Source: an uncultured Acidobacteriota bacterium (GTDB lineage: Bacteria; Acidobacteriota; Thermoanaerobaculia; Gp7-AA8). Taken from it: a stretch of 64,000 nucleotides of DNA. Position 1 is the first letter of the stretch. Every line of letters begins with the position of its first letter. The position numbers were made by a program, and so were the translations under genes. The notes below the pieces were generated by a model. The model ran no database searches. It was given only the letters and a program-made list of their open reading frames with translations, and was not told where the DNA came from. Shown one piece after another: positions 1 to 64,000 of this stretch. The DNA lies in NCBI GenBank assembly GCA_963822445.1, contig CAWGHO010000001.1:416001-480000 (forward strand), given 5' to 3'.

Positions 1-211
1 GATGACCCGACTTCGAGTAGGCGGAGATGTAGTCGGTGACCGGGCACGCCAGGTGTCACGTCACCGGGATGTACGCGACGTTGAGCTTCCGCTCGCTCTC
101 CGGCAGCCGGTCATTGAGCAGCACCGTCCAGTCGACGTTCGCGGTCATATGCGCCGCGGTGATGAGAACTACCCAGGCCGCGATCATGTAAGCGATTTTG
201 CGCGATGTCAT
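1..211 (-). CDS. ABC transporter substrate-binding protein, 5' part, with in-frame TGA (putative selenocysteine) at codon 52; runs off the window
   Basis: RBS GGGAGGTG, then ATG at 211. Hand translation: MTSRKIAYMIAAWVVLITAAHMTANVDWTVLLNDRLPESERKLNVAYIPVT-TGA(56-58)-HLACPVTDYISAYSKSGH. Hydrophobic N-terminus; follows the permease/ATPase/permease genes on the same strand. Not in the ORF track. Confidence 0.75.
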
Positions 212-231
212 TTGTTCACCTCCCTTCGGTC

Positions 232-308
232 GAGTTACGGGGTTTCGAGGTTACGGGGTTACGGGGTTTCTCCTCCTCGTAACCTCGTAACCCCGCAACC
301 TCGAAACC
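232..308. repeat. Hairpin of tandem 8-mers (GGGTTACG-type left arm, CGTAACCC-type right arm)
   Basis: GAGTTACG GGGTTTCG AGGTTACG GGGTTACG ... CTCGTAAC CTCGTAAC CCCGCAAC CTCGAAAC; same family as 37597-37686. Confidence 0.85.
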
Positions 309-1033
309 TAATCATTGAACGCCCACCTCACCCTCCTCGCCTTCTCCATCCTCTGAATGGCCATGTCCAGTGCGAGGCCGATCACTCCGATCAGGAGCAT
401 TCCTCCGACGACCAGGTCATAGCGCTTGCCCGCGTTGCGGGCGTCGATGATGAGGTAGCCGAGGCCGGAGTCGACGGCGATCATTTCGGCGGCGACGAGA
501 ACCAGCCAGGCCACGCCGAAGGCGATGCGCAGGCCGACCACGATGCGCGGGAGGATGGCCGGGAAAATGACCCGGACGATCAGCGCGCCCGTCGAGAGGC
601 CGAAGTTGCGGCCGGCCTGCACGTACATCGGCGGCACGTTGCGCACGCCGTTCATCGTCGCCACCACGATCGGGAAGAACGACGCCAGGAAGATCAGAAA
701 AATCGGCGCGAGATTGCTGACGCCGAACCAGATCACCGCGAGCGGCATCCAAGCCAGCGGCGAGATCGGCCGGAGCATCTGGATGACCGGATTCGCCGCG
801 CGCGAAAGGGCACTCCACCACCCCAGGGCCAGGCCGGTCGGCACGCCGAGGATCACCGCGGCGAGGTAACCGCTCCCGACGCGGAAGAGCGAGTCGGCGA
901 TGTACGCGGCGAGATGCGGCAGCTCGCGGAGGCCTTTGAGCACGTCCAGCGGCGACGGAAAGATCGTCGTGCCGGTCAGAAGAACGGCCGTCTGCCAGAT
1001 GGCGATCACGATCAATGGCACGAGCACTCTCAT
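308..1033 (-). CDS. ABC transporter permease, SsuC/TauC/NrtB type
   Basis: Hydrophobic; LRPISPLAW, EAA-like loop, VAAEM..GLG motifs. Confidence 0.9.
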   Translation of the reverse strand: MRVLVPLIVIAIWQTAVLLTGTTIFPSPLDVLKGLRELPHLAAYIADSLFRVGSGYLAAVILGVPTGLALGWWSALSRAANPVIQMLRPISPLAWMPLAVIWFGVSNLAPIFLIFLASFFPIVVATMNGVRNVPPMYVQAGRNFGLSTGALIVRVIFPAILPRIVVGLRIAFGVAWLVLVAAEMIAVDSGLGYLIIDARNAGKRYDLVVGGMLLIGVIGLALDMAIQRMEKARRVRWAFND

Positions 1034-1794
1034 ACCTGGTGGGCCAGTCCGATCTCGCCGAAGATCTCATCGCGGCAGGCGATGTAGCGCGGGTCGCTGA
1101 GATCGCGGGGATGCTCGATGCCCACGTCCACGATCCGCTGCACGCGGCCGGGGCGGGCGCTGAGCACGACCACGCGATCGGCGAGCTGCACCGACTCCTC
1201 GATGTCGTGCGTCACGAACAGAATCGTCTTGCGCTCGGCCTCCCAGATCCGCAGCAGTTCGCGGCGCATCTGCAACCGCGTGATCGAATCGAGCGCGCCG
1301 AACGGCTCGTCGAGATAGAGCACGTCGGGATTCACAGCCAGCGCGCGGGCCACTTCCAGCCGCTGCTTCATGCCGCCGGACAGCTCGCGCGGATACGACT
1401 TCTCGAATCCGCGCAGGCCGACCATGGCCACGTAATGCGCGACCCGCTCGCGCTGCTCCTTCTCATCGAGGCGGAAGAGACCGAAGGAGATGTTCTGCTC
1501 GACGGTGAGCCACGGAAAGACGCCGCGCTCCTGGAAGACGAAGATGCGGCGCGGATCCGGCTCGGTGACCCGCTCGCCGTCGATCGTCACCTCTCCCTCC
1601 GTCGGCGTGATGAAGCCGCCCACGATGTTCAGCAGCGTCGATTTGCCGCAACCCGACGGGCCGAGGATGCAGACGAATTCGCCTTCGTGGACGTCGAGGG
1701 TGATGTCGTCGAGGACGCGCATGCCCGCAAGGGCATCATGGCCAACGGCCCCGAAGTTCATCCCCACGTTGCGGAAACGGACCTTGGTCGTCAC
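1030..1794 (-). CDS. ABC transporter ATP-binding protein, SsuB/TauB type
   Basis: GPSGCGKST, LSGGMKQR, YLDEPF, VTHD; GTG start overlaps the upstream permease stop (GTGA). Confidence 0.92.
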   Translation of the reverse strand: MTTKVRFRNVGMNFGAVGHDALAGMRVLDDITLDVHEGEFVCILGPSGCGKSTLLNIVGGFITPTEGEVTIDGERVTEPDPRRIFVFQERGVFPWLTVEQNISFGLFRLDEKEQRERVAHYVAMVGLRGFEKSYPRELSGGMKQRLEVARALAVNPDVLYLDEPFGALDSITRLQMRRELLRIWEAERKTILFVTHDIEESVQLADRVVVLSARPGRVQRIVDVGIEHPRDLSDPRYIACRDEIFGEIGLAHQV

Positions 1795-2547
1795 TCGGCC
1801 GCGTACCCCCAGCGCACACCCGGCAATCGCTCGAAGCGGCGCATGATCAGATCGAGGACCACTCCGATCAGGCCGATGAGGATCATTCCGGCCACGACCA
1901 TGTCGTAGCGATTGCCGGCATTGCGCGCGTCGATGATCAGAAATCCGAGTCCCGAGCTCACGGCGATCATCTCCGCGGCCACGACCACCAGCCAGGCGAT
2001 GCCGAGGGTGATGCGCATGCCGACGAGGAGCTGAGGGAGGATGGCCGGGAGCACGACGTTGCGGACCAGCTCGCGGTGCGTGAGACCGAAGTTGCGGCCG
2101 GCGGCGAGATGGATGCCCTCGATGTTGTGCACCGCGTGAATGGTGGTCAGGGTCAGCGGAAGCGCCGAGGCGAGGAAGATCAGGAAGATCGCGGCGGTGT
2201 CGCCGACGCCGAACCAGAGGATGGCGATGGGGATCCAGGCCAGCGGCGAGATCGGCCGCAGGAGCTGCAACATGCGGGTTGATCGCCATCTCGCCGCGGC
2301 GCCAGAGGCCGAGGAGAACGCCGGCCGGAACGGCGATGAGGAGCGCGGCGAGATATCCCCAGGTCACGCGATAAAGCGAGGCCACCACGTAGCGGAAGAG
2401 CAGGCCGCGCTCGGCGAGCTCGACGATCGCGCGCGCCGCTTGCGCGGGCGTGGGAACCAGCGTCCCCGCCGACCAGGCCACCGCGAAATGCCAGGCGGCC
2501 ACGACCAGAGCGAGACCCGAGAACGGAAGGAGATACCGCGAAAACAT
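1791..2547 (-). CDS. ABC transporter permease, second paralog; frameshift near 2275
   Basis: N-half MFSRYLLPF..AINP lies in ORF 1030..2619 and C-half MLQLLRPISPLAW in ORF 1791..2273; one extra base, probably a sequencing error. Confidence 0.85.
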
Positions 2548-2588
2548 GGACTGATTTCGAACGGCGGGGAGGGTAACACGTCCGCTTT

Positions 2589-2604
2589 CGTGACCAGCGT
2601 CACA
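2589..2604. promoter_or_regulatory. CRP/FNR-family operator-like site
   Basis: CGTGA-CCAGCG-TCACA, 9/10 match to TGTGA-N6-TCACA, in a divergent intergenic region. Confidence 0.55.
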
Positions 2605-2618
2605 TAGCGTCAATGACA

Positions 2619-2634
2619 CGGCACCTGCTTTGCT
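2619..2634 (+). promoter_or_regulatory. Putative sigma54 -24/-12 promoter for the REC-GGDEF gene
   Basis: CGGCAC-CTGCT-TTGCT (GG-N10-GC). Confidence 0.5.
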
Positions 2635-2665
2635 CCCGTGCCCGCCGATGGCGACGCGTGACGAG

Positions 2666-3617
2666 ATGCCCTCGAGACGAAAAAACGATTACGAGCCCGA
2701 GTCCCTCCCCCTTCGCGTTCTTGCGGTCGACGACGACGGTTCCTATCTGCGCCGTCTGAAACTCGTCCTGACGCGCGCCGGTTTCGATGTGACCACGGCC
2801 GATGACGGCGCCACGGCCATCGAGCGCATTCGCGCCGATCGCGACATCGCCGTGCTGGTCAGCGATCTGTCCATGCCGGGCATGGACGGCATCGAGACCG
2901 TTCGCCGCGCCCGCGAAGCGTCGGCGTTTCCCGGGCTGTACACGATCCTGCTCACGGCGACGGATGGCGTCGAGGTGAAGCTTCGCGCGCTCGACAGCGG
3001 CCTCGATGATTTTCTGACCAAGAGCTCCTCGGACTCGGAGATCGTGGCCAAGCTGCGCAGCGCCGCACGGCGTTTGACGATGGAGCGGCGGCTGCAGGTC
3101 GAGAACGAAGAGCTGCAGACGCTGGCCCTCACCGACGAGCTGACCGGCGTCGCCAATCGGCGCGCCCTCTTTCGCGAGGCCGACGCCGATTCTCGGAGCG
3201 GGACGCGGCTTGAGCGTGGTGCTCTTCGACCTCGATCGCTTCAAGCACGTCAACGACACGTACGGTCACCTGATGGGCGACCGCATCCTCGCCGACGTCG
3301 CCGCCGCGCTGAAGCTCGACACGCGCGTCGGAGACGTGATCGCGCGCTACGGCGGCGACGAGTTCGTGCTCTTGCTGCCCGATACGCGCGGCGACGAAGC
3401 ACGGGCCATCACCGGGCGCATCGTGCGGCGGATTTCCGATCTGCGCTGGGTGATGGGGGACTACGTCGTGACGTCGAGCGTGAGCACGGGCGTGGCCACG
3501 TCGGGATCGGCGAGCACGATCGCCACGCTGCTCGCGGAGTGCGACGCGCGGCTGTACGAGGCGAAGAACGCGATGGATGAGGAAGAGGACGAGCGGGATC
3601 TTCAGTTGCCGATCTGA
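2666..3617 (+). CDS. Response-regulator diguanylate cyclase (REC-GGDEF); frameshift near 3190
   Basis: REC (VLAVDDD, SDLSMPGMDG), DELTGVANRR, then DLDRFKHVND and YGGDEF in the next frame. Confidence 0.88.
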
Positions 3618-4413
3618 TCGTCGTAGAGATACTTTTCTCTGACCTCGGCTGACCACTCGGAATTCGGGTCGATGGCCAGGTAGTCCTTCCAGGCTTGGTC
3701 TGTATATAGGATCGTGGCGCGCGTCCAGGCGATGTTCGGCGATTTTTTCAACTGCCAGGCGCGCTCGATCGTCTCCTTGGCCCGCGGGTCCTGAGTCTCG
3801 TAATACGCCGCGGCGAGGTCGTTCAGAACGTCCGGATTAGTGGGCGTCTGGGCGACGGCCTTTTCGAGGAACTCGACAGCGACTTTCTTGAAGTCAGCGT
3901 TATCCACCAGCAGGCAGGCTACCCCCGCGGCGTGGAGATTGGCAGCAGTCTCGCGCTTTTCGGCAATGTCAGCGAGTCGCACCGCCTCGGTCATCATGCT
4001 CGACTCAGCCTGCTGCTCGTCTTTGCCTCCTCGAGGATTGCTGCGGTCCTTGTAGGCGATCTCAATGCTTGGTCGTGCGGCGATTGAACGCTCCCTCAGA
4101 TTCGCGCTGGCCGCGGTGATCTTCCGGAGGGATCGCTCCGCCAGAATCCGTCGGCCGGTCCAAGGAACACGGCGGCCGCAATCGCCGCTGCCGCGGCCAG
4201 CGTCGCCGCCGGAATCAGCCAGGAACGCCAGATCGGAACGACCTTCCCCTCGTGGTCTGCCTCCTCGGCAATCTCGTGTGCTGTCTGGAACACGTCGCGG
4301 CACTCGCTGCAGGTCGACACGTGCTCGAGCACTTGCTGTCGCGCGTCGCCTGTCAAATGGCCATCAATGAAAGCGGCCAGGGTTTCGTCGGCAGGGCAGT
4401 TCGGCATCATCAC
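3602..4413 (-). CDS. zf-HC2 anti-sigma factor with TM segment and C-terminal TPRs; frameshift near 4140
   Basis: CPADETLAAF..HVSTCSECR (ZAS motif), hydrophobic segment, TPR-like NPDVLNDLAAAYY. Confidence 0.75.
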
Positions 4414-5296
4414 GGGAGCGGTCTCCTCAAGCCTCTCTTACCCCGTCTGTCACCGTTCCCACCTGAACCCTGAGAGGGACGAAAAGGGGCGATTTCCTTG
4501 GTCCTTCCAAGAAGATTGAGATTTATCTCCTGATCTCCTCTGCTGAGCAGGGCGGCGACTTCGTCTTTCGCCTACACCGGCGCGCTCCAGGGCGGGGCGC
4601 ATCACCCCGCAAAGCTTGTCCAGCCGCTTGTACAGCTTCTTCTGCTCGACGTGCAGACGGCGGGCGATGTCCGGCACTTTCAGGCCGTCCCAGAAGCGCA
4701 TATGCAGTAACAAGCGGTCCTCGGCGTCCATCTTCTCGAGCAAACCATCGAGCGTGCTCGCCGCCTTCCGAGCGGACCGCTCCCGGTCCGCCCTCTCCAC
4801 CCGATCATCGGCCTCGGCGTCGACCGACGCCGCATCCGACGAGATCTCGCCGGAGACCTCAATCGGCCGCGGCGCGCGATGCGGCAGGCGGATGTAGATC
4901 GCTTCGAGCTCGGCCGGCGTGTACTGAAGCCGCCCGGGGTGGTGAGCTCCTTCACCGCCTCATCGAAGGTGTAGCCGTCGCGGGTCATCAGCCGTTCGAG
5001 GGCGATGGCCTTTTCACCGAGGCGTTTCGCCTCCGCCGACGGTCGCCACTTGCCCCATAGCTCGACGCGGTACTGGTAGAAAAGACGCTTGATGACCGTG
5101 GTCAGGTAAGTCGTGAGCTTGCTTTCTCCCTGGAACTTGCGGATGACCGCGTAATCGTCATCGAACAACCGGACGCACACTACCTGGATGAATTCCTCCG
5201 CTTCGGATGCGTTGAGATGGTTCCTCCGCGCCACGAACGCAGCGATGCGCTTGATCCTGTCGAGGTTCTCTAGGTAAAGCCTTCCGGAGTACTCAT
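4410..5296 (-). CDS. ECF sigma-70 factor, split by several frameshifts
   Basis: Region 2 (AEEFIQVVCVRL..KLTTYLTTVIKR) and region 4 (EDRLLLHMRFWDGLKVPDIARRL) lie in different frames; abuts the anti-sigma gene. Confidence 0.78.
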
Positions 5297-5369
5297 GATC
5301 CTGTTCTGACGCTTATCGGGGACGGAATGCAGTCTAGCAGGCAGCACGGGCCTTGCAGCGGCCGCAGCG

Positions 5370-5669
5370 ATGCAGAGAACGATCGAGCGCACCGACTGGC
5401 CGGTTTTCTTCGAGACTTTCACGATGCAGCACGACCATTGGCTGGTCAGCGTCGATGGAGAGCGGGAGTCCATGCCCCTGGAAGGGATCATCGCCCGCGA
5501 CGACGGCCGGGTAACCATCACCCTCGGCGGCGACATCAGCCATCACCGCCGGATCGTCATCGACGCGGCGGCGGTGCGGGTCGACGAGAACGATGTCGAG
5601 ATCGAATCGACGGACAAGCACGTGACCCGATTGGCGTTGCGCGCGGCGCTTGACAACAATCAACTTTAG
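5370..5669 (+). CDS. Hypothetical protein, DUF5335-like
   Basis: N-terminus TIERTDWPVFFETFTMQHDHWLV resembles this family (from memory). Confidence 0.55.
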   Translation: MQRTIERTDWPVFFETFTMQHDHWLVSVDGERESMPLEGIIARDDGRVTITLGGDISHHRRIVIDAAAVRVDENDVEIESTDKHVTRLALRAALDNNQL

Positions 5670-5680
5670 ACTTAGTCTAA
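5650..5680 (+). promoter_or_regulatory. Sigma70 promoter overlapped by a 7-1-7 Fur/PerR-type operator
   Basis: TTGACA(5650)-17 bp-TAGTCT(5673), 7 nt before the GTG; perfect palindrome TTAGACT-T-AGTCTAA at 5666-5680. Confidence 0.75.
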
Positions 5681-5685
5681 CTCTC

Positions 5686-6094
5686 GTGAACCCGCAGGAG
5701 CTCCTCGAAAAAGCCGGCATTCAGGCCTCCGCACAGCGCGTGGCCGTTGCCGACTACGTCCTGCAGACGCACGAGCATCCATCGGCCGACCTGGTCTGGA
5801 AGCGGGTGCGCGAGAAGTTTCCCTGGATCTCCCGGGCCACGGTCTACAACACCCTCAACCTCTTCGTCGAAAAGCGGCTGCTGCAGCGGCTGAACATCGC
5901 CGAGGATTCGGTGGTGTTCGATCCCATCGTCGAGACGCACCATCACTTCATCGACGAGAACGACCGGCACCATTCACGACGTGCCCTGGGACAAGGTCCA
6001 GGTCTGCAACATCGAGTCGCTCCGCGACTTCGACGTCCACGACTACCAGGTGGTCATGCGCGGCAACGTGAAGTCCCCGCGCCGCAAGCGCTAA
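5686..6094 (+). CDS. Fur-family repressor (PerR/Irr-like); frameshift near 5962
   Basis: HPSAD, ISRATVYNTL, THHHFIDE; C-terminus TGTIHDVPW..VVMRG in the shifted frame; upstream of ahpCD. Confidence 0.88.
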
Positions 6095-6112
6095 AAAATT
6101 TTGCCAACTGAC

Positions 6113-6127
6113 TTAGATCACGTCCAA
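6113..6127. promoter_or_regulatory. Second, degenerate Fur/PerR-type box upstream of ahpC
   Basis: TTAGATC-A-CGTCCAA matches 10 of 14 arm positions of the 5666 palindrome. Confidence 0.5.
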
Positions 6128-6163
6128 AACTGGACGATGTAAACAAAAGGAGAATCGCAAACG

Positions 6164-6701
6164 ATGTTGACCGTTGGTGACAAGTTTCCCGAATTCAAGC
6201 TGAACGCAAACGTGAGTCGTGAGAAGGGCAAGGAGTTCAAGGAAGTCTCGAGCAGGGACTTCGCCGGAAAGTGGCTGGTCTTCTACGCCTACCCGAAAGA
6301 CTTCACCTTCATCTGCCCGACCGAGATCGTCGAGTTCGGCAAGCACACCAAAGACTTCGCCGACCGCGACGCCGTGGTCCTAGGCGGCTCGACCGACAAC
6401 GAGTTCTCGCACCTGGCGTGGCGCAATGCCCATCCCGACCTGGCCGACCTTCCCACCCCGCTCGTGCACATCAAGCCGGAGCTCGCGTCGCAGCTCGGCA
6501 TCATGCACAAGGAAGATGGCGTGGCCCTGCGCGTGACGTTCGTCGTCGACTCCGAACGGCATCATCCGCTCGGTCGCCGCGTACGACCTGTCCGTCGGTC
6601 GCAACGTCGGCGAGACGCTGCGCACGCTGGACGCGCTTCAGACCGACGAGCTCTGCCCCTGCAACTGGCAGAAGGGCGAAGACACGATCAAGGTGGCGTA
6701 A
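6164..6701 (+). CDS. ahpC: Peroxiredoxin AhpC; frameshift near 6552
   Basis: YPKDFTFICPTE peroxidatic motif; ELCPCNWQKG in the shifted frame; RBS AAGGAG. Confidence 0.93.
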
Positions 6702-7235
6702 ATGAGTGCACTGGAAGCGTTGCGCGACACGATTTCCGAACCGGCCCGGGACATCAAGCTGAACCTGCAGAGCGTGCTGCAGCCGGGCTCACTCACTGCC
6801 GCGCAGCGCTGGGGAGTGGCGATCGCTTCGGCGGTCGCCGCTCGCAACACCTCGCTGCGCGACGCGCTCATCAGCGACGCGCGGGCCGAGGTGGGGCCGG
6901 AGGTCATCGATGACGCCCTGGCCGCCGCGTCGCTGATGGCCATGAACAACGTGTACTACCGCTTCCGCCATCTCGTCGGGAAGCCGTCGTACTCGCAGAT
7001 GCCGGCGCGGCTGCGCATGCAGCGCATCGCCAAGCCGGCTACGAACAAAGCGGACTTCGAGCTGTTCTGCCTGGCGGTGAGTGCCATCAACGCCTGCGAG
7101 ATGTGCATCCGCTCGCATGAGGACGTGGTGATCAAAGCCGCGCTGACCGAGGAGCAGGTGCATGATGCGGTGAGGATCGCGGCGGTGGTGAATGCCGCCG
7201 CGGTGGCGTTGGAGTCTAGGAGTGCGGCGGCATAG
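6702..7235 (+). CDS. ahpD: Alkyl hydroperoxide reductase AhpD
   Basis: MAMNNVYYRF, SAINACEMCIRSH (CxxC..H). Confidence 0.93.
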   Translation: MSALEALRDTISEPARDIKLNLQSVLQPGSLTAAQRWGVAIASAVAARNTSLRDALISDARAEVGPEVIDDALAAASLMAMNNVYYRFRHLVGKPSYSQMPARLRMQRIAKPATNKADFELFCLAVSAINACEMCIRSHEDVVIKAALTEEQVHDAVRIAAVVNAAAVALESRSAAA

Positions 7236-7284
7236 CCGCCGCTTTGCGATACCAAAGCGGTGGCTAAACGCCACCGCACTCCTA
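7217..7284. repeat. REP doublet (inverted pair of GGAGTGCGG palindromes)
   Basis: TAGGAGTGCGGCGGCATAGCCGCCGCTTT ... AAAGCGGTGGCTAAACGCCACCGCACTCCTA. Confidence 0.8.
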
Positions 7285-7316
7285 AACGTGGCGTACCTAC
7301 TGCACCCGTCCGCACC

Positions 7317-8999
7317 GTGAACCGCCGTCGTGCAGTTGGTGCGGAAATCGTCGATGGCGGCGTCCACTTTCGCGCGTGGGCGCCGTCGCAAACCGAAGTC
7401 GCGGTCGTCATCGACGGCCGCGATTTTCTTTTGCAACGCGAGCCGGACGGGTACCACTCGGGTGTAGTCGCGGAGGCAGGAGCCGGAACGTTGTATCGAT
7501 TCAGGCTCGAGGACGGCGACTATCCCGATCCCGCATCGCGCTTTCAACCGGACGGCGTGCACGGTCCGTCGCAGGTCATCGATCCGGCGTTCGCCTTTCG
7601 CGATTGGCCGGGCCTTCCGCAACAGCGCGTGCTGTACGAGATGCACATCGGCACGTTCACGCCCGAGGGAACGTATGCCGCGGCGATGCAGCACTTCCCC
7701 TTCCTCGCGGACCTCGGCATCAACGTCATCGAGCTGATGCCGGTGAATGAGTTCCCCGGCGAGTTCGGCTGGGGTTACGACGGCGTCGATCTCTGGGCTC
7801 CTACGCGTCTGTATGGCACGCCCGACGACCTGCGCCGCTTCGTCGACGAGGCCCACGCCAACGACATCGCCGTGATCCTCGACGTCGTCTACAACCACCT
7901 CGGTCCCGACGGGTGCTACCTCGCGAAATTCACGAAGGACTACTTCACCGACAAGTACGAGAACGAATGGGGCGAGGCGATCAACTTCGACGGCGAGAAC
8001 GCGCACGGCGTGCGCACGTTCGTCCTCGAGAACGCCGCGTACTGGATCGACGAGTATCGATTCGACGGCCTGCGCGTCGACGCCACGCAATCGATCTTCG
8101 ACGACTCGAAGCAGCACATCCTGTGCGAGATCACCGACGCGGTCCGCGCCGCCGCGAACGGACGCGCGACGTTCGTCGTCGCCGAAAACGAGCCGCAGGA
8201 CACGCGCCTCCTTCGCGAATACGGCTTCGACGCGATGTGGAACGACGACTGGCATCACGCGGCGATGGTCGCCGCCGGCGGCAGACGCGAGGCGTACTAC
8301 ACCGACTACGCCGGCACGCCGCAGGAATTCGTCTCGATGGCGAAGCTCGGCTTTCTGTATCAGGGGCAGTGGTACTCGTGGCAGAAGCAGCGCCGCGGCA
8401 CGTCCTCGATCGACATCCCATCCGAGCAACTCGTCGTCTACCTGCAGAACCACGATCAGATCGCGAATTCCGAGCGCGGTCAGCGCACGCATCATCCAGC
8501 CCTCATTGCCCTGCTCCTGCTGCAACCGCAAACGCCGATGCTTTTCCAGGGGCAGGAGTTCGCGGCTTCGGCGCCCTTCACCTACTTCGCCGATCACAAG
8601 CCCGAGCTCGCGGAGAAGGTCGCGAAAGGCCGGCACGAGTTTCTAGAGCAATTTCCTTCGATCAAAGGAAAAGAGCTGCCTCTGCCGCATGACCGCGCCA
8701 ACTTCGAGCGCTGCAAGCTCGATCACTCCGAGCGTGAAAAACACGCCGAGGTCGTCGCGATGTATCGCGAGTTGCTACGCCATCGCCGGGAGATGCCCTT
8801 CAGCGCCCGTATGGAAGGCGCGGTTCTCGGCGAGAAGGCGCTGGCCCTCCGCTGGTTCGGCGACGACCCTCGCCTGCTGCTGGTGAATTTCGCCGGAAAA
8901 GTCGACGTGAATGCCTCGGGCGAGCCGCTGCTCGCGGGCGACTGGCAGGTGCTCTGGAGAGCGGAGTCAGCCGTTCTGCTGGGTCCGAAAAAGGCGTAG
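7317..8999 (+). CDS. treZ: Malto-oligosyltrehalose trehalohydrolase (GH13)
   Basis: PDPASRFQPDGVHGPS, WGYDGV, DVVYNHLGPDG, GLRVDAT, QNHDQ; GTG start at 7317 preferred because the longer ORF start lies in the REP. Confidence 0.9.
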   Translation: MNRRRAVGAEIVDGGVHFRAWAPSQTEVAVVIDGRDFLLQREPDGYHSGVVAEAGAGTLYRFRLEDGDYPDPASRFQPDGVHGPSQVIDPAFAFRDWPGLPQQRVLYEMHIGTFTPEGTYAAAMQHFPFLADLGINVIELMPVNEFPGEFGWGYDGVDLWAPTRLYGTPDDLRRFVDEAHANDIAVILDVVYNHLGPDGCYLAKFTKDYFTDKYENEWGEAINFDGENAHGVRTFVLENAAYWIDEYRFDGLRVDATQSIFDDSKQHILCEITDAVRAAANGRATFVVAENEPQDTRLLREYGFDAMWNDDWHHAAMVAAGGRREAYYTDYAGTPQEFVSMAKLGFLYQGQWYSWQKQRRGTSSIDIPSEQLVVYLQNHDQIANSERGQRTHHPALIALLLLQPQTPMLFQGQEFAASAPFTYFADHKPELAEKVAKGRHEFLEQFPSIKGKELPLPHDRANFERCKLDHSEREKHAEVVAMYRELLRHRREMPFSARMEGAVLGEKALALRWFGDDPRLLLVNFAGKVDVNASGEPLLAGDWQVLWRAESAVLLGPKKA

Positions 9000-9032
9000 T
9001 GGTTGCACTGTGAAGCGACTCAGGAGCTCAAC

Positions 9033-10511
9033 ATGCGCAATACATTTCTCGCCCTCACGCTAACGCTCGCTACCGTCGCGTGCAGCACGAATCCGGCGAC
9101 GGGGAAGCGCGAATTCAACATCGTGTCCGAGGGACAGGAAGTCTCGATCGGACAGCAGTCGCACCAGGAAATCATCAAACAATTCGGCGTCTACGACGAA
9201 AAGCCGGAGCTGAACCGGCTCGTGTCGCAGATCGGAACGCGGCTGGCCGCGGCGTCCGAACGCCCTCACCTTCCGTGGACCTTCACGGTTCTCGATTCCC
9301 CGATGGTGAACGCCATGGCGCTGCCGGGCGGTTACATCTACATCACCCGCGGGATGCTTGAGAACATCAATTCCGAGGATGAGCTGGCGGGTGTGCTCGG
9401 CCACGAGATCGCGCACGTGACGGCGCGACATTCGGCCCAGCAGATCTCCCGTCAGCAGCTGGCCCAGTTCGGCATGGTCCTCGGCGCGGTCCTGGCCGGC
9501 CCGGAAGCCGTGCAGCAATACGGGCAGCTCGCCGAGATCGGACTGGGACTGCTCTTCCAGCGCTACTCGCGCGCCCATGAGACTCAGGCTGACCTTCTCG
9601 GCACGGGCTATCTCGCCGAAACGAATTTCAATCCCGTCGGCGCGGAGCGGATGCTGATGACGCTGCAGCGTCTCGACAAGAATCCGGCGACCGGCATCGA
9701 TCGCTACTTCCTCTCCCATCCCGATCCCGCCAAGCGCGTCAAGGACGTGAGGGCGAAGGTCGCGGAGCTGAGCGGCAGCGGCATGCTGTCCGCGAGCGCA
9801 ACGACGCCGCCCGATCGTGATTCGTATGTGCGGATGCTCGACGGGATCATCACCTCGAACAGCACCGAGCACATGACCATCAAGGACGGCGTGATTTACG
9901 ACCGCGGCCATGGTCTGGTCGTGCGCGCGCCGCAGGGCTGGGTGGCCACCACCGCGCCGGGCGTGCTCTTCGCGATGACGTCAAAGCGCGACCCCAACTC
10001 GCAGTTCATCGCCCAGGAGATCGACGTCAATCAGTTGCAGGGCCGGAACGCCCAGGAGGCGATCCGCATCCGCCTCGAACAGATGGGACTTCGTTACGCC
10101 GGCTCGCGGCAGGCCAACATGGCCAGCGGCGAGCGGATGGCTGTCGACGTCTGGCAGGGGCAAACCCAGGGCGGTGTGGTCGGCGTTGAAACGACGCAGT
10201 TCACTCACGGCGACCATGTGGCCGTGCTGATGTTCGTTTCGCCGTCGATCAATTCACGCAACAGTCCGATGAGCGCCGTGCTCTCGAACATCGAGCGCAA
10301 CCCGGCGCGCGTGCGGTCGGTCACTCCTCCGCGCATGCGCGTAGGCGAAGTGCGCCGCGGCGAATCGTGGAGCGATCTCGCCCGCCGCGCGACCGGGAAC
10401 GCCGGCGACGCGGAAGCGATCGCGAACATGAACGGCTTCGACGTCCAGACGCCGCCCTCGAGCGGCATGGCCGTCAAACTGCCGGAAGAGGTGATCGCCG
10501 AGGAGCGGTAA
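9033..10511 (+). CDS. M48-family zinc metalloprotease lipoprotein with LysM-like C-terminus
   Basis: Lipobox TVAC; CSTNPATG, NAMALPGG, GHEIAH, YSRAHETQAD, LSHP. Confidence 0.88.
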   Translation: MRNTFLALTLTLATVACSTNPATGKREFNIVSEGQEVSIGQQSHQEIIKQFGVYDEKPELNRLVSQIGTRLAAASERPHLPWTFTVLDSPMVNAMALPGGYIYITRGMLENINSEDELAGVLGHEIAHVTARHSAQQISRQQLAQFGMVLGAVLAGPEAVQQYGQLAEIGLGLLFQRYSRAHETQADLLGTGYLAETNFNPVGAERMLMTLQRLDKNPATGIDRYFLSHPDPAKRVKDVRAKVAELSGSGMLSASATTPPDRDSYVRMLDGIITSNSTEHMTIKDGVIYDRGHGLVVRAPQGWVATTAPGVLFAMTSKRDPNSQFIAQEIDVNQLQGRNAQEAIRIRLEQMGLRYAGSRQANMASGERMAVDVWQGQTQGGVVGVETTQFTHGDHVAVLMFVSPSINSRNSPMSAVLSNIERNPARVRSVTPPRMRVGEVRRGESWSDLARRATGNAGDAEAIANMNGFDVQTPPSSGMAVKLPEEVIAEER

Positions 10512-11098
10512 GGAGAATGACAGCGATCGCGATCCCGACCAGAACTTCGGAGATCGCGAAACCGACGAGAAACGTCTCGGTGTTCTTCGCCAGTCCGGCC
10601 GGGCGTAAGGCTTGGTCGGACGCGTTCCACCCGAGGTGGAGCCCGATGGGAAGCCATAGCGTGCGGCTCCTCAGGAATGCGAGCGCCGAACGCAAGCCCG
10701 AAGACTGTGATCGCGATCCACTCGCCGCGTGAATCCACCAGCGCCTTGAAGGCGAAGCCGCGGAAAAGAAGCTCCTCGACGAGGACAGACGACAGCAGGA
10801 AAAGCACCACTGCCAACTCGACCTTCGGCTCGATGGTGCCGCCGTAAACCGACGTGAGGGTGACGGCGCGAATGACGTTCATGGCCACGCCTGCAACCAG
10901 GCCGATTCCGGCCAGACCAATTCGCGCGGGGCGAGGAGTCAGCCCCAAAGTGGCCAGCGCTCGACGATCGAAAGCGAACGTCAACCCCAGGATCAACAGC
11001 GGATACGCGAACGGCACGCCGACCATGCCTGCCACGGGCAAGAGCGCGAGAGTCAGTACCAGAAAGGCAAGCGCGCGCACGGCAAGCGACGGTACCAC
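10474..11098 (-). pseudogene. CPBP/CAAX (Abi) intramembrane protease, frameshifted and apparently internally deleted near 10690
   Basis: EELLFRG in one frame, LWLPIGLHLGWN in another; the FxxxH segment is missing. Confidence 0.65.
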
Positions 11099-11116
11099 GG
11101 GCTAAACTGAGGGGGC

Positions 11117-11641
11117 ATGTCGGAAGAGCGTTTCTCGGAAGTCCGCCCCCGCCCCAGCGTCGATCAGTTACTGCGCACGGTGCAACAGCATCACGTGCAC
11201 CTCAGCGCGCTCGCCGATACCAAGGCCGGCCTGATCATCACCATCTCCTCGATCGTGCTGACCATCGCCTTGAGCCGTGCCGGCGACCCGCAGCTGCGCG
11301 CCGCGCTCCTCACACTGGCGATGGCATGTCTGCTCGCGCTTTTGCTGGCGATCTTCGCGGTGCTTCCGACATTCGCTCCCCGCCGTTCGAAAGGCGGACC
11401 GGTCCGGCGCAACCTGCTGTTCTTCGGCCACTTCGCCGCGCTGAGCGAGGAGGAGTTCCTCGACGAGATGGAGAAGGTCATCACCGACGACACGCTGCTC
11501 ATCGAGACCGCGCTGCGGGACATCTACGCGCTGGGCATCTACCTCTATCGCAAGAAGTACCGGCTGCTGCGGATGTCCTACGTCGCGCTGGTGACGGGGT
11601 TCATTCTGGCGACGATGGTCGAGGTGTTCGTTCTCATCTGA
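11117..11641 (+). CDS. Pycsar-effector-like (DUF5706) membrane protein, stand-alone
   Basis: HVHLSALADTKAGLII, two TM helices, NLLFFGHF, LYRKKYRLLRMSY plus terminal TM. Confidence 0.75.
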   Translation: MSEERFSEVRPRPSVDQLLRTVQQHHVHLSALADTKAGLIITISSIVLTIALSRAGDPQLRAALLTLAMACLLALLLAIFAVLPTFAPRRSKGGPVRRNLLFFGHFAALSEEEFLDEMEKVITDDTLLIETALRDIYALGIYLYRKKYRLLRMSYVALVTGFILATMVEVFVLI

Positions 11642-12494
11642 ACGTTTCGCAGTCCTCGACCCGTCCCGACCGGAATCCCCGCTGGAACCACTCCATCCGT
11701 TGCGCGGCTGAGCCGTGGGTGAACGACTCCGGATTGACCGCGCGGCCGGACATCTCCTGAATGCGGTCGTCGCCGACCGCCGAGGCTGCGGCGAGGCCTT
11801 CCTCGACGTCGCCCGCCTCGAGGAGATTGCGCTGAGCGGTGTCGTGTCCCCAGACTCCGGCAAAGCAGTCCGCCTGCAGCTCGAGACGCACCGACAGCTC
11901 GTTCGCGTCGCCGCGACCGCTCTGCCGGGCGTTCTGAACCTGGTCGGAGATCCCAAGCAGGTTCTGGACGTGATGGCCGACCTCGTGGGCGATGACGTAA
12001 GCCTGGGCGAAGTCGCCCGGCGCGCCGAAGCGGCGGCTCAACTCGTCGTTGAACGCGAGATCGATGTACACGCGTTGATCGCCGGGGCAGTAGAACGGCC
12101 CCGCGGCCGCCTGACCCGTTCCGCAGGCGGTCTGGGTGATGTCGCGGTAGAGCACGAGGCGCGCGCGCTCGTACTGCATGTTCCGCGCGGCGAAGATCTT
12201 CGTCCAGACGTCCTGCGTGTCGGTCACCACGAAGGACGCGAACTGTGCCGAGCGCGACTCTTCGGGCGTCTCGTCGGTCGGTGCCGCGGTCTGGGTCCCC
12301 GGCTGGGTCGCCACACTGCCGCCGCTTCCGTCGAAGAGAGCGAAGAAATTCTTGCCGGTCAAGAGACTGAGAACGAGCAGGATGATCGCGCCGCCGCAAC
12401 CGACGGTGGGACCGCGGCCGAAGCCGAATCCACCGCCGCCCATGCCACGCCGATCTTCCACATCAGAGCCGAGGCCGCCTGGTGTCCAACGCAT
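11634..12494 (-). CDS. Neutral zinc metallopeptidase, YpfJ-like
   Basis: VEDRRG, GPFYCPGD, YVIAHEVGHHVQ, ELQADC, SFTHGS. Confidence 0.92.
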   Translation of the reverse strand: MRWTPGGLGSDVEDRRGMGGGGFGFGRGPTVGCGGAIILLVLSLLTGKNFFALFDGSGGSVATQPGTQTAAPTDETPEESRSAQFASFVVTDTQDVWTKIFAARNMQYERARLVLYRDITQTACGTGQAAAGPFYCPGDQRVYIDLAFNDELSRRFGAPGDFAQAYVIAHEVGHHVQNLLGISDQVQNARQSGRGDANELSVRLELQADCFAGVWGHDTAQRNLLEAGDVEEGLAAASAVGDDRIQEMSGRAVNPESFTHGSAAQRMEWFQRGFRSGRVEDCETFR

Positions 12495-12536
12495 GAAACG
12501 GTGGATAGCAGAAGCGGTGCCTAACGAGCTCGGCGG

Positions 12537-12615
12537 AGTGATTAGTCGTTAGTGGTTAGTGATTAGTAGAACGGCTTCAGGGCTACTAACGACTAATCAC
12601 TAACGACTAACGACT
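12537..12615. repeat. Hairpin of tandem heptamers (GTTAGTG / CACTAAC type)
   Basis: AGTGATTAGTCGTTAGTGGTTAGTGATTAGTAG-loop-CTACTAACGACTAATCACTAACGACTAACGACT; near-identical to 36734-36812. Confidence 0.9.
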
Positions 12616-12618
12616 GGT

Positions 12619-15126
<2,508 letters not shown>

Positions 15127-15205
15127 CCCCTGCCCATCACTCCCAACTGACTATCGCGTGAGTGTAACAGAAGAAGTTACTTGCAACAGCAGGGCCCGGC
15201 CGGCA

Positions 15206-16282
15206 TCAGTTGGCGGGACTGACCTCGATCGTGCCGTTCATCGTGGTGTGCCCCGCACCGCATCCGCTGTTGGCGCAGACGTACGAGTAGGTCCCGCTCG
15301 CAGGAAGCGTGATGACCCGCTCGGTGGCCTCAGCCTCGTCGTCAAGGAACGGGATGTTGATCAGGATCTGGCCGGTCGGCGAGAAAAGCGTGAAACCGTG
15401 ATCGCCGAACGCGGCCGCGATCTCGAAGCGAACCTGATCCCCGGCCCGCAACGCCGCGGACTGATTGACCACGAAGAACCAGTTCGAGGCCGTGACCGTA
15501 ACGTTCTTCTGCTGCGGCGCGGGCGGCGCAACGCCCGTGTCCTCGAACGCCGGAACGAAGGTCGGATCCTCGGAACCGTTATCGACGACCGAACCGTAAA
15601 TGAACACCGGCTGGTCGGAGTCGTAGCTGATCCAGGCGTCGGTCAGGTCGCGATCGGGATCGCCGAAGAAGCCGGTGATGTTCGACGGCGACACGACACC
15701 GAAGGGCTGGAAGGTCAGGGTGTTGGTTCCGGCAACGGTGTTGTTGCGGTCGTACAGGGTGAAGTTGACCGTTGCCACGACGCTGTTCGGATTCGCGCCG
15801 CCCATGTTCGTGCGGAAGTTGCCGAGGGTTGCCTGGCCGGACTTGAGCTGGGAGATGACGCCTTTCTTTTTCGCCGCGCTGGCCTCGAGACCGGGCACGA
15901 ACTGGCCGAGCGTTCCGCCCTGCCGCGATGTGCGCTTGTCGGCGTAAATTCGTTGCGAGGCGATGAAGTCGTCGTCGGACGTCAGCCGGATCGCGCCGAG
16001 CGCGGGCGAGCCGGGGAAAAGGGCCTGGACGACGTCGTCGTAAACGGCCATCGACCGCTTGGCGACGGTGATGGTCTTGGTTCCCACGCCGCTGTTGTCG
16101 GCATTGCCGACCGGCAGATAGCGGGCGGTGATGGTGATGTCTTTGGTGAAGGACGGATTGACGATGCGCGCGTCCGTGAAGAACCCGTTCGCGCTACCGC
16201 CGATGGAGAGGTACACGTCCTTGGCGAAGCCGGACGTCGCGAAAACGAGTACACACACGAGTAAGAGCAGTCTGCGCCGCAT
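15206..16282 (-). CDS. Secreted protein with C-terminal cupredoxin (CuA-like) domain
   Basis: Signal peptide; DHGF...YSYVCANSGCGAGHTTMNG. Confidence 0.7.
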   Translation of the reverse strand: MRRRLLLLVCVLVFATSGFAKDVYLSIGGSANGFFTDARIVNPSFTKDITITARYLPVGNADNSGVGTKTITVAKRSMAVYDDVVQALFPGSPALGAIRLTSDDDFIASQRIYADKRTSRQGGTLGQFVPGLEASAAKKKGVISQLKSGQATLGNFRTNMGGANPNSVVATVNFTLYDRNNTVAGTNTLTFQPFGVVSPSNITGFFGDPDRDLTDAWISYDSDQPVFIYGSVVDNGSEDPTFVPAFEDTGVAPPAPQQKNVTVTASNWFFVVNQSAALRAGDQVRFEIAAAFGDHGFTLFSPTGQILINIPFLDDEAEATERVITLPASGTYSYVCANSGCGAGHTTMNGTIEVSPAN

Positions 16283-16359
16283 TGAGATCCTCCGTATGGG
16301 AATGGTCGATGATACCCGCCCGGCAGTCCGGCTGCGGCGTCGTTACCGTTTCGTTTCCG

Positions 16360-16520
16360 GGCATGAGCAACCGGGAGGCCTCCGGCGGGCCGGCACGGCC
16401 GGCAGCGCTGATGTTGGCGTGAACGCGACTCGCGCTAGCTACCGCGACCGCGGCAGCAGGCACAACCAGCGCCTGCCGGCCCGTGGCCGGCCCGCCGGAG
16501 GCCTCCCGGTCGCTCGTGCC
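16360..16520. repeat. About 160-bp element with about 50-bp imperfect terminal inverted repeats (MITE/REPIN-like)
   Basis: GGCATGAGCAACCGGGAGGCCTCCGGCGGGCCGG... pairs with ...CCGGCCCGCCGGAGGCCTCCCGGTCGCTCGTGCC. Confidence 0.8.
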
Positions 16521-18283
16521 TAGAACAGAGCCGGTTCCTGATACGTACCGAAGACGTCGCGGAACGCGTCGGAGATCTCCCCCACCGTCGCGTAAACCTT
16601 CACCGCCTCGATCAGCGGAGGCATCGTGTTCGCCTCCGGATCGGCCGCGGCATTGCGCAGGGCCTGCAGGGCGTCCTGCACCTTCTGGTTGTCGCGCGTG
16701 GCCCGAACCTGGTTCAGCAATGCGATCTGTTCGGCCGTGACCGACTCGTCGATATAAAGCGCGTCGTAAGGCTCCTCGGTCTCCATCCGGAACGCGTTCA
16801 TGCCGACCACGACCTTCTCGCCGGAGTCGACCGAGCGCTGGAACTGATACGAGGCGTCCCAGATCTCGCGTTGCGGGAAGCCGGCCTCGATCGCCTCGAC
16901 CATGCCGCCGAACTGGTCGATCTTCTCGATGTACTCGAAGCAGCCCTTCTCCATCTTGTTCGTGAGCTCTTCCATGAAGTACGAGCCGCCGAACGGATCG
17001 ACCGTGTTGATGACGCCCGACTCGTGGGCGATGATTTGCTGCGTGCGCAGGGCGATGCGCGCGGCCTGCTCGGTCGGCAGGGCGAGCGTTTCATCGAGTG
17101 AGTTCGTGTGCAGCGAGTTCGTTCCGCCGAATACCGCGGCGAGCGCCTGGATCGTGACGCGAACGATGTTGTTGTACGGCTGCTGTGCGGTGAGCGAACA
17201 ACCGGCGGTCTGCGTGTGGAAGCGGAGCTGCCACGAGCGCGGGTCCTTGGCGCCGTAACGGTCGCGCATGACCTTCGCCCAGACACGCCGCGCAGCGCGG
17301 AACTTCGCGACCTCTTCGAAGAGATCGTTGTGCGAATTGAAGAAGAACGAGAGCCGCGGCGCGAAGTCATCGACGTCGAGACCGGCACGCACCGCGTATT
17401 CGACGTACTCCATCCCGTCGCGCAGGGTGAATGCGAGCTCCTGCAGCGCCGTCGATCCCGCCTCGCGGATGTGGTAGCCGCTGATGGAGATCGTGTTGTA
17501 GCGGGGCACGTGCTCGGTGCAGAACTTGATCGTATCGGTGATCAGCCGCATCGAGGGCCGCGGCGGGTAGATGTACTCCTTCTGGGCGATGTACTCCTTG
17601 AGGATGTCGTTCTGCAGCGTGCCGGAGATCTTCTTCCAGTCCGCTCCCTGCTTCTCGGCGACGGCGAGATACATCGCCAGCGCGACGGGGCCGGTGGAGT
17701 TGATGGTCATGGAGACGGTGACGTCCTCGAGGTTGATGCCGTCGAAGAGCGTCTCCATGTCCGCGAGCGTGTCGACCGCGACGCCGCACTTGCCCACTTC
17801 ACCGGCGCTGTAGTGGTGATCGGAGTCGTAGCCGTACAGCGTCGGCAGGTGGAACGCCGTCGACAGACCGGTCTGCCCCTGGGAGAGCAGGTACTTGAAG
17901 CGCTCGTTCGTCTGACGCGCGGTGCCAAAGCCGGCGAACTGCCGCATGGTCCAGAGACGGCCGCGATAGCCGGTCGGATGAATGCCGCGGGTGTAGGGGA
18001 ACTCGCCGGGATAGGCGACTTCGTGAAAGTCCTGGTCGGCCGTCGAGAGCGGCGTGGCCAGCGGATTCACTTCCATCCCGCTGACGGTGGTGTAGTCGTT
18101 CTTCCAGTATGGCTTCTTCTTGAGGACCGGGCCGAGCACGTCGCGCCGCCAGGCCGACTCTTCCTTCTGGATGCTCGCGACGGCTTCGCGTGAGAAGAGT
18201 GAAAGCTGCTCCTCCGCCGCTTTGGGAACCTGCGGAAGAGTGGTGGTCTCAGTGCTGCGAAGATCGGTTTCGTGACGGCTCAT
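16520..18283 (-). CDS. icmA: B12-dependent acyl-CoA mutase large subunit, isobutyryl-CoA mutase type
   Basis: [19 protein letters not shown] (F, not Y), KEYIAQKEY (Q, not R), SGYHIREAG; no B12-binding domain. Confidence 0.8.
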
Positions 18284-18301
18284 GTGGAAGCTCTCCGGGC
18301 G

Positions 18302-18781
18302 TTAACTATAACGCGGTGATTTCTTTGCGAGGAATGCGCCGAGGCCCTCCTGGGGCTCGCCGATGGCGAAGAGGCGGGCGAATTCGGCACGCTCGAGGCG
18401 ATCTCCGCCGCGGGCTCGAATGAGCGTCGCAGCGGAGTCGAGGGCCAGAACGCTTCGATTGCGCGTCCAGTTCCCGAGCCAGGTATCGGCGTCATCGTCC
18501 GTGATCTCGTCGACCAGCTCCTCGGATGTACCGCCACGGAGGTACCAGCGCCAGGCACCGCGGCCCAGCCGCCAGGCCGCCCCCGCCCACCCTTCCGGCG
18601 CGTCGAGGACGAGGGTCGCGCCGCGGCGAAGAACCGCGTAATCGGCGAAGAGCATCGCCGCGGCGGCGAGGCCGCGCAGCTCCCCTTCCCCGAATGCGAC
18701 CACGAGCTCGCTCCGAGTGAGAAGCTCGTCGAGCGCCGCGCCGTCGACTGCGCGCAGCTCGGCGCCCGTCAGAAAGAGCAT
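18302..18781 (-). CDS. Short crotonase/enoyl-CoA hydratase-like protein
   Basis: C-terminus ERAEFARLF..EPQEGLGAFLAKKSPRY is crotonase-like; N-terminus abbreviated. Confidence 0.6.
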   Translation of the reverse strand: MLFLTGAELRAVDGAALDELLTRSELVVAFGEGELRGLAAAAMLFADYAVLRRGATLVLDAPEGWAGAAWRLGRGAWRWYLRGGTSEELVDEITDDDADTWLGNWTRNRSVLALDSAATLIRARGGDRLERAEFARLFAIGEPQEGLGAFLAKKSPRYS

Positions 18782-19095
18782 TACTTGAAGATGGAGAAGA
18801 CCCGGCCGACGAGTCCCGTGTCTTCGTGCTTGGCGATCTGCTCGATCTCACCGGCGTCGAGGAACATGCCGCCGCAGTTCGCGCACTGATCGACTTTCAC
18901 GCCGTGCAGGTCGATTTCCTTCAGGTCCATGCCGCACTTCGGGCACTTCATCCAGTGGGCCTGCTTGAGCTTGTCCTTCTCCTCGGCGGCCATCTTCGCC
19001 GACTGTTCTTTCGCCCATTTCTTGCGGCGCTCGAGCTCCTGCCGCGCAAAGTACTCGTCTTCCGCTTTGCTGGGCTTGTCGATTCCGTCTGACAT
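18781..19095 (-). CDS. zf-TFIIB zinc-ribbon protein
   Basis: EDEYF; MKCPKCG..VDQCANCGGMFLDAGE. Confidence 0.85.
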   Translation of the reverse strand: MSDGIDKPSKAEDEYFARQELERRKKWAKEQSAKMAAEEKDKLKQAHWMKCPKCGMDLKEIDLHGVKVDQCANCGGMFLDAGEIEQIAKHEDTGLVGRVFSIFK

Positions 19096-19122
19096 GGTGA
19101 ACCTCCCGTTCGACGGGCGATT

Positions 19123-19509
19123 CTATCGGAGTTGCGCGAGCCGAAGTGACGTATGCGCGGCAAGGCGCGAGAAGACGTCATCTCGCGAAAACAGGACCCC
19201 GTTCAGATCGAGCGCACATTGCGCAACGTGTGCATCGGGGATGGTGACCTTGACCCCTTTTGCACTGAGGATGCGACGCAATTCTCCTACTCGCATCCAG
19301 TGCTCGAGAGGCGTTTCATGGAGCGGAAAATCCTGGAGGAGCTCACCAACCGCCGCCCGATGCCGTGGAGTCATGTCGCCGGATAGAAGCTCTGCAACGA
19401 CGAGCGGAGGTACGACAACCGTGCCGTGGGCTAACGCATCTTCGACATCCTCGATGATCGCACCGCCGAGAATGTCGATCCAGACCGACGTATCAACGAT
19501 GGCGGCCAC
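19123..19509 (-). CDS. vapC: PIN-domain toxin, VapC family
   Basis: IVDTSVWID, VAELLSG, TIPDAHVA, SRD acidic tetrad. Confidence 0.88.
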   Translation of the reverse strand: MAAIVDTSVWIDILGGAIIEDVEDALAHGTVVVPPLVVAELLSGDMTPRHRAAVGELLQDFPLHETPLEHWMRVGELRRILSAKGVKVTIPDAHVAQCALDLNGVLFSRDDVFSRLAAHTSLRLAQLR

Positions 19510-19699
19510 GGAGCGCGTCGATATCGAGTTTGAGATGAATCTTGCCGCGCAGATTCATCAACTTGTCATGTGCGCGTGTGCGTTTGATGTGCTCCAGGCC
19601 TTCCACGATCGTATCCGTGATCCCTTTTCCGGTTACGTTCATTGCCGAGTCGAGGAGGTCTTCGGGAAGATTCGCGGTGATGCGTCTTACTTTACCCAC
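19493..19699 (-). CDS. vapB: VapB-like antitoxin (RHH)
   Basis: Small gene overlapping vapC; RRITANLPEDLL..A..TG..TDTI. Confidence 0.78.
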   Translation of the reverse strand: MGKVRRITANLPEDLLDSAMNVTGKGITDTIVEGLEHIKRTRAHDKLMNLRGKIHLKLDIDALRGRHR

Positions 19700-19739
19700 A
19701 TGACGATACTACCGACCGTATTGATCGTCGTCAATATGA

Positions 19740-20480
19740 TCAGCGTACCTTCCGCGCGACCATGAGCAAGCCCGGCCCGAACGGCAGCCAGGCGAAGAGA
19801 CGATCGATGGCGAAGACGGCCCGGACGAGATTGACCAGCGCGCGGGCCTTGCCTGCTTTGGCGACGCCGCGAAGGGCCGCATCTTCGTCAACCTTGCGGC
19901 GTGCGCGGCGCTTGTTCATCGGCAGAAGGAAAAGCGTGTCGTAGGCGAGGACGACGGGAAATCCCCAGTAAGTCGTCTTCCGCGCGTCGAGGCCGGCTGC
20001 GTCGAACATCGATCGCAACTGCGCGGCCGAATAGCGGCGGCGATGTTCGTAGTAGTCGTCCGACGCGCTCCACAGGCTTTGCAGGGCGGGCACGGTCGCC
20101 ACGCACGAGCCGCCGTCGCGCAGCACGCGACCGATCTCCCGTGCCGCGGCAGCATCGTCATCGAGATGCTCGAGGGTCTCGCCGGTCGTCACGCCCCCGA
20201 AAACGCCATCGCGGAAGGGCATGCGGGTCATGTCCCCGACGACGACCGGAATGGACGTCGTCCGCCGCACGTGCAATGCCGCGTCGAACGAGTAGTCGAT
20301 GCCGAACATGTCGAAGCCGCGCTGCTGCAGGCGCGTGGCGAGCTGGCCGAGACCGATCGCTCCGTCGAGCAGCCGCGCGCCGCGCGGCAGACGCTCGACT
20401 TCCCGCACGATCATGCCGAGGCGATGCTCGTGGCGGGGACCGAACATCTCGGGCTGCGTGCCCCAGGCGTGAGTGCTCAT
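19740..20480 (-). CDS. Class I SAM-dependent methyltransferase
   Basis: LLDGAIGLG, GDMTRMPF, ETLEHL, VPA..LWS..D...HRRRY. Confidence 0.85.
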   Translation of the reverse strand: MSTHAWGTQPEMFGPRHEHRLGMIVREVERLPRGARLLDGAIGLGQLATRLQQRGFDMFGIDYSFDAALHVRRTTSIPVVVGDMTRMPFRDGVFGGVTTGETLEHLDDDAAAAREIGRVLRDGGSCVATVPALQSLWSASDDYYEHRRRYSAAQLRSMFDAAGLDARKTTYWGFPVVLAYDTLFLLPMNKRRARRKVDEDAALRGVAKAGKARALVNLVRAVFAIDRLFAWLPFGPGLLMVARKVR

Positions 20481-20482
20481 TT

Positions 20483-20586
20483 CAGTAGGCAAGTGGGCAG
20501 TGGGCAGCAGGCAGGAGTAAAAACCGAGGCAGCAGGCGGTAGGACAGGTTCAATCCTGCCTACCGCCTACTGCCTACTGCCTACTA
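20483..20586. repeat. Hairpin of tandem heptamers (AGGCAGT / ACTGCCT type)
   Basis: GTAGGCAAGTGGGCAGTGGGCAGCAGGCAG...GGCGGTAGG...CCTGCCTACCGCCTACTGCCTACTGCCTACT. Confidence 0.75.
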
Positions 20587-22008
20587 ATTGGTGGGAACGA
20601 CTGTCGCGGTCAGGCTATTCGCCGTCCCGCAGGGGTTGGTCACGCGGACCCAGAACTGCGTTACTTCGTTGATGACCGGTGTGGTCAGCGTGGACGAGTT
20701 CGAGCTCGCGATCGGTGAACTGGTCAGCGGCGCGTGGCCCTGGTACCACTGGTACGTGTACAGCCCGCCCGCGGACGGCGTGACCTGCAGTGTTGCGCGC
20801 TGGCCGCGGCGGACGGTGGTGCTCTGCGGCTGGTTGATGCCCAGGATCTTCGGCGGCGTGCACAGGACGTCGAGTCCGATGAATGCGGCGTGGGTCTCTC
20901 CGCCGCCCGTGCCGAAGATGGGCAGGTTCGAATAGAGCTGCGGGAAGACGGTGCTGTCCAGCGAGATGGTCGCTTTCACCGAGCCGGTGCCCGGCGCGTC
21001 GATCGTGGTGCGGTCGAAAGTCACGGTGACCCCCGGCGGCAGGTTCTGGGTGAAGAACCGAACGGCCGAGTTGAAATCGAGGGTCGGGTTGTGCGTCGAG
21101 GTGATCGTCACCTGCGCGGACTCGCCCGGCGCCAGAGAGATGAAATTCGGGCTGGGGCTGAGGGTGAAGCCATGGAAGTTCGCGGCCGAGGGGACCTCGC
21201 CGAACGAGATCGCGGAGTTCAGCTCGATCGACGTGCTGCCGCTCCTCATGATGTCTTCCCACTTGATGGCCGCACCGTTGTCGATGCAGGCGCTTCCCTC
21301 GCTGCTGTTGTTCAGCGTGCCTTCACCGATCTGCCGCCAGACGTCGGCGAACTGCGCTGCCGTGAAGGAATCGGCCGGGGTGATGGGGATCAGCAGGATG
21401 TTGTAAGAGCCTTCGTCGGCATCGCAGCTGCGCCCGCCGACGGCATTGAGCTCGGGAACGCTGACGAAGAAGCCGTTGTCGGAGCCGGCCAGGTAGATGT
21501 CGGCGCCGAGGTAGACGTCGATCTCATGAAGCGTGTTGGTCGTCGAATAGACGTGGGTCCGGAGGCGGAAGAAGTTCTGGCCGCGTACGTAGGAGACGGT
21601 GAAGTTGACGCGGACGTCGGAGTCCGGCGCGGCGAGCAGTGCCGACACGATGAACGGATCGGAAGGTGCGCCGGAGCCGAGCGGCCGCTGCGAGAGCGAC
21701 ACCGGTTCCCACGGAGTGAATTCGCCGAGGGCGGTCGTCGCCGTACCGCCGTGCGCGCTGAAATCGGGGGCGTGCAGCACGCCGTCGATATAGGCAAAGA
21801 TGCCCATGTCGGCCAGGTCGTTGGAGGTCGGGAAGACCTGTCCGACTCCTCGAATGGCCGTGTTGTAGATCTGGAACGAGCCGTCAGCGCCTACGTTGAT
21901 CTTGAGCGGCGACGCGTTGATGGTGGTGAACGCCGTCTGCGCCTGGACTCCTGCCGCGACGAGGATGAGCGCCACGGCGAATCCTGACATTCGCACTCTC
22001 TGCATCAT
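20584..22008 (-). CDS. Secreted beta-rich protein with C-terminal Ig-like domain
   Basis: Signal peptide (AAGVQA); QPQSTTV..YTYQWYQG..FWVRVTNPCG. Confidence 0.7.
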   Translation of the reverse strand: MMQRVRMSGFAVALILVAAGVQAQTAFTTINASPLKINVGADGSFQIYNTAIRGVGQVFPTSNDLADMGIFAYIDGVLHAPDFSAHGGTATTALGEFTPWEPVSLSQRPLGSGAPSDPFIVSALLAAPDSDVRVNFTVSYVRGQNFFRLRTHVYSTTNTLHEIDVYLGADIYLAGSDNGFFVSVPELNAVGGRSCDADEGSYNILLIPITPADSFTAAQFADVWRQIGEGTLNNSSEGSACIDNGAAIKWEDIMRSGSTSIELNSAISFGEVPSAANFHGFTLSPSPNFISLAPGESAQVTITSTHNPTLDFNSAVRFFTQNLPPGVTVTFDRTTIDAPGTGSVKATISLDSTVFPQLYSNLPIFGTGGGETHAAFIGLDVLCTPPKILGINQPQSTTVRRGQRATLQVTPSAGGLYTYQWYQGHAPLTSSPIASSNSSTLTTPVINEVTQFWVRVTNPCGTANSLTATVVPTN

Positions 22009-22139
22009 GCACCTCCACACCCGGGCTTGCGAATGACTCCATTAATAAAGGAAAACCGCGGCAAAGCTTAGCACGGCTCGATGCGGGGAGGAGGGGGCGG
22101 AGGCTCGGGCGCCGCGGACTGGACCGGCTTCGAACGGGC

Positions 22140-22250
22140 CAGGGAGAGGCGTCGGAGGCGCATCGTGATGGCCTTGTCGGAGTAATCCACGTTGGGTCAT
22201 GACGCCTCCAGCTTCTCAATGTCTGCGAGATCCTGAAGACTCGACCGGAA
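22140..22250 (-). pseudogene. Possible remnant of a nucleotidyltransferase/partner toxin-antitoxin-like pair
   Basis: Minus strand reads ..LQDLADIEKLEAS*, then VDYSDKAITMRLRRLS; resemblance from memory only. Confidence 0.3.
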
Positions 22251-22256
22251 CCTAGT

Positions 22257-24903
22257 CTACGCCCCCAGAATCTCCCGCAGCGCGCCCTCCGCCCGCCCCA
22301 GCGCCTCGTTCAGCTTGTCCGGGTCTTTACCGCCGGCCTGGGCCAGGTCGGGCTTGCCGCCGCCTTTGCCGCCGACGATCGGCGCGAGCTTGGAGATCAG
22401 CGTGTTGGCCTGCACGCGGTCGAGCAGGTCCTTCGTCACCGCGGTCAGGAGGGTCACTTTCCCGTCTGCTGCACTGCCGAGAACGACCACTCCGCTCTTC
22501 ATCTTCGAGCGCATGGCGTCGGCCAGGCTCCGGAGATCGATCCCTTCGTCGACGACGCGCGTGATGAGCTGAACGCCATCCACGTTGATGGGCGAGTCCT
22601 CGCTTTCGCCGCGTCCGCCCGTGGCGAGCTTCTGCTTCAGCGCCTTGAGTTCTTTCTCCAGCTGCTTCTGCTTCTCCTGCAGCGAGCGCACGTACGTGGG
22701 TAACTCGTCGAGAGCGACGTTCGCCTGCGAGGCCAGTGTGCTCGTCGCGTCGTCGAGCTTCTGGAAGTGCTGCAGCGCCCCGCGGCCGGTGACCGCTTCC
22801 ATGCGCCGCACGCCGGCAGCGAGCGAACGGTCGGACGTGATCTTGAAAATGCCGATGTCGCCGGTGCGATTGACATGGCAGCCGCCGCAGAACTCGCGCG
22901 AGTAATCCCCCGCGGCCACGATGCGCACCTGTTCGCCGTATTTCTCGCCGAACATCGCCACGGCGCCGCTCTGCTTCGCCTGTTCGATGCCCATCACGGT
23001 CTTCGTGACTTCGAGATTCGCGCGGACGCTTCTCGTTCACCGCGTCCTCGATCTCCCTGATCTGGTCGTCGCTGAGCGGCTGGTGATACGTGTAATCGAA
23101 GCGGAGCCGGTCCGGGGCGACGAGCGAACCGGCCTGCTGCACGGTCGGTCCGAGAATGTCCTTCATCGCTTTGTGGAGGAGATGGGTGGCGGTGTGATTG
23201 GCGGTCGTGTCGAGGCGAAGCGGAACCGGCACTGACGCACGCACGTCCATCTTCGGCGAGAGCGAGCCCTCCTCGACACGAACACGCGACATGGTGACCT
23301 CACCGACTTTGTAGGTATCGAGGACGACGGCTCGTCCGGTTTCCCACTCCAACGTACCGGTGTCACCGATTTGTCCGCCTGACTCCGCGTAGAACGGCGT
23401 CGGCGTCAGTACGACACCGCCCTCGGTTCCATGATGCAGCGCGTCCACCGGTGCGCCTGCAACGAAAATTGCCTGGATGAAGGATTCGACATCAGTGAGA
23501 CGGTCATAGCCGACGAACTCCGTCGGGGGTAGCTTCTCGTTGAGGATCGCGGAGGTGTCCGCGTCGATCGCGAACTTCGAGCTCGCCTTCGCCTTCGTGC
23601 GCGCGTCGGCCATCATCTGCTCGAAGCCCGCGCGATCGAGCGTCACGCCCTCTTCCTCCGCCATCTCCGCGATGAGATCGATGGGGATGCCGAAGGTGTC
23701 GTACAGGCGGAACACTTCCGCGCCGCCGAGGGTGGTCTCGCCGCGCTGGCGGACGTCGTCAAGAACTTGACCAACGCGCTCCATGCCCGTGGTCAGCGTC
23801 CGCGAGAAACGCTCCTCCTCGGACGCCAGCGTCTTGGCAATGGCCTGGTGCCGCTCGCGAAGCTCCGGATAGGCATCGCCCATCGCTTCGTTGACGGAGT
23901 CGACGAGATGCGTGAGCAGCACAGGCGACGGCAGCTTGCGCCCGAAGCGGATGGCCCGCCGGATGATGCGCCGCAGCACGTAGCCGCGGCCTTCGTTCGA
24001 CGGGATGACGCCGTCGCTGATGAGGAACGTCGAGGCCCGGGCATGGTCGGCGAGCACGCGCACCGCGGTGTCGAGATCGCTCTCCATGTCCCCGCCGTAC
24101 TCGTGGCCGGACACCGCCTCGATCCTGTGGATGATCGGCGTGAAGAGATCGGTGTCGTAGTTCGTCCCGGCTTTCTGCAGGACCAGGGAGATGCGCTCGA
24201 GGCCCATCCCCGTGTCGACTGACGGCGCCGGCAGCGGATGGAGCACGCCGTTCTCGTCGCGGTCGTACTGCATGAAGACGAGGTTCCAGACCTCCATCGT
24301 GTCGTCCCCCGGTCCGTTGACCAGCTCCGGGACGTTCTTCGAAAGGTCGTCGCGGCGGAAGTAGTGAATCTCCGAGCACGGTCCGCAGGGACCGGTGTCG
24401 CCCATCTGCCAGAAGTTGTCCTTCTTGCCGAACTTCAGCACGCGCTCGGGCTTCGCACCGACTTTCACCCACAGCGCCGCCGCCTCTTCGTCCGCCGGAA
24501 CCTTGTCGTCCCCTTCGAACACGGAGAACCAGAGCCGTTCGGGATCGAGGCCGTACACGTCGACCATCAGCTCCCAGGCGAAGCGGATCGCGTCTTCCTT
24601 GAAGTAATCGCCGAACGAGAAATTGCCGAGCATCTCGAAGAAGGTGTGATGGCGCGCGGTGCGGCCGACGTTCTCGAGGTCGTTGTGTTTGCCGCCGGCG
24701 CGGACGCACTTCTGCGAGGTCGTGGCGCGGGCGTAGTCGCGCGGCTCACGGCCGAGGAAGGTGTCTTTGAATTGATTCATCCCGGCGTTGGTGAACAGGA
24801 GGGTGGGATCTCCGGCGGGGACGAGAGACGAGCTGGAAACGCGGCGGTGGCCGTTTTTCTCGAAGTAGTGGAGGAAAGCCTCACGAATCTGGCTGGTGGT
24901 CAA
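22257..24903 (-). CDS. alaS: Alanine--tRNA ligase; frameshift near 23030
   Basis: DPTLLFTNAGMNQFK, RHHTFFEMLGNFSFGDYFK, NHTATHLLH, EFCGGCHV, GGKGGG. Confidence 0.97.
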
Positions 24904-25372
24904 CAACAGATGTCTCCTTGATGCAGGCAAAAACGAGCGCGGCATCGTAACCCTGCTTCAACAGATACGCGGCCAATTTGTTTCGCCCCTCGGCGCTCTT
25001 CAAATACTCGGGTCCATGCCTCCTCACGAGCGTTCTCGCCTTGCGATCGCAGAGCGTCCGCAAAGCCTCCGCCTCCCGCTCCGGATCGACGTTCCCCGCG
25101 ACCGCGTCAGCGGCCGTTTCGCGATCGATTCCCGCCGCCTGCAGCTCCCGGAGAATGCGCTTCCTGCCGATGCTCTTGTTCGCTTTCGTCCGGGTGAAGG
25201 CGCCGGCGAAGCGGCTGTCGTCGAGCCACTTCTCGTCCCGCAACCGGATCATGGTCGCGTCGATGGTTTCCTTGTCGAACTGCTTGAATTTCAGCTTCCG
25301 CCGCAGCTCGACTTCGCTGTTGAAGCGAAATTTGAGGATGCGCAGCGCGGCGATGTATGCGTCGTCTTGCAT
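24881..25372 (-). CDS. recX: Regulatory protein RecX
   Basis: ALRIL..SEVELRRKL, WLDDSRFA, GRKRILRELQAAGI, YLLKQGY; directly upstream of alaS. Confidence 0.88.
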   Translation of the reverse strand: MQDDAYIAALRILKFRFNSEVELRRKLKFKQFDKETIDATMIRLRDEKWLDDSRFAGAFTRTKANKSIGRKRILRELQAAGIDRETAADAVAGNVDPEREAEALRTLCDRKARTLVRRHGPEYLKSAEGRNKLAAYLLKQGYDAALVFACIKETSVVDHQPDS

Positions 25373-25432
25373 TGGCGTAGTCTACGTCTCTGCTAGACTC
25401 GCCGCATTGATGGAGATATTCCGGAGAAAGGT

Positions 25433-26902
25433 GTGACCGAACGAGGTTCGTTGACCTGGCTTCACCTTTCGGACCTTCATCTGTGCCAGCCGAAGAATGG
25501 CCATGACCGGTATCGCATTCTGAGGACGCTGATCAACGATCTGCGCAAGCTTCGGCGCGAGGAAGGTCTCCAGCCTGACTTCCTCTTCATCACCGGCGAC
25601 CTCGCCTACGGGAACCTCGGGGCCGGCGATCGCTCGCTGGTCTCGCAGTACGCCGAAGTCCAGACGTTCATCGAAGAGATCCAGCAAACCTACGACGGCG
25701 AGCTTTCACAGTCTCGCGTCTTTCTCGTCCCGGGAAACCACGACGTGGACCGGAAAAAGGCGCCACAGCCCCTCAACGACTGGCTGGAAAAGCTCGCCCA
25801 GCGCAGCGACGTCGAGGACATGATCCAGTCGGGCGAGCATCAGTGGAAACTCTACGCCGAGCGCCTTCACGCGTACCGCGAATTCCTGACGACCTACGGT
25901 TACTCGCACCTTCTCGATGATCCGGACCGACTCACTTACGCGAGCCGGATCTTCGTCAACGACGTAGACGTGGCCGTGGTCGGCCTGAACACCGCGTGGT
26001 CCTGCAGCCATAAAGACGAGCGATCGATCTGGGTCGGGGGCCGGTCGCAGATCGACAGGCTTTTCCCGGTTTTCGTCAACTCCGACGTCAAGATCGCATT
26101 GATGCATCACTCCACGCGCTGGATCCACACGGACGAGTCACCGAAACTCGAGCAGCAGCTCATCAGCGACTTCGATTTCTGCTTGCATGGGCATGAGCAC
26201 GAGATGTTTCTCTCCGTCGTCGCCCCAGGTCATCATCGGATCGCTGCCGGCGCTTCGTACCAGGGCCCGCACGAGGAGAACTCGTACAACTTCGTGCGGC
26301 TCGATCTCGCCAGCGGCACGGGTCAGGTGTGGATGCGCAAATACGAGCATCTGGAATGGGGGCCAAAACGCGTCGCCTCGTACACCAACGATCACGGCGT
26401 CTGGCCGCTCGAGCGGTCCCTGCAGCGGATCGTCGATCGGTTCCGCACGGTCGCTCCGCTGCTGCAGGAGCCGGTGGCACGGCAGGCCGCCGCCGTGTGC
26501 ATTGAGCAGACGGAACACGGACTGCGGTTTCTTCTCACGATGACGAGCAAAGACAGGTGGCTGTTTCAGAAAGCGCGCGTGACGCGCGAATCGGCGGCCG
26601 CGGTGGCCATCCGCGCGGCCGGCTCGGAGGCCGGTGCGATCGGAAAGCTCCATGAGCCGATGCTGGAGCAGTTCGACTACCGCCGCGACGACGATCCGCC
26701 CATTCCGACAGCGGCCTACTTGTTCACTGTCGAAAGCCTCAGGGACTCCGCCCCGCCCGACCGCCATCCGACGTGGTACACCACGGCAGAAGCCGTCTCG
26801 GCGCTCATGGAAAAGCGGGAGCCTCACGAATGGTGGCCGCTCGTATCCGTAATCCGAAAGGCGTGGGAGCGGCTGGAGGGACCCGATGCTCATCGTCTAT
26901 GA
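25433..26902 (+). CDS. Calcineurin-like metallophosphoesterase fused to a degenerate C-terminal Nudix domain
   Basis: LHLSDLH, TGDLA, VPGNHD, LMHH, LHGHEH; C-terminus QAAAVC..RFLLT..DRWLFQKA..ESAAAVAIRAAGSEAG. Confidence 0.8.
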   Translation: MTERGSLTWLHLSDLHLCQPKNGHDRYRILRTLINDLRKLRREEGLQPDFLFITGDLAYGNLGAGDRSLVSQYAEVQTFIEEIQQTYDGELSQSRVFLVPGNHDVDRKKAPQPLNDWLEKLAQRSDVEDMIQSGEHQWKLYAERLHAYREFLTTYGYSHLLDDPDRLTYASRIFVNDVDVAVVGLNTAWSCSHKDERSIWVGGRSQIDRLFPVFVNSDVKIALMHHSTRWIHTDESPKLEQQLISDFDFCLHGHEHEMFLSVVAPGHHRIAAGASYQGPHEENSYNFVRLDLASGTGQVWMRKYEHLEWGPKRVASYTNDHGVWPLERSLQRIVDRFRTVAPLLQEPVARQAAAVCIEQTEHGLRFLLTMTSKDRWLFQKARVTRESAAAVAIRAAGSEAGAIGKLHEPMLEQFDYRRDDDPPIPTAAYLFTVESLRDSAPPDRHPTWYTTAEAVSALMEKREPHEWWPLVSVIRKAWERLEGPDAHRL

Positions 26903-27536
26903 GGGAATTGACGGCAGCGGGAAGACGACCAGCAGCCGGAAACTGTGCGAGTCGCTCCTGGCTCGGAGCGAAGACGTCACGATCGTGCAGTGGACGTCGT
27001 TCCAGGTCCGGCCGGAGGAAGAGAATCCGTTGTTCCGGACCGCGGAACGAAACCGCAACCGGGGAAGGCTCGGACCCCTTGCCTACTCCGTCTGGCATTG
27101 CGCGGACTTCGCGTACCGGCTCGAGGAGTTCGTTCTTCCCGCGCTGAAACAGGACCAGATCGTAATCATGGACCGCTACAAATACACCGGCCTTGTGCGC
27201 GACGTGCTTCGCGGCGTCGACGAAAAGGTCGTCCGCTCGCTCTACACCTTCGCACCGGAACCCGACCTCGTCATTTATCTCGACGTCGATCCGGCGATCG
27301 CCTACGCCCGCAAGAAGGCTGACGGTGCGCCGATCGGCTTTTACGAACGCGGACTGGACATGTTTGAAGACATGACCGAAGAAGCAGGGTTCCGAGCGTT
27401 CCAGAGTCTCTGCCGCCGCCGCTATCCGGCTGTGCTGCCAGCCGGCTCGCTCCAGCTCGACGCCAGTCGCCCCCAGACCGCGGTCCTGGCGGACATCATG
27501 AGCGCCGTCGACACGAAGTTGCGTAAGCGGCGCTAG
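26886..27536 (+). CDS. Thymidylate-kinase-fold P-loop kinase
   Basis: IVYEGIDGSGKTT, IMDRY, PDLVIYLDVDP; overlaps the upstream gene by 17 nt. Confidence 0.85.
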   Translation: MLIVYEGIDGSGKTTSSRKLCESLLARSEDVTIVQWTSFQVRPEEENPLFRTAERNRNRGRLGPLAYSVWHCADFAYRLEEFVLPALKQDQIVIMDRYKYTGLVRDVLRGVDEKVVRSLYTFAPEPDLVIYLDVDPAIAYARKKADGAPIGFYERGLDMFEDMTEEAGFRAFQSLCRRRYPAVLPAGSLQLDASRPQTAVLADIMSAVDTKLRKRR

Positions 27537-27540
27537 GCCG

Positions 27541-28353
27541 TCATGGCGCGATCGCCGCGATGAGCCTCTGGTACCCGGCGGCGGCAGCAGGCCACAAGAA
27601 CGCATTGCCGTGGGTCGCTTTCGGGACGACGACCAACTCCTTGTACTGCGACGGCGACGCGGCCAGCAGCGTTCGCGACATCGCCACCGGCGTGACCTTG
27701 TCCGCCTCCCCCGCCACGAGCAGCAGTGGACCGCGATAGGCCTTTACCCGCGCGAGGTTGTCTTCCTTCAGCATGCGCGGCGGAATGACGACGCGCACGC
27801 CGATCGGCGTCTGTGCCTTGGCCCAGTCGCTCACGTTCGTGGCGGTGCTCTCGAGCACGAGCGCGGCCGGCTGGCGCTGTTCGCCGACGTACGCGGCCAT
27901 GAAGCTGCCGAGGGAAAAGCCGTGGACGATGATCGGAAGCTGGGACTGAGCGCGCAGCCAGTCGTAGACCGCGAGGACGTCGGTCTGCATGTTGTCGATG
28001 GTCGGCTTGCCTTCGCTGCGGCCGTAGCCGCGGTAGTCGATCATCAGTGCGTTCACGGGATGGGCGACGAGACCGTTGGCAGTCGTCGCGCCGAAAAGCT
28101 CAGTGCGGAACGAGTCGCCGCCGAAATAAAGAACTTCCGCCTTCGCCCCTTCGCGCACTATGCGCACGGCGTGCAGGCGCGTGCCGTCGGCCATCGGCAG
28201 CATGACGTCGGTCGCCGTCGCACCGGCGGGCAGCGTCCACTTCGTGGTGTCGTCCGCGGCCGCGGGCGGGCCGGGGTGGAAGAACATGTCCTCCCGCAGC
28301 CGGAACGTGCAGGAGGCGAGAAGAAGCGCCGCGACGAGGACCGCGCGGCGCAT
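27541..28353 (-). CDS. Alpha/beta hydrolase lipoprotein
   Basis: Lipobox LASC; DYRGYGRSEG, GFSLG, GEADKVTP, H. Confidence 0.88.
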   Translation of the reverse strand: MRRAVLVAALLLASCTFRLREDMFFHPGPPAAADDTTKWTLPAGATATDVMLPMADGTRLHAVRIVREGAKAEVLYFGGDSFRTELFGATTANGLVAHPVNALMIDYRGYGRSEGKPTIDNMQTDVLAVYDWLRAQSQLPIIVHGFSLGSFMAAYVGEQRQPAALVLESTATNVSDWAKAQTPIGVRVVIPPRMLKEDNLARVKAYRGPLLLVAGEADKVTPVAMSRTLLAASPSQYKELVVVPKATHGNAFLWPAAAAGYQRLIAAIAP

Positions 28354-29534
28354 CAGATGCTGTTGGAGAAGTCGAACGGCGACTCGTCGTTGAAGGGATC
28401 GTCGTTGCCCTGGCCGGACAGGGTGAGCTTCCCTTCCATCTCTTCCTTCGACATGTCGGCCGTCGACTGAATGCCGGAGAGCTTGAGGCGGAACTCGTCG
28501 GGATTCGACGCGCGCCGCAACGCTTCATCGAGCGTGATCAGGCCGTTCTTGTAGAGGATGTAGAGCGACTGATCGAAGGTCTGCATGCCGTACTGCGAGG
28601 TGCCCTGGGCGATCGCGTCCTTGATCAGCTTCGTCTTTTCCTTGTTCTCGATGCAGTCGCGGATGTACGCGGTCGAGATCAGGATCTCCGCCGCGGGAAC
28701 GCGTCCGAGTCCGTCGGCGCGCGGGAGCAGGCGGAGGGAGACGACCGCTTTGAGCACGGCCGCGAGCTGCAGGCGGATCTGCTTCTGCTGGTGCGGCGGG
28801 AAGACGGAGATGATGCGGTTGACGGTTTCCGTCGCGTCCATGGTGTGCAGCGTGGACAGGACGAGGTGACCCGTCTCGGCCGCGGTCAGCGCGGTCTCGA
28901 TGGTCTCGTAGTCGCGCATTTCGCCGACGAGGATGACGTCGGGATCCTGACGGAGCGCGGATCGCAGGGCCTGGGAGAAGGACTTGGTGTCGACTTCGAC
29001 CTCGCGCTGGTTGACGATCGATTTCTTGTCGCGATGGAGGAACTCGATGGGGTCCTCGACGGTCATGATGTGCTCGGTGCGGTGAGCGTTGATGTAGTCG
29101 ATCATCGCCGCGAGGGTGGTCGACTTGCCCGAGCCGGTCGTCCCCGTGCAAAGAATCAGTCCCCGCCGCTCTTCAGCGATCTTTTCGAGGACCGTGGGGA
29201 GCATCAGCTCGCGGATGGAGAGGATCTTGACCGGGATGACGCGGAGGACCATGCCCACCGTCCCACGCTGCTGGAAGATGTTGCAGCGGAAGCGGCCGAG
29301 GCCGGGGACCGAGTAGGCGATGTCGATCTCGTAGTTATTCTTGAACTTCTCTTTCTGGCGGGAGGACATGATCGAGAACGCCATCGCGATCGTGTCTTCC
29401 TGCATGAGGCGCTTGAGCTCGACGAGCGGCACGAGCTCGCCGTCGACGCGGATGACCGGATGGGAGCCGACCTTGATGTGAAGGTCCGAGGCCCGTCTCT
29501 CCGCGGCAATTTTCAGAAGATCGTTGATGTGCAC
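28353..29534 (-). CDS. pilT: Type IV pilus retraction ATPase, PilT family
   Basis: ASDLH, GTTGSGKST, EDPIEF, LRQDPDVILVGEMRD, GMQTFDQSL. Confidence 0.92.
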   Translation of the reverse strand: MHINDLLKIAAERRASDLHIKVGSHPVIRVDGELVPLVELKRLMQEDTIAMAFSIMSSRQKEKFKNNYEIDIAYSVPGLGRFRCNIFQQRGTVGMVLRVIPVKILSIRELMLPTVLEKIAEERRGLILCTGTTGSGKSTTLAAMIDYINAHRTEHIMTVEDPIEFLHRDKKSIVNQREVEVDTKSFSQALRSALRQDPDVILVGEMRDYETIETALTAAETGHLVLSTLHTMDATETVNRIISVFPPHQQKQIRLQLAAVLKAVVSLRLLPRADGLGRVPAAEILISTAYIRDCIENKEKTKLIKDAIAQGTSQYGMQTFDQSLYILYKNGLITLDEALRRASNPDEFRLKLSGIQSTADMSKEEMEGKLTLSGQGNDDPFNDESPFDFSNSI

Positions 29535-29542
29535 GAGTCACC

Positions 29543-30205
29543 TCAGGGGATTCGGAAACCATTGGATTCTACTCCCAGACGTCCGGGCATCTCGAATTGG
29601 GGGTCGAGGATGCTGACCCCGATCCGCGCCATCATCGACCGGAGATACTCCTCGGGCGCGATGCCGAGACTCTCGATCCGTTTCGCGACCGCCGCCCGCC
29701 GGGCCATGCTCCTCGCCTGCTCTTCGTAATGCTGCCGGGCGCTGGCCACGAAGTCTTTGGCCAGGAATCGCTCGAGAACTTCCAGGGACGGGTACCGGGC
29801 CGCCTCCCGGCGAAACTCGTCCAGGGATTTGTTCATCGGCGCGATCACCTCCTCGTAGACCGCTTCGATCGGCTCGCCTCGATAAACCCGCGCGACCGCC
29901 TCCGGCACTTTCCGACCCAGATCGGCGAGGCCGCGCAGCATCGCTTCGTCCTTCAGGATCGGTGAGCGAAACGCGTCCACCTCGGCATCCGACGGCTCGC
30001 ACCCTTCGATCGCGCAGATCTGTTCGGCGAGAATCCGGGCCGCGACGGCGTGAAACCTCTCGCGCTCGGCTTCCACGCAGGCTTCCTCGACCGTCTTTCC
30101 GCGCAGCCACTTCGGGTTCTCAGCGGCCACCTCGCGGCTGCACCAGACCTCGCCGTACATGACCTCGCGGCCGCCGATCCGCGCAATCACCCTGTCTTCG
30201 GCCAT
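29543..30205 (-). CDS. Hypothetical protein
   Basis: 220-aa helical ORF filling the gap upstream of pilT. Confidence 0.55.
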   Translation of the reverse strand: MAEDRVIARIGGREVMYGEVWCSREVAAENPKWLRGKTVEEACVEAERERFHAVAARILAEQICAIEGCEPSDAEVDAFRSPILKDEAMLRGLADLGRKVPEAVARVYRGEPIEAVYEEVIAPMNKSLDEFRREAARYPSLEVLERFLAKDFVASARQHYEEQARSMARRAAVAKRIESLGIAPEEYLRSMMARIGVSILDPQFEMPGRLGVESNGFRIP

Positions 30206-30234
30206 CGTCCGCGAAGATTACAATCCGCGACCCC

Positions 30235-30870
30235 ATGCCTGCGAGCGACCTCTCCCTCCGCTACCTCGTCACCCCCGACAGCGATGCCGAACTGCCCCTG
30301 GTGCTCATGCTCCATGGCCGCGGCGCGGACATGCACGACCTCGCCGATCTGGCTCCTGTGCTGGCTGACCGCAACACCTGCCGTTTCGTCTTCGCCAACG
30401 CCCCTCGCCCTTTTGAAGCCGCACCGGGGATGACCTTCGGCTGGACCTGGTTCGACGGATGGCCGCCGGAGGAAAAATCGGTCGCGGCGTCGCGCGAGAT
30501 TCTTCTGAAGTTCATCGGCGAGATCACGAATCGCTACAAGACCTCGAAGCTCGTCGTCGCCGGCTTCTCGCAGGGCGCGATGATGTCGCTCGACGCCGGA
30601 CTGCGCACCGAATGCGCGGGCATCATCGCCATGAGCGGCGGTTTGTATGAGCCCGCGCTTCCCGATCTCAGTGCGAAAAAAGGATTACCGGTTCTGATCG
30701 CGCACGGGATTTACGACGACGTCGTCCCGGTCGCGTACGCGCGACGCGCGCGGCACGTGCTGGAGGAAGCGGGACTCGCCGTCGAATATCACGAGTACCC
30801 GATGCAGCACGCCGTCGCACAGGAAGAAGTCGCGGTGGTGCGCGACTTCATTGCCCGCGCGACAAAGTAA
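30235..30870 (+). CDS. Phospholipase/carboxylesterase
   Basis: LHGRG, GFSQG, HGIYDDVV, H. Confidence 0.9.
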   Translation: MPASDLSLRYLVTPDSDAELPLVLMLHGRGADMHDLADLAPVLADRNTCRFVFANAPRPFEAAPGMTFGWTWFDGWPPEEKSVAASREILLKFIGEITNRYKTSKLVVAGFSQGAMMSLDAGLRTECAGIIAMSGGLYEPALPDLSAKKGLPVLIAHGIYDDVVPVAYARRARHVLEEAGLAVEYHEYPMQHAVAQEEVAVVRDFIARATK

Positions 30871-32644
30871 TCGTCGCCTTCGCGCCGCCCGACTTCTGCG
30901 CGGACACCCACTCGTTCATCCGCGTTTCCAGCACGGACATCGGCAGCGGTCCGGCGCCGAGAAGCTGGTCGTGAAACTTGCGCACGTCGAACTTGTCGCC
31001 GAGGTCCTTCTGCGCTTTCGCGCGCAGCTCCTTCATCTTCAGTTCACCGATCTTGTAGGCGAGCGCCTGGCCGGGCCAGGAGATGTAGCGGTCGATCTCC
31101 ACTTCGATGTCGTGCAGCGGCTTGGAGGAATTGCTCACGAAGAAATCGATGGCCTGCTGCCGCGTCCATCCCTTCGTGTGCATGCCCGTGTCGACAACGA
31201 GCCGCACCGCGCGCCACATCTCGTACGTGAGCTGGCCGAAGCGCGAGTACGGGTCCTTGTACATCCCCAGCTCCGGTCCCAGCGACTCGGCGTACAAGCC
31301 CCAGCCTTCGACGAACGCCGTGATGCCGCCGAAGCGGCGGAAGCGCGGCAGGTTCTCCAGCTCCTGGGCGATGGAGATCTGCAGGTGATGCCCCGGCACG
31401 GCCTCGTGCAGGGTCAGCGCCTCCATCTCCCACTTCGGCCGCGATTTGAGGTCGAACAGATTCGCGTAGAAGTAGCCGGGCCGGTTTCCCTCCGGCGATC
31501 CCTGGTTGTAGTACGCGGTGGTGCTGGTCTTCTCCGCATACGCCGGCACGGGAATGACGCCGTACGGAGTGCGCGGAAGCTTGCCGAAGAGCCGCGTCAA
31601 TTCGGGATCGATGCGCTTGGCGATGTCGCGATAGCCGCGCAGGAGGTCTTCCCGCGTCTCGTAATAGAACTGCGGATCGGTGCGCAGGAAGTCGAAGAAC
31701 TCCGCGAGCGTGCCCTTGAAACCGGTGTCGCTCTTGATCCGCTCCATCTCCGCGCGGATCCGTTTGACTTCCGACTGGCCGAGGTCGTGGATCTGATCGG
31801 GCGTCATGTCGGTGGTGGTCATGACCTTGACCCGATGCGCGTACCACTCCTTGCCGTTGGGCAGTGCCGTGAAGGCGATGGTCTCGCGCGTCTTCGGGAA
31901 GTACTCCTCTTCCCAGAATTTCTGCAGTTTGCGCAGCGACGGCATCACCTCTTCGCGCAGCACTTTCACCGCCTCGGCCTGCAACCGCTTCTGATCGGCT
32001 TCAGGGATCGACGCGCGGAAGTCGGTGAATGCGATCTCGTACACCGGCGACTTCGTCGGATCCTCGAAGATCTGATTGCCGATCGACTCCGAGACTTTGC
32101 CGAGGATCGCGCGCGGTGGAGTCAGTCCGGCCGCGAGACCGCGGCGCGCGAGAGCGATGGTTTCATCGACCGATCGCGGAAAGGCGCGCATGCGCTTCAG
32201 AAAGTTTTCGTGGTCTTTGACCGTGTCCCGCGGGATCGCCTGCGCGAGCTCGCTGAGGTTGTCGTGAATGCCGCCGCGCTGGCTGAGCGGCATGAGCTCG
32301 CGCGGGAAGCGATCCCCTTCGATCGCGTTCCGCGTTTGGAGCAGATAAAGGTCGTAGTTGAGCTTGTCGTCCGCGGAAAGCTTGCTCCGGTCGATTGCCT
32401 GGATGCGCGCGAGGACTTCCCGGTTGTGCGCCCGCCATTTCTCAAACGCCCCCTCGGAACGATCGGTCAGGCGGTCGTCATATCGCCTGTCCCCGACGCT
32501 CGTCGCCCCCTCGGGATCTTCCCGGAGCTCGTACTCCCACTCGTCCGCGAACAATTGGCGAAGCTTGTCAGTTTCCTCAGAACCAGGCTGCGCGAACGAG
32601 ACGAAAGCGAACGCGAGAGCGAGCACGGCGGCGGTTTTGCGCAT
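30848..32644 (-). CDS. DUF885 family secreted protein (metallopeptidase-like)
   Basis: Signal peptide; HEAVPGHHLQ, EGWGLYAE, WPGQALAYKIG. Confidence 0.92.
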   Translation of the reverse strand: MRKTAAVLALAFAFVSFAQPGSEETDKLRQLFADEWEYELREDPEGATSVGDRRYDDRLTDRSEGAFEKWRAHNREVLARIQAIDRSKLSADDKLNYDLYLLQTRNAIEGDRFPRELMPLSQRGGIHDNLSELAQAIPRDTVKDHENFLKRMRAFPRSVDETIALARRGLAAGLTPPRAILGKVSESIGNQIFEDPTKSPVYEIAFTDFRASIPEADQKRLQAEAVKVLREEVMPSLRKLQKFWEEEYFPKTRETIAFTALPNGKEWYAHRVKVMTTTDMTPDQIHDLGQSEVKRIRAEMERIKSDTGFKGTLAEFFDFLRTDPQFYYETREDLLRGYRDIAKRIDPELTRLFGKLPRTPYGVIPVPAYAEKTSTTAYYNQGSPEGNRPGYFYANLFDLKSRPKWEMEALTLHEAVPGHHLQISIAQELENLPRFRRFGGITAFVEGWGLYAESLGPELGMYKDPYSRFGQLTYEMWRAVRLVVDTGMHTKGWTRQQAIDFFVSNSSKPLHDIEVEIDRYISWPGQALAYKIGELKMKELRAKAQKDLGDKFDVRKFHDQLLGAGPLPMSVLETRMNEWVSAQKSGGAKATITLSRGQ

Positions 32645-32697
32645 GAAGCGGATTGTACGGTCCGGTGGCGTACCGATTGCTAGAGAAAGGTCACGAC

Positions 32698-33390
32698 ATG
32701 ACCACAAATAACCCGCGGCTTACTCTCGCGCTCGCTGCAGTTCTATTGCTGCTTCCGTTGCGGGCCGAGGCGACGCTCGCCGAGGCGAAGAGCTTCGACG
32801 ACAAGGTCGAACATGCGGCCTCGATCGTGGTCGGGAAATGCGTGTCGACGGAGTCGCGCTGGGACGACGCGAAGCGCTGGATCCTCACCTACAACAAGTT
32901 CGAGGTCGAGAAGTCGCTCAAAGGCTTCCAGGGCCGCGAAGTCACGATCGTGACGCCGGGCGGCGTGGTCGGCAACATTCAGCAGGACACGGTCGGCGTC
33001 CCGAAGTTCGAGGTCGGCGACGAGCATGTCCTGTTCGTCCGCAACACCGCGGCCGGACCGACGGTCCTTTACTTCGAACAGGGCGCGTATGACGTCGTGC
33101 GCGACGGTCGCAACGATCCGCTGGTCATGCCCAAGGTTTCGTCGGCAGTCCTGATCGACACCCAGGCCGGCCGCGCGGTTCCGCGCGAGGAGCCGACGAC
33201 GCTGAAGGCGTTCGAAGGACGCGTGCGCGAAACGATCAAGCGGCGCGAAGCGATCCGCATGAAGATGATCGAGCGCGAGAAGAAAGAACAGAACTCGCTC
33301 ATCGGCGTGCTGCAGCGCAACAAGGCCCTGGTCCTGCTCGCGCTCATCGGCGCGGTGCTGGCGACCTGGCAGATCGTGAAACGCAGATAG
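32698..33390 (+). CDS. Secreted protein with C-terminal membrane anchor
   Basis: Signal peptide, PGG..G..F..GD..LF motif, C-terminal TM followed by KRR. Confidence 0.7.
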   Translation: MTTNNPRLTLALAAVLLLLPLRAEATLAEAKSFDDKVEHAASIVVGKCVSTESRWDDAKRWILTYNKFEVEKSLKGFQGREVTIVTPGGVVGNIQQDTVGVPKFEVGDEHVLFVRNTAAGPTVLYFEQGAYDVVRDGRNDPLVMPKVSSAVLIDTQAGRAVPREEPTTLKAFEGRVRETIKRREAIRMKMIEREKKEQNSLIGVLQRNKALVLLALIGAVLATWQIVKRR

Positions 33391-33395
33391 CCGGC

Positions 33396-34187
33396 ATGGC
33401 TGACCACGCGGGGCAACAGGCGCTCGATCGCGCAATCGACGGCGAGACCGAGCTCCTCCTTCTCTATCAGCCGATTCACGATCTGCGGACGCGCGCGATC
33501 TACGGCGCCGAGGCTCTGCTGCGGCAACGGCGGCAGAGCGGTGAGATCCGCGAGGCCACCGCAATCACCGACGCGGCCGAAGACAGCGGCGGCCCCGATC
33601 TGTACACGCTCGACCGCATGGTCGTGAAGAACGCCTACACCGACGCGGTGCACTGGCAGGCGGAGTTTCCCGATGTGCGGCTGCACGTGAACCTTTCGCC
33701 GCGCGAGTTTCAGGAAGGGAACGTCATCAAACGGCTGACCGACCTCGTCACGTCCTGCGGCATCGATACGACAAAGGTCAACCTGGAGATCACCGAGACC
33801 AGCTACATCGAGCATCCTCGGGAAACGATGAAGGTGCTCGACGCCATGACCGAGCTCGGCGTCGGCCTCTGGCTCGACGACTTCGGGACGGGCCACTCCT
33901 CCCTCACCCACCTCCAGCACTTCACCCTCGACGGCGTGAAGCTGCCCGGCGCGTTCGTCAAAGACGTCCCGAGCAATGACCGTTGCGCGGCCATCGTGCG
34001 GGCGATCGTCTCGCTCGCGCACGAGCTCGACCTGCAAGTGATCGCCGAAGGGGTCGAGCGCGAGGCGCAGCTGCGCTTCCTGGCGGATCTGAACTGCGAG
34101 TACGTGCAGGGGTTCCTGTTCAGCAGGCCGATGACGGTCGAGGCGTTCTACGCGACCTTGGCCGGCCGATCGTCTTCGGGGCAGTAG
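33396..34187 (+). CDS. EAL c-di-GMP phosphodiesterase
   Basis: YQP, AEALLR, NLS, EITE, DDFGTGHSS, AEGVE, QG. Confidence 0.93.
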   Translation: MADHAGQQALDRAIDGETELLLLYQPIHDLRTRAIYGAEALLRQRRQSGEIREATAITDAAEDSGGPDLYTLDRMVVKNAYTDAVHWQAEFPDVRLHVNLSPREFQEGNVIKRLTDLVTSCGIDTTKVNLEITETSYIEHPRETMKVLDAMTELGVGLWLDDFGTGHSSLTHLQHFTLDGVKLPGAFVKDVPSNDRCAAIVRAIVSLAHELDLQVIAEGVEREAQLRFLADLNCEYVQGFLFSRPMTVEAFYATLAGRSSSGQ

Positions 34188-34864
34188 AGATCGCGACGGC
34201 GTTCGAGGTCGCGGATCACGCTCTTCTTGAACTGCTCCGGCCCGCCTTCGGCCATCCGCTCGCGGATGTAGTCGGCGATCTCCAGGATCTCGACGCGCAG
34301 CCGCACGGTCTTGAAGACGTTCGGAACATGACCGGGAATCTGCACGTGATGCAGGCCGCCGCTGTAGGCGATCAGCATCCGCCCTTCCTCGAGCGCGAGG
34401 AGGATGTCCGCGACGCCGCCGCGAACGGTCATCGGATTCCCGTTGAGATCGAGACCGGTGGCGCGCTTCATCCGCCCTTCCGGCGCGATGGTCACCATCG
34501 AGTTCTTCTCGATCGTGCTCATGACCTGGGACCAGGTGTCATCGCGCTGCCGGGTGATGGCGATGACGCGATGGGCGATGAATTTGAAGACCATGCCCAC
34601 GAGCGGCCGGTCCGTGGTCTTGTCGGCCGCGGGAACGACGCCGTGAGCGGCGAGTCGCCAGATGAACCGCGCCGGGGTAACGCCCAGGAAAACCGGCTCG
34701 AATAGGCTGGTGTGGTTCAGAAACACGACCAGCCGCAAGCCTTTCCACGGATCGCCGGGCGGCAGATTGCCCACGAATCCGAAGTCGTGGCGGTAGAAGA
34801 TCTTGCTAAGGATCTTGAGTGAAAAGAGGATCGTGAAAACGATCGCGCTCCTCAGGACGGTCAC
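34148..34864 (-). CDS. Lysophospholipid acyltransferase, PlsC-like
   Basis: NHTSLFE (HX4E variant), PEGR. Confidence 0.75.
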   Translation of the reverse strand: MTVLRSAIVFTILFSLKILSKIFYRHDFGFVGNLPPGDPWKGLRLVVFLNHTSLFEPVFLGVTPARFIWRLAAHGVVPAADKTTDRPLVGMVFKFIAHRVIAITRQRDDTWSQVMSTIEKNSMVTIAPEGRMKRATGLDLNGNPMTVRGGVADILLALEEGRMLIAYSGGLHHVQIPGHVPNVFKTVRLRVEILEIADYIRERMAEGGPEQFKKSVIRDLERRRDLYCPEDDRPAKVA

Positions 34865-35571
34865 GAGCGCGAAGGGTAACCTGCCAGGAACCTCTTCGCA
34901 AAGGCCGGCCCCTTCCCTTCGTCCTCATGCTTGAAGAAGACGTAGGCATCGAGCCAGTTCTGCGCGTCGATCCGGCCGGCCCAGGCGCTCAGTTGCTCGT
35001 CCGAGTACTCGGTGCGGCGGAGGCGGAGGTAACCCCAGGACGCGGTGGACACGAGGAGCTTGTCCGGATCGGTCACCTCGTCGGTGTCCGAAGCGCAGAG
35101 CGCGGCGTCGCGGCCGCGGAGAACGTCGTAGACCTCGTCGTCCGACCAGGACTCGTGACGGAACTCCATGGCCACGCGATACGGCCGCGGCACGTGCGCG
35201 AGGAAGTCGCTCAGCCGCGGGACGTCTTTGCGAAAGTAGGGCGGCAGTTGAAAGAGGAGCGGACCGAGCTTCGGGCCCAGCGAGGCCGCGACCTCGAGGA
35301 AGTAGCGGAGGTCATCCTCCACGCCGGCGAGCTTTTTCTGATGGGTGATGCGCTGCGGGGCCTTGAGGACGAACGTGAATCCGTCCGGGACCTCCCCCGC
35401 CCACTTGGCGACGACCTTCTCGTCCGGCATCCGGTAGAAGGTGTTGTTGATCTCGACCGATCCGAAGTGGCCCGCGTAGAAGGACAACATCCTCGCGGCC
35501 GGAAGGTCGTCGGGATAGAAGGTGCCCTTCCATTCCTTGTAGCTGTAGCCGCTGGTGCCGACGACGATCAT
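34861..35571 (-). CDS. DUF72 (YecE-like) protein
   Basis: GTSGYSY..W...FYP, VEINNTFY, LFQLPP, EFRHESW. Confidence 0.93.
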   Translation of the reverse strand: MIVVGTSGYSYKEWKGTFYPDDLPAARMLSFYAGHFGSVEINNTFYRMPDEKVVAKWAGEVPDGFTFVLKAPQRITHQKKLAGVEDDLRYFLEVAASLGPKLGPLLFQLPPYFRKDVPRLSDFLAHVPRPYRVAMEFRHESWSDDEVYDVLRGRDAALCASDTDEVTDPDKLLVSTASWGYLRLRRTEYSDEQLSAWAGRIDAQNWLDAYVFFKHEDEGKGPAFAKRFLAGYPSRS

Positions 35572-35577
35572 CGCTGA

Positions 35578-35690
35578 AGTTTATCCCGCGCGAAGACGCG
35601 GGATCTCTGCGTGCACGAACGAGCATCGCGCAACGGAGTGACTGTCGCGGGTATGACCGGGAGATCCCGCGTCTTCGCGCGGGATAAACT
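35578..35690. repeat. 113-bp element with perfect 30-bp terminal inverted repeats (REP doublet/MITE)
   Basis: AGTTTATCCCGCGCGAAGACGCGGGATCTC (35578-35607) and its exact reverse complement (35661-35690); each arm is itself a hairpin. Confidence 0.92.
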
Positions 35691-35696
35691 CAAAAC

Positions 35697-36035
35697 CTAC
35701 ACGCTGATCAGGCCGTTGCGGATGCCGTAGCGGTACAGGCCGAGGTTGTCCTCCACGCCGAGCTTGCGGAGAAGGCGCGAGCGGTGGGTGGTCACGGTCT
35801 TCACGCTGATGTCGAGCGTGGCGGCGATCTCTTTGAGGCGGCGGCCGCTGAGGATCATGGTCATGACCTCGCGCTCGCGGGGCGACAGTTTCTTGTGGCG
35901 CCCGTCGCCGTCACCGTTCGGGTGAAACGGCACCAGGGCCTGAACGAGCTCCAGAAGCCGTGGTTTCTGTTCCTGCAGGTTTTCGGGGACGAGGGTCTCG
36001 ACGGCTGTGTGGAGCTGAAGCAGAAGGGGGTTCAT
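35697..36035 (-). CDS. LuxR-type HTH protein without receiver domain
   Basis: LSPREREV..G...KEIA..L.ISVKTVTTHR. Confidence 0.88.
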   Translation of the reverse strand: MNPLLLQLHTAVETLVPENLQEQKPRLLELVQALVPFHPNGDGDGRHKKLSPREREVMTMILSGRRLKEIAATLDISVKTVTTHRSRLLRKLGVEDNLGLYRYGIRNGLISV

Positions 36036-36127
36036 CAGGCTTGTCCATCCTCCGCTGCTTACAGTAACGATGTCAGATTACGCCTCGGTTACTAGCCGGC
36101 TGGTCGGTTTTCCCCGTCGGCGGCGGC

Positions 36128-36718
36128 CTAGGCCGAGGATTCGGCGGCGGCCGGGGCCTCGCGGGCGAGCGCGGAGGCCACGAGGGCGGCAAACGCCAGC
36201 GCGGTCTGCTGATGGCTGACCGTGTAAAAGTCCGGTTCGGCCTTGTCCAGCCCGAGCATCCCGTAGACCCGCTCCTCGTGCAGAAGCGGAACACCGAGCC
36301 AGGAGTGGATGCCCGCTCCGACATGCAGACCGCGGCGGAAGGCGCGGTATTGCTCGGTATCGCCGACGATGAGCGGGCGGCGGCGATACACGACCTCGCC
36401 GTTCGGGATCTCGATGTTGTTGATGTCGAACGTCTCGCCGAGGATGACGTCGAGATCGGCGAAGCCGACGCCGCCGATGATCACCAGCCGCTGGCCGCGG
36501 AGTTCCTGCACCGAGCAGCTGTCGTACGGAACTTCCTTGCGAAGCTCGGCCAGCACCAGGCGGATGACGCTGCCGCTCGCGTCGGACCCTTCGGTGACCA
36601 CGGGCGAGCCGTCCGCGCGCGCCGCCACAGGGACGCCGCCACGCAAAAGCTCCGCGATCTGAACCTTGAGCTCCCCGATACGCTCGTCGAGCATCCCTCT
36701 GTCTTCCTCGCGAAACAA
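36128..36718 (-). CDS. Stand-alone GAF domain protein
   Basis: IHSWLGVPLL..GMLGLDK..FY; start uncertain. Confidence 0.8.
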   Translation of the reverse strand: MFREEDRGMLDERIGELKVQIAELLRGGVPVAARADGSPVVTEGSDASGSVIRLVLAELRKEVPYDSCSVQELRGQRLVIIGGVGFADLDVILGETFDINNIEIPNGEVVYRRRPLIVGDTEQYRAFRRGLHVGAGIHSWLGVPLLHEERVYGMLGLDKAEPDFYTVSHQQTALAFAALVASALAREAPAAAESSA

Positions 36719-36733
36719 CGAATTCTAACGCAG

Positions 36734-36812
36734 AGTGATTAGTCGTTAGTCGTTAGTGATTAGTAGAACCGTTTCGCCTCTACTAACGACTAATCACTAA
36801 CCACTAACCACT
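36734..36812. repeat. Hairpin of tandem heptamers, copy of 12537-12615
   Basis: AGTGATTAGTCGTTAGTCGTTAGTGATTAGTAG-loop-CTACTAACGACTAATCACTAACCACTAACCACT. Confidence 0.9.
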
Positions 36813-37596
36813 ATTTCTGGTGCTTTGCGCAAAAGTACGTCGTCCGCCCAAATACCACCGTGCGCTTGATCGTGCCGCCGCACTTCGGGCAGCGGTCGCC
36901 TTCCTCGCGATGCTGGGACAGATACCGGTGCGGCCACTCGGCGCCGCGATCGTGGGCGGCGATGACGTCGCGCAGGATGCGTCGTATGGTCGCGTAGACC
37001 GCGCGCTTCTCCGTCTCTTTCAGCTTATCCACCGGCCGCCGCGGATGAACGCCGGTTTGGAAGAGCGTCTCGTCGGCGTAGAGATTGCCGAGGCCCGCGA
37101 GGATTTCCTGCGACATGAGCAGCGACTTCATCGCTCCTTTGCGCCGGTCCAGCAACGCCGCGAATTTCGCATAGGTGAACGACGGATCGAGCGGGTCCTG
37201 GCCGAGGCCTTTTTCGGCGATGAAGTCGTCCGGTGAATCGACCAGGTCGGCGAGACCGAACAAACGCATGTCCTCGAACGCGAGATGGCCGCCGCCGTCG
37301 AAGTGGAAAACGATCTTCGCGAATCGCGGCTCGTTCTCGCGATCGGTGTAGTACGCGAGATCGCCGGTCATCCCGAAATGGAGATGCAGCCAGACACCGC
37401 CCGCGTCGGCAAAGAGATGCTTGCCATGCCGCCGCGCCGACTTGAACTCACGCCCGCGCAGCTTCTTCGCGAACGTCTCCCTGCGGATTTCGCCAAGAAT
37501 GCGCTCGTCGCGGACATCCACCTTCGCGATGCGCTGGTCGAGCGCGTGTTTCGCGAAATAGCGGCGGTAGGTTTCGACTTCGGGGAGCTCGGGCAT
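36811..37596 (-). CDS. mutM: Fpg/Nei DNA glycosylase
   Basis: MPELPEVE, HFGMTG, GLGNLYADE, C4 zinc finger. Confidence 0.9.
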   Translation of the reverse strand: MPELPEVETYRRYFAKHALDQRIAKVDVRDERILGEIRRETFAKKLRGREFKSARRHGKHLFADAGGVWLHLHFGMTGDLAYYTDRENEPRFAKIVFHFDGGGHLAFEDMRLFGLADLVDSPDDFIAEKGLGQDPLDPSFTYAKFAALLDRRKGAMKSLLMSQEILAGLGNLYADETLFQTGVHPRRPVDKLKETEKRAVYATIRRILRDVIAAHDRGAEWPHRYLSQHREEGDRCPKCGGTIKRTVVFGRTTYFCAKHQK

Positions 37597-37686
37597 GTGG
37601 TTGCGGGGTTACGGGGTTACTGGGTTACGAGGAAGCAAAGGCTGGGAATCTACTTCGTAACCCCGAAACCCCGAAACCCCGTAACG
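37597..37686. repeat. Hairpin of tandem 8-mers, same family as 232-308
   Basis: GGTTGCGG GGTTACGG GGTTACTG GGTTACGA ... TCGTAACC CCGAAACC CCGAAACC CCGTAAC. Confidence 0.85.
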
Positions 37687-37687
37687 A

Positions 37688-39460
37688 TTAGAGCTTTTCC
37701 CCAGCAATCCACCTCTCAATCCTCTCCTCCAGCGTCTGCAGCGGCAGTGATCCGGCGCCGAGGATTTCGTCGTGGAATTCGCGGATGTCGAAGCGGGTGC
37801 CGAGCTCGCGTTGGGCGCGGTCGCGGAGCTCGACGATCTTCAGCTGGCCGATCTTGTACGCGAGGGCCTGGCCGGGCCAGACGATGTAGCGGTCCGTTTC
37901 GCTCTGAATCTCCACCTCGTCGATCGCGGAGTGGTCACGGAAGAACTGCACGACCTGATCGCGCGTCCAGCGCTTCGAGTGCAATCCCGTATCGACGACC
38001 AGGCGGATGGCGCGGAGCATTTCATCGTTGAGGCGTCCGTAGTCGCTGTACGGATCCTGATAGAAGCCGACTTCCTTCCCGAGACGCTCGGAGTACAACG
38101 CCCATCCCTCGACGAACGCCGTCTCCCCACCCTGCTGGCGGAACTTCGGCAGATCCACGAGCTCCTGCTGAATGGCCAGTTGCATGTGATGGCCGGGCAC
38201 ACCCTCGTGATACGCGGTCGACTCGAACGGGAGCGTCTTTCGCGTCTCCGCCTCGTACGTGTTCACGTAAACGCGCCCGGGACGCGAGCCGTCCGGCGCG
38301 GGCGTGTTGTATTCGGCACTCGAAGCCTGAGCCTCGCGGAATGCGGGCGTGGGCACGATCTCCATCGGCGCCTTCGGCAGGCGGCCAAAGAGCTGCGGCA
38401 GCTTCGCGTACATCTGGTCCGTGTATTTCTTGTACGAATCGATGATGTGCTGCGGCGACTTCGCCTGCACTTCCGGGTTTGTTTTCAGCGACTCGTTGAA
38501 GGTCTTCAGATCGTTGTAGCCGAGCTTCTTCGCGATCTGCAGCATCTCCCCTTCGATCCGCGCCACTTCGTTCAGTCCGATCTGATGAATCTCCTCGGGG
38601 GTCTTGTCCGTCGTGGTCTGGTTCCGGACCATGAACGCGTAGCGCTCCTTGCCGTCCGGCAGCGCCCAGACGCCGACTTCCGTGCGTCCCTTCGGCGCGT
38701 ACCCGTCGCGCACGAAGGCGGCGAATTTCGCGTATGACGGAAGGACGTGCTTTTCGATCGCCGCGATCAACGCCGCGCGAATGCGCTCTTTCTCCTGCGC
38801 GGATAACGACTCGGGCATCTTCTCCAGCGGTCCGGCGAACGGCGACTTATCGGCCGCGGTTCTGGCGATGTTGTCGGCCTGTTCCGCGACTTTCGTCAGC
38901 AGGAACTGCGGCGGCATCAGCTTGTTGGCCATCCCTTTCCGCATGTTGGCGATGGTGTCGCTCATGCTCTTGGGGAACTTGCCGAGGCGGGCGATGTAGT
39001 CGTCGTAGTCCTTCGCCGTCTGGAACCCGAGCAGCGACGGCAACTGCGCCGCGCCGAGATGGATGCCGCCCATCTGGTTGACCGGCATCTGCCAGTTGCG
39101 GAACTTCGCCGACTGCACGCCCTGGCGAAGATCGCGGACCATGAGATCGCGATTGAGCTTCTCGGTCTCGGAGAAGGCGCGAGTGTCGATCGCTTCGAAC
39201 CTTGCCAGCCAGCGCTTCGTCTCCGCCTGCTCTTTCTTCACGGCCGCTTCCGAAACGTCGCTGACCTCGGCGTTGTAGCGCTTGTCGCCGAGGATCGAGG
39301 CGTATTCGGGGTTCTGCTTCATCGTGTACTCCCAGTGCTCGTCGAGCAGATCCATCAGCGCCTTGCGGCGGCGATCGAGATCCGCGGCGGAGAGCTCCTG
39401 AGCCGCCAGCGACGCCCCGGTGAGGACAGCGACGAACAGAGCGAGCAGAAGCGTTTTCAT
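37688..39460 (-). CDS. DUF885 family secreted protein, second paralog
   Basis: HEGVPGHHMQ, EGWALYSE, WPGQALAYKIG. Confidence 0.92.
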   Translation of the reverse strand: MKTLLLALFVAVLTGASLAAQELSAADLDRRRKALMDLLDEHWEYTMKQNPEYASILGDKRYNAEVSDVSEAAVKKEQAETKRWLARFEAIDTRAFSETEKLNRDLMVRDLRQGVQSAKFRNWQMPVNQMGGIHLGAAQLPSLLGFQTAKDYDDYIARLGKFPKSMSDTIANMRKGMANKLMPPQFLLTKVAEQADNIARTAADKSPFAGPLEKMPESLSAQEKERIRAALIAAIEKHVLPSYAKFAAFVRDGYAPKGRTEVGVWALPDGKERYAFMVRNQTTTDKTPEEIHQIGLNEVARIEGEMLQIAKKLGYNDLKTFNESLKTNPEVQAKSPQHIIDSYKKYTDQMYAKLPQLFGRLPKAPMEIVPTPAFREAQASSAEYNTPAPDGSRPGRVYVNTYEAETRKTLPFESTAYHEGVPGHHMQLAIQQELVDLPKFRQQGGETAFVEGWALYSERLGKEVGFYQDPYSDYGRLNDEMLRAIRLVVDTGLHSKRWTRDQVVQFFRDHSAIDEVEIQSETDRYIVWPGQALAYKIGQLKIVELRDRAQRELGTRFDIREFHDEILGAGSLPLQTLEERIERWIAGEKL

Positions 39461-39515
39461 GCGCGAAAGTCTACGCTGCGACGGAACGGGAGTTTCACGT
39501 AGACTGCGCACTCGC

Positions 39516-39914
39516 ATGGCAGCCGAGCAGACCGCGACGCGCTACCGGGCCCTCGTCGTGGAGGATGACCCGGCCATCCGCCGTCTGGTGGAAAAACTGC
39601 TGCGGCGGCACTCGATCGAGATCGATACCGCCGGTGACGGCCGGACGGCGATCGAGAAGCTGAAAGTGAATCGCTACTCGGTGCTCGTGCTCGACCTGAT
39701 GGTGCCCGAGCTGAACGGCTTCGACGTGATCGAGCACCTGAAGAACGAGGGCAATCCCGTGCCGGTCGCGGTCGTCTCCGCGGTCTCGCAACAGGCGTTG
39801 ACGAAGCTCGATCTGGACGTGGTGAAAGTCGTGATCTCGAAACCGTTCGACGTGGACGAATTCACCAAAGCCATCCTCACGCTGTGCGCCGAGAGCGAAG
39901 CCGCCGCGAATTAG
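39516..39914 (+). CDS. Single-domain response regulator
   Basis: VVEDD, LDLMVP, KPF. Confidence 0.9.
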   Translation: MAAEQTATRYRALVVEDDPAIRRLVEKLLRRHSIEIDTAGDGRTAIEKLKVNRYSVLVLDLMVPELNGFDVIEHLKNEGNPVPVAVVSAVSQQALTKLDLDVVKVVISKPFDVDEFTKAILTLCAESEAAAN

Positions 39915-39937
39915 TTATTGCGCGTATGATTGCGCAC

Positions 39938-40954
39938 ATGTCCCGCCGGGCCCTCGCTCTCGTAGTTCTCTCGATCCTCCTCAGCTTGCCTGCTGCGGCT
40001 TTCGACAAAGGCGACGTGCTGTTCGAATACCGGGCGCATACACCCGGCGACGCCAATTCGAGGTCCTACGAGCTTTGGGTGCACAACATCGGGTGGCGTT
40101 ACGCCGTCATGCAGGGAAGCGCGCTGATTTACAAGCCCGTTCCGTACAGTGGATTGGGCGGACATCTTCTGATTCCCTCGCCCAACGAGATCGTCTTTCA
40201 CCATCAGCGGACAGTCTCACTTTGGGATGGTGTGCCGACGCGGGGCAATCTTCCCGGCAAGGGTTACACGGAGATCTTCACGGCCGACACGGAGCTGAGC
40301 GAGATTGCCCCGATACGCTCCGGCAATTACCTGGTCGCAGAACGGTGGGCGGAGCAGAGCGCGAAGCTGATCGAGTTCAACATCCACGGACGCATTGCGG
40401 AGCATCCCTTCCCCGAAGTGATCGACCCCGCGACGAACCGCGCCCTCGGGGCGATGCACATCGAGTTACTGAGCGACCAGTGCACGGTCCTGTACACGCT
40501 CGGCAGCGAAGATCCGGCTGGAAGCCGCGTGCGTCGGATGAATGTCTGCACGAATCAGGCGCAGACCGATTTCGCAACGTTGTTGCCGGGGCAATACGCA
40601 GGCTCGATTCGCCAGCTGCCCAATGGCAACGTCCTCGTCGCGAACGGCACGGCCGTCCTGCAGTTCGACGCCGCAGGCTCGCTGGTTCGTACCTACGAGA
40701 ATCCCGGCGTCACGCATCTCGCGCTGAGCACCGACGGGAAAGCGTTCTGGGCAGCGAGCGTCGACCTCGAGAAGGCGCATCTCCGCCGCTTCGATTGGAG
40801 CGCAGTGGATGCGACGACTCCGCCGTCGATCCAACTGGGCAACGACGGGATGCAGATCGGGACGGTTCCGCTGGAAACGAGCGATCTGGTCGTGGTCGGT
40901 GAATGGCGGGCATCGACCCGCGCGGCCCGGCGCGGCCGTGCCATCCGGCATTGA
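39938..40954 (+). CDS. Secreted beta-propeller-like protein ending in RRGRAIRH
   Basis: Signal peptide (LPAAA); repeated L.NGN.LVA / ALSTDGKAFW blades. Confidence 0.65.
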   Translation: MSRRALALVVLSILLSLPAAAFDKGDVLFEYRAHTPGDANSRSYELWVHNIGWRYAVMQGSALIYKPVPYSGLGGHLLIPSPNEIVFHHQRTVSLWDGVPTRGNLPGKGYTEIFTADTELSEIAPIRSGNYLVAERWAEQSAKLIEFNIHGRIAEHPFPEVIDPATNRALGAMHIELLSDQCTVLYTLGSEDPAGSRVRRMNVCTNQAQTDFATLLPGQYAGSIRQLPNGNVLVANGTAVLQFDAAGSLVRTYENPGVTHLALSTDGKAFWAASVDLEKAHLRRFDWSAVDATTPPSIQLGNDGMQIGTVPLETSDLVVVGEWRASTRAARRGRAIRH

Positions 40955-41490
40955 TTGTCCTGATCAACGGCGCGTTCGGAATCGGCAAGACGACCGTCGC
41001 TCGTGCGCTGGTTGCCCGTCTGCCGCGCGCGGTGCTTTTCGACCCGGAGATCATCGGCATCGCTCTTCAACGTCTCCTGCGACTCGCCGGCCTGCATATC
41101 GACGATTTTCAGGATCTGAAACTGTGGCGGCGGCTCACCGTTGCCGGCCTTCGGATCGCGCGAGCGTTCCGGCCCAACGTCGTGGTTCCCATGGCGTTTT
41201 CAAACGGCGCGTATCTTCAGGAGATCCGCTCCGCACTCCATCGCTTCGAGCCCGACGTGTTTCACGTCTGCCTCGTCGCACCGGTGGAAGTGGTGCATGA
41301 GCGCTTGCGAGATCGCGGAGCGGATCCTACAAAGCACGCCTGGCAGTTTCGGCGAGCATCCGAGTGTTGCCGGATTCACGAAAGCGGAGACGAGTTTGGG
41401 ACGCGCGTGGATGCGAGCGGCCGCGATCCCCATCAACTGGCCGCGGAAGTGCTCGACCTGGTTCGCCGGGGCACGTCACTTGCCTGCTGA
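40951..41490 (+). CDS. P-loop kinase, TmrB/AAA_33-like
   Basis: INGAFGIGKTT, FDPE, DFQD..LWR; TTG start overlaps the upstream stop. Confidence 0.8.
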   Translation: MIVLINGAFGIGKTTVARALVARLPRAVLFDPEIIGIALQRLLRLAGLHIDDFQDLKLWRRLTVAGLRIARAFRPNVVVPMAFSNGAYLQEIRSALHRFEPDVFHVCLVAPVEVVHERLRDRGADPTKHAWQFRRASECCRIHESGDEFGTRVDASGRDPHQLAAEVLDLVRRGTSLAC

Positions 41491-41765
41491 TGCGACCCAT
41501 GGACGACGATGTAAATCAGATGTCCCGCGACCAGCTCATCGCGGAGGTCCAGCGTCTCCGCGATGGAGTCCGCGAGCATCGCGACAGCTCCGGACAGGAC
41601 CTCTGCTGGTTCCATCCGAAGCTGTGGAGCCTTCTGCCGGAGAAGACCGATCCTCTTCCCGACGTGCCGCCGTGGCCGGAGTTTCTGCGCGGCTGCGTGA
41701 AGTACCGCGAATCGCTCGACAAATCTCCTCGGCCCGCTACTGCGTCCCCGCCCGAAGCTCGGTGA
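41490..41765 (+). CDS. Conserved-looking hypothetical protein
   Basis: HRDSSGQDLCWFHP.LW.LLPE..FLRGC..YR; abuts the upstream stop. Confidence 0.65.
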   Translation: MRPMDDDVNQMSRDQLIAEVQRLRDGVREHRDSSGQDLCWFHPKLWSLLPEKTDPLPDVPPWPEFLRGCVKYRESLDKSPRPATASPPEAR

Positions 41766-44700
41766 TGTGCGCAGCCTTGATCGTCGTGCTCCCCGCGACC
41801 GGGCTCGGATCGGTGTAGCTGATCGCGGGCAGACCGATGGCCGCGCGCGCGGCATTCAAGTGCGTGCGCAGCTCGATGAGGTGTGAGAGCCGGATCGTCG
41901 CGCCCGTCGTCACCGCACTGAACGTAAAGGCCGACAGATTCCCGGCGGCGCGCATGGCATTGACCGCGGTCTGCAGTTCGGTGATGTGCACCGCCTTCGC
42001 GATGACTCCCGTAAGCGACGCGTCAGTGAAGACGAGCGTGGTCGCCGCGTCTGTCGCCGAGAGCGTCGATTCCGACCCCGACGCTACCGCGCTGACCTTG
42101 TACAGATAGGTCGTGTTCGCGCTCCGGCCGCCATCGTTGAACACCGTGGCGGCGACTTCGCCGATCGGCGCGAATACCCCCGACACCGACGTCGCGCGAT
42201 AGACGCGGTATGACGCAGCCCCGCTGACGGTCGACCAGCTCACGGTGACAGACGACGTGCCCGTAGCCGTTGCCGCGATGAACGGCGGCGGTCCGAACGA
42301 CGCCGGGTTCACGGTCTGCGTCAACGTCGACGACGTGCTGCCGTTGAAGTTGACGTTGCCGCCGTATTCGGCGGTGACCGAGTGCGAGCCCGTGCTCAGC
42401 GAGGACGTCGTGAACGTCGCGACGCCGCCGGAGATCGTGCCCGAGCCGATCGTCGTCGAGCCGTCCTTGAACGTGACCGTGCCACTGATCGTGCCGGAGG
42501 TTGCCGACGACACCGTCGCGGTGAACGTCACGCTCTGGCCGCTCGTCGACGGATTCTGCGAGGAGACGACCGACGTGGTGGTGTCGCCCTTCGCCGCGGT
42601 GAAGACGACCGATGCGTTGTCGAGGATGTTCGCCCCGTTGACCGTGCCGGTGATCGTGGCCGTCCCGGCGGAGGTCGACGACAGCGTGGCCGTGTAGGTG
42701 CCGTCGAGATTGTCGGTGATGGCGCTGAGCGTGCCGACCGTGGTCGCGAGCGTGACCGTGTCGCCGCCGTAGTTCATGGCGAAATTGCCGCTGTCCCTGA
42801 CTTCCACGGTGATCGCCGTCGATTCACTGGTGTCCAGCGACGTGTCCGCCGCGGTGATCTGACTGAGCCCGGCCGACGCGAGCTGGTTGCCCGCGGAAAA
42901 CCAGAGGTCACCGTGCGGAGGAATGTCCGTCGCGGAAATGGACTGTTCCGCCGGGGTCGCGGCCGTGTCGATCCACGCGTTTCCATGACGCGCGCGCAGA
43001 ACGAATTGCAACGGAACGGCGCCGGCGTCAGGCAGGAAGAAGAACGTGGCCTGCACGTCATAGCTGCTGTGCGTGAGGGTGTGAGTGCTGCGCCAGTAGA
43101 CGTTGGCGTCGCGGTTCGAATTGATTCCTGAGCCCGCGCCGCGCACGCCGAACGACGCTGCCGTGTGCGCCGAGAACTGCACCTCGCCAGGCGCGGTGAC
43201 GCCGTGATACGTCACGGTGACCGGCGCCGCGCCGGTCGCGAGTCCGACCGGGAAAAGATACGAGCCCGTTCCCGTCGCGATCCAGCGGCTGAATCCTTCT
43301 CCCTCGATCCAGCCGTCGGTACGCACGACGGCGGATGGAGACGTGTTCGTGACCTCGAGTTCGCCCACACCGCTCGGGGACACGGTCACCTTGCCGGCCT
43401 GCAGGTGCAGCGTGCCCGACACCCTGGCCGTAGTGTTCGGCGCGATCGAAGCGCCAGCGCCGTTGTTGATGGTCAGGTTGAAGTAGTCGAGTGTGTCGAT
43501 CGACTGCGCCGCGCTTCCTTCGAAGTGCACGGTCAGATTGGTGAGGGTCTTCGCGCCGTTGTACTGGCTGGCGAATGAATTGGAGGTGGCGATGCCGGTG
43601 ACGTAGGCCGTGCCCGTTCCGGTCAGCGCTCCGGTGATGACCGCATCCGCCACCGGAACGAACGTGCCATCGACGTTGATCGACGTCGCGCTGAAACTGT
43701 TGAACGCGGTGACTGTTGCGCCAGACGGAATCGACAACTGCGCGAACTGCAGCGTGCCGGCGTTGGCGATCGACGAGTGCACGGTGACGAGATCGATGAG
43801 GTTGAATGTCGAACCCGGCCCGACCATCAATGCGTTGAAGACCGTGATCTGCCCGCTCGACACCGAGCTCGCGCCGGTGATGCTGAGGTTGTAGTAGCTC
43901 AGCGCGGGCACGACCTGCGTGGGTCCGGAGAACTGCAGCGTGCCGAGGCCGCGGATGAAGAGGAGACTGGCGGCGTTGAAGTGGCCGGAGATGTCGAGCG
44001 TTCCGCCGCCGGTCATGGTGATCGCTCCGTTCCCAGCGGCGCTGGTTACGCGTAACGGCGTTGAATGGTTGGCCGTCCACTGCAACGTGCCGCCGGCGGC
44101 GACGGTCATCGCGCCGTAGCGGTGCGTGACCCCGCTGTTGTCGAAGGTGCAGGTGCCCTCGATGCGGAAGTTCTCGCCAGCACCAGGAAGAGTGTTGTTG
44201 CTCCAGCGCGCGCTGTCGGTGAAGTTGCCGGTGCCGGTGAAGACGTGCGTGCTGACCGTCACCGGCACCGCGGCGCTCGTGCTGCCGTCGTTGAAGTCGT
44301 CTCCGCTGTACGTCGCGGTGATCAAGTGGGATCCATCGGTGGAGAACGTCGTCGAGCACTGGGCCCGATCGTTCTCGACCGGTCTCGCATCGCAGCCGGT
44401 GATCGGCGAACCGTTGTCGAAGAATGCGACGGTGCCCGTGGCCGAATAGCCATCCGCGATCGTCGCGGTGAGCGTCACGTCCTGACCGCTCCAGGGCGTG
44501 TCGTCGGAGATCTGCACCGTGGTGATCGTCGTGTTGCGAGCGACCGCAGTGACGACATCCGACGGCTCGGACGTTCCATCGCCGGGATTCGAGCAGCTGG
44601 CGTCCTGATACGCGGTGGCCATCAGCAGGAACTCGTCGCCGGGGTCGTACTCACCGGACAGCGTCCAGTTCGTGGTCATGGAGTTGCCGCTGAAGCAGGG

Positions 44701-46395
44701 CGAGGCCGCGAGATGGACTTTCGGTCCGGAGACGTTCGCGTAGAGATCGAGCTGCAGGCTTTGCGTCGTAGCGAGGACGTTGCTCGAGGTGGTACTGAAG
44801 CGGATCAGCAGCGAGTCGCCGTCAGCCACCGCGCGGATGACCGTCGGCGCCGGCTGCCCGCCGGTGACGTCGACGGCGTTGTCGAAGATCGAGTTTCCGC
44901 GGATGACGTTGCCGGGGCCGACGCCGATCGCGCCGCCGGTGTTGTTGGCGATGACGTTCGGCGCGGTGAGGCTGCCGATGGTCGCGTACTTCACACCGGT
45001 GATCCCCGCTCCCCCGTTTCCGAGTGCCGCGTCGGTCGTCGCCGCGACGCCGATGCGGTTGCCGAGGATGGTCACGCCCGTGGAAAACGTGTCGCCGGCG
45101 ATGGCGGGTCCGGTGTTGCCGCTGATGACGTTGCCCTCACCTGACTCGCCACCGATCACGATGCCCGGCGCATCGCCGAAGGCAATGCCCGTGTTGTTGC
45201 CCGCGGCGATCGCTCCGCTGGCGTCGACGCCGAGGTAGTTGTTCTGGATGACCGTGCCGGTGGCGTTGGTGACGTTGATGGCGGTGTCGTTGCCGTTGAT
45301 CAGGTTGCGATCGGCATCGGACGGACCGCCGACCACGCAGGCCTGGCATCCATCGATGTTGACGCCGATGAGGTTGGCGATGCTCGTGCCGATCTGGTTC
45401 GCGGCCACGGTGTTCGCCGAGCCGTCATCGATCCTGATCGCGCTCTGGAAATCCTGCAGCGACAGGCCGCGCACGATGGCGTTCCTCACGTCCACGAGGT
45501 GCAGGCCGGTCATGCCGGCGACTCCGTCGAGGACGGGCATGGCCGTGTCGGTCGTGCCGTCGATGGTGACCGTGCGAGTGATGTCCGGCAGTGCCGAGAG
45601 CATTTGGACGGTGCCGCCGGCGAGGCCGAAGGTGATGAAGCGCTTCGCCGAGTCCGCGTCGGCGCTGGACAGGGTGATGGCGTTGCGCAACGTGTTCGTG
45701 CCCGAGTCGGCGGTGTCGGTGACCCGGAAGTTGAGATGGCGGACGGAAAAGGGATTGGTCGACTCTGCCGCGGTCATATTCGCCACCGACCAGAAGTAAT
45801 GAAGCGTCGTTGCGGCCGCGGGGATCGCGGGAGGCGTGGCGTTGCTCAGCGACGTCGTCAGGCCGGCAGCACTGAGCTGATATCCCAGCCAGTTGAAGGC
45901 AGCCGGCCGGCCGGAAAGGCCGGGGATGCCATCCCAGCGGATCCGCAGCTCGATCGCATTCGTGCCGGCCCAGCCCGTCCAGTCGCCGCCGTCCCCCTCC
46001 ATCCAGTCCCCGGCGCCGTCGCGAATCATGAGCGAGCTGGCGCCGCCGCCGAGGAGGAGCCGCGCATCGCCACGGAAGGGCAAGGTCACGCCGAAGCCCG
46101 TGCCTCCGCAGCAGACCTCCGAGGGGCCGGCGACATTGCCGTTCGCGGCCGTGCCACCAGTCGGCGTCGACGGCAGCGGATCGGTGTCGAGCTGCACGGA
46201 GATCGCAGTGCTCGACGCGGCGTTGATCTTCGCGACGTAAAGGTAGGTGTCGTCCCACGCCATCGACCAGTCGCCGCTGGCGTACGTGTACTCGCCGGAG
46301 TCGACAGTTCCATTGATGACGGGCTGTGCAGCCGCGGTCAGTCCGGCCAGGGCCAGCAGACAGGTGTAGAACGCGCGGAGACGCCAGACGTGCAT
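41737..46395 (-). CDS. Large secreted/surface protein: beta-helix repeats, Big_3 and invasin-type Ig domains, Fn3, repeated HITEL tail
   Basis: Signal peptide; VTDTADSG..TLR.AI, GNVISGN, HLITATYSGD, DNLDGTYTATL, YRVYR..NTTYLYKVSA. Confidence 0.85.
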   Translation of the reverse strand: MHVWRLRAFYTCLLALAGLTAAAQPVINGTVDSGEYTYASGDWSMAWDDTYLYVAKINAASSTAISVQLDTDPLPSTPTGGTAANGNVAGPSEVCCGGTGFGVTLPFRGDARLLLGGGASSLMIRDGAGDWMEGDGGDWTGWAGTNAIELRIRWDGIPGLSGRPAAFNWLGYQLSAAGLTTSLSNATPPAIPAAATTLHYFWSVANMTAAESTNPFSVRHLNFRVTDTADSGTNTLRNAITLSSADADSAKRFITFGLAGGTVQMLSALPDITRTVTIDGTTDTAMPVLDGVAGMTGLHLVDVRNAIVRGLSLQDFQSAIRIDDGSANTVAANQIGTSIANLIGVNIDGCQACVVGGPSDADRNLINGNDTAINVTNATGTVIQNNYLGVDASGAIAAGNNTGIAFGDAPGIVIGGESGEGNVISGNTGPAIAGDTFSTGVTILGNRIGVAATTDAALGNGGAGITGVKYATIGSLTAPNVIANNTGGAIGVGPGNVIRGNSIFDNAVDVTGGQPAPTVIRAVADGDSLLIRFSTTSSNVLATTQSLQLDLYANVSGPKVHLAASPCFSGNSMTTNWTLSGEYDPGDEFLLMATAYQDASCSNPGDGTSEPSDVVTAVARNTTITTVQISDDTPWSGQDVTLTATIADGYSATGTVAFFDNGSPITGCDARPVENDRAQCSTTFSTDGSHLITATYSGDDFNDGSTSAAVPVTVSTHVFTGTGNFTDSARWSNNTLPGAGENFRIEGTCTFDNSGVTHRYGAMTVAAGGTLQWTANHSTPLRVTSAAGNGAITMTGGGTLDISGHFNAASLLFIRGLGTLQFSGPTQVVPALSYYNLSITGASSVSSGQITVFNALMVGPGSTFNLIDLVTVHSSIANAGTLQFAQLSIPSGATVTAFNSFSATSINVDGTFVPVADAVITGALTGTGTAYVTGIATSNSFASQYNGAKTLTNLTVHFEGSAAQSIDTLDYFNLTINNGAGASIAPNTTARVSGTLHLQAGKVTVSPSGVGELEVTNTSPSAVVRTDGWIEGEGFSRWIATGTGSYLFPVGLATGAAPVTVTYHGVTAPGEVQFSAHTAASFGVRGAGSGINSNRDANVYWRSTHTLTHSSYDVQATFFFLPDAGAVPLQFVLRARHGNAWIDTAATPAEQSISATDIPPHGDLWFSAGNQLASAGLSQITAADTSLDTSESTAITVEVRDSGNFAMNYGGDTVTLATTVGTLSAITDNLDGTYTATLSSTSAGTATITGTVNGANILDNASVVFTAAKGDTTTSVVSSQNPSTSGQSVTFTATVSSATSGTISGTVTFKDGSTTIGSGTISGGVATFTTSSLSTGSHSVTAEYGGNVNFNGSTSSTLTQTVNPASFGPPPFIAATATGTSSVTVSWSTVSGAASYRVYRATSVSGVFAPIGEVAATVFNDGGRSANTTYLYKVSAVASGSESTLSATDAATTLVFTDASLTGVIAKAVHITELQTAVNAMRAAGNLSAFTFSAVTTGATIRLSHLIELRTHLNAARAAIGLPAISYTDPSPVAGSTTIKAAHITELRAGTQ

Positions 46396-46535
46396 CGGTA
46401 GAACTCGCTTTCTTCGGGGGTTTGTCGGAACGACGGATGAGCAAAAACGCGTGAGGTCGCGCAAGAAATCCAGCGACAACCCCGTCACGGCCTTGTTGCA
46501 AACGCGGCCGCTGACGCCATGCGATCATTCGCGCC

Positions 46536-47057
46536 ATGCGCAAACTGACCACGGTCGCTCTCTCGATTCTCGTCCTCTTCGCCTTTGCCGCTACGGCTGA
46601 CCACGACACGGCCAAGAAGCCGCTCAGCCCGCCGCAGGAAGTGAAGTACTCCGTCGGCACCAACAAGAACGTCACCATCAACTACAGCGCGCCGTCGAAG
46701 CGCGGCCGCGCGGTCATGGGCGCGCTCGTGCCGTACGGCAAGGTCTGGCGCACCGGCGCGAACGCCGCGACGACGCTCACCACCACCACCGACCTGATGA
46801 TCGGCAGCCTGCACGTCCCGGCCGGCAAGTACACGCTCTTCACGATTCCCGGCGAGAAGGAATGGACGCTGATCGTGAACAAGCAGACCGGCCAGTGGGG
46901 CACGAATTACGACGAGAAGCAGGACCTCGGCCGCGTGAAGATGACCGTCACGCCGCTGAAGACTCCCGCCGAGCAGTTCGGCATCGGCATCAACGCCAAA
47001 GCCCTGACCATGTCCTGGGAGAACACGCAGGTCAGCGTGCCGGTGATGGTGCATTGA
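46536..47057 (+). CDS. DUF2911 family protein
   Basis: LSP, YSAPSKRGR, LVPYGKVWRTGAN. Confidence 0.9.
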   Translation: MRKLTTVALSILVLFAFAATADHDTAKKPLSPPQEVKYSVGTNKNVTINYSAPSKRGRAVMGALVPYGKVWRTGANAATTLTTTTDLMIGSLHVPAGKYTLFTIPGEKEWTLIVNKQTGQWGTNYDEKQDLGRVKMTVTPLKTPAEQFGIGINAKALTMSWENTQVSVPVMVH

Positions 47058-48121
47058 AACGCGCGCTGATCGCGCTGCTCTCGCTCCTCGCCTTCCCCGT
47101 CTTCGCCCAGGAGACGATGTCGTTCGAGGAGTACGACCCGAAGTCGACCCTCGTCGTTCCGGAGCATCCGCGAACGCGCGCAAAGTTCCCGTTCATCGAC
47201 GTCCACAACCATCAGCGGAACGCGACCGACGTGGCGAAGCTCGTCGCGGACATGGATCGCATCAACATGGCCGTGATGGTGAACCTGAGCGGCGGGAGCG
47301 GCGACACGCTGGCAGCAGGTCTGGCGAAGCTGAAGTCGCCGCGGTTCATGACCTTCGCGAACGTCGATCTCCGCGCGATCGATGAACCGGACTTCGGCGC
47401 GAAGGCAGCGGCGCAACTCGAAGCGGACGTGAAGAACGGCGCGGCCGGGCTGAAAATCTTCAAGAACCTGGGGATGTCGCTCACCGACAAGTCGGGCAAG
47501 CGCGTTCGCACCGACGATCCGCGCCTCGATCCGATCTGGAAGAAGGCCGGCGAGCTGGGGATCCCGGTGCTGATTCACACCGGCGAGCCGGTGGCGTTCT
47601 GGTCGCCGGTCGACAAGCACAACGAGCGCTGGCTGGAGCTGCAGCAGTTCCCCGATCGCCGCCGCACCGATCCGAAGTTCGCGTCGTTCGAAGAGACGAT
47701 GACCGAGCAGCACAACGTCTTCCGCAAGCATTCGAAGACGAAGTTCATCAACGCCCACCTCGGATGGCTCGGCCACGACCTGACCCGCCTCGGCAAACTG
47801 ATGGACGAGCTGCCGAACATGTACACGGAGATCGGCGCGGTGCTCCACGAGCTGGGGCGGCAGCCCCGCGCCGCGCGCGCGTTCCTGATCAAGTACCAGG
47901 ACCGCGTGCTGTTCGGCAAAGACATCTGGAATCCGGAGGAGTACGCGACGTACTTTCGCGGGCTCGAGACCGAGGACGAGTACTTCGATTACTTCCGCAA
48001 GCGCCACGCCTTCTGGAAAATGTACGGCCTCGGCCTGCCGGACGACGTCCTGAAGAAGATCTACTACAAGAACGCGCTGCGGATCATCCCCGGGATCGAC
48101 AGGAGCAGATTTCCGCAGTAG
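47054..48121 (+). CDS. Secreted amidohydrolase (Amidohydro_2)
   Basis: IDVHNH, GLK, LIH, AHLG, RVLFGKD, YYKNA. Confidence 0.88.
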   Translation: MKRALIALLSLLAFPVFAQETMSFEEYDPKSTLVVPEHPRTRAKFPFIDVHNHQRNATDVAKLVADMDRINMAVMVNLSGGSGDTLAAGLAKLKSPRFMTFANVDLRAIDEPDFGAKAAAQLEADVKNGAAGLKIFKNLGMSLTDKSGKRVRTDDPRLDPIWKKAGELGIPVLIHTGEPVAFWSPVDKHNERWLELQQFPDRRRTDPKFASFEETMTEQHNVFRKHSKTKFINAHLGWLGHDLTRLGKLMDELPNMYTEIGAVLHELGRQPRAARAFLIKYQDRVLFGKDIWNPEEYATYFRGLETEDEYFDYFRKRHAFWKMYGLGLPDDVLKKIYYKNALRIIPGIDRSRFPQ

Positions 48122-48246
48122 AGCCTGGCCCGATCCGTGCTATACGCCTCACGAATCGTTTACTGAACAGAGAAGGGATGTGATCGGGCAACCAGCGCTG
48201 CATAGCCGAACTTTCCGAGCTGTATGACTTAAGGAGAGATTTTCAA

Positions 48247-48501
48247 ATGAAGAAGTTCATCACGTTGCTGTGCGCAGTTCTTCTCGTCACGGTCGTTGCC
48301 TGCAAGAAGGATGAGGTCGAGTCGACCGACACCGTCACCACGGACACCGTGGCCACGGACACCGCCACGGTGACCACCGAGACCACTTCCACGACGACCA
48401 TCTCGTCCGAGACCGACACGTCGGTCCAGACGAGCACCGACGCGACTGCCGGTACGACCGACACGTCTGCCACGGGCACCGTTTCCACCACCACCACCTA
48501 A
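48247..48501 (+). CDS. Small Thr/Asp/Ser-rich lipoprotein
   Basis: RBS AAGGAG; MKK-hydrophobic-VVAC lipobox; low-complexity tail. Confidence 0.85.
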   Translation: MKKFITLLCAVLLVTVVACKKDEVESTDTVTTDTVATDTATVTTETTSTTTISSETDTSVQTSTDATAGTTDTSATGTVSTTTT

Positions 48502-48511
48502 CCGTTCCGCA

Positions 48512-48541
48512 ACGCTCTCCCCGCTCCGGCGGGGAGAGCGT
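48512..48541 (+). terminator. Hairpin after the lipoprotein gene
   Basis: ACGCTCTCCCCGC-TCCG-GCGGGGAGAGCGT, 13-bp stem, weak U tail. Confidence 0.65.
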
Positions 48542-48561
48542 CATTTAGAATGCGCCGACCT

Positions 48562-51500
48562 ATGAGCGCATCGAGACCGGCGGCCCTCCTCCTCTCGCTC
48601 CTCCTCACCACCACAGTCCCCGCTCAAACAACGGGCCAGATCGATCCCGAGCTCCTCGCCGGGATGAAGGCCCGCACCATCGGGCCCGCGGCGATGAGCG
48701 GCCGCATCGCGGCGATCGACGTCGTCGAGTCGAACACCGACATCGTGTACGTCGGCGCGGCCACGGGCGGCGTCTGGAAATCGATGAACGGCGGATTGAG
48801 CTTCGCGCCGCTCTTCGACGATCAACCGGTCGCGGCGATCGGCGCGTTGAAGATCTTCCAGCCCAGTCCGGAGATCGTCTGGGTCGGCACGGGCGAAGGC
48901 AATCCGCGCAACTCCATGTCCGTCGGCAACGGCGTCTACAAATCCGTCGACGGCGGCAAGACCTGGCAGCACCTCGGCCTCGAGAAAACCGAGCGCATTC
49001 ACCGCATCGTCCTCCATCCGCGCGATCCCAACGTCGCTTGGGTCGCGGCGATGGGCCAGGCCTGGGGACAGAACGCCGACCGCGGCGTCTTCAAGACAAC
49101 GGACGGCGGCAGGACGTGGACGAAAGTCCTCTACGTCAACGAGCGCACCGGCGCGGCCGATCTGGTGATCGATCCCGTCAATCCGAACAAGCTCTTCGCG
49201 GCGATGTGGGAGTACCGCCGCTGGCCCTGGTTCTTCAACTCCGGCGGCCCAGGCTCCGGCCTGCACGTCTCGTACGACGGCGGCGCGACCTGGAAGAAAT
49301 TCACGGAAGAAGACGGGATGCCGAAAGGCGACCTCGGACGGATCGGCATCGCCATCGCCCGCTCGAATCCGAGCATCGTTTACGCCCTCGTCGAAGCCGA
49401 GAAGAGCGCGTTGCTTCGCTCCGATGACGGCGGCCGGAAGTGGACGGCCGTCAACACCGAGTACAACGTCGCCAGCCGCCCCTTCTACTACGCCGAGATC
49501 CACGTCGATACCGAGGATCCGAATCGCGTTTACAACCTGTATTCGCTCGTGTCACTGTCGACGGATGCAGGGAAGAGCTTCAAAACCCTGGTTCCCTTCG
49601 CCAAGGTCCATCCCGACTATCACGCTATGTGGATCAACCCCAGCGACGCGTCGCACATCTTCGTCGGCAACGACGGCGGCGTCGCGGAGAGCGAGGACCG
49701 CGGCAACAGCTGGCGCTTCGTGGCCACGCTGCCGCTCGCGCAGTACTACCACGTCGCCGTCGACAACGAGACGCCGTACAACGTCTACGGCGGCATGCAG
49801 GACAACGGCTCGTGGAAAGGGCCGAACACGACCTGGGAAACGACCGGCATCCGCAACTGGGACTGGCAGGAAGTGGGCTTCGGCGACGGCTTCGCCACTC
49901 TGCCGATTCCCGGCGATCCGATGACCGGATACGCGATGAGCCAGGAGGGCTACCTCGTCCGCTGGAACCTGCGCACCGGCGAGCGTAAGGACATCCGCCC
50001 GCCCGCGCCGGACGATGCGAGCGAGCTGCGCTTCAACTGGAACGCGGCCATCGCCCTGGATCCGTTCGACGCGAACACCATCTATTACGGCAGCCAGTTC
50101 GTGCACAAATCGACGAACCGCGGCGATTCCTGGACGGTGATCAGCCCGGATCTCACCAGCAACAGAAAGGAGTGGCAGCATCAGGGCCGCAGCGGCGGAC
50201 TGACGCTCGACGTCACCGGTGCCGAGAACTTCACCACGCTGATGACCATCGCCCCGAGCCCCATCGAGCGCGGCGTGATCTGGACCGGTTCGGACGACGG
50301 CCGCGTGCACGTCACGCGCGACGTCGGCGGAACCTGGACGAGTGTCGAGGCGAACATCAAAGGCGTGCCCGCGAACACGTGGGTCCCGGAGATCACCGCG
50401 TCTCGCCACGGAAACGGCACGGCCTTCATCGTGTTCGACGATCACCGCCGCTCGAACTGGACGCCGTACGTCTACCGCACCACCGATTACGGCAAGACCT
50501 GGACGTCGCTGGTTACGAAGACGATCCAGGGCTACGCGCTGTCGATCGAGCAGGATCCCGTCGATCCCGATCTCCTCTTCCTCGGCACGGAGTTCGGTCT
50601 CTGGGTGAGCAACGACGCCGGCAAGTCCTGGCTGAAGTGGACCCACGGCGTGCCGACGGTTTCGGTGATGGGGCTGGTCGTGCATCCGCGCGATCACGAT
50701 CTCGTCGTCGCCACGCACGGCCGCTCGGCGTTCGTGCTCGACGACATCCGTCCGCTGCGAACCGTGTCGAAAGAGACGCTCTCCGCGCCGCTGCATCTCT
50801 TCGAAGTGCCGGACGCGCAGTCCTACCGCACCCGCCAGAAGGAAGGCTCCCGATTCCTCGGCGACGCCGAATTCCGCGGCGAGAACGAGCCGTACGGCGC
50901 GCTCCTCACCTACTCGCTCAATCTCCCCGGCCTGCCCCATCCGACCGAAGAGAAGGAACGCGAGCGCAAGGAACAGGAGCGCGAGGCAGCGCGCAAAGTG
51001 CGCGTGCCGGAGACCGGCGTGCCGGTCGTGGTGGAGGATGTGCCGAAAGAACCGGAGGCTTCCGCGAAACCCGCGCCCAAACCGGAAACGCCTTCCGACA
51101 AACCGCCCCAGGTCGACATCGAAGTGAGCGACGCCAGCGGCAAAGTGATCCGCAAGTTCAAAGGCCCGGCGAAGCTCGGAATCAATCGCACGACCTGGGA
51201 CCTCGGCCGCGATCAGTTCAAGCGTCCCAAGAGCGACGACCCTCCGTCGGAGTTCCAGCCGCAGAGCGGACCGGAAGTGCCGCCGGGGACGTACACCGTG
51301 ACGGTGAAGTTCCGCGGCAATGAGGCGAAGCAGACCGTGCGGATTCTTCCCGATCCGCGCCATCCGATCGACGCGACCGCGCGGCAGGCAAATTACGACG
51401 CCGTCGTGCGCGCCGGAGCGCTGTACGAGGCCGTCACGAACGGCATCGAGCGCATCCGCCAGACCCGCACGGACATCGACGCCGTGCTGGCGAAACAGAA

Positions 51501-51876
51501 GAAGGACGACGATCCCGCCGCCGCTTCGACAGCGGAGAAGACACCCGACCCGATCACGAAAGCGGGCGGGGATCTGAAGAAGAAGCTCGACGCGATGGAG
51601 AAGCGCCTCTGGGTCCCGCCCAAGACGAAGGGAATCGTCGCGGAGACGGACGTCCTGAACAAGATCACCTACCCGCTGTTCTCGCTGCAGTCGTCGTGGG
51701 ACGCGCCGACCCCGTCGCAACTCGCCTACCTCGACCGGGCCGAGGCCGAACTAAGGAAGATCCTGGCGGACTACAACCGCCTCTTCGCCGAAGACGTCGC
51801 CCGCTTCCGCGAGGAAGTGAGGAAAGGGAACGTGCAGTTGTTGCCCGAGGTCGAGCCGATCGAGATCAAGAAGTAG
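48562..51876 (+). CDS. Secreted BNR/Asp-box (VPS10/sortilin-like) beta-propeller protein
   Basis: IGPAAMSGRI, many SxDGGxTW boxes, GGMQDNGSW. Confidence 0.9.
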   Translation: MSASRPAALLLSLLLTTTVPAQTTGQIDPELLAGMKARTIGPAAMSGRIAAIDVVESNTDIVYVGAATGGVWKSMNGGLSFAPLFDDQPVAAIGALKIFQPSPEIVWVGTGEGNPRNSMSVGNGVYKSVDGGKTWQHLGLEKTERIHRIVLHPRDPNVAWVAAMGQAWGQNADRGVFKTTDGGRTWTKVLYVNERTGAADLVIDPVNPNKLFAAMWEYRRWPWFFNSGGPGSGLHVSYDGGATWKKFTEEDGMPKGDLGRIGIAIARSNPSIVYALVEAEKSALLRSDDGGRKWTAVNTEYNVASRPFYYAEIHVDTEDPNRVYNLYSLVSLSTDAGKSFKTLVPFAKVHPDYHAMWINPSDASHIFVGNDGGVAESEDRGNSWRFVATLPLAQYYHVAVDNETPYNVYGGMQDNGSWKGPNTTWETTGIRNWDWQEVGFGDGFATLPIPGDPMTGYAMSQEGYLVRWNLRTGERKDIRPPAPDDASELRFNWNAAIALDPFDANTIYYGSQFVHKSTNRGDSWTVISPDLTSNRKEWQHQGRSGGLTLDVTGAENFTTLMTIAPSPIERGVIWTGSDDGRVHVTRDVGGTWTSVEANIKGVPANTWVPEITASRHGNGTAFIVFDDHRRSNWTPYVYRTTDYGKTWTSLVTKTIQGYALSIEQDPVDPDLLFLGTEFGLWVSNDAGKSWLKWTHGVPTVSVMGLVVHPRDHDLVVATHGRSAFVLDDIRPLRTVSKETLSAPLHLFEVPDAQSYRTRQKEGSRFLGDAEFRGENEPYGALLTYSLNLPGLPHPTEEKERERKEQEREAARKVRVPETGVPVVVEDVPKEPEASAKPAPKPETPSDKPPQVDIEVSDASGKVIRKFKGPAKLGINRTTWDLGRDQFKRPKSDDPPSEFQPQSGPEVPPGTYTVTVKFRGNEAKQTVRILPDPRHPIDATARQANYDAVVRAGALYEAVTNGIERIRQTRTDIDAVLAKQKKDDDPAAASTAEKTPDPITKAGGDLKKKLDAMEKRLWVPPKTKGIVAETDVLNKITYPLFSLQSSWDAPTPSQLAYLDRAEAELRKILADYNRLFAEDVARFREEVRKGNVQLLPEVEPIEIKK

Positions 51877-51953
51877 GCGGTACGGCGCTTCGCGCCTCGC
51901 GGTAGGCGGTAGGCGGTGGCCTGAAACGGTCTCCCGCCTACCGCCTACTGACT
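51873..51953. repeat. Heptamer hairpin (GGCGGTA / TACCGCC)
   Basis: GCGGTAGGCGGTAGGCGG...CCGCCTACCGCCTACTG. Confidence 0.7.
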
Positions 51954-52006
51954 CTGTGTAACGTTTCCGCTCCCCTCGTCACTACTCCTGAAAACAGGAG
52001 GCATTC

Positions 52007-53266
52007 ATGGCTGGCAAGCGTGGACAGGGCGGCGGCGACATTCCTACCAACGACAACTACTCCGGCGGCGAGTACCGCAGCAGCGGTGACGTGCGCACCG
52101 GTTTGATCCAGCGTGCGAAAGGAACCATTCCGGTCCAGTACGCGGTCGTGGACGGATTGGCCATCTTCGAAGGCGACATCGTCCTCGGCACGGCGGCCGA
52201 AGTTCAGAATGAGACCGAAGTGCTGCGCAATCCGGAAGGGTTCGCGTCGGCGGTCGTGATCGTCGGCGCGCAGTTCCGCTGGCCGAACTGCATCGTCCCC
52301 TTCACCATCGACCCGGCGCTGCCGAATCAGGCCCGCGTCACCGACGCGATCGCGCATTGGGAAGCCACCACGAACTATCGCTTCCCCGCCAAGACCTCGG
52401 TACACACGGACTGGATCACTTTCCGTCCCGCGGGCGGCTGCTCCTCGCACGTCGGCCGTCAGGGCGGACAGCAGTTCATCAACCTCTCCAACGCCTGCTC
52501 CACCGGCAACACCATCCACGAGATCGGTCACGCCATCGGCCTGTGGCACGAGCAGAGCCGCCAGGACCGCGATCTCTTCGTCAACATCATCTGGGCGAAG
52601 ATCGACCCCGCCCTCGCGCATAACTTCAACCAGCACATCACCGATGGCGACGACGTCGGTCCGTACGACTACGGCTCGATCATGCATTACCCCCGCACGG
52701 CGTTCTCGATCGACGGCAGCGACACGATCGTGCCCATCAATCCCGCAGGCGCGATGATCGGCCAGCGCAACGCGCTCAGCCCCGGCGACATCGCCGCGGC
52801 GAACTCGCTCTGCACGCCGGTCGTGACCACGAAGAAGGAGCTCACGTCCGATCCGATCACCAAGAAGGAGCTGGTCAAGGACGTCCGCCTGGACACGAAG
52901 AAGGAAGTCATTCACGACACGCGGAAAGAGTTCATCAAGGACAAGTTCAAGGACGTCTCCTTCGATCCGATCAAGCGCGTCGGGCTCGACCCGCCTTTCA
53001 CCAAGCCGGGCGGCCGCGTCATCAATCCGGCGATCATTCGCCGGCCGGGCGAGGCCGTTCCGTTCGCCGTGGCCGCACCGCATCAGGCTCCGGGTGCCGA
53101 AAACGAGGAGACCATCAACGCCATCGGGCAGCTCGACGCGCAGTTGCAGCAGATCGCGGATGCGCTGAACGAGACCGAAATGCAGCGCGACTCGCTGCAG
53201 CAGCAATACGACGAGACGCTGGCTCTGCTCAATCAGCATCTCGACAGCGCCGATCCCCAGGGCTGA
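52007..53266 (+). CDS. Astacin (M12A) metalloprotease with C-terminal T[KR]KE-x3-D repeats and helical tail; candidate graspetide precursor fusion
   Basis: RBS AGGAGG; FEGDI propeptide, HEIGHAIGLWHEQSR.DRD, SIMHY Met-turn; no signal peptide. Confidence 0.88.
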   Translation: MAGKRGQGGGDIPTNDNYSGGEYRSSGDVRTGLIQRAKGTIPVQYAVVDGLAIFEGDIVLGTAAEVQNETEVLRNPEGFASAVVIVGAQFRWPNCIVPFTIDPALPNQARVTDAIAHWEATTNYRFPAKTSVHTDWITFRPAGGCSSHVGRQGGQQFINLSNACSTGNTIHEIGHAIGLWHEQSRQDRDLFVNIIWAKIDPALAHNFNQHITDGDDVGPYDYGSIMHYPRTAFSIDGSDTIVPINPAGAMIGQRNALSPGDIAAANSLCTPVVTTKKELTSDPITKKELVKDVRLDTKKEVIHDTRKEFIKDKFKDVSFDPIKRVGLDPPFTKPGGRVINPAIIRRPGEAVPFAVAAPHQAPGAENEETINAIGQLDAQLQQIADALNETEMQRDSLQQQYDETLALLNQHLDSADPQG

Positions 53267-53275
53267 GGGCTCGCG

Positions 53276-54217
53276 ATGATCGTCGTGATCTCCCATCCCG
53301 ATGACGTGCATGCCGGGCACGTGCTCGGCCTGCTCGAGCGCGACGGCAGCGAGGCGATGCTTCTCAACATCGCCGAGCTGCCCGAGCGCGCGACCATGAC
53401 CATCGACTACGGCCGCGGCGAAACGCCGCGGCTGTCGTACGGCAACAACGGGCATTCGATCGATCTGTCGAACGCGAAGTCCGTGTGGTGGCGGCGCCCG
53501 CAATCGCCCGACCTCGCCGCGGTCGGCAACGACGACGTGTACGCGTTCGCGCAGAACGAGTGGCAGGAAGCGCTGAACGGGATGTGGCAGCTCGTCGATG
53601 CGCCCTGGATGAATCCACCGGCGCGCGACGAGGTGGCATCGCGAAAGGCGTTGCAGTTGCGCGTCGCGAATGAAGTCGGTCTGCGCACCCCGCGGACGAT
53701 GATGACCTCCGATCCCGACGCCGCCCGCCGCTTCATCCAGGACGAAGGCCTCGGCAAAACGATCTTCAAGACCTTCTCCTGCACGCACAAGATCTGGCGG
53801 GAAACGCGGCTGGTGCGCGCGGAAGAGCTGGAGATCCTCGACCGCGTCCGCTACGCGCCGGTGATTTTTCAGGAGTACATCGAGGCCGAAGCCGATCTGC
53901 GGGTGACCGTGGTCGGCGACAGGATGTTCCCGGCGGCGATCCACTCACCGGGAACGGACTACGAGGTCGATTTCAGGATGTCGCTCGGCCAGGCTCGGAC
54001 CGAGGCTTGTGAGCTGCCGCCGGCGATCGAGCAGGCAGTCTTCGCCCTCATGAAGCGCCTCGGGCTGATTTACGGAGCGATCGACATCCGCCGCACGCCC
54101 GCGGGCGAGCATGTCTTCCTCGAAGTGAATACTGCGGGGGAGTTTCTCTTCGTCGAGGAGCGCACCGGCCAGCCGATCGGGAGGGCGGTGGCGGACTGGT
54201 TGGCTCGGCCGGCCTAA
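53276..54217 (+). CDS. ATP-grasp peptide ligase, graspetide synthetase (MvdC/MvdD-like)
   Basis: SVWWRRP, WMNP..A..K..QL..A..VGL..P.T, PVIFQEYI, DLRVTVVG, DFR, LGLIYGAID, FLEVN..GEF.F.E. Confidence 0.88.
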   Translation: MIVVISHPDDVHAGHVLGLLERDGSEAMLLNIAELPERATMTIDYGRGETPRLSYGNNGHSIDLSNAKSVWWRRPQSPDLAAVGNDDVYAFAQNEWQEALNGMWQLVDAPWMNPPARDEVASRKALQLRVANEVGLRTPRTMMTSDPDAARRFIQDEGLGKTIFKTFSCTHKIWRETRLVRAEELEILDRVRYAPVIFQEYIEAEADLRVTVVGDRMFPAAIHSPGTDYEVDFRMSLGQARTEACELPPAIEQAVFALMKRLGLIYGAIDIRRTPAGEHVFLEVNTAGEFLFVEERTGQPIGRAVADWLARPA

Positions 54218-54390
54218 TCGGCGGCTTCGTTTTCGGCGGGGGAAAAGACGTCGTCGTCCGGGATGATCTCGGGGCCGCCCGACTTCTCACCGGTCTTCTT
54301 CTGGGCGCGTTTTTCGGCCTTGGCCGCGGCACGCTCGCGCCGCTGCTGCTCTCTCTGTCGCTTGACGAAACTGGCTTGCGGTCTACCCAA
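54214..54390 (-). CDS. 58-aa small protein with basic N-half and acidic tail
   Basis: RBS GGAGGTG, TTG start; MGRPQASFVKRQREQQRRERAAAKAEKRAQKK..DDDVFSPAENEAAD; below the ORF-track cutoff. Confidence 0.7.
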   Translation of the reverse strand: MGRPQASFVKRQREQQRRERAAAKAEKRAQKKTGEKSGGPEIIPDDDVFSPAENEAAD

Positions 54391-54428
54391 CTCTCACCTC
54401 CGGAAACGTAACTGGATGATGCCACACA

Positions 54429-54463
54429 AAAACAGAAACGGGCAGGATCACTCCTGCCCGTTC
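54429..54463 (-). terminator. Rho-independent terminator after csp
   Basis: Minus strand GAACGGGCAGGA-GTGA-TCCTGCCCGTTT followed by CTGTTTTT. Confidence 0.8.
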
Positions 54464-54485
54464 CGGATGTAGGTCGACTTTTCAG

Positions 54486-54689
54486 TTAGACCGGGACGAC
54501 GTTCGCCGCCTGAAGGCCTTTCGGGCCCTGCACGACATCGAACTCGACCGCGGCGCCTTCAGCCAGCGACCGGAAGCCGCCGCCCTGAATGGCCGAGAAA
54601 TGGACGAACACGTCGTCACCCTTCTCGCTCGTGATGAAGCCAAAGCCCTTAGCGTCGTTGAACCACTTCACATTTCCAGATGTTCTCAT
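54486..54689 (-). CDS. Cold-shock protein, CspA family
   Basis: [24 protein letters not shown]. Confidence 0.97.
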
Positions 54690-54800
54690 TGAATCTCCTT
54701 TCTGTGTTGCCTCAGGAGATCCGTGCGACGTTTCTCGAGCTGCATATCACTTGTGTAGACTCAACCTAACCGGTCACCAGTGCTTCTAATTCCGTCCGGG

Positions 54801-54971
54801 TCAGCTTGCGTTCGCTTTTGCCGACTTCTTCGGCGCCGGCGCCGCCGGAGCCGCTTCCTCGGCCTTGCCGCCCTTGATCTGGGCGAGTGCGGCGCGATCC
54901 TTGACGCGCTGGGCCGTCCGGCGCTTCCTGGTGATCGCGGAACGCGCCTTTTCTCCATTGATCTTCGACAT
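54801..54971 (-). CDS. 56-aa basic small protein
   Basis: RBS AGGAGG; MSKINGEKARSAITRKRRTAQRVKDR..; Lys/Ala/Pro tail. Confidence 0.7.
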   Translation of the reverse strand: MSKINGEKARSAITRKRRTAQRVKDRAALAQIKGGKAEEAAPAAPAPKKSAKANAS

Positions 54972-55035
54972 CGATGTTTCCTCCTGTGGACCGCAGTATC
55001 GCAGCCGGGATGTGTTCTTGCACTCAAAAGACCAG

Positions 55036-55395
55036 ATGGAAAGGCGTGTACTGGTCGTGGAGGACGAGGACAACATCCGCTCGATGATGCGGACATTCCT
55101 CACCCGGCGCGGATTTGCGGTCGAGACCGCTGTCGACGGCCAGGAAGGCATCGAGCAGCTGGCCGACGCGAATTTCGACGTCCTGGTCCTCGATCTGATG
55201 ATGCCCCGCGTCTCCGGTCTGGGCGTCCTTCAGTACCTCGACCGCGCCCATCCGGACATGATCAACCGCACCGTCATCGCCACGGCGTACACCGGCGCCC
55301 TGCCCGCCGATCAGCTCAAACGCGTCTGCCGCGTGATCCGCAAGCCGTTCCAACTGGAAGAGCTGCTCGACGCGATCGAGTCATGCGCCGCGTGA
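55036..55395 (+). CDS. Single-domain response regulator
   Basis: VVEDE, LDLMMP, KPF. Confidence 0.9.
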   Translation: MERRVLVVEDEDNIRSMMRTFLTRRGFAVETAVDGQEGIEQLADANFDVLVLDLMMPRVSGLGVLQYLDRAHPDMINRTVIATAYTGALPADQLKRVCRVIRKPFQLEELLDAIESCAA

Positions 55396-55399
55396 CACA

Positions 55400-57475
55400 G
55401 TGACCAGCTCCTCCCTCGATTTCAAACTGCTGTTCGAATCCGCGCCCGGCCTGTATCTCGTGCTCGACCCCACCCTTCGCATCGTGGCCGTGAGCGACGG
55501 ATACCTCGCCGCAACCATGACCCGGCGGGAGGACATCGTCGGCCGCAATCTCTTCGACGTCTTCCCCGACAATCCCGACGATCCCGACGCAACCGGCACA
55601 CGCAATCTGAGAGCGTCGCTGGAGACCGTTCTCCGCACCGGCGAGCCGCACACGATGGCCGTGCAGAAGTACGACATCCGCCGGCCCGCGTCCGAGGGGG
55701 GCGGGTTCGAGGAGCGGTTCTGGAGTCCGGTGAACTCGCCGGTGATTGCCGGCAATCAGCTCACCCACATCATTCATCGCGTCGAAGACGTGACCGGCTT
55801 CGTCCGCCTCGACCGGGAGACGAAGGAACGCGAGCGGGCAAATGACGAGCTGCGCTCGCGAGCCGAGACCGTGCGCGCGGAGCTGTACCTGCGCACGCAG
55901 GCTCTCGAAGAGGCGAATCTGCGCGGATTCGTGGCCACGTCCAGCCGGGAGCTCGGCCTCATTCCGCGGGCGAATCTGTACCTGCTGCTCATGCAGGCGC
56001 CGGCCGCGGTCTGCATCGTTCGCGGCGCCGATCACATCCTCGAGCTGGTCAATCCCGTCTTTCAAAGCCTGACCGGTGGTGAGGAGCTTCTCGGCCGCCC
56101 GGTCGGGGAAGCACTGCCCGATGCGATCCGCGAGCTCGTCGTCGAGCCTCTCGATCGCGTGCTGACGACCGGCGAGTCGTGCGTGCGCAACGAGGTCGAG
56201 CTGCGCGAGGGGGCCTTCTTCACGCTGATGTACCAGCCGTTGCTCGGCGTCGACGGACTCGTGGAAGGGGTGGTCTTCTTCGGATTCGACATCTCTGACG
56301 AGGTGAAGTCGCGGCGGAAAGTCGAAGAGCTCGCGCGCGAGCTGCGCGACGCAAACCGCGCCAAAGACGAGTTCATCGCCATCATTTCCCACGAGCTCCG
56401 CACGCCCATGACCTCGATCCTCGGATGGACGCGCATGCTCGGCCTGGGCGGACTCGATGAAGAAACGCACCGCACTGCCCTCGACGCGCTGGAGCGAAGC
56501 ACGCGTGCGCAGGCGAAGTTGATCGAAGACCTCCTCGACGAGTCGCGAATTGCCGCGGGAAAACTTCGGCTCGACCTTCGCGCCCTCGACCTCGTGACCG
56601 TCGTCCACGCCGCCGTGTCGATGGCCAAACCGTCGGCGGACGCAAAGGGCCTGGCGGTTTCCATCGAGCGCGATGGCGATCGCTACCCCGTCTTCGGCGA
56701 TCCGCTCCGCCTGCAACAGATGATCGGCAACCTCCTCGGCAACGCCATCAAGTTCACGCATGAGGGCGGCCATGTGACCGTGAGGCTGCGGCAGGAAAAC
56801 ACGCGCGGGTTCATCGAGGTCATCGATGACGGCCGCGGCGTTCCGCCCGCGCTTCTGCCGCACGTCTTCGACCGTTTCCGCCAGGGGGACGATCAGCTCA
56901 GTGATCGCCAGAGCGGCCTCGGACTGGGCCTGGCCATCACCCGCCATCTGGTGGAGATGCACGGCGGCGAGGTGACGGCTGCAAGCGACGGCGACGGGCG
57001 CGGCTCGACGTTCACGATCAGCCTGCCCCTGCATCAGACCACGATGACCTCCGCGCAACTGATCGGACGCGATTCCGGGCGCGTGCGCCAGATGCCGCAA
57101 CTCGCGGACGTCCGCGTTCTCCTCATCGAAGACGAGGTCGACAACCGCAACGTTCTGGCCACGGCGCTCAAGCAATGCGGCGCCGAAGTTCATTGCGCGG
57201 GAACGGCGGCGACGGCGCTCGATCTCATCGGGCGCTGGAAACCGGACGTCGTGATCTGCGACATCGCCCTCCCCGATCTCGACGGCTGCTCTCTGCTCGG
57301 CAAGCTGAGAGCCGTGCCGGAGCGGCGCGAGATTCCCGCGCTAGCCCTCACCGTCCTCGGCCGGCCGAACGAACAGGCGCGCATCACCGCGGCGGGCTTC
57401 CAGGTCTTTCGCCAGAAGCCGATCGACCCTGTCGATCTCGCGCATGAAGTGTCGCGCCTGGCGACGCTGCCTTAG
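55400..57475 (+). CDS. Hybrid sensor histidine kinase (PAS-PAS-HisKA-HATPase-REC)
   Basis: SHELRTPM, NLLGNAIKFT, DDGRG, GLGLGL, C-terminal REC. Confidence 0.93.
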   Translation: MTSSSLDFKLLFESAPGLYLVLDPTLRIVAVSDGYLAATMTRREDIVGRNLFDVFPDNPDDPDATGTRNLRASLETVLRTGEPHTMAVQKYDIRRPASEGGGFEERFWSPVNSPVIAGNQLTHIIHRVEDVTGFVRLDRETKERERANDELRSRAETVRAELYLRTQALEEANLRGFVATSSRELGLIPRANLYLLLMQAPAAVCIVRGADHILELVNPVFQSLTGGEELLGRPVGEALPDAIRELVVEPLDRVLTTGESCVRNEVELREGAFFTLMYQPLLGVDGLVEGVVFFGFDISDEVKSRRKVEELARELRDANRAKDEFIAIISHELRTPMTSILGWTRMLGLGGLDEETHRTALDALERSTRAQAKLIEDLLDESRIAAGKLRLDLRALDLVTVVHAAVSMAKPSADAKGLAVSIERDGDRYPVFGDPLRLQQMIGNLLGNAIKFTHEGGHVTVRLRQENTRGFIEVIDDGRGVPPALLPHVFDRFRQGDDQLSDRQSGLGLGLAITRHLVEMHGGEVTAASDGDGRGSTFTISLPLHQTTMTSAQLIGRDSGRVRQMPQLADVRVLLIEDEVDNRNVLATALKQCGAEVHCAGTAATALDLIGRWKPDVVICDIALPDLDGCSLLGKLRAVPERREIPALALTVLGRPNEQARITAAGFQVFRQKPIDPVDLAHEVSRLATLP

Positions 57476-57577
57476 CGTACGGCGGGCGTCCCGCCCGCAT
57501 CCCGCGGAGCGTCCCGCTCCGCGGTCGAAGCGACGGCCGGGACGGCCGCCGCGAGCGCGCGAGACGCGCGCCGTACG
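57476..57577. repeat. REP cluster (GCGGGCGTCCCGCCCGC type) between convergent genes
   Basis: Terminal CGTACGGCG / CGCCGTACG with four internal GC-rich hairpins. Confidence 0.8.
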
Positions 57578-57994
57578 TCAGTGCCCTTCGCTGACGATGC
57601 GTGACTTGCGCCGGTCGCGATGTCCTAGCTCGCACGAGGCCTTCACGTACGCCGCGAGTTGCACGATGTCGAACGGCTTGAAGATCACGGCGTTGACGAC
57701 GGTCGGATCGAGGTTCTGCAGGAGCGAGCGCTCCGTGGCCGTGATGACGATGACCGTGTTCGGCTTCCGCTCCGGATGCTCGGCGAGCCAGGAGATCACT
57801 TCCCAGCCCGTGACGGTGGGCATCATGAGGTCGAGGACCAGGACCAGCCATTCCTGCCGCTGAAGCAGCTCCAGGGCTTGCTGTCCGTCGCTGGCGGTGG
57901 CGAGCTTCAGCCTGCGTCGCCGGAACGCCGCCGCCAGCAGATTGCGGATGGACGGGTCGTCCTCGGTCACCAGAACCGAACAGTTCTCCGTCAC
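57578..57994 (-). CDS. Single-domain response regulator
   Basis: VTEDD, LDLMMP, KPF; tail DRRK. Confidence 0.88.
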   Translation of the reverse strand: MTENCSVLVTEDDPSIRNLLAAAFRRRRLKLATASDGQQALELLQRQEWLVLVLDLMMPTVTGWEVISWLAEHPERKPNTVIVITATERSLLQNLDPTVVNAVIFKPFDIVQLAAYVKASCELGHRDRRKSRIVSEGH

Positions 57995-58374
57995 GCCCGT
58001 ACCTCCTCGCGACTCAGGACACTGTCCACGATCGCGTCGAACTCCAGGAGATCGAATGGTTTGCGGAGAACCGCCGCGACCTTTACCGGCAACGCGCCGA
58101 CGGACGCGATCTGGCACGCCGTGACCACGATGATCCGGTCAAGCAGCTCGGCGCGCTCACGCCAGAGGAGATCGAGCACTTCGTAGCCGCTGACGTGAGG
58201 CGTGAGCAGGTCGAGAAGGATGAGGTCGTACGTCCTGCGCCGGATCCGATCGATGGCTTCCTTGCCGGTCGCTACGCTGTCGACAGCCAAGCCGTGTCGG
58301 CTCAGCAACTTATCGAGAAGACCGCGAATCGCGCAGTCGTCCTCGCAAATGAGCACCCGTTGGCCGTTGCCCAT
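57991..58374 (-). CDS. Single-domain response regulator
   Basis: ICEDD, LDLLTP, KPF. Confidence 0.88.
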   Translation of the reverse strand: MGNGQRVLICEDDCAIRGLLDKLLSRHGLAVDSVATGKEAIDRIRRRTYDLILLDLLTPHVSGYEVLDLLWRERAELLDRIIVVTACQIASVGALPVKVAAVLRKPFDLLEFDAIVDSVLSREEVRA

Positions 58375-58440
58375 GACTGCCTCTCCTTGTTAGCGCGGAG
58401 ATCGGCAACAGAACGGTTACTGCAAATAATTTCAAGGAAG

Positions 58441-58773
58441 TCACACGCGGCGCACTTCGACCTGCATCTGGCCGCCGCGGCAGGGATAGGACTGCATGGT
58501 GATGAAGTCGCCCGCGCTGACTTTGCCGTCGCCATCCACGTCGATGTGGACGTAAATCGTCGGCCGCGCGCCCTCCTGGTCAGGGACGTCCAGCTCGGCA
58601 ACCGCCACCGGCGCTCCCGTGGCAGTGCTCTGGACGGTTCCGGTCGTTTCGGCCATGACCGTGGACGGCGCGTCCTGCAGACCAGTCTCGAGGACGCGCA
58701 CGAGCACCGGAGATCCCGCCGGCGGAGGATCTCCGCCGGCGGTGACGATTTCCACTCGAACGCGCATGGTCAT
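58441..58773 (-). CDS. YbaY-like small beta protein
   Basis: V.V.ETGLQDAPSTV.AE, HIDVDGDG.VS.GD. Confidence 0.55.
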   Translation of the reverse strand: MTMRVRVEIVTAGGDPPPAGSPVLVRVLETGLQDAPSTVMAETTGTVQSTATGAPVAVAELDVPDQEGARPTIYVHIDVDGDGKVSAGDFITMQSYPCRGGQMQVEVRRV

Positions 58774-61094
58774 TTGACTGCGATCGCTCTCGCCTGCTTG
58801 ACGTCGGTGACGCCCTTGAACGCCTTCTCGATGCGCGTCCTGCAGAAGCGTGCGCATCCCCTGCTGCATGGCCAGGCTGCGCAGCTCGCTCGATGGTGGC
58901 CTTGTTCTGGATGGCTTTCTTCATCTCGTCGGTGCCGACCAGCAGCTCGTGCACGCCCATGCGGCCTTTGTAGCCGGTGTTGTTGCACTGCGGGCAGCCC
59001 TTCGGCTTGTACAGCATCAGTTCCGGCGAGTAGGTGATGCCGGTCGACGGCCAGTAGTCGTAGCCGTAGACCTCGATGATCTCCTCGAACTCCTCCGGGG
59101 TCGGGTTGTAGCCCTCCTTGCACTTCGTGCAGAGCACGCGGATCAGGCGCTGGGCCATGATGCCGAGGAGCGCGTCGGCGAAGTTGAACGGGTCGATGTC
59201 CATGTCCAGCAGACGGGTGATCGTCTCCGGCGCCGAGTTCGTGTGCAGCGTCGAGAACACGAGGTGGCCGGTGAGCGAGGCCTCGATGCCGATGGCCGCC
59301 GTCTCGTGATCGCGCATCTCGCCGACCATGATCACGTCCGGATCGGCGCGCAGGAACGAGCGCATGGCCGCGGCGAAGGTGAAGTCGATCTTCGGGTGCA
59401 CCTGCACCTGGCGCAGGCCGCGCTGCGTGATCTCGACCGGGTCCTCCGCGGTCCAGATCTTCATGTCCACGGTGTTGATGAAGCCGAGGGCCGAGTGCAG
59501 GGTCGTGGTCTTGCCGGAGCCGGTCGGGCCGACGACCAGGGCGATGCCGTACGGCTTCTGCAAGCAGCGTCTTGAAGCGCGGCGAGGTTGCGGTCGCTGA
59601 AGCCCATCTTCTCGAGGGGCAGCGGTTTCGATGCGGCGAGGATGCGCATGACCACGTCTTCGTTCTGATTCGCGGTCGGGATGGTGGCGACGCGCAGCTC
59701 GATGGTCCCCTTCGAATACTTGAAGCGGATCTTGCCGTCCTGCGGCTTGCGCTTCTCGGAGATGTCGAGCTTGGCCATGATCTTGAGGCGCTGGACCAGC
59801 GCGTTGCGGTGCGCGCCCGGGATCTCCATGAACTTCTGGCAGTCGCCGTCGATGCGCAGGCGGATGCCGCACGGATGGCGCGGCCCCGTCGGGCTCGATG
59901 TGGATGTCCGAGGCGCCGCGCGCGTACGCCTCGATGATCAGCTGGTTCGCGAGCTTGACGATGCCCGAGTCGGTCTCGTCGAGCTCCGGCTCGTCCGGCT
60001 TCGGGTTGTCGTCGAGCTCGACCTTCTCCCCTTCGCCCAGCGAGTCGAGGATCTTGGCCCAGTCCGCGCCGTCGGCGGTCGAGCCATCCTGCTGGATCTG
60101 CTCGCCGTACGACAACGGCGATGTAGGCCATGATGTCGTGCTTCATCGCCACCTGGAACTCGTAGCGCGGCGCAAGGTTCATGGCCCGGATGCCGTCGAT
60201 GCGGGTCAGGTCCTGGGGATCGTCGACGGCGATGACCATGCAGTCCCGGCTTGCGCTCGATCGGCGCGGCTCCGTGCTTCTTCCAGATGTCGGCGGTGAC
60301 CCGGTCCCGCAGGTCCTGCGGGGATGGTCTGGACGCCGTCGAAGTTGAACCAGGGCACGGAGTAGTACGTGGCCAGCGAGCGGCCGATCTCATCGCGGGG
60401 GATGTTGCATGTCGTCGATGAGGACCTTCTCGACGTTCACGTTGTTCACCCGGGCGTTGCTGACGGCTGTGTCGAGGTCTTTCTCGGAGAGGACGCCCTT
60501 GTCGATCAGGACGCCGAACCGCGACGGCTTCGTCTGGCGCGTGACGCGGTGCTGGTTGTAGAAGGCGATGCCCAGGATTCGCGCGATTTCTTCGACGCCG
60601 TCCTCATCCTGTTCGGTGAAGGCAGGGCCGCGGCGCTTGTTGATCATCTGCACCACGCCGAGGAGGTATTTCTCGAAGAGGATCGGCACGGCGAGAACGG
60701 TGCGGGTGCGGAAACCGGTCTGTTTGTCCCAGCGCTGGTCGAACCGGAGGTTGGGATGGAACTTCTGGAGCTCGGCCGCGTCGTACGCGTCCTTGATGTT
60801 GATGGTCTTGCGGGCCAGGGCGGTGAAGCCGGCGATGGAGGCGAAGGACTTCGGGACCCGGATCTCCTTCGGCATGTCGCCGACCTTCTGCAGCGAGTAC
60901 AGCTCCTGGTTCTTGGTGTCGATGGCGTAGATGGTCAATCGCTCGGCATCGAGGAGCTCGAGGATCTTGTCCTTCAGCGTCATCAGGATGTGAGGAATGG
61001 ACTCCGCGGAGTTGATCTGGTTCGCGATTCCGGTGAGCTTCTTCCTGAATTCGAGCTCTCGCTCCATCGAGGAAGGCGCGGCCTGAACGGTCAT
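58770..61094 (-). CDS. GAF-domain-fused GspE/PilB ATPase, broken by many frameshifts
   Basis: GAF (DAERLTIY, FDQRWDKQTGFRTR, INK), ASDIHIEP, GPTGSGKTT, AEDPVE, LRADPD.IMVGEMRD, STLHTN. Confidence 0.85.
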
Positions 61095-61198
61095 CTTTGA
61101 GGTCTCCTGACTGGCCGGTAAACGACGAAAAAGAATAGCACGCGGTCCTGCGCGTCCCTCCGCGACGGGAAGCGCGTCGTCTCGCCAAAATGACCCGA

Positions 61199-61214
61199 TG
61201 TGACCCAGGTCACA
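61199..61214. promoter_or_regulatory. Perfect CRP-family box
   Basis: TGTGA-CCCAGG-TCACA between the divergent GAF-PilB and REC-GGDEF-EAL genes. Confidence 0.7.
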
Positions 61215-61217
61215 CCG

Positions 61218-61233
61218 TGGCGTGGGACTTGCC
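61218..61233 (+). promoter_or_regulatory. Putative sigma54 -24/-12 promoter
   Basis: TGGCGT-GGGAC-TTGCC (GG-N10-GC). Confidence 0.5.
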
Positions 61234-61248
61234 CGTATCGGTTACTTC

Positions 61249-62940
61249 ATGTCCGTCGCCGAAGTTGCAGCGAGCTCCATCCGCCTGCTGATCGTCGAAG
61301 ACGACCTCGCCACCGCGACGCTCTTACGCGATCTCCTGGAATCGACGGCCTCGCCACCGATCGAGACGCGGCACGCGGCCAGTGCGTCTGCCGCATGCGA
61401 GATTCTCGAGCGCGGCGATGCCGACGTGGTGCTTCTGGACCTCGGCCTCCCCGACGCCCGTGACCTCGAAGCGCTCGAGCAACTGCGGCGCTGCAGGCCG
61501 GACATCCCTCTCGTGATTCTCACCGGCAACGGCGATGAGCGGACGGCGCTCGAAGCCCTGAATCATGGTGCCGAGGATTATCTGGTGAAGGCCACCGTCG
61601 ACCGCGCGGGCCTGGTGCGATCGATCCGCTACGCGATCGAGCGCCACCGCAACGTGCGCGAGCTCGAATCCATGAAACGCCAGCTGGAGGACGCGAACGA
61701 GAGCCTCGAGCGGATGACCCTGCACGATCCGCTGACCGACCTGCAGAACCGCCGCGGCCTGCAGCAGGCGCTTTCGCGCGAGATCGAGCGCGTGCAGCGG
61801 TACGGCGAGGCCGTGGCCGTGCTGCTGATCGACATCGACGACTTCAAGCAGGTCAACGAGAAGCTGGGACACGCGGTCGGCGACGTCGCCCTGCAGGAAC
61901 TTGCGCGGCGCATCCGCGGCTCCGTTCGCGGCGTCGACTGCATCGGCCGCCTCGGCGGCGACGAGTTCATGCTCCTCCTTCCGAACGTCGACGACACGTC
62001 CGAAGTCGTTCGCATCGCCGAGCGCGTTCGCCTCCTGATCGCCACGAGCCTCATTCAGCACACCGGCGGCACGATCTCGCTGACCGCGTCGATCGCCGTG
62101 CTCATGCTCACCACCGACACTCCGTCGGTCGATGAGCTGCTCGCGCGGATGCACGAGCTGCTATCGCGCGGAAAACGTGAAGGGAAGAATCGCGTCGTCT
62201 TCGAGCTGGGCAACTTCGACGACACCGACCGGCGTCAGCGCGCGCAGGCGGACATGTGCACGCACCTGGCGAAAGGCACTCATCTGCTGACCATCAAACA
62301 GCCGATCATCCGGCTGGCCGACGAGAGGCCGATAGCGTACGAGTTCCTGAGCCGCTACTCGAACGGCCACTTCGAAGTGCCGGACACGTTTTTCCGCGTC
62401 TGCGCCGAACGGAACATCCTCACCCTCGTCGACCACTTCTGCCTCAAGCGCGCGGTCACCGCCGCGAAGACGCTGCCGCCGTACCTGCGCTTCCACATCA
62501 ACGTGTTCCCGTCAACGCTGCTGGCCATCCCCACCGAACATCTTCTCGCGTCGTTCCCGGCTGACATTCCCCGCGACACGTTTTGCCTGGAGATCAGCGA
62601 GCAGCAGATCATCGGCGACCCGTCGCATCTGCTCCCGCCGGTCACGGCGGCACGCAATGCGGGGTTGTTGATCGCCATCGACGACGTCGGCTTCGGCAGC
62701 AGTTGCCTGGAGAGCCTGATCGTGCTCGAGCCGGACGTGATCAAGATCGACAAGCGGTGCGTGATCGGCATCAGCTCCGACCCCAGCCTGCGCAAGCAGC
62801 TGAACCGCTACATCGGCCTCACCAGCGTCCTCGGCGCGGAGTTGGTGGCTGAAGGCGTCGAGAACGCGCAGGACCTGGCGGTATTGCGCGATTTCGGGAT
62901 CGAGTACGCGCAGGGCTACTACTGGGGCCAGCCGGCGTAA
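61249..62940 (+). CDS. REC-GGDEF-EAL protein
   Basis: REC LDLGLPD; DPLTDLQNRR, LGGDEF; variant EAL (YEFLSR, DDVGFG, AEGVE). Confidence 0.92.
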   Translation: MSVAEVAASSIRLLIVEDDLATATLLRDLLESTASPPIETRHAASASAACEILERGDADVVLLDLGLPDARDLEALEQLRRCRPDIPLVILTGNGDERTALEALNHGAEDYLVKATVDRAGLVRSIRYAIERHRNVRELESMKRQLEDANESLERMTLHDPLTDLQNRRGLQQALSREIERVQRYGEAVAVLLIDIDDFKQVNEKLGHAVGDVALQELARRIRGSVRGVDCIGRLGGDEFMLLLPNVDDTSEVVRIAERVRLLIATSLIQHTGGTISLTASIAVLMLTTDTPSVDELLARMHELLSRGKREGKNRVVFELGNFDDTDRRQRAQADMCTHLAKGTHLLTIKQPIIRLADERPIAYEFLSRYSNGHFEVPDTFFRVCAERNILTLVDHFCLKRAVTAAKTLPPYLRFHINVFPSTLLAIPTEHLLASFPADIPRDTFCLEISEQQIIGDPSHLLPPVTAARNAGLLIAIDDVGFGSSCLESLIVLEPDVIKIDKRCVIGISSDPSLRKQLNRYIGLTSVLGAELVAEGVENAQDLAVLRDFGIEYAQGYYWGQPA

Positions 62941-63074
62941 TTGCGGGCAGTGGGCAGCGGACAGTGGGCAGGCAGTCACTAATGTCAGGCGCGTTGCGCC
63001 GCCCGGAGCCGTGAGGGCGCGGCCGGGAAGTTCGTGCCGCAAGGCGCAGCAACCGACGCAGCGGCTCGTAGCCG

Positions 63075-64000
63075 CTAAATCCCCGTAACCCGCACGACTT
63101 CCTCGAAGCTCGTGATCCCCTCGGCCAGTTTGCGCAGCGCGCTTTGCCGCAGGGTGCGCATACCGCGCTTGATGGCCATGTCCTTGATCTTCAGGAAGTC
63201 TTCCTTGCGATCGATCATGTCCCGGATGGCGTTGTCGACCGGCAGGATCTCGAAGATGCCCGTGCGGCCGAAGTAACCGGTGTTGCGGCAGCGGATGCAG
63301 CCCGCGCCTTCCTTCACGATGATCCGCTTGCCCTGCGGCGCCTGCAGGTTGAGCATCCCCGCTTCTTCGATCGTCAGCGGCCGGTTGGTCTTGCAGTCGT
63401 TGCAGATCTTCCGCAGAAGGCGCTGGGCCATCGTGCCGATCAGCGACGACGAGATCAGGAACGGCTGGATGTCGAGATCCACGAGACGCGTGATCGAGGT
63501 CGCCGCGTCATTCGTGTGCAGCGTGGAGAAGACCAGGTGCCCCGTGAGCGCGGCCTGAATCGCGTTCTGCGCGGTCTCCGTGTCGCGGATCTCGCCGACC
63601 ATGATGATGTCCGGATCCTGGCGGAGGATCGTGCGCAGCGCGGCGGCAAAGGTGATCCCGAGCTTGGTCTGGACCGCGGTCTGATTGAACTCGTCGGCCA
63701 CCATCTCGATCGGATCTTCGATGGTGGTGATGTTGATCTCCGGCGAGGCCAGCGACTTGAGCGCCGAATACAGCGTGACCGTTTTACCCGATCCGGTCGG
63801 TCCGGTGACCAGGATGATTCCGTGCGGCCGCTTGATCCAGTCGGCGAACGTCTTCAGCTCGTCTTCATAGAACCCGAGGCCGCTGAGGTCGCGGATCATG
63901 ATGTCCGGGTCGAAGATGCGCATGACCACCTTCTCGCCGAATGCCGTCGGAAGCGTGGAAACGCGCAGCTCGATCTCTTTTCCCTCGCGCTCGGTTTTGA
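63075..64000 (-). CDS. GspE/PilB-family ATPase, 3' part
   Basis: ELRVST.P..FGEK, GPTGSGKT, EDPIE, LRQDPD, tetracysteine motif. Confidence 0.92.
   Translation of the reverse strand, partial: KTEREGKEIELRVSTLPTAFGEKVVMRIFDPDIMIRDLSGLGFYEDELKTFADWIKRPHGIILVTGPTGSGKTVTLYSALKSLASPEINITTIEDPIEMVADEFNQTAVQTKLGITFAAALRTILRQDPDIIMVGEIRDTETAQNAIQAALTGHLVFSTLHTNDAATSITRLVDLDIQPFLISSSLIGTMAQRLLRKICNDCKTNRPLTIEEAGMLNLQAPQGKRIIVKEGAGCIRCRNTGYFGRTGIFEILPVDNAIRDMIDRKEDFLKIKDMAIKRGMRTLRQSALRKLAEGITSFEEVVRVTGI

Follow-up and report, generated by a model that had tools for sequence, protein, structure and literature searches.

The window, by which we mean the whole stretch of DNA analysed here (64,000 nucleotides from the genome of an uncultured Acidobacteriota bacterium, G000:C1:416001-480000), carries at its first bases the genes of an ABC transporter on the minus strand, the last of which, for the substrate-binding protein, runs out over the window edge. 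The features to which we refer throughout are as follows.

1..211, minus strand: 5' part of the binding-protein gene (codons 1-70), which continues beyond the window to G000:C1:415147
29..47, minus strand: putative minimal SECIS hairpin, spanning +12 to +30 as counted from the U of the UGA
44..46, minus strand: codon of Cys56, the partner Cys of the U-x3-C motif, invariant in 23/23 aligned family members
56..58, minus strand: in-frame TGA, codon 52, predicted selenocysteine (Sec) codon in the motif PVT-U-HLACPVTD
211-209, minus strand: start codon ATG, by direct sequence reading
217..224, minus strand: Shine-Dalgarno-like GGGAGGTG, 5 nt 5' of the ATG, by direct reading
234..308, no strand assigned: palindromic repeat of ~75 nt (GGGGTTTCGAGGTTACGGGGTTACGGGG... 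and its complement), between the permease-2 and binding-protein genes
308..1033, minus strand: ABC permease 2 (BPD_transp_1)
1030..1794, minus strand: ABC ATP-binding protein
1791..2547, minus strand: ABC permease 1, broken by one extra base near 2275, its parts 2547-2281 and 2273-1791 lying in different frames

The initial annotation, made before any database search, had reported a ribosome-binding site with an ATG at 211, a frame reading NVAYIPVT-TGA-HLACPVTDYIS that stays open to the window edge, and a permease-ATPase-permease set upstream, and had proposed a hidden selenoprotein. Direct reading of the minus strand bears out the first three of these claims: GGGAGGTG at 224-217 precedes the ATG, the translation runs MTSRK...NVAYIPVT-TGA-HLACPVTDYISAYSKSGH with the TGA at 58-56, and a permease, an ABC ATPase and a second permease are found upstream. 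The frame is open to window base 1 and then for 284 more codons in the flanking DNA, the full ORF having 354 codons with the single TGA read through (L001 647..1711). The predicted peptide across the site is ..IPVT-U-HLACPVTDYISAYSK. Three of the orthologues considered below (L044, L050 and L051, in genomes G005, G015 and G013) lack an ATG, GTG or TTG where the start codon normally lies, 52 codons ahead of the Sec codon.

The gene order (permease 1, ATPase, permease 2, binding protein) is the same in 10/10 extended loci of relatives, and the subfamily at 41-48% has one permease gene. Between permease 2 and the binding-protein gene there are about 100 nt here versus about 17 nt in relative L056, a gap too short for the palindromic repeat. 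The repeat has 76 matches in the genome (both strands counted; 72-88% identity), spread over all three contigs, and looks like a REP-like element family.

Permease 1, broken here at ..AACCCG-C-ATGTTG.., is single-frame in 10/10 relatives, and two contigs of run X2 lack the extra base at 2275. Within 1 kb of this break there is a second indel, in a response regulator-GGDEF gene (2630-3617, plus strand) whose receiver part (2630-3157) and GGDEF part (3210-3617) are out of frame with each other here and share one frame in relatives L057, L059 and L065. Given that the GGDEF gene is also out of frame, we consider assembly indels likely; should the permease-1 frameshift be genuine, this strain may lack a working transporter. 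Such breaks invite the suggestion that the TGA is itself an assembly or sequencing error of this genome, the more so as no public run provides source-sample reads of the stretch: among public sequencing runs none contained the whole of it (best share 0.13), no RNA dataset containing it was listed, and contigs from four metagenome runs, compared with the window, proved to be relatives' pieces only, with none shown over 56-58. However, the nearby breaks are indels with no substitutions among them, as the initial annotation had remarked of the lesions other than the TGA, and 27 further genome assemblies show this very TGA, so it is not a private sequencing error. We find an error at this codon scarcely credible.

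The other neighbours of the operon, in addition to the response regulator-GGDEF gene, are genes for a Rieske protein, an FG-GAP/ASPIC protein and a GH3 protein, and these three, all downstream, are not conserved with it. The Rieske [2Fe-2S] gene (387 residues, L066 9984-11147, plus strand) converges on the binding-protein gene so closely that no spacer separates their stop codons. Large FG-GAP/ASPIC-UnbV proteins, often with TPR, are encoded within a few kb of the operon in this genome (L066 7528-10257, plus strand, with a weak N-terminal match to NQR2_RnfD_RnfE) and at L088, L089 and L091. We considered the FG-GAP/ASPIC protein as a clue to the substrate and rejected it: it is found near the operon here and at those three distant loci, but is absent near the operon in 10 close relatives, and we therefore treat the proximity as chance.

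Alternation of TGA and cysteine codons among orthologues

In existing databases the gene is mostly cut short. We searched 5.8 billion proteins and examined the best 120 clusters; 94 of these are of 279-301 residues and begin without exception beyond the site, in most cases with the GTG of Val58, while the remaining 26, of 349-359 residues, all have Cys at the site. The gene call that already exists for this genome is the 279-residue form (P0007). The 94 short clusters lack the first 57-75 residues, and with them the export signal and the predicted ligand-binding Sec. Source names are 'ABC transporter substrate-binding protein' or 'NitT/TauT family', the source taxa are Thermoanaerobaculia, Acidobacteriota and Bryobacteraceae MAGs, and the related contigs come from soil and sediment metagenomes.

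Were these gene calls correct, the TGA would be a real stop, leaving either a pseudogene or a 51-residue peptide followed by a 297- or 279-residue protein made from an internal start. The 94 of 120 clusters so annotated, this genome's own call included, count in favour of such a reading, as does the weakness of the SECIS candidate described below. Set against it is the reading of the orthologous loci themselves. At the DNA level, column 52 is TGA in 28 and TGC or TGT in 15 of 43 orthologous loci, and the context in all 43 is PVT-[U/C]-[H/Q]-L-[A/T]-CPVTD. The initial annotation had looked to homologues for Cys or TGA at this column, and these are the two states present, with Cys in 26/26 full-length database proteins. 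It is worth noting that two of the loci come from unpublished genomes, L031 (G002) with Sec and L054 + L061 (G030) with Cys; with these left out, the counts are 27 TGA and 14 Cys, and the gene order is kept in 9/9 loci.

The TGA form is not confined to close relatives. Searching 41 genomes (40 relatives and the genome itself), we found full-length orthologues with one TGA in 22 further members of the genus and in a single genome from a different family; two orthologues had no stop. In a phylum sample of 401 genomes, 21 matched at E 1e-60 or better, six with the TGA and 15 without a stop; among the six are representatives of another three genera of the family and a genome belonging to another class. 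TGA forms therefore span the genus itself, three other genera of its family, another family of the order and another class. Recurrence of TGA at an identical column exceeds chance by far, and 28 loci in several genera and two classes would not all retain a nonsense lesion at one column.

Conservation of the protein on the two sides of the codon bears on the same question. Ten of the eleven residues of RKLNVAYIPVT, immediately before the TGA, are invariant in 23 genus members, and nine of those codons vary synonymously; with residues held fixed while their codons drift, translation must cross the TGA in frame. Purifying selection acts both before and after the site. Moreover, a truncated product would be without the N-terminal helix and the first beta strand, and the Cys homologues are encoded by one uninterrupted ORF. 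For these reasons we regard a genuine stop at codon 52 as very improbable.

A maximum-likelihood tree (56 rows, site masked, quick method, the 41-48% subfamily as outgroup) requires seven changes between Sec and Cys, at least three of which are forced by well-supported branches. Two Cys forms are nested in a Sec-rich clade, and one Sec form is nested among Cys forms.

An open frame across the TGA is equally what any TGA-reading code would give, so that the codon could be read as Trp, Gly or Cys, by near-cognate read-through or under an altered code. Yet TGA is the ordinary terminator in 14/26 of these same genes, from which it follows that the genetic code is not reassigned, and the only residue that alternates with the TGA at the column is Cys; neither Trp nor Gly occurs there. 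Decoding of this kind seems to us more improbable still than a genuine stop.

Selenocysteine machinery and the sequence 3' of the TGA

Of the Sec machinery that the initial annotation had named for a check (selA, selB, selC and selD), all four components are present in the genome above curated cut-offs: selA at 488.6 bits, selB at 368.6 bits, selD at 371 bits and tRNA-Sec at 71.1 bits, the last also called by ARAGORN as tRNA-SeC with anticodon tca. A second match to the tRNA-Sec model (L023, G000:C2:1231624-1231709), at 49.5 bits against a gathering score of 47, could represent either a further selC or a tRNA with a long arm (Ser or Leu, for example).

The selD gene itself has one TGA, in the motif GGUACK, and a molybdopterin-family gene (PF00384; L085, G000:C3:471967-473565), in our reading that of the alpha subunit of a formate dehydrogenase, contains a TGA with a 7-bp hairpin after it, GGUGCCC-GGUCU-GGGUACC. 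These are the other two in-frame TGAs of the genome that we examined, and both, the second with its canonical SECIS, fit Sec, which argues further against read-through or an altered code at codon 52. The selD locus (L018, G000:C2:1710833-1711771) has a GGUCA-GGA-UGACC hairpin 3' of its UGA, so that selD and the formate-dehydrogenase-type gene provide clean local examples of a SECIS.

Across genomes, selD occurs in 304/401 of those sampled versus 19/21 of those bearing the transporter, a tally that also takes in the unpublished genomes G087, G185 and G030. Two genomes with the Cys form (G136 and G240; 99% complete) are without selD, and thus the transporter is not tied to selenium use. We likewise found selenium use unsupported as a clue to the substrate on the basis of this tally.

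The sequence 3' of the codon is less clear-cut. The initial annotation had seen no canonical SECIS, and we too find only a weak two-part hairpin after the UGA; the short stems that it offered in its place (GGCG/CGCC and CCGACT/AGTCGG) are not kept in relatives and are abandoned here. Numbering from the U of the UGA, the lower stem of the candidate hairpin pairs G12-U13-G14 with U28-A29-C30 (GUG/UAC). The upper stem, of 3 bp, takes one of two registers, either C16-C17-G18 with C23-G24-G25 around the loop GUGA or C17-G18-G19 with C23-C24-G25 around the loop UNA, the register being set by the wobble base of Thr59. The apical loop (GUNA or UNA), at +19/+20 to +22, carries G19 and U20, and the MFE of the hairpin is -3.6 kcal/mol in this genome and -2.0 to -5.3 kcal/mol across loci. 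According to the available text of PMC13188914, the bSECIS model has an apical loop of 3-9 nt with G in its two initial positions, an upper stem of 4-16 bp, a spacing of 16-37 nt and an MFE of -7.5 kcal/mol or lower. The position of our loop (15-16 nt after the UGA) and its G19 and U20 fit this model, whereas the 3-bp upper stem and the range of MFE across loci do not.

Lower and upper stems together are possible in 25/28 Sec loci versus 1/15 Cys loci, and the upper stem in either register in 28/28 versus 11/15, a contrast that is suggestive only, because most Sec loci are closely related to one another (23 belong to one genus, and there are 16 distinct 39-mers) and are not independent. The 28 Sec loci all agree at wobble positions 15, 18, 27, 30 and 39; among the Cys loci positions 15, 18, 27 and 39 vary, and position 30 is C in all 43. 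Synonymous entropy over codons 55-64 is 0.285 versus a gene mean of 0.77, making this the seventh-lowest sliding window (of ten informative codons) and not the lowest in the gene. No real compensatory covariation was seen in the hairpin, and RNAalifold on 24 Sec sequences gave -2.64 kcal/mol and no strong conserved hairpin 3' of the UGA. Rfam returned no SECIS family in the 451 bases around the site at a permissive E-value, or in the whole window at gathering score, the only matches obtained being chance matches of the palindromic repeat to miRNA models. A 9-mer, GUGCCCGGU, is common to the site and to the formate-dehydrogenase SECIS, but we rejected it as a signal, as it is not enriched: the genome has 39 copies, four of them with a TGA 8-16 nt upstream, which by a hand estimate from base composition is about what chance would give.

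The proposal of a hidden selenoprotein is thus supported by the TGA/Cys column in 43 loci and by the Sec machinery of the genome, and we hold with high confidence that Sec is inserted at TGA codon 52. Recruitment of SelB would then fall to the short hairpin at 12-30 nt past the UGA, a stretch shared with the codons for Cys-Pro-Val-Thr-Asp-Tyr.

Fold of the binding protein and a predicted metal site

The full-length protein scores 111.4 bits on Pfam NMT1_2 (PF13379; cut-off 24.7), and remains below the cut-offs of NCBIfam SsuA_fam (TIGR01728; 122.5 against 163.5 bits) and TIGR01729 (50 against 304 bits). An AF2 model built on a 23-row alignment (pLDDT 84.3, pTM 0.82) has the two-lobe binding-protein fold, with an N-terminal helix at residues 3-25, a strand at 43-47 and a helix at 58-65; the loop between these last two (48-57) carries U52 and C56, and pLDDT is 55-58 around residues 51-70. 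In this model the hydrophobic N-terminal helix (residues about 3-25) is predicted to be a signal or anchor. The top Foldseek match is 3UN6, from S. aureus and titled zinc-bound (TM 0.89, rmsd 2.4); the matches listed further include SsuA, TauA, NrtA and CmpA, and also Thi5, PqqT and DszB. The best PDB relative by sequence is again 3UN6 (HMMER, E 6.2e-22 over residues 27-332), and in that alignment U52 stands opposite His and Cys56 opposite Leu.

Among 23 family members down to 41% identity, the invariant positions are C52, C56, H119, R120, S148, S151, E197, P198 and C225. We also aligned the wider superfamily in 59 rows, namely the query and 58 of the best 150 representatives, the other 92 having been dropped for lengths of <280 or >480 residues. 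Position 52 is Asp in 22 of these rows, Cys in 11, His in nine and a gap in 11, and residues kept around it are His53 (32 rows), His119 (51), Arg120 (54), Glu197 (52) and Cys225 (45), the position of Cys56 being mostly Leu (23/59 rows). Asp, Cys and His alternating at one site beside a fixed His and a fixed Cys is, as far as an alignment can tell, the pattern of a first-shell metal ligand. On the strength of this alternation at residue 52 beside the conserved His119 and Cys225, we lean, by somewhat more than an even chance, towards Sec52 being a metal ligand in the binding pocket. The initial annotation had proposed a site for a soft metal, a metalloid or a sulfur or selenium ligand, and a soft-metal or chalcogen binding site is plausible; the alternation of Asp, Cys and His in relatives and the zinc-bound structure 3UN6 both speak for it. 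It is important to note that the metal role draws on the alignment and on the title of the 3UN6 entry, and that, while U52, His53, Cys56, His119 and Cys225 are conserved, the loop around residues 51-70 is modelled at low pLDDT.

There is a second way in which Sec, once inserted, might be used. Sec52 and Cys56, one helical turn apart, could form a selenenylsulfide, whose role would be redox or covalent: to trap, by exchange, a substrate carrying a thiol, persulfide or selenide, or to protect the site in the oxidising periplasm. The U/C-x3-C spacing, invariant in all 23 aligned family members, fits this well, and most of the bacterial selenoproteins known serve in redox chemistry and have a Cys close by, according to the available text of PMC1794560 and PMC13188914. 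Among the structural neighbours is also DszB (Foldseek rank 48), an enzyme of the same fold, the listed entry being a complex of its C27S mutant. However, Cys56 is limited to the close subfamily, with Leu prevailing in the superfamily; the residues that alternate at position 52 are those of metal ligands and not of redox sites; and the operon has no thioredoxin-like or reductase partner. We therefore consider a redox or covalent role unlikely.

Our overall reading, which we consider probable, is of a Sec-decoded TGA in the gene for a 354-residue binding protein of a four-gene ABC importer, with Sec in a metal site. Decoding of TGA codon 52 as Sec would yield the full-length, 354-residue protein, a membrane-anchored or secreted binding protein serving an importer of permease, ATPase, permease and binding protein. 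In this fold Sec52, in the loop after the first beta strand, would line the ligand cleft, where with His119 and Cys225, and in this subfamily also Cys56 and His53, it may form a metal site like that of 3UN6. As a ligand outside the cytoplasm, Sec would be softer and more acidic than Cys and would better tolerate oxidation. What is transported may be a metal ion, or else an anion bound on the metal.

The latter option can be taken a step further. The protein might be a metallo-receptor, with a metal held permanently on Sec52, His119 and Cys225 (and Cys56), which captures or transforms its substrate on that metal; candidates for that substrate are oxyanions of sulfur or selenium and soft metalloids. 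The Cys2His zinc site of beta-carbonic anhydrase, which binds its anion, offers an analogy. We put this forward as a speculation, and a rather doubtful one. Of our data, the 2/21 transporter genomes without selD argue only against a strict tie of such a receptor to selenium use.

Relation to known binding proteins and selenoproteins

A widespread gene of soil and sediment Acidobacteriota is, then, systematically mis-annotated, 94 of the 120 best clusters having been cut at the N-terminus. The binding-protein selenoproteins in the table of a 2026 review are SaoX, SaoB and BtuF only, as far as the available text extends (PMC13188914), and corrected annotation would add one more selenoprotein family to that table. 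The same text has no match for UxxxC, PF13379, PF09084 or TauA. The accessible portions of BSepDB and deep-Sep make no mention of such a family, and full-text literature searches on selenoprotein ABC, substrate-binding or sulfonate proteins yielded nothing else relevant; a supplementary listing is possible in each case. We conclude that this is an uncatalogued selenoprotein family among the Sec-containing ABC binding proteins, with the proviso that an earlier supplementary listing is possible. It extends Sec in such proteins to a further lineage and to a further site in the sequence, and the several Sec/Cys switches within one family amount to a natural experiment on why Sec is used over Cys outside the cytoplasm.

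The closest precedents for Sec in an ABC binding protein are SaoX and SaoB, described with SaoP by Haft & Gwadz, whose available text states that no earlier Sec-bearing ABC subunit was known to its authors (bioRxiv 10.1101/2022.07.06.499078). From what can be seen of that account, SaoX is, like our protein, a NitT/TauT-type ABC binding protein, with cleft Cys residues proposed to bind metal, one of which is Sec in rare members. Our protein, however, reaches only 59.2 bits on the SaoX family (NF040735), below the cut-off of 300, and the Sec of SaoX is described as lying in a CC/CU motif elsewhere in the sequence, unlike the U-x3-C after strand 1 found here. The nine-gene SAO locus (SaoL, SaoE, SaoT and others) is absent here, and SAO hosts, in the same account, are strict anaerobes, whereas the close homologues of our protein are named Thermoanaerobaculia or Acidobacteriota, and related contigs derive from soil and sediment metagenomes. 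SaoB, as described there, resembles our case in having Sec in the predicted pocket of an ABC binding protein and in having been truncated or split by gene callers; but it comes from another lineage of binding proteins, with 3VVE/4ZV2 as relatives, and its motif is a CU dipeptide. For the binding protein here, NCBIfam returned no SaoB (NF040727) match.

Two other groups are related in part. SsuA and TauA (TIGR01728, TIGR01729) share the fold, the Pfam clan and the ABC partner family with our protein, but their family cut-offs are not reached, and the alignments returned have no Cys/Sec-His motif after strand 1. The Sec form of the cobalamin-binding BtuF is likewise an ABC binding protein listed as a selenoprotein, but it is of an unrelated fold class (cd01144) and has a CxxU motif, according to the available text of PMC13188914.

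The nearest relative by both sequence and fold is 3UN6, which has the GH(R/H) and EP motifs and the hinge Cys in common with our protein, and differs in having His in place of Sec and Leu in place of Cys56. In the available text of PMC6344411, 3UN6 is termed a metal-binding protein and a homologue of those binding proteins whose genes accompany clade B Ni-CODHs. For a 3UN6-like binding protein, that of PMC13592312 suggests, from an AlphaFold 3 model, that metal is bound by two Cys and one or two His, and raises the substrate of the CODH-linked members as an open question. In the accessible parts of these two papers there is no mention of a Sec form. Unlike the systems they describe, the operon here has two permease genes and the genome (94.7% complete) has no Prismane/CODH (PF03063) match, and we accordingly dropped a CODH link for this transporter. 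Sec at the Asp/Cys/His position of 3UN6-like binding proteins nevertheless connects the family to the substrate question raised in the available part of PMC13592312. If a metal is indeed held permanently at this site and captures the substrate, the Sec forms would be the first chemical handle on the substrate of 3UN6-like proteins, including those of the transporters that co-evolve with clade B CODHs.

Follow-up and report, generated by a model that had tools for sequence, protein, structure and literature searches.

Graspetide ligases are familiar as enzymes that produce small cyclic peptides. In the microviridin systems (MdnA with MdnB/MdnC; MvdC/MvdD), a free precursor of ~50 aa, which comprises an N-terminal leader with PFFARFL and a core TxKxPSDx(D/E)(D/E), is handled by two ligases, and multi-core precursors also exist. 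Another branch of these enzymes is linked to peptidases, as noted by both Makarova et al. 2022 (PMC8939145) and Carter, Ramesh, Saad, Mubarik & Mitchell 2026 (PMC13097080), and neither of these two large surveys, in the portions at hand, answers what its target is. Makarova 2022 (PMC8939145) found no precursor for this ligase branch, while the precursors given for 'group 30' in the table of Carter 2026 (PMC13097080) are YscW-like proteins of 113 aa or other small ORFs.

We analyzed a stretch of 64,000 nucleotides (the window) from an uncultured Acidobacteriota bacterium (assembly GCA_963822445.1, contig CAWGHO010000001.1, positions 416,001 to 480,000), in which a protease gene (gene 1) is directly followed by the gene of a graspetide-type ligase (gene 2). 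Sequence comparison identifies the clade of gene 2 as graspetide group 30 of Carter et al.; the ligase of one of our loci (L018) is the one that group 30 lists for Cellulomonas pakistanensis; it falls within a 24-row clade (100*) containing gene 2, and the 'precursor' listed with it is convergent, just after the ligase. Group 30 is probably the ATP-grasp 'branch 7' of Makarova et al., as judged from the text of that paper and not from a tree. No YscW-like gene was found in the window. The initial annotation considered the architecture of this locus to be undescribed, which agrees with the portions of the two surveys at hand: they give the link between ligase and peptidase, not the tail, neither of them proposes that the ligase acts on a protease tail, and a string match for DTRKE or PFVLATPHH occurs 0 times in the examined part of the Carter table.

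Anatomy of the cassette and identity of the ligase

The features of the cassette and of its upstream flank are the following.

51900..51948, + strand: strong hairpin between a sortilin-like gene (stop at 51876) and gene 1 (RNA fold)
52007..53266, + strand: gene 1, astacin zymogen lacking a signal peptide, with a C-terminal repeat tail, 419 aa (ORF list, Pfam, NCBIfam, alignment, AF2, Foldseek)
52007..52276, + strand: prosegment, aa 1-90, containing FEGDI (aa 54-58, nt 52166-52180)
52277..52813, + strand: astacin (M12A) catalytic domain, aa 91-269 (Pfam, Foldseek)
52829..52966, + strand: repeat region, proposed cores; four T-[KR]-K-E-x3-D units (52829-52942) plus degenerate KFKD and VSFD
52829-52852, + strand: repeat unit 1, TKKELTSD, aa 275-282
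52859-52882, + strand: repeat unit 2, TKKELVKD, aa 285-292
52895-52918, + strand: repeat unit 3, TKKEVIHD, aa 297-304
52919-52942, + strand: repeat unit 4, TRKEFIKD, aa 305-312
52943-52954, + strand: degenerate unit KFKD
52955-52966, + strand: degenerate unit VSFD
52967..53059, + strand: Pro/Gly-rich linker of variable length, gappy in the alignment, pLDDT below 50
53060..53083, + strand: PFAVAAPH, proposed C-terminal follower recognition motif, aa 352-359
53105..53251, + strand: Gln/Leu/Ala-rich conserved helix, aa 367-415, 49 residues, AF2 pLDDT 82-92
53276..54217, + strand: gene 2, graspetide-type ATP-grasp ligase, 313 aa (Pfam, NCBIfam, PDB search)

The two-gene unit, the 9-bp gap and the motif coordinates of the initial annotation were reproduced exactly by the ORF list and a motif scan, the stop codon of gene 1 (TGA, 53264-53266) being separated by 9 nt from the ATG of gene 2. 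That the astacin domain is complete was confirmed with Pfam, PF01400 covering residues 91-268 (E 4.2e-46), and the motif scan located the zinc site HEIGHAIGLWHE (aa 171-182, nt 52517-52552) and the Met-turn SIMHY (aa 224-228, nt 52676-52690). C95, C145, C164, and C269 were all invariant in an alignment of 30 homologues. The best Foldseek matches of the gene 1 model were BMP1, hatching enzymes, and crayfish astacin (E about 1e-14, 29-41% identity). By its HExxHxxGxxHE motif, its SIMHY turn and its fold, the protein belongs to the astacin family (MEROPS M12A). It also scored 303.7 bits with the LegP model (NCBIfam NF045530), only 3.7 bits above the cut-off of 300; at the sequence level the name 'LegP-like astacin' would be appropriate, with no implication of a Dot/Icm effector.

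The prosegment was predicted with good confidence (AF2 pLDDT 79-88 across aa 31-70), and residues E55, G56, D57, and I58 of its FEGDI motif were invariant across the 30 homologues. FXGDI is described as the aspartate-switch motif of animal astacin prodomains (Gomis-Ruth & Stocker 2023, PMC9848320), and FEGDI matches it at the level of sequence. The earlier statement that gene 1 lacks a signal peptide also held: no signal peptide was seen in a crude hydropathy check (which is not a signal-peptide predictor), the first 45 residues being hydrophilic. An AGGAGG sequence is found 6 nt 5' of the ATG, and we rejected a hidden signal peptide from an upstream start because just 15 nt of open frame precede this ATG.

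The tail that follows the catalytic domain contains residues that did not vary among the 30 homologues, namely T285, K287, E288, D296, T297, K299, E300, D304, T305, K307, and E308 in the repeats. Across 74 homologues we counted 315 T-x-K-E units (2-10 per protein), with an Asp at +7 in 301/315 and at -1 in 246/315, while positions +1, +4, +5, and +6 were variable. As judged from these alignments, the repeats do not result from chance and the conserved residues are exactly the possible nucleophiles (Thr/Lys) and acceptors (Asp/Glu). The D-T-x-K-E-x3-D units have the features of a ribosomal graspetide-type substrate, i.e. Thr/Ser/Lys donors, Asp/Glu acceptors and a conserved pattern. As to the PFAVAAPH motif, P352 was invariant, and F353, A354, and H359 were conserved in at least 90% of the 30 homologues; it conforms to the 'Phhx(1,2)h' signature of leaders given by Makarova 2022 (PMC8939145). 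This conserved P-F-h-h, a candidate recognition motif, is C-terminal to the cores, unlike the usual N-terminal leader. The C-terminal helix, with L376, D377, L380, A384, L397, Q398, Q400, Y401, D402, E403, and T404 conserved in the alignment, may be part of a follower on which the ligase docks, or an oligomerization element. AF2 gave a pLDDT below 50 for aa 274-364 (repeats, linker and PF motif), which may mean 'unknown' rather than disorder and which, as a model, is compatible with an accessible, unstructured substrate.

Gene 2 matched the MvdD pre-ATP-grasp domain and the RimK-like ATP-grasp domain (E 8.4e-08) in Pfam. In NCBIfam, TIGR04187 (235.6 bits), MvdC (183), and MvdD (181) all scored below their own cut-offs. 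These matches could be taken to mean that gene 2 works like RimK/GshB, either by adding amino acids (e.g. poly-Glu at a C-terminus) or by producing a small metabolite, without forming side-chain rings. We consider this extremely improbable: the rimK_fam model gave only 58.4 bits for a cut-off of 143.4, to be compared with 236, 183, and 181 for the graspetide maturases; an MvdD pre-ATP-grasp domain is present; and a PDB sequence search yielded six matches, all with graspetide ligases (MdnB, MdnC, CdnC, PsnB; 5ig8, 3.8e-42; 9bou; 5ig9, 1.4e-32; 7m4s; 7mgv; 7drm (PsnB), 3.9e-19), and no RimK or GshB chain at E 0.001. In the tree, gene 2 belongs to a clade of 85 protease-tail ligases, which lies beside the microviridin-type ligases adjoining PFFARFL precursors; it is 33-36% identical to the ligases of microviridin-type loci. 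It retains 34/34 columns that are invariant over 38 ligases, six of which adjoin PFFARFL-type microviridin precursors. Gene 2 thus groups with the MdnB/MdnC/PsnB-type ligases of graspetide systems, and neither the family cut-off nor its closest relatives assign it to RimK/GshB. The MvdC/MvdD type proposed initially is borne out by the PDB matches and the NCBIfam ranking, and the proposed check by tree placement gave the same answer: on these comparisons, the enzyme is a graspetide-type ligase and not RimK/GshB.

RNA folding of 51877-51960 gave -52.6 kcal/mol (z -5.94, 0/200 shuffles as good), and this predicted hairpin marks the cassette as its own unit. A promoter/terminator scan of 51700-54700 found nothing above shuffles, and the hairpin was not listed by the simple terminator scan. 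Sequencing runs contained small shares only (at most 0.15 of the sampled words). When four runs were aligned, one contig of 188 nt, from a soil RNA library, fell on 53299-53481 (2 differences), which at best hints weakly at transcription of the ligase, as DNA can occur in RNA libraries. PADLOC gave no match for either protein and hence no support for a role in defence.

Joint occurrence of tail and ligase

To follow the tail from the side of the ligase, we kept 80 loci of the 228 relatives found, of which 46 (L003-L048) formed a forward set with a ligase at least 39% identical to gene 2. Upstream DNA was available for 45 of them, and in 45/45 a gene with repeats, PF motif and helix lay directly upstream of the ligase. 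The proteins encoded by these upstream genes were 15 astacins, 21 M43 proteases, 8 trypsin-like proteases and 1 LamG protein. Pfam, applied to 43 of the 45, recorded 14 Astacin, 20 Peptidase_M43, 8 Trypsin_2, and 1 Laminin_G_3; the two others (L004 and L027) were assigned by the PF01400 record of P0076 and the HEVGHWLNLRH motif. The repeats and the PF motif are thus kept upstream of ligase homologues, as the initial annotation had proposed to check, and they are also found on carriers other than astacins, with a P-F-h-h motif at the same tail position in the M43, S1, and LamG cargo proteins. Five ligases in or beside the clade (L049-L052 and L072) had no tail gene in the available DNA.

In the reverse direction, 80 astacin loci were kept of 480 relatives found; 79 had an ORF with the zinc motif and 75 had enough downstream DNA (loci without a ligase were counted only with at least 1000 nt downstream). 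A ligase was directly downstream in 35/75, and the tail was intact in 34 of these 35 (27 recognized by regex and 7 read by eye, so that the count is partly manual), the only one without an intact tail (L105) being frame-broken. Among the 40 astacin loci without a ligase, none had an intact tail; their C-termini consisted of other domains or nothing, and one (L160) had a short tail remnant. The two locus sets overlap in three contigs, and many of the compared loci come from related genomes and are hence not independent; with this limit, tail and ligase go together in both directions in the genomic comparison. Distant tail types were matched only weakly by an HMM built on the follower and helix of the window type, which was therefore not used for counting.

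All of the 74 tail homologues (230-734 aa) contained PF01400. No free short tail protein was found when we searched among shorter proteins, the 224 candidates giving 2 matches, both on short contigs (2020 and 580 bp). In place of the small free-standing precursor usual for graspetides, from which a leader is removed, the carrier of the repeats here is an astacin of 419 aa.

Further evidence for a link was obtained by comparing carriers. The tails of L013 (M43) and L017 (M12A) were 43% identical over 135 aa (E 2e-28) and their ligases 54% identical, while their catalytic domains were unrelated, and the type of repeat tracked the ligase clade, not the protease family. These alignments indicate that tail and ligase were transferred jointly between unrelated protease families.

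Probable substrate of the ligase and possible fate of the tail

We consider it likely that the substrate of gene 2 is the tail of the neighbouring protease, the two genes forming a cassette. This had been suggested initially, and the suggestion is strengthened by the two-way co-occurrence and by the finding of no free small tail gene. Gene 1 would yield a latent astacin zymogen that is synthesized in the cytoplasm, with its FEGDI aspartate-switch prosegment and no signal peptide; its C-terminus would be a portable module in which [D-T-x-K-E-x3-D]n is followed by a linker, then by P-F-A-V-A-x-P-H and finally by a long helix. The ligase would dock on the PF motif and the helix, which would act as a follower rather than a leader, and, with ATP, would activate Asp/Glu side chains in the repeat units. 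These would then be joined, within the units, to Thr hydroxyls (as esters) and/or Lys amines (as isopeptides). As every unit has a single T, K, E, and D, up to two rings per unit could be formed.

The initial annotation also stated that no other precursor is nearby. This needs to be qualified, because in the RODEO table of the Carter 2026 supplement, the row for HYH09562.1 (group 30, Thermoanaerobaculia) gives as predicted precursor a lipoprotein homologous to the product of window 48247-48501. The substrate could thus be this small T/D/E-rich lipoprotein, the astacin being only a maturation or resistance protease. RODEO is a trained predictor and the homologue is named for a close relative; the gene immediately precedes the astacin in L003/L087 and L005, and it lies on the contig of the cassette in all three same-genus genomes that have the cassette (G010, G012, G014); and the protein is rich in Thr, Asp, and Glu. 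However, its lipoprotein signal (…VVAC) would take it out of the cytoplasm, where an ATP-dependent ligase works, and its sequence lacks a P-h-h motif. The 4-kb flanks of L006-L011 do not contain its gene, nor does any other locus, and in the window a gene of 1108 aa and the strong hairpin separate it from the cassette. Furthermore, it is present in 21/34 other same-genus genomes, compared to 3/34 for the cassette (19/32 and 3/32 without the unpublished G002 and G025). The lipoprotein gene is accordingly a normal resident, with the cassette located next to it. Because of this distribution, we rejected the lipoprotein as the ligase substrate, a role that we hold to be highly improbable.

Alternatively, the ligase may act on peptides made elsewhere, e.g. 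fragments of other cellular proteins cut by the peptidase, as proposed by Makarova 2022 (PMC8939145) for 'branches 7 and 8', and the tail may have an unrelated role (export, oligomerization). The five related ligases without a nearby tail gene would fit this, as would the free multi-core precursor encoded elsewhere in the same genome (L002); the latter, however, has its own adjoining ligase, 29% identical to gene 2, and for this reason was rejected as a substrate in trans. We find the proposal unlikely, as it leaves unexplained the joint gain and loss of tail and ligase (intact tails in 34/35 versus 0/40), the invariance of T, K, E, and D in the tail, and the covariation of the ligase with the tail rather than with the catalytic domain. 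It could also be that the tail is the substrate but that the bonds are intermolecular, the helix gathering chains and the ligase tying tails together or to another protein to form a covalent protease assembly. The long, conserved C-terminal helix, confidently modelled by AF2, would suit such an assembly, and ThfB is reported to yield cross-linked protein dimers in engineered constructs (PMC13003496). Against this, the known natural graspetide bonds are intramolecular in the accounts of Makarova 2022 and Carter 2026, and a unit of 8 residues with one donor and one acceptor pair per repeat suits local rings; this possibility appears very unlikely to us.

If the tail of the protease is indeed modified by gene 2, its fate may be one of several. 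By our rough estimate, it has somewhat less than an even chance of remaining attached to the protein as a regulatory or targeting appendage that is locked and resists proteases; its release by the fused protease as one or several multi-core graspetides is possible, though with a lower chance; and the rest goes to other fates, e.g. cross-links between molecules by way of the helix. More tentatively, and with considerable doubt, we suggest that this is natural graspetide chemistry on the scale of proteins, in which a portable module of repeats, PF follower and helix, together with a dedicated ligase, would have been joined to latent zymogens of usually secreted protease families (astacin, pappalysin/M43, trypsin-like), all lacking a signal peptide, the cross-linked tail serving as a covalently built-in latency lock, a stabilizer or an export handle. 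One of the cargo proteins is a LamG lectin-fold protein, not a protease, and this weakens a protease-specific rationale.

A tail that is the substrate would supply the missing one for a whole branch of ligases lacking a convincing precursor. It would mean that stapling of the RiPP type is used in nature on full-size enzymes and that a natural follower-type recognition sequence exists for the graspetide class, and the module, seen on four unrelated domains and thus transferable, would be attractive for protein engineering. A latency lock, stabilizer or export handle would represent a new way of controlling proteases, and the question would be raised of how astacin, M43, and trypsin-like zymogens that have conserved cysteines and no signal peptide become activated, and of where they act.

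Comparison with known systems

With the astacin zymogens (crayfish astacin, meprin, LAST-MAM), gene 1 shares FXGDI, HExxHxxGxxHE, SIMHY, the four conserved Cys and the fold. It differs from them by having no signal peptide and by its added C-terminal repeat tail and adjoining ligase. The cassette resembles the microviridin systems in the fold and family of the ligase, the P-F-h-h motif and the putative Thr/Lys plus Asp/Glu chemistry, but it has one ligase, a motif C-terminal to the cores, a D-T-x-K-E-x3-D unit and an enzyme of 419 aa as the carrier.

The repeats also resemble those of plesiocin (PsnA2/PsnB), corallotide and myxomiditide, in which a single ligase closes tandem short units, variable in number, into small rings, as we propose here. 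Corallotide is described as having a large precursor with five Lys-isopeptide repeats (PMC13097080), and MyxF makes tandem small rings in the (KxxE)n of myxomiditide (PMC12848669), a precedent for tandem i to i+3 rings. In contrast to gene 1, these three have stand-alone precursors with N-terminal leaders, and none is fused to a catalytic domain.

An engineered swap of leader to follower works in ThfA/ThfB (PMC13003496), and the engineered ThfB substrates indicate that both a recognition sequence C-terminal to the core and whole-protein substrates are possible (PMC13003496; PMC12291112). The ThfB constructs are man-made, whereas the arrangement of gene 1 is natural and widespread. In borosins, the RiPP core is fused to its own modifying methyltransferase, and they thus provide a precedent for a RiPP core as the tail of a full-size enzyme. 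In borosins the modifier itself is the enzyme that carries the core; in the window, a protease carries the proposed cores and a separate gene encodes the putative modifier.

The astacin and ligase genes

The initial annotation described a two-gene unit in which an astacin protease (gene 1) carries repeat units and a PFAVAAPH motif (the PF motif) and adjoins an ATP-grasp ligase (gene 2). ORFs and coordinates matched this description exactly:

51900-51948: GC-rich hairpin with GGCGGTA-type repeats (RNA fold -52.6 kcal/mol, z -5.94)
52007-53266, + strand: gene 1, ORF of 419 aa, astacin with tail
52166-52180 (aa 54-58), + strand: FEGDI, in a beta-rich prosegment with a confident AF2 model
within gene 1, + strand: complete astacin domain (Pfam E 4.2e-46) with HEIGHAIGLWHE, SIMHY and four invariant Cys
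52829-52942, + strand: four units, TKKELTSD, TKKELVKD, TKKEVIHD and TRKEFIKD
3' of the four units, + strand: KFKD and VSFD
between KFKD/VSFD and PFAVAAPH, + strand: Pro/Gly linker
53060-53083, + strand: PFAVAAPH
aa 367-415 of gene 1: C-terminal helix of 49 residues, pLDDT 82-92 (AF2 model)
53276-54217, + strand: gene 2, ORF of 313 aa, ATP-grasp ligase

The two genes lie on the same strand, separated by 9 bases, and AGGAGG is found 6 nt 5' of the gene 1 ATG. The hairpin, right after the stop of a sortilin/BNR-like gene (1108 aa) and 5' of gene 1, represents either a terminator or a REP-like element, and we read the two genes as their own unit. With metagenome contigs from elsewhere, read depth was heaped at 51800-51973, over the hairpin, which suggests a repeated element.

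As annotated, gene 1 has no signal peptide: its N-terminus is hydrophilic and the open frame begins just 15 nt before the ATG. The available portion of a review presents FXGDI as the aspartate-switch motif common to animal astacin prodomains and the bacterial astacin myroilysin as devoid of it (Gomis-Ruth & Stocker 2023, PMC9848320); FEGDI is thus an animal-type motif in a bacterial astacin. The best structural matches of the gene 1 model (Foldseek) were animal astacins (29-41% identity), followed by myroilysin (20-22%), the modelled fold being nearer to BMP1, hatching enzymes and crayfish astacin. The four invariant cysteines presumably correspond to the two astacin disulfides, which suggests that the enzyme may function outside the cytoplasm. 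From the repeats through the PF motif (aa 274-364), pLDDT was <50.

Gene 2 comprises an MvdD pre-ATP-grasp and an ATP-grasp domain (Pfam). Its NCBIfam scores (TIGR04187, 235.6 bits; MvdC, 183; MvdD, 181; rimK_fam, 58.4) are all below the respective cut-offs, and it is therefore a member of none of these named subfamilies. The graspetide type assigned to it was nonetheless confirmed by the gap between rimK_fam and the other scores, and by a sequence search of the whole PDB, in which all six matches at E <=0.001 (MdnB, 9bou, MdnC, AMdnB, CdnC, PsnB) were graspetide ligases. Across 38 aligned ligases, including six that adjoin PFFARFL-type precursors, 34 columns are invariant; gene 2 keeps 34/34, including the E-x-N of FLEVN.

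Co-occurrence of tail and ligase

A scan with the ligase, at one genome per species, retrieved 228 relatives, and the analysis used the best 80. Among these 80 are 46 loci (L003-L048) at 39-76% identity, one of them (L012) without upstream DNA. In 45 of the 45 evaluable loci, a large same-strand gene directly upstream bears a tail-type C-terminus, which combines short K/T + D/E repeats with a P-F-h-h motif and a helical terminus, so that the pairing first seen in the window recurs, both with and without fusion to an M12A protease. Pfam assigned 43 of these cargo genes (14 Astacin, 20 Peptidase_M43, 8 Trypsin_2, 1 Laminin_G_3); outside this count are L004, an astacin truncated where the contig begins, and L027, with an M43-type zinc motif. 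Proteases thus make up 44/45 cargo proteins, the LamG protein being the exception, which argues that proteolysis matters. Cargo-gene frames are broken in L014, L030 and L105, at least two of which (L014, L105) come from metagenome-assembled genomes; the breaks reflect either errors of assembly or decay of the copies.

Also among the best 80 of 228, five loci from Anaeromyxobacter and related bacteria (L049-L052, L072) had no tail-bearing gene within the available locus DNA; their ligases belong to the same large clade and follow a long TPR-like protein instead. At least 8 of the 29 loci at 31-36% identity have classical PFFARFL…T-x-K-Y-P-S-D precursors.

The reverse scan, with an astacin alignment, gave 480 relatives; of the best 80, 79 had a zinc-motif ORF and one (L134) did not. 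A ligase lies directly downstream in 35/79, and the tail is present in 34 of these 35 (27 by regex, 7 by reading the sequences; the exception is the frame-broken L105). Because the forward and reverse sets share three contigs and many of the genomes are relatives of one another, the figures of both scans serve as counts, not as a statistical test. In 40/79, all with >=1000 nt of DNA downstream, the ligase was absent and the C-termini were other domains or nothing; in 4/79 this DNA was too short to judge. The sole remnant among the 40 is on the astacin of L160 (Streptomyces malachitofuscus, 2671-4098): a short PFVLATTPHQ… stretch and a helical terminus, with hardly any repeats. No ligase lies within 2.9 kb downstream, and this is possibly a decayed cassette.

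A tail query (aa 265-419) found 74 proteins of 230-734 aa among 1121 candidates, PF01400 being present in 74/74; in shorter proteins it gave just two matches, each on a short contig (2020 bp, 580 bp). The 74 homologues contain 315 T-x-K-E units (2-10 in each, most often 4), spaced by 8 in 127 cases and by 12 in 83. Asp is found at +7 in 301/315, the positions in between being variable. In the repeat region of a 30-sequence alignment, the only unchanging residues are T, K and E in the last three units, together with the closing Asp in two of these units.

A crude hydropathy check found a hydrophobic N-terminal stretch in none of 41 cargo ORFs, the highest windows corresponding to an internal strand of the M43 domain. 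The N-terminal 20-45 residues of the M43 cargo (L013, L024-L048), which lacks a signal peptide, contain a conserved …R-[RQ]-x-C-[GA]-T-x-x-V-[HN]-E-R-L-[LM]… segment ahead of the M43 domain. Its R-x-C-G-T recalls the cysteine-switch prosegment described, in the part available, for pappalysin-family enzymes (PMC6949598). On this crude basis, the module would ride on latent-type zymogens of normally secreted families, without Sec signals.

Transfer of the module and a rival precursor

In a quick IQ-TREE of 93 ligases, whose root and long outgroup branch are unreliable, 85 protease-linked ligases form one clade (SH-aLRT 95), apart from seven microviridin-type rows. Gene 2 falls among 18 D-T-[RK]-K-E astacin rows, whose sister is a group of six actinobacterial 'P-E-T-I-K-E-R' astacin rows (joint 24-row clade, 100*). 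Repeat type tracks ligase clade, not protease family: K-x-x-[DE]-D units are found on M43 (L013), S1 (L015, L023) and M12A (L017, L019 and others), and P-K-[DE] units on 19 M43 proteins, the sole LamG protein and one astacin (L121). Transfer is seen most clearly in L013 (M43, Phycisphaerales) versus L017 (astacin, Pyrinomonadaceae): their tails share 43% identity over 135 aa (E 2e-28), both with PF[IV]LSTPHHSMAW, their ligases share 54%, and their catalytic domains are unrelated. Tail and ligase thus move together.

The distribution of the cassette is patchy. The tail is present in 3/34 other same-genus genomes and in 0/26 further searched genomes from its family, order or class, and ligases 60-70% identical to gene 2 occur in Chloroflexota, Actinomycetota and Pseudomonadota records. 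Cellulomonas biazotea has two cassettes on separate contigs (L032, L121), one on a trypsin-like protein with T-x4-D repeats and one on an astacin with P-K-Q/P-K-x repeats. Each cassette has a separate ligase, and the two ligases fall in different parts of a single 8-row clade of the tree.

The initial annotation held that no other precursor was nearby. To this, one gene must be added as a candidate that was weighed:

48247-48501, + strand: lipoprotein of 84 aa, lipobox …VVAC, mature part composed nearly entirely of T, D, S, E, A and V

In the accessible part of Carter 2026 (PMC13097080), the Thermoanaerobaculia row of graspetide group 30 gives a homologue of this lipoprotein as 'precursor'. 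In L003/L087 and L005, too, a homologue precedes the astacin gene, and lipoprotein and cassette share a contig in three genomes (G010, G012, G014). Yet the lipoprotein is present in 21/34 other same-genus genomes, 18 of them without the cassette by the tail query used (minus the unpublished G002 and G025, lipoprotein 19/32, tail 3/32), and absent from cassette flanks in other phyla. We therefore rejected it as the ligase's partner: it is a resident gene beside the cassette, widespread in the genus independently of it. The group-30 rows also include the Cellulomonas pakistanensis ligase (PMC13097080, same part), whose 'precursor' (114 aa) is convergent, just past the L018 ligase; most of the rows name similar proteins, ~113 aa long.

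The same genome holds a second, classical graspetide locus (L002, contig C2:22562-26443), with a small ORF bearing three T-x-T-I-E-x-x-D-Q-D-P cores (about 1170-1507) and, directly after it, a ligase of 314 aa (about 1492-2436), 29% identical to gene 2.

Proposed mechanism and relation to known graspetides

The comparative evidence supports the proposal that the ligase acts on the tail of the neighbouring protease, which we consider probable. The ligase would recognise the PF motif as a follower, probably along with the helix, and would then close Thr-ester and/or Lys-isopeptide rings within the D-T-x-K-E-x3-D units, which contain Thr, Lys, Glu and Asp once each. Ring closure would take place in the cytoplasm, while the zymogen is still latent. 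The protease could release the tail or be restrained by it, or the tail may have to be protected against the protease. The LamG cargo and the 64-kb window, in which no ORF encodes a transporter, suit none of these roles neatly.

For ATP-grasp branches 7 and 8, Makarova 2022 (PMC8939145, in the sections available) could not predict precursors; the loci mostly encode peptidases from several unrelated families, guessed there to cleave other cellular proteins to feed the ligase, and a YscW homologue is frequent in branch 7. The strings DTRKE, PFVLATPHH and PFVLSTPHH are absent from the accessible text of the Carter 2026 precursor table, though the group-30 figures may hold more. We found no literature joining graspetides with astacin, nothing on a protease-fused tail substrate in that on graspetides or ATP-grasp enzymes with peptidases, C-terminal repeats or isopeptides, and no natural protease-fused precursor among the listed titles of graspetide papers from 2024 on. 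In agreement with the initial annotation, the cassette would thus be a graspetide variant so far unrecognised in the literature examined. It has precedents, in the parts of the sources available, in the engineered leader-to-follower precursors of ThfB (PMC13003496), in the protein substrates of the same enzyme (PMC13003496; PMC12291112), and in MyxF, which builds tandem Lys(i)-Glu(i+3) rings (PMC12848669).
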